From Candidatus Sigynarchaeum calidifontis (lineage in GTDB: Archaea; Asgardarchaeota; Lokiarchaeia; Sigyniarchaeales; Sigyniarchaeaceae), in NCBI GenBank assembly GCA_030587475.2, contig JAUQYZ020000070.1, positions 1 to 11,281 of the forward strand: a DNA stretch of 11,281 nucleotides, written 5' to 3'. Positions 1 to 11,281 of this stretch are shown in pieces. The first letter of the stretch is position 1; each line of letters begins with the position of its first letter. The position numbers and the translations under genes are program-made. The notes beneath the pieces were generated by a model, which saw nothing but the letters and a program-made list of their open reading frames with translations, was not told the DNA's origin and did no database searches.

Positions 1-36
1 AAGTTTTGCCCCAATTGCGGTTCCCAGCTCCCTTGA
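1..36 (+). CDS. 3' end of a zinc-ribbon domain-containing protein (partial, starts upstream of the window)
   Basis: Frame +1 from base 1 reads AAG TTT TGC CCC AAT TGC GGT TCC CAG CTC CCT TGA = KFCPNCGSQLP*. KFCPxCG followed by a few residues and a stop is the typical C-terminal knuckle of zinc-ribbon/double-zinc-ribbon domains. It is absent from the ORF track because it is truncated. Confidence 0.8.
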   Translation, partial: KFCPNCGSQLP

Positions 37-56
37 AATTTTGCCATGTTTCTTAG

Positions 57-110
57 CAAATACCTCGATATTTGTCACGAAAAAAGGAGAGTTTAAGGCG
101 CGAGCGCGCC
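57..110. terminator. Probable terminator region between the convergent genes
   Basis: A GC inverted repeat GGCGCG-AG-CGCGCC (97..110) lies just after the DUF4838 stop. On the - strand it is followed by TTAAACTCTCCTTTTTT (T6 is the complement of A6 at 80..85). A second inverted repeat, CAAATA-cctcga-TATTTG, is at 57..74. The position and U-rich tract fit termination, but function is inferred. Confidence 0.45.
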
Positions 111-114
111 CGCG

Positions 115-2202
115 TCACTCGTCAATTGCATCCTTTTGGCCCGGCAGGCCCTTGATCATGCTGAGCACCAGTGCCGGCAGCTGGCTGCGCCGCACGTTCG
201 GTAAGGGCGGATCGAGCAGCTTGTTCGTGGTCTCAAGGTCGAGCCAGCGGTGCCAGTTATCGGGCACGTCCGGCGTGAATATCGCGAAACGTTTTGTCGC
301 CATCCAGCCACCCAGCTCGAGCGGGTTGAAGCCCCTCTTGAGAGCCGAGATGATATAATCATTTTCCCTGAAATGGTGCTTCTCATCCATCGTTTCCTTG
401 ACCTTGTCGAGCATCGATCGCATCATCTTGTACACGAGGGGTGCCAGTTCAGCCAAGGCAAGCACGTTGTGTTCCTGGCAGATGAAATTCTGCCGCTCGA
501 TGAATGCTGAGATGGGCACTTGCTCGCCGTGCGACCGGATCTTGTACTTTTCCGCCATCGCGATGAACCGGGCGAGCACGTGCTTGCGGCGCTCGAAGTC
601 GGCGGGCTGGATCTTGCCGAGCAGCACCTCGTACTCGACGGGCTGGTACAGATAGGCATAATCAAGGCTGAATAAAACTTTCTCGATGCGCTCGAGCGTT
701 GCGGGGTCGTCCTTGACCGCGTCGATGGCTTGCTCGATCCAACCCTGGCACCGGATCACCCAATCCTTCTTGACGTGGTTCCCCTCAAGGCCGACGTACA
801 GGTGGAGGCTTACATCGGGGAAATCCTCGATGGCCATGAGAGAATCGATGTATTGGTGCACCAAGGGTGCTGCCTTCCCGTAATATGCCTTGACGAACTC
901 GTGGACGAGCACGTTCAAGTCAAGGTCGGGATCCCAGAGCAGCTTGTGAAAGACCCACATCTTGAGCTCTTGCAGCTCCTGGTAGAGGCCGAGGCCGATG
1001 CCGGCCTGGAGGAGCACGCCCTCGACGCCGAGAGCCCGGTACTTCTTGAGATCGGTCGCGATGGTTTTCCATATCGGGTATGGCGCAAGATAGTGGCTAA
1101 AGTCGACGAAATAATGCCACACGAACACGTGGCGAGAGATCTTGAGCCATCCCAGTAAGTTCTTGTAGTATTTCGCGTTCATAGGATCCCCGTCGATCGG
1201 CTTGTTGGAACGGTACGGGTACATGTTGCAAACGACGACGATCATGTTATCGGGCAGGGGTTCGTGCCAATCCTCCGGATAGTTTTCGGTGTAGGTGTAA
1301 GCGATCGTGTGGATGAATTTGCCTGGGAACCGAGCCTTCACCACGCTCGCTATGCTCGCGCAGAACTGGAGCAGCGTCCGCGATGGGTTCCCGCGGTCGA
1401 CCTTGCGGCAGTTATCGCACTCGCAGTAGCCGGTCCAGTCATTCTGCACGATCCCGACGGTTAAGATGTCCGGTTCCTCCTCGAACCACTTGATGACGGT
1501 TTCGCTGGCGATCCGTATCACGTCCGGGTTGGTAAGGCATAGTTGACCAAGTGCCTGGAGCCGCTCGCCATTGACCAGGGAGAAATATTCGGGATGATCC
1601 TTGTAATACTTGTCAGGGGGCACGAGCGAGTAGAATGTATGCGTCATCTTGCCCGTCGAGAATTTGTAACTGCCACCTTTCTCGGGCTCCGCGAAAGGAC
1701 TCAAGTTAATTTTCTGCGTCGGGCAAAAGTCGGGATCCATCGCTTCCAAGTAGGTGATTGCACGGTACGCGAAGGCAGGTAACTCTTTCCGGGAGAACTC
1801 GGGAATCTCGAATTTCGGGTCGTGCTTGGTGACGTGGACGACTTCGGGGGCGAGAAACTTGATCCCGAGGCATTGCTCGAGAAAGGTGAAGACTCCGTAG
1901 ATCGCGCCGCGGATCTTCGAGCCCGCGATGATCACGCGGCCAGCCTTTACATGGATCCAGAAACCATCGTCTCCGAGCGATGTAATATCGATCTCGGGTG
2001 CAATTTGCTTGATGGCGGGATGGTCGCCGACGATGAAGCAAGACGCGGGGATGGCCGTGTCTTCGACGATTACCTTCAAGCTAACTCCGGTCGAGTTCCC
2101 GATATATTGGCTGAGCTGTCTTGCCGCGTATTCCTGGGCCGCGGAATGCCCCCTGGCGAGCACGATGCACGCCATGTCCGATAGTCGAATTGTCGCTGCC
2201 AT
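115..2202 (-). CDS. DUF4838 domain-containing protein (putative glycoside hydrolase-like TIM barrel with N-terminal GH67N/GH20b-type domain), 695 aa
   Basis: The N-terminal SLGDDGFWIHVKAGRVIIAGSKIRGAIYGVFTFLE...PAFAYR matches the alpha-glucuronidase/hexosaminidase N-domain pattern. HTFYSLVPPDKYYKDHPEYFSLVNGER...QLCLTNPDV, NDWTGYCECDNC, TIAYTYT, VWHY and ELKMWVFHKLLWDPDLD are motifs I recognise from DUF4838 proteins. The frame is long and uninterrupted. Confidence 0.88.
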   Translation of the reverse strand: MAATIRLSDMACIVLARGHSAAQEYAARQLSQYIGNSTGVSLKVIVEDTAIPASCFIVGDHPAIKQIAPEIDITSLGDDGFWIHVKAGRVIIAGSKIRGAIYGVFTFLEQCLGIKFLAPEVVHVTKHDPKFEIPEFSRKELPAFAYRAITYLEAMDPDFCPTQKINLSPFAEPEKGGSYKFSTGKMTHTFYSLVPPDKYYKDHPEYFSLVNGERLQALGQLCLTNPDVIRIASETVIKWFEEEPDILTVGIVQNDWTGYCECDNCRKVDRGNPSRTLLQFCASIASVVKARFPGKFIHTIAYTYTENYPEDWHEPLPDNMIVVVCNMYPYRSNKPIDGDPMNAKYYKNLLGWLKISRHVFVWHYFVDFSHYLAPYPIWKTIATDLKKYRALGVEGVLLQAGIGLGLYQELQELKMWVFHKLLWDPDLDLNVLVHEFVKAYYGKAAPLVHQYIDSLMAIEDFPDVSLHLYVGLEGNHVKKDWVIRCQGWIEQAIDAVKDDPATLERIEKVLFSLDYAYLYQPVEYEVLLGKIQPADFERRKHVLARFIAMAEKYKIRSHGEQVPISAFIERQNFICQEHNVLALAELAPLVYKMMRSMLDKVKETMDEKHHFRENDYIISALKRGFNPLELGGWMATKRFAIFTPDVPDNWHRWLDLETTNKLLDPPLPNVRRSQLPALVLSMIKGLPGQKDAIDE

Positions 2203-2221
2203 GCATCATCATCGCTTCATG

Positions 2222-2232
2222 TATTAAAAAAA
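2222..2232 (-). promoter_or_regulatory. Putative archaeal TATA box for the DUF4838 gene (leaderless-type spacing)
   Basis: The - strand reads CCTTTTTTTAATAC. The TTTTAATA core (2229..2222) is centred about 24 nt upstream of the ATG at 2202, and there is no Shine-Dalgarno-like sequence before that ATG. No clear purine-rich BRE. Confidence 0.45.
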
Positions 2233-2307
2233 GGTGCGATCCCTCATAACCGGCGCGGCCTACGATGCTTCCGAGTATCACGAATCGAAAAACAAGCGAG
2301 ATTGACT

Positions 2308-2322
2308 GAGAGGTTTTTATAG
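2308..2322 (+). promoter_or_regulatory. Putative archaeal BRE/TATA promoter of the giant membrane protein gene
   Basis: GAGAGG-TTTTTATA-G is a purine run directly followed by a TTTATA box (2314..2321), resembling archaeal promoters. It predicts a transcription start near 2340-2350, which lies downstream of the TTG at 2329 and upstream of ATG 2398. Confidence 0.55.
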
Positions 2323-2384
2323 CCGTTCTTGTTTCAATTCATCTATCCAAGCGGCCATGTCGAATGGAACAGACACTTGCATGC

Positions 2385-2394
2385 GGGGGAAGGG
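2385..2394 (+). promoter_or_regulatory. Possible ribosome-binding site for ATG 2398
   Basis: The purine-rich GGGGGAAGGG ends 3 nt before the first in-frame ATG (2398). Confidence 0.35.
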
Positions 2395-2397
2395 TTT

Positions 2398-5300
2398 ATG
2401 GCGCCGAATACAACCCAAGGAAACAATCTTGAAAAGATTACCAATCGAGCATGGCGAACCTGGTGGTTCCTTTTTTATCTATTGATAATACCGGCGACGA
2501 CCGCGTTCGTTTCATTCTTCATGTCCAATTATCTCTCGGGGAACACGTATTTCTCGATAAATTTCACGACGATCCTCACCCTCGCATCCATTTTCGCCGT
2601 GTACAAGAGGTTCGATAAGTACCTCGAGAAGCCGATCTTGAAAAACGACGCGTCCAACGCGAGTTTCCGCGTCCACGCGCCTTTTTTTTTCTCCATGGTG
2701 GCGCTGGTCTCGGCCTTCGTCATTCTAGTCTTCACCGTGGAGCAACAGCTCTTCAAGCCACTCCCGATAATCGCCCTGGGCGTCGTGTATAGCTTCACCT
2801 GGTTGTACTATCGCTGGAAGCCCATCGATCACGTCGACCCCGTGAACAAGGCATTCAAGCACGCTCCCACGTTCGCGGGAGCGGCGAAAAACTTCCACAA
2901 TGTCGTCGTTTTCTTCCACCTCGCATTTCAATTCGCGATGATCTCGTTTTACATGTCTAACCCGCTGCTTTGGGGAGGTATCGGCATCCCGATCAACATC
3001 GCATTCTGGATCGCCGGGATCAAGGTCACGGCGGGCACGCGTAAGTTGCTCCAAGGTGGGCTCCTCGCGGGTAACGATGTCACCGTGCATTTCGCTATGT
3101 TCAAGAAGCAATTCGCCCAGGTCATGATCGCGGCGTGCGCCAGCTTCATTCTCATCATCATCTTCTACCCGCTCATCGTCGCGCCGGGTCTCTTGGATTA
3201 TTTCCCGTGGTTCATGCTCTTCATCTACGGCCTGGTCATCGCCGGGGTGCTTCTCGTGAAAGCGGAAGCGTACGTTGCCATCTATTTCAACAAGCAAATC
3301 AACGTGCTTTCGGGAAGCGAGCACGTCATAGACGGCGTCATGACGCGGCTCAATAAGGCGAGCATCGGTGCCACGGCGGTCCTGATCGCCACCTCATTCA
3401 TCATGGGATTCGTCCCGGGCATCCCCCTTGCCACACCGATCACTGTCGCGGCGGTGTACGCAATGGTGCTTGGCGAGCGGAAGGCCAAGCTTGTCGAAAG
3501 CTGGTGGTACTCGCTTTCACATCTGGCAAACACGATTTGCCTGATCGCATCGATCTCTTTCGGCGTGCTGCCGAGCTTGTCACTCTTCAAGATCCCGGTC
3601 ATCATCCAGGCCGCGGTGTTTGTCGTGTCACTATACACGTCGATCGAGTGCTATTGCGGTGTGAAATATTTCAAGAAACACAGGATCTCGGAATTACAAG
3701 ACGCGATGGCGGTCTGCAGTTTCGCCGTTGTCGCATATTCCTTTTACGAGATCTTGCTTGACTCGTACCTTCAGATCGCGGGGATAACATCGATCGGGGG
3801 CATTTTTACCGCGGGTACCTTTATGGGTTTTTTTATCTCCGGCATCGTCTTGCTCCTGACGTTATATCGTTTTTACTGGACACGTGGTCACGGTCGCACG
3901 AGTCGAGGCCTAAAGATCGCATTCAGCTTTGCATTTGCATGGATAGGCACCGCTCTCACCGCCTTGTTTATGCTCGATGGCCCGCACCTCGTTATTCATG
4001 ATCCGGTTAATTTAACATGTTGGACGGTCATGTGGTGGGCCGGAACGTTTATCCTATTCGTTGCGGGCAATAATTCGTTCGGCATCTATTTCCAAAGGGA
4101 TGTGGCCGATACGGCATACCGCGCTAGCATTGCTTTCATAATCGCGATTCCGACGCTGATCATCTACAACTTGCCAACGTTCTCGCCGATCCTGGCAGCA
4201 ACCATCGCCTTGACCTTCACGATGGGCTATTATATCAAGTGGGGGGCGCGCTTGGGCAAAGTTACAGTTTCGGCACACGAAAATTATTTGCGATGTGCGC
4301 GACCCGTGTTGGTATGCCAGATGCTCGCGATGCAACTGGGCTGGTATATCCAGGCGGGCTTGGACCCGATACTGGCGTCCTACATTGCTGTCATGGCAAC
4401 CGCGAGCATATGCACCCTTTTCATGCAGACGGATTTCTTCAAATGGAAAGTATCTAAGTGGCTCGATATCGTCGCGCTCTACTTCACGTCTGTCATGATC
4501 TTCAAAGGATTGCACATCGCTGCATGGAGGACGCCATACGTTTATCTGGTTCCGCTTCTCGTATCCGCCTTATTTACCTTTCTCCCGTTATATTTCACCT
4601 TCGCATCTTTGAAGTCCAAGGCCATGTTTTCCCGCGCGGCCTTTGCCAACAGCCTGCTCATCACGGTTTTGTTGCTCGCCTTGCCGACTGCGATTATGGT
4701 GGACCTTGAGTCGCGCTTCCATTTGTCCTTCAACGTATTCGCCGACCTCTTCTACACGCTCTTGCTGGCACTCACGGTCTTTTTTGCCTTCAGCGGGGCA
4801 CTGACCGGGCTCCGGGTGAAGCCTTCATACATCAAGCCGTTCAAGTGGGGGACGGTAGTTTCCATGGCAGGAATCAGCGTGTTCGGTGCTGCCACGCTCT
4901 ACAGCATCATCGCCAGGGCCGTGAATGCCGCCACGCTACCCGCCACGATCTCCCTTTCCTTCACGTTATTTTTCGCCATGAACTTCATAACGGTTGCCAT
5001 CCTTCACGGGTACCAGCTGACATCCAAGCAAGTGATGACCACTGCGACGAGGATCGTTTATTTCTCGTTCGTCATCTCCTTGTCTTTGCTCTTCACGCAG
5101 CTGTTGCAGCGGGTTTATCCTATCTCCGCGTTCCCGGTAAACTTGAATTTTCTCGGAATTTCTTGGTACGTGCTATTTTTCGCATTGTTCGCGCTGACCT
5201 TATCTTCCATCCCGAGGTTTGCCGTCCCGGATATCAAGCCCCACGTCATCGAACGAGTCTTTGCGACCAGTTGTTGGATACTGCTCGATGGCTTCGGGTG

Positions 5301-8300
5301 CTTGTATATTGCTGGCTTCCTGGCAACCGGTACTCTCCTTGGCTTCGGCACTTTGCTCGTCATGCTGATCGCGTGCACGGCACCTGCCACGCGTTTTTTC
5401 TTGCGGGATGCAGGGATGAGATCAAATCCAAAGGAACGGGCAATGGGAACGGCCGCGAAGTACGCGTTCCTCGCATCGAGCCTGGCCTTCTTGCTCGAAC
5501 GCGCGCGCATCGGGGGGCTTCTACCGGCCACGACGACGAACCTGTTGCTGTACATCTTGTTGCTCTCGAATATAGCAAGTTATGGCTTGCTTTTCGCGGC
5601 CATGATTAATCAACGTGGAACCCGGTTCTCTAGCTTGATAGGAGGCGCGCTGGTGCTCGTGCTCGCCCTTGCATTCTTGCCGTCTTGGGGAAATATCATC
5701 TGCGCGATCGTGGCGTTCGGGAGCACAGCAAAAGTAGGAGGCACGAACGAAAAGATTCGCTGGATCAGGACCGCGATGCTGTCCACCGTGCTATTTTCAG
5801 TGATCATCTGGTTCCAAGTCGCGACCATGTCTGGTATCACCCCATCCTTCATGGCACAGGGCCATATCATCGAGTTCACCGCGTGTATTTTCACCGCGGT
5901 CGTATATGGCATCGCTACGACTGTGGGAAAGAAGAGCCTTGTCGAGGGTAATGTCGCGTCAATGCTCGGGGGCTTGCTCGTGTTCCAGCTACTCCTCACG
6001 TTCACACCAACATCGATTTTCCATTCAGCAAACATAATGGTCATCGTATACTTGTCGTTGATGGCTATTTATTTCAACAAAGCGGGATCGGTAAAGAAAT
6101 ATGCAATGCTTAAGGCCTTGACCATCGTCTCGGTCATTTATCTAGTAACGGGCACGTGCTCGCTAGTGTTCAACAGACCAGCTCTCGACGGCGTGAACTT
6201 CACCTTGAGCTTCTTGGCCACGTATAATGCCTTGGCATTCATCATCATACGGTTTTTCAAGCCATTCATGTTGAAACACCGAAAAAGCACACTTGCCCCG
6301 ATGCTCGCGGCATTCAACGTCTTCATTCCGGCGTTCGTCTTCTTGCTCTTCACGTATTATGCCGTGATACCCATCGATCAGCCGATCCTCGTGCTCCTTT
6401 GCGTCGACCTGAGCTTTTTCTTGTGTTTCTTGTCGATTGGCGTGTTCAGGTGGAACTTGACGAAAGAGGTGTGGAAGGTCGGGTGGTGGCTCTGGCTCGT
6501 ATTCCCGATCATAAACTTCCAGCTCGTCTTCGAGGCTGTCCAGGGCGTCGACGTCGTCAAGGGGCTAAACTTGTTCTCCATTGCAGATATGCCGGGCTCC
6601 ATCATCATCACGCTCATTATAATATCGGCCATGTACTTGCCCGTCGTGCGGTACAAGATCCAGCGATATTTCTACCCAGCTATGCTCGTCATATGGGCCG
6701 AGAGCTTGCTCATGATTGACTGGGTCGTGCAGAATGTCTTCGCTAGCAGTCTTGCCCTCTCCACGCTGAGCTTCCTCGTCATCGGCACCGGGTTGTTGCT
6801 CCCGCTATTCTACAAGTGGCGGGCATGGCGGGCGATGGCCATTGCCTGGGCGTTCCTTACCGGATCGAACGTTATGTTCATGCACTTGGTGTTGATGGAC
6901 ACCGGCATTTCCACGGGATTCATCTTCTCGATCGAGTTGATCGTGACGAGCATTCTCGGGATGCTCTATTCCGCAATCCCGAAGAGCCCGGCGCGGCGGC
7001 CTTTACTCGTGGCTTCCTACACGTCCTTGCTGGCCGGGATGTGGTCAACCGTGTATTTCACCATATACGAAGTAACCCGGCACGCGTTCATATCCGTGAA
7101 CATCGCATTCATCGCCCTCGCGTTCGGTTTGTTCTCTTCCCGGTTCTTGAAAGTGAACCAGGTCACTACGCGCGCCTTGATCGCGTTCATCCTCATGGCC
7201 AACTTATCCCTGCTCACGTTCAACACGTTAGCGCTCGTGCACGGGTTCGTGGTGCTGGCCACTTTTGCCGGCATCACCGTGTTCGGCGGGTCGTTCTACA
7301 CGATGAACCAATACAAGATGGTCTTCCACGTCGATAAACGCATCCCGTGGTCGATCTTGGGCATAGGGAGCGCGTTGTCTGCATCGTCGCTCGTCGTATC
7401 GGCGTGGCAAGCTCCCCCCATGATCGTGGGCTTCGTGTTCTCGTTAACGGCGGGATTCTTCTTCTACAAGGACTTCCTCGTTCAAGTAAAGGCAGCTTTC
7501 ATCCCCCTCCCGCTGACCTTCCTCGCCGAGCAATTGTTCGTGGCTCTGCTGCCCGGCCAAAATCTCATTGCGATTCTCCTCTTCAGCACGTGTTACTTAG
7601 CTATCTTCCAGGTCGTCGCCAATGCGGGCGCCAAGCTGGATCCCGCCAAGTTACAAGGTGTGGACATGTCAAGGCTGACCACTTTGCTCCCCCGGCTCAA
7701 CCTCGTGATCTTCCTTGCTAATTCCATGCAGATCTCCGCGGTCATCTCGATGTTGCTCGCGGCACCCGTCGTCCTCACGCTCGTCCTGCCGTTTTTCTTG
7801 ATCTGCTGCCAATCCTTCGCGATTCGCAAGGGCATAGCGGGGAAATCCACGCGCGTAGCCGCGTTCATGACGGCCGCCAGCACCTTGCTGCACGCGTCGA
7901 TCGCCGCGAGCATCATGTTCTTGTTTCCCATCCCGGCAATCAGCACGCTGCTCCCGCCGGACATCGCGACCATTCTTGCAAAGACGACGGTCTTCATGAC
8001 GTCGATGTTCGTCCAGCTCGCCTGGCTGGACATGGGGATGTTCAAGATAATGGTTGCTAGAACACGATTCGCGCTGATGCTTCTTTCTTACGCGATGGCT
8101 TTCAATTTTATCGCGATCTACTTGTACATCAACCACGCGGACCCGTCCCTCCTTGCACTGTCGCTCTGCGCCCTGAATGTCCTCACGATGCATCTCTGGC
8201 AGCTCGCGTTCCCCGCACGCAAGATTGCCGCCAGAAACTTGAAGAGGGTCTTGTATAACGGGATACTCGCCAGCGGCGCGTCTTTCGCTTCGAGATGGGT

Positions 8301-11265
8301 CGCCTTCGAGCCATCGTTGGCCGTGGATCCAACAGGACTCGCATCATGGCTATTGTACCTGACTTTCACGTTCTTATTCCTGATCTTGCTCAACTTGCTC
8401 CTTAACAAGACGTTGCCGGGGCGGGCTTACCTGATCTACCAGTTTTCGCTGTACATGGCATTCCAGCTCTTCTTATCGCTTTCGTGGACGAGATTATTGC
8501 CATCCTATGGCCCTGTTGGCCTGATTTCCATCACCGGGCTCGCTCTCATCGAGACCTTTCTCGCATTCGTCCCGTTCCATTTCGTGCTCCACGGCATGAT
8601 GAAGCGAGTAGCAAGCAGGCGATCATTTTCGGCGCTTGCGCTGCTCGTGTATCTCGAAGTCTCGTTTTTGGTATATGCCGGGCCGGCCCTAGCACTTGGC
8701 ACGGTCGAGAGCGTACTCCTCGGGCTCGGTTGCATGTTCGTGATCTCGCTCGTCGATTTCCACGGAATTAAATGCATCAAGCCGTCGGTCACCTGGGGAC
8801 TCAACCTGGCATCGTACGTGCCGTTCATGCTGACATTGTTGCTCACTTGGACCGAAAACTTGCCTGTGATCGGCCCTGTCGGCCTCGTTTCGATCCTTGG
8901 CCTCGCGCTGGTCGAGACTGCTCTCGCGTTCTACGTGATCCACGTCATCAGGCACCGGCTCGCGAAGCGGCCTTTCTCGCGGCGGCCTTTCGCGTGGTTG
9001 ATGATTCCCATCTACGCCGAGCTGTCGTTCTTGGCATTTGCCGTGACCGCCCTGGTACGCGGCTCGACGGAGAGCGCCTTGAACGGGTTCATCGCCTTAT
9101 TTTTCCTCACCATACTGGAGATCTATGTCGTCAAGTGCGTCAGCTCCAAGATTGGTTACGTGCTCAACATGGTTGCCTACATCCCCTTCATGGCCACGCT
9201 CGCGATCGAGATGCTTGGAACGTTTCCCGCGGCAATTTCCGGAATCGGCCTTGTCTCGATCGCCGTTTTCCTCCTCGTCGAAACGCTTCTTGGCCTTTAT
9301 TTGCTACACGTGGTTCGCCACCGGTTGCTGGCAAAGCCCTTTGATAAATCCGCCTTTACCATCCTCACCCTCCCCATCTATTTCGAGATCTCGTTCATCG
9401 CATATGCATCTGCGACGCTTGCCCTCGACACGAACGGCAGCATACTCACCGCCCTCGGCGTGTTGTTCACCTTGACACTTTTGGACGTGCACGGGATCCG
9501 ATGCCTCAAGCCCGGTATCGGTTATGTCCTTAACCTGGCATCCTATCTTCCGTTAATGATCACGTTCGCGATAGGCTGGGTAGAAAATCTCCCGGTCGGC
9601 ATCGAAGGAATCGCTTTGCTCTCCTCAGGCATCCTCGCCCTTCTGGAAACCTTGCTCGCCATTTACCCGTTCCACATCATCCATGATATTCTCTTGAAAC
9701 GAAAGATAAAATGGCGGGCATTCGGGCCATTGTTCGCCCTTCTTTACATCGAGATCGCTATCATCGCTTATGCCGGCATGTCGCTCGTTCTTGGTATGAC
9801 TGGTGGTATATTCTCCGCATTCGCGTGCTTGTTCGTGCTTGCTATCATCGAATCATACGGGGTCAAGTGTATGAAGCCGGAATTCGCGCGGCTGCTCGTC
9901 GTTCTCGGATGGCTGCCGTTGACAGTGATAAGTTATATGCTCGTTTCCGCGGTTGCCGCCAGTTCCCGCGGGCCCTTTATGTCCACCATCGCCGCCTTTC
10001 TCGTGCTCCAGCAGTACACGAACCGCGCGATCATCACCATGTTGATAGCTTTTTCGCCATCGCGCGACAAGGCACTTGGCAAGGCCAGGGAGATAGCAAG
10101 GCGACTGATTGGATTGGGAATCTACGCATTCGTGTTCCTCGCCTTGCAGGCCTTCGTCAGCGAGGCGGGTTTCGGCACGATAACCCAGTCCTTGGCTATC
10201 AGCTTCGCAGCGTTCATCTTGTCGCTGCTGGACCGCGCCGGGCTAAACTGCTTCGGGAAATGGTTAGCGACGGCCATGACCGAGATTTGCTGGATCCTGT
10301 TTTCGGTAGCCTTGACGAGTGGTGTTATATGGTTATTCGGCTCCACGCCCGCGCTGATGCCGATCATAGCGATCAGCATCGACCTCGAGGCTGCCGCGGC
10401 CGTGGGTTTTTTGAAAGACTTCAAAACGAAAAAGTACGGCGCGCGGTCGAGGCTCGCTTACCGCATACTCATCGTGTATTTGTACATCATCATCAGCACG
10501 TGGCCTAACTTCCTCTGGGCAAATCAACCGTTGATCGACACGTGGCTGGTATTTGGCTCGATACTGCTCTTCGATCTTTTCCTTCGCGGCGACGTGAAAG
10601 GTGCGCGGGCGATGCCTGGCAAGGTTGCACGCGCCTTGATTCGCGCGGATGATATTACCATTTGCTGCTGGCTCGGAGTGCTAGCCTACCAGGGCTTGCA
10701 ATCTATCCCGGGGAGCATCCCTTTCGTTTCCTTCATGCTCTCGTCCGTCATTGGCATCACGTTCCTCTACATCCCGCTCCAGCCGTTCAAGAGGGGAGGT
10801 TTTTTCAAGCAAGTTTACTGGACGGCTTTCAGCATCGCGTGCGCAACGCTCACGACAACGACATCGTTTTATTACGCACCTGTCCCGAGATACGTGCATT
10901 TCCTTTTCGGCGGGCTCGTGTTCTTCTTGCTATTCCGCGTGGTTCTCGAACGCAAGGATCGCAGCCCGACCGGGCGGTTCCTAATTAACCTCATATATTA
11001 TATCGTGATTTATTCTTTTGTCGCTGGAATACTCCTTGGCTTCACCAACGTCACGCTGATAATGGCGCTGCTGGTAATCATCATCTTCGGTGCGATCTTA
11101 TCTGGGATGGTGTATTTCTACGAAAAACGAGGGACGATCTCCATGAAATGGCGTCTCTTCACGAGCATCACGTTGATCTGCCTCATCGGCGTTTTTATGC
11201 TCTTCCTGGTGTTATGGGCATCAGGTGTACCCCAGCCACGAGGCATTATTACATTGGCGGGGTGA
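2398..11265 (+). CDS. Giant polytopic membrane protein of unknown function (~2955 aa, ~90-95 predicted TM helices, internal 4-TM tandem repeats)
   Basis: The 8.9-kb frame has no stops (ORF track 2329..11265). The first in-frame ATG is at 2398, after a G-rich RBS-like motif and downstream of the TATA-like box. The translation is a near-continuous series of 17-24-residue hydrophobic segments separated by loops that are mostly under 35 aa. No enzyme, NTPase or known transporter motif is recognisable. Confidence 0.92.
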   Translation: MAPNTTQGNNLEKITNRAWRTWWFLFYLLIIPATTAFVSFFMSNYLSGNTYFSINFTTILTLASIFAVYKRFDKYLEKPILKNDASNASFRVHAPFFFSMVALVSAFVILVFTVEQQLFKPLPIIALGVVYSFTWLYYRWKPIDHVDPVNKAFKHAPTFAGAAKNFHNVVVFFHLAFQFAMISFYMSNPLLWGGIGIPINIAFWIAGIKVTAGTRKLLQGGLLAGNDVTVHFAMFKKQFAQVMIAACASFILIIIFYPLIVAPGLLDYFPWFMLFIYGLVIAGVLLVKAEAYVAIYFNKQINVLSGSEHVIDGVMTRLNKASIGATAVLIATSFIMGFVPGIPLATPITVAAVYAMVLGERKAKLVESWWYSLSHLANTICLIASISFGVLPSLSLFKIPVIIQAAVFVVSLYTSIECYCGVKYFKKHRISELQDAMAVCSFAVVAYSFYEILLDSYLQIAGITSIGGIFTAGTFMGFFISGIVLLLTLYRFYWTRGHGRTSRGLKIAFSFAFAWIGTALTALFMLDGPHLVIHDPVNLTCWTVMWWAGTFILFVAGNNSFGIYFQRDVADTAYRASIAFIIAIPTLIIYNLPTFSPILAATIALTFTMGYYIKWGARLGKVTVSAHENYLRCARPVLVCQMLAMQLGWYIQAGLDPILASYIAVMATASICTLFMQTDFFKWKVSKWLDIVALYFTSVMIFKGLHIAAWRTPYVYLVPLLVSALFTFLPLYFTFASLKSKAMFSRAAFANSLLITVLLLALPTAIMVDLESRFHLSFNVFADLFYTLLLALTVFFAFSGALTGLRVKPSYIKPFKWGTVVSMAGISVFGAATLYSIIARAVNAATLPATISLSFTLFFAMNFITVAILHGYQLTSKQVMTTATRIVYFSFVISLSLLFTQLLQRVYPISAFPVNLNFLGISWYVLFFALFALTLSSIPRFAVPDIKPHVIERVFATSCWILLDGFGCLYIAGFLATGTLLGFGTLLVMLIACTAPATRFFLRDAGMRSNPKERAMGTAAKYAFLASSLAFLLERARIGGLLPATTTNLLLYILLLSNIASYGLLFAAMINQRGTRFSSLIGGALVLVLALAFLPSWGNIICAIVAFGSTAKVGGTNEKIRWIRTAMLSTVLFSVIIWFQVATMSGITPSFMAQGHIIEFTACIFTAVVYGIATTVGKKSLVEGNVASMLGGLLVFQLLLTFTPTSIFHSANIMVIVYLSLMAIYFNKAGSVKKYAMLKALTIVSVIYLVTGTCSLVFNRPALDGVNFTLSFLATYNALAFIIIRFFKPFMLKHRKSTLAPMLAAFNVFIPAFVFLLFTYYAVIPIDQPILVLLCVDLSFFLCFLSIGVFRWNLTKEVWKVGWWLWLVFPIINFQLVFEAVQGVDVVKGLNLFSIADMPGSIIITLIIISAMYLPVVRYKIQRYFYPAMLVIWAESLLMIDWVVQNVFASSLALSTLSFLVIGTGLLLPLFYKWRAWRAMAIAWAFLTGSNVMFMHLVLMDTGISTGFIFSIELIVTSILGMLYSAIPKSPARRPLLVASYTSLLAGMWSTVYFTIYEVTRHAFISVNIAFIALAFGLFSSRFLKVNQVTTRALIAFILMANLSLLTFNTLALVHGFVVLATFAGITVFGGSFYTMNQYKMVFHVDKRIPWSILGIGSALSASSLVVSAWQAPPMIVGFVFSLTAGFFFYKDFLVQVKAAFIPLPLTFLAEQLFVALLPGQNLIAILLFSTCYLAIFQVVANAGAKLDPAKLQGVDMSRLTTLLPRLNLVIFLANSMQISAVISMLLAAPVVLTLVLPFFLICCQSFAIRKGIAGKSTRVAAFMTAASTLLHASIAASIMFLFPIPAISTLLPPDIATILAKTTVFMTSMFVQLAWLDMGMFKIMVARTRFALMLLSYAMAFNFIAIYLYINHADPSLLALSLCALNVLTMHLWQLAFPARKIAARNLKRVLYNGILASGASFASRWVAFEPSLAVDPTGLASWLLYLTFTFLFLILLNLLLNKTLPGRAYLIYQFSLYMAFQLFLSLSWTRLLPSYGPVGLISITGLALIETFLAFVPFHFVLHGMMKRVASRRSFSALALLVYLEVSFLVYAGPALALGTVESVLLGLGCMFVISLVDFHGIKCIKPSVTWGLNLASYVPFMLTLLLTWTENLPVIGPVGLVSILGLALVETALAFYVIHVIRHRLAKRPFSRRPFAWLMIPIYAELSFLAFAVTALVRGSTESALNGFIALFFLTILEIYVVKCVSSKIGYVLNMVAYIPFMATLAIEMLGTFPAAISGIGLVSIAVFLLVETLLGLYLLHVVRHRLLAKPFDKSAFTILTLPIYFEISFIAYASATLALDTNGSILTALGVLFTLTLLDVHGIRCLKPGIGYVLNLASYLPLMITFAIGWVENLPVGIEGIALLSSGILALLETLLAIYPFHIIHDILLKRKIKWRAFGPLFALLYIEIAIIAYAGMSLVLGMTGGIFSAFACLFVLAIIESYGVKCMKPEFARLLVVLGWLPLTVISYMLVSAVAASSRGPFMSTIAAFLVLQQYTNRAIITMLIAFSPSRDKALGKAREIARRLIGLGIYAFVFLALQAFVSEAGFGTITQSLAISFAAFILSLLDRAGLNCFGKWLATAMTEICWILFSVALTSGVIWLFGSTPALMPIIAISIDLEAAAAVGFLKDFKTKKYGARSRLAYRILIVYLYIIISTWPNFLWANQPLIDTWLVFGSILLFDLFLRGDVKGARAMPGKVARALIRADDITICCWLGVLAYQGLQSIPGSIPFVSFMLSSVIGITFLYIPLQPFKRGGFFKQVYWTAFSIACATLTTTTSFYYAPVPRYVHFLFGGLVFFLLFRVVLERKDRSPTGRFLINLIYYIVIYSFVAGILLGFTNVTLIMALLVIIIFGAILSGMVYFYEKRGTISMKWRLFTSITLICLIGVFMLFLVLWASGVPQPRGIITLAG
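8509..9969 (+). repeat. Four tandem intragenic protein repeats of 121-122 aa (363/366/366 bp period), each with 4 TM helices
   Basis: Units start at 8509 (GPVGLISITGLALIET), 8872 (GPVGLVSILGLALVET), 9238 (SGIGLVSIAVFLLVET) and 9604 (EGIALLSSGILALLET). The conserved Glu codons are at 8551, 8914, 9280 and 9646. The conserved Cys codons are at 8773, 9136, 9502 and 9868, with the same spacing. Confidence 0.93.
9970..10350 (+). repeat. Degenerate fifth copy of the 4-TM repeat
   Basis: FILSLLDRAGLNCFGK aligns with FTLTLLDVHGIRCLKP and FVISLVDFHGIKCIKP. Its Cys codon at 10249 is 381 bp after the previous one. The first half of the unit is poorly conserved. Confidence 0.6.
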
Positions 11266-11281
11266 ACGAACACGAGCGAGA
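11262..11281 (+). CDS. Possible start of a translationally coupled downstream gene (partial)
   Basis: A GTG at 11262 overlaps the TGA stop in a GTGA arrangement, and the frame stays open to the window edge (MNEHER...). No terminator-like T tract follows the stop, but only 6 codons are visible. Confidence 0.25.

Follow-up and report, generated by a model that had tools for sequence, protein, structure and literature searches.

A giant gene of a Lokiarchaeia archaeon encodes a protein of about 95 predicted transmembrane helices, with repeat arms around a conserved core

Asgard archaea are close relatives of eukaryotes. The window analysed here, i.e., the whole stretch of 11,281 bases, is an entire contig from a Sigynarchaeum genome (4.99 Mb, 89%-complete), and most of it is taken up by one stop-free open reading frame that runs from an ATG to a TGA and encodes a chain of 2,955 residues (Table 1). 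An in-frame TTG lies upstream at position 2329, and the database gene call and the homologues begin at 2398. The divergent neighbour, a DUF4838 / GH67N protein, stands beside the giant gene in this genus only and is therefore probably not part of the same system. Positions 1-36 of the window hold the zinc-ribbon-like end of a 188-aa gene; in sister assemblies, the gene downstream of the giant encodes a zinc-ribbon and WD40 protein of 572 aa (L013:18986-20704).

Table 1. Genes in the window and segments of the giant protein (aa, residues of the giant protein; TM, transmembrane helices, predicted).
Feature	Position in window	Strand
DUF4838 / GH67N protein, 695 aa, divergent neighbour	115..2202	-
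Gene for the 2,955-aa protein with about 95 predicted TM	2398..11265	+
N-terminal module, aa 1-310, 8 TM	2398..3327	+
N-terminal arm, aa 311-1230, degenerate 4-TM units	3328..6087	+
Conserved core, aa 1231-1700, ~16 TM	6088..7497	+
C-terminal arm, aa 1701-2780, 4-TM units	7498..10737	+
Four recent tandem 121-122-aa 4-TM units, aa 2034-2520	8497..9957	+
Conserved C-terminal end, last hairpin and final helix, with E2909, W2918 and R2919	10975..11265	+

A reading frame of this size on a short contig could be an assembly chimera or a spurious ORF, and the stop codon does lie 16 bases from the contig end, where four bases differ between assemblies. The whole window recurs at 99.97% in two further NCBI assemblies, which extend into flanking genes on both sides and carry the giant gene with the same neighbours. 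The four mismatches all fall within the last 50 bases of the contig (window 11232-11255), alter two C-terminal residues, and are probably sequence errors at the contig end. Homologues occur in more than 100 genomes, closed genomes included, and among named relatives the closest, at 78% identity, is a hypothetical protein from Ca. Sigynarchaeum springense, a relationship that assigns the organism to Lokiarchaeia. Measured against a congener, divergence by codon position is 0.25, 0.15 and 0.41, highest at third positions, which is the pattern of a gene under selection and speaks against a spurious frame. The chimera is refuted by the whole gene in the other assemblies and by the homologues in closed genomes, and the chance that the frame is an artefact of either sort is vanishingly small. 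The ORF is thus a real, conserved and intact single gene of a Sigynarchaeum-like Lokiarchaeia archaeon.

A preliminary description of the sequence had counted some 90-95 hydrophobic helices by eye, at one per 31 residues. Kyte-Doolittle counting gives 66-96 segments depending on the rule, with 72 in the real chain compared to 50±3 in shuffled chains under one rule and 85 compared to 69±3 under a second; since shuffled chains already reach 50-69 segments, the hydropathy count is weak evidence when taken alone. The charge pattern is more informative in that Lys/Arg content alternates from loop to loop (lag-1 r of -0.63, compared to -0.04±0.13 in shuffles), the top spectral period of both hydropathy and Lys/Arg is 60.3 residues, and 48 basic clusters lie along the chain. 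Forty-eight clusters at a 60-residue period correspond to 47 hairpins and one final helix, i.e., about 95 TM helices, and by the positive-inside rule the N-terminus would face inwards and the C-terminus outwards. Consistent with this, AlphaFold models of two fragments contain 12 helices in residues 1785-2160 (pLDDT 91, pTM 0.81) and about 14 long helices in residues 1285-1700 (pLDDT 93, pTM 0.80); both have about 30 residues per helix, in agreement with the density expected for 95 helices. The predicted count of about 95, which rests on the 60-residue Lys/Arg period and these two confident models, thus bears out the first estimate of both number and density, and nothing points to a much lower figure. 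No loop reaches 60 residues, so that the chain has no globular domain, and since no profile match was obtained either, the claimed lack of a soluble or ATP-binding domain also stands.

With Asp and Glu together at only about 3% of residues, the giant protein is by far the most polytopic of its genome: under a strict hydropathy rule it has 72 segments, compared to 15 in the next protein of at least 500 aa. To our knowledge, Piezo with its 38 TM helices is the most polytopic well-characterised chain, and about 95 helices is far above any characterised protein chain that we know of. Predicted counts of up to 331 TM helices per chain have been described for giant proteins of Omnitrophota; in the record case there is one TM helix per ~370 aa and TM helices make up ~2% of residues (bioRxiv 10.64898/2026.06.07.730766). 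Those helices are scattered sparsely among soluble domains, whereas the protein described here has one helix per 31 aa throughout and no soluble domain.

Within the chain, comparison of homologues distinguishes a core, two arms and two end modules (Table 1). Conservation peaks at residues 1340-1600, and W1359, W1366, P1370, N1373, P1415, W1433, W1442, N1446, W1477, W1484 and P1528 are invariant or nearly so. Buried polar residues are kept in the core (N1373 in 100% of sequences, N1446 in 93%, N1491 in 85% and E1435 in 73%), no acidic or His residue of the core is invariant, and a small outer β-hairpin is predicted near residues 1390-1398. Besides the core, both ends of the chain are conserved. 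The N-terminal module begins with an amphipathic lead helix and has a near-invariant Pro32; in many relatives the first 8 TM helices (~313 aa) are encoded on their own, by a gene whose end overlaps the start of the next, and the second gene of this natural split is preceded by its own Shine-Dalgarno-like motif. The split after TM8 was seen at seven loci, and splits at other places at three. In one homologue, which NCBI names a zinc-ribbon domain protein, an early loop is interrupted by an insert of 84 residues (137-220). With 71-100 sequences, the alignments were too shallow for mean-field covariation to yield a contact map.

The arms are built of repeats. Four tandem units of the C-terminal arm are 30-43% identical to one another, two close relatives have three copies of this 121-122-aa unit compared to the four here, and in other lineages units have been duplicated independently, at a spacing of ~122 aa or 255 aa. 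The reversed controls of the repeat search gave no matches. Profile comparison detected older matches over both arms, above the reversed-profile maximum, and 50 of the 56 arm-to-arm matches keep the 4-TM register; the centre of the core (residues 1289-1586) takes almost no part in these self-matches. Between relatives, much of the length variation of the N-terminal arm comes in steps of ~125-140 aa, the overall statistic for such quantisation being modest.

Some units carry residues of the kind found at binding sites: over 175 units, Y45 recurs in 91%, E47 in 87%, E12 in 65%, E64 in 60% and H96 in 55%. The giant could on this basis be a chain of small transport units, each binding an ion or solute through its buried Glu, Tyr and His. 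Residues of the Y45/E47 type are however confined to one subfamily of units, most arm units have none of them, and such residues can merely stabilise helix packing. In addition, no MFS, DMT, Mrp or other transporter profile matched, let alone tiled, the chain, also when aligned fragments of homologues were used for the search; the preliminary description had held open a concatenated known transporter family of this sort, and the profile searches give no sign of one. A chain of transport units is accordingly very improbable.

Searches against known families and folds were largely negative. Single proteins and alignments gave nothing significant in Pfam, NCBIfam or PDB sequence searches, in line with the earlier statement that the protein belongs to no nameable family, and Foldseek found no match to the arm or core model in the PDB at E <= 0.001. 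With VIA-align, in which a Z of about 13 is regarded as meaningful for helical bundles, the best values were 10.7 for the arm model and 9.2 for the core model. An Atlas structure search gave TM scores by query of at most 0.31, and Atlas feature searches gave low recognition, with a DUF2339 cluster at 0.83 that serves as a lead only. Among the partial matches of the core model were many helical repeats of TPR, 14-3-3, cullin and Bro1 type, and both models aligned loosely to the Bro1 domain (237-262 residues, Z 8.2-8.3, rmsd 9-10). These partial matches to the predicted core hint at stacked hairpins.

The nearest solved arrangement for the 4-TM unit is that of EccD (PDB 7b9f, 6umm and 6lar; Z 8.6-10.7), whose TM1-4 ranked first among solved structures in two VIA-align searches with the unit. 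At either end of the arm model, the terminal unit aligns to this one stretch of EccD (108-131 residues, Z 9.5-10.7, rmsd 3.1-4.9), which shows that the units share one fold with each other; for kinship of helical bundles to EccD, a Z of ~13 would be needed. EccD is a non-catalytic subunit of the membrane wall in type VII secretion, where it works within an ATPase-driven machine, and EccD3 dimers enclose a hydrophobic cavity of 20 x 30 Å (PMC6986878). By analogy, the giant might form the wall of a large conduit or lipid-handling cavity, the chain curling or pairing around a space, lipid-filled or substrate-passing, whose size would be set by arm length and whose cargo would be bulky (lipids, glycans or folded proteins, for example); the conservation of both chain ends is what a closed ring would need. 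The match, however, covers only about 4 of the 11 EccD helices at 8-12% identity, EccD has a ubiquitin-like N-terminal domain whereas the giant has no soluble domain, and the EccD profile PF19053 did not match the giant although the control genome, Corynebacterium, scored above the cut-off. Nor was EccD found in the four genomes searched; a search for EccC/FtsK gave only short, partial FtsK (P-loop) matches genome-wide and none in neighbours of the giant. Neither an ATPase nor a cargo gene stands regularly beside the giant genes, and the two arms vary in length independently of one another across the family. We therefore consider a conduit unlikely.

Piezo offers a second analogy, in unit size. 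Piezo1 and Piezo2 likewise place many TM helices in one chain, and their blades consist of nine repeats of a 4-TM unit (PMC7796548). The giant might then be a tension sensor or mechanosensitive channel, with arms for blades and a gated pore formed by several copies of the core, where the conserved Asn, Ser and Glu lie in kinked helices. The Sigynarchaeum genome, at 89% completeness, gave no match to MscS (PF00924), a point in favour of this reading; MK-D1 and L. ossiferum, however, carry MscS in addition to the giant. MscS was also unmatched in one further genome and present in 14 of 14 control genomes. Moreover, Piezo has an extracellular cap (~240 aa) near its C-terminus and a long intracellular beam (PMC7796548), whereas no loop of the giant is long enough for either, and Piezo joins a C-terminal trimeric pore to one blade per chain, whereas the conserved part of the giant is central and bears two arms. 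Piezo Pfam models and solved chains gave no sequence match to the giant, and no Piezo chain was among the VIA-align matches listed for the two fragments; such a search does not speak against a Piezo-like fold of the unit. A Piezo-like sensor is quite unlikely. By the features tested, the giant is a member of neither the Piezo, the EccD nor the transporter families, and at most it may work like a Piezo blade or an EccD wall.

It belongs instead to a family of its own, of which it has all the features, i.e., the Trp-rich core, the N- and C-terminal motifs and the 4-TM arms. A profile of the core found the gene, mostly in single copy, in 116 of ~156 genomes of the order; beyond it, the profile matched in a single genome, from a second order of the class, and gave no match in ~240 other Asgard genomes. 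Against 1.84 billion representative sequences it gave 58 matches, and all four looked-up entries with a source name were from Promethearchaeota. Family members are 2,700-4,900 aa long with ~85-142 predicted TM helices, and while total size varies the length of the core is nearly fixed. Cultured species have members too: DSAG12_00898 of Promethearchaeum syntrophicum MK-D1 (WP_147661999.1, 3,940 aa) and, in Ca. Lokiarchaeum ossiferum, NEF87_002906 (3,146 aa) and NEF87_003094 (4,905-4,908 aa), the two paralogues lying in one closed genome. These proteins match the core profile at E 1e-143 to 1e-157 and have the same ends and layout; they differ in their longer arms (~96-142 TM) and are annotated only as hypothetical. 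One further genome has a second copy, of 1,041 aa. DSAG12_00898 is transcribed in MK-D1 at 152 RPKM, with its neighbours at 203-317 (PMC7015854, Supplementary Table 3). In the accessible part of the supplementary data of PMC9834061, the locus tag NEF87_003094 was not found, and the literature, at incomplete coverage, yielded no published description of the family.

The surroundings of the gene differ between genera. A shared operon was rejected, because the neighbours switch by genus among GH4, ABC transporter, flotillin and zinc-ribbon genes. In MK-D1 the giant gene lies directly behind a flotillin (SPFH) gene, DSAG12_00897 (L015:2207-3442), and in three genomes of the same genus the flotillin gene and a 301-aa partner (L015:1242-2147) are directly upstream of the giant; the flotillin neighbour, which is limited to this one genus, fits a membrane-organising role. 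In two genera no giant gene was found, and the place behind a GH4 gene where it usually lies is without it in genomes that are 96-99% complete. The gene is thus dispensable in some lineages and not a universal determinant of shape. At that site these genera have a pirin or second GH4 gene instead.

When an N-terminal profile was searched against 400 Asgard genomes, ten weak matches turned up outside the order, four of them within the first 65 residues encoded by genes of giant all-TM proteins in Thorarchaeota. Such Thorarchaeia giants occur in 26 of the 89 genomes of that group of families, e.g., TFG09799.1 (2,033 aa), L121:3952-10053 and loci L165-L176. At 2,030-2,300 aa and ~67-74 TM helices they are shorter than the Lokiarchaeia proteins and are built of tandem 237-aa (8-TM) repeats; the 60-aa Lys/Arg period is common to both. 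Profile-profile comparison of the two families put the match probability of the N-termini at 89% and that of the C-termini at 43%, and gave no significant match to the Lokiarchaeia core. Reciprocally, for 43 of 96 Lokiarchaeia proteins, which as kin are not independent, the Thorarchaeia N-terminal profile scored best within the first 60 residues. From the other Lokiarchaeia order, one protein of 2,608 aa (L045:848-8674) combines a core of Lokiarchaeia type (E 8e-17) with a C-terminus of Thorarchaeia type and likely bridges the two. From these sequence comparisons, the Lokiarchaeia and Thorarchaeia giants are probably homologous. This probable sister family and the syntenic absence from some genera are both new. 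Next to most Thorarchaeia giants, in divergent orientation, lies a zinc-ribbon gene of 160-190 aa without a homologue in the Sigynarchaeum genome, and the C-terminal half of its product presumably resembles a CFI-box-CTERM domain. Another Asgard family comprises conserved polytopic proteins of 726-737 aa with a HEAT-like C-terminal tail (L189:1833-4046, L192:338-2518); weak matches to the 737-aa protein were rejected as chance.

The preliminary description had proposed a structural role within the bilayer for a uniformly membrane-embedded chain. The repeat arms fit that proposal, whereas the protein is not uniform but has a strongly conserved core, in which buried Asn and Glu keep a channel, conduit or binding role in play. 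What can be taken as established is the gene with its helix count, the repeat unit, a hub and ends that are conserved, arms that have gained whole units in particular lineages, and the lack of a catalytic or nucleotide-binding domain. To account for these, we favour, with middling confidence, an extensible helical-repeat scaffold inside the membrane. The Trp-rich hub would bear two arms of stacked 4-TM units, with the conserved end modules closing the chain. In the bilayer, the arms would add up to an extended and probably curved wall with a contour of ~45-50 nm, if each hairpin contributes ~1 nm, and the number of units would tune its size. Such a wall could shape or fence a patch of membrane, or hold membrane proteins, with no energy source of its own, while the hub may be the constant point at which a partner, a lipid or another copy of the giant docks or binds.

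Several observations argue for this scaffold. A near-fixed core within chains that range from ~85 to ~142 TM helices is easier to reconcile with a structure of tunable size than with a fixed catalytic or transport domain. The arm units stay in the 4-TM register with the core centre standing apart, and whole units have been duplicated independently across lineages. The fold comparisons point the same way, in that both end units of the arm model match one stretch of EccD and so share a fold with each other, many partial matches of the core model are helical repeats of the TPR, 14-3-3 and cullin type, and both models align loosely to the Bro1 domain. The core has no invariant acidic or His residue, and the MK-D1 gene is transcribed and placed behind a flotillin gene. 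Counting against the scaffold are the fold Z values below ~13, the buried Asn and Glu kept in the core and Y45/E47 kept in the repeat, as a pore or binding site would have them, the restriction of the flotillin neighbour to one genus, and the syntenic absence of the gene in near-complete genomes of two genera. A broader idea, which we regard as doubtful, is that the Lokiarchaeia and Thorarchaeia giants form one old family of intrabilayer α-solenoids with 65-140 TM helices, in which the number of 4-TM units sets the curvature or size of a membrane structure.

Chains of 95-140 helices have 2.5 to 3.7 times the 38 of Piezo, which poses the problem of how a prokaryotic translocon could insert and fold so dense a protein. 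A repeat that changes length by whole 4-TM steps is also a natural building block for membrane protein design. Since orthologues are present in two cultured species, one of them transcribed, and the fragment models are confident, both the structure of the protein and its place in the cell can be tested directly. The family occurs in the closest archaeal kin of eukaryotes, and cultured Asgard members have protrusions and no ordered S-layer (PMC9834061). If the broader and doubtful α-solenoid idea is true, the giants would be a new kind of membrane skeleton, which may serve, for example, in the necks or walls of Asgard protrusions or in flotillin-type patches.
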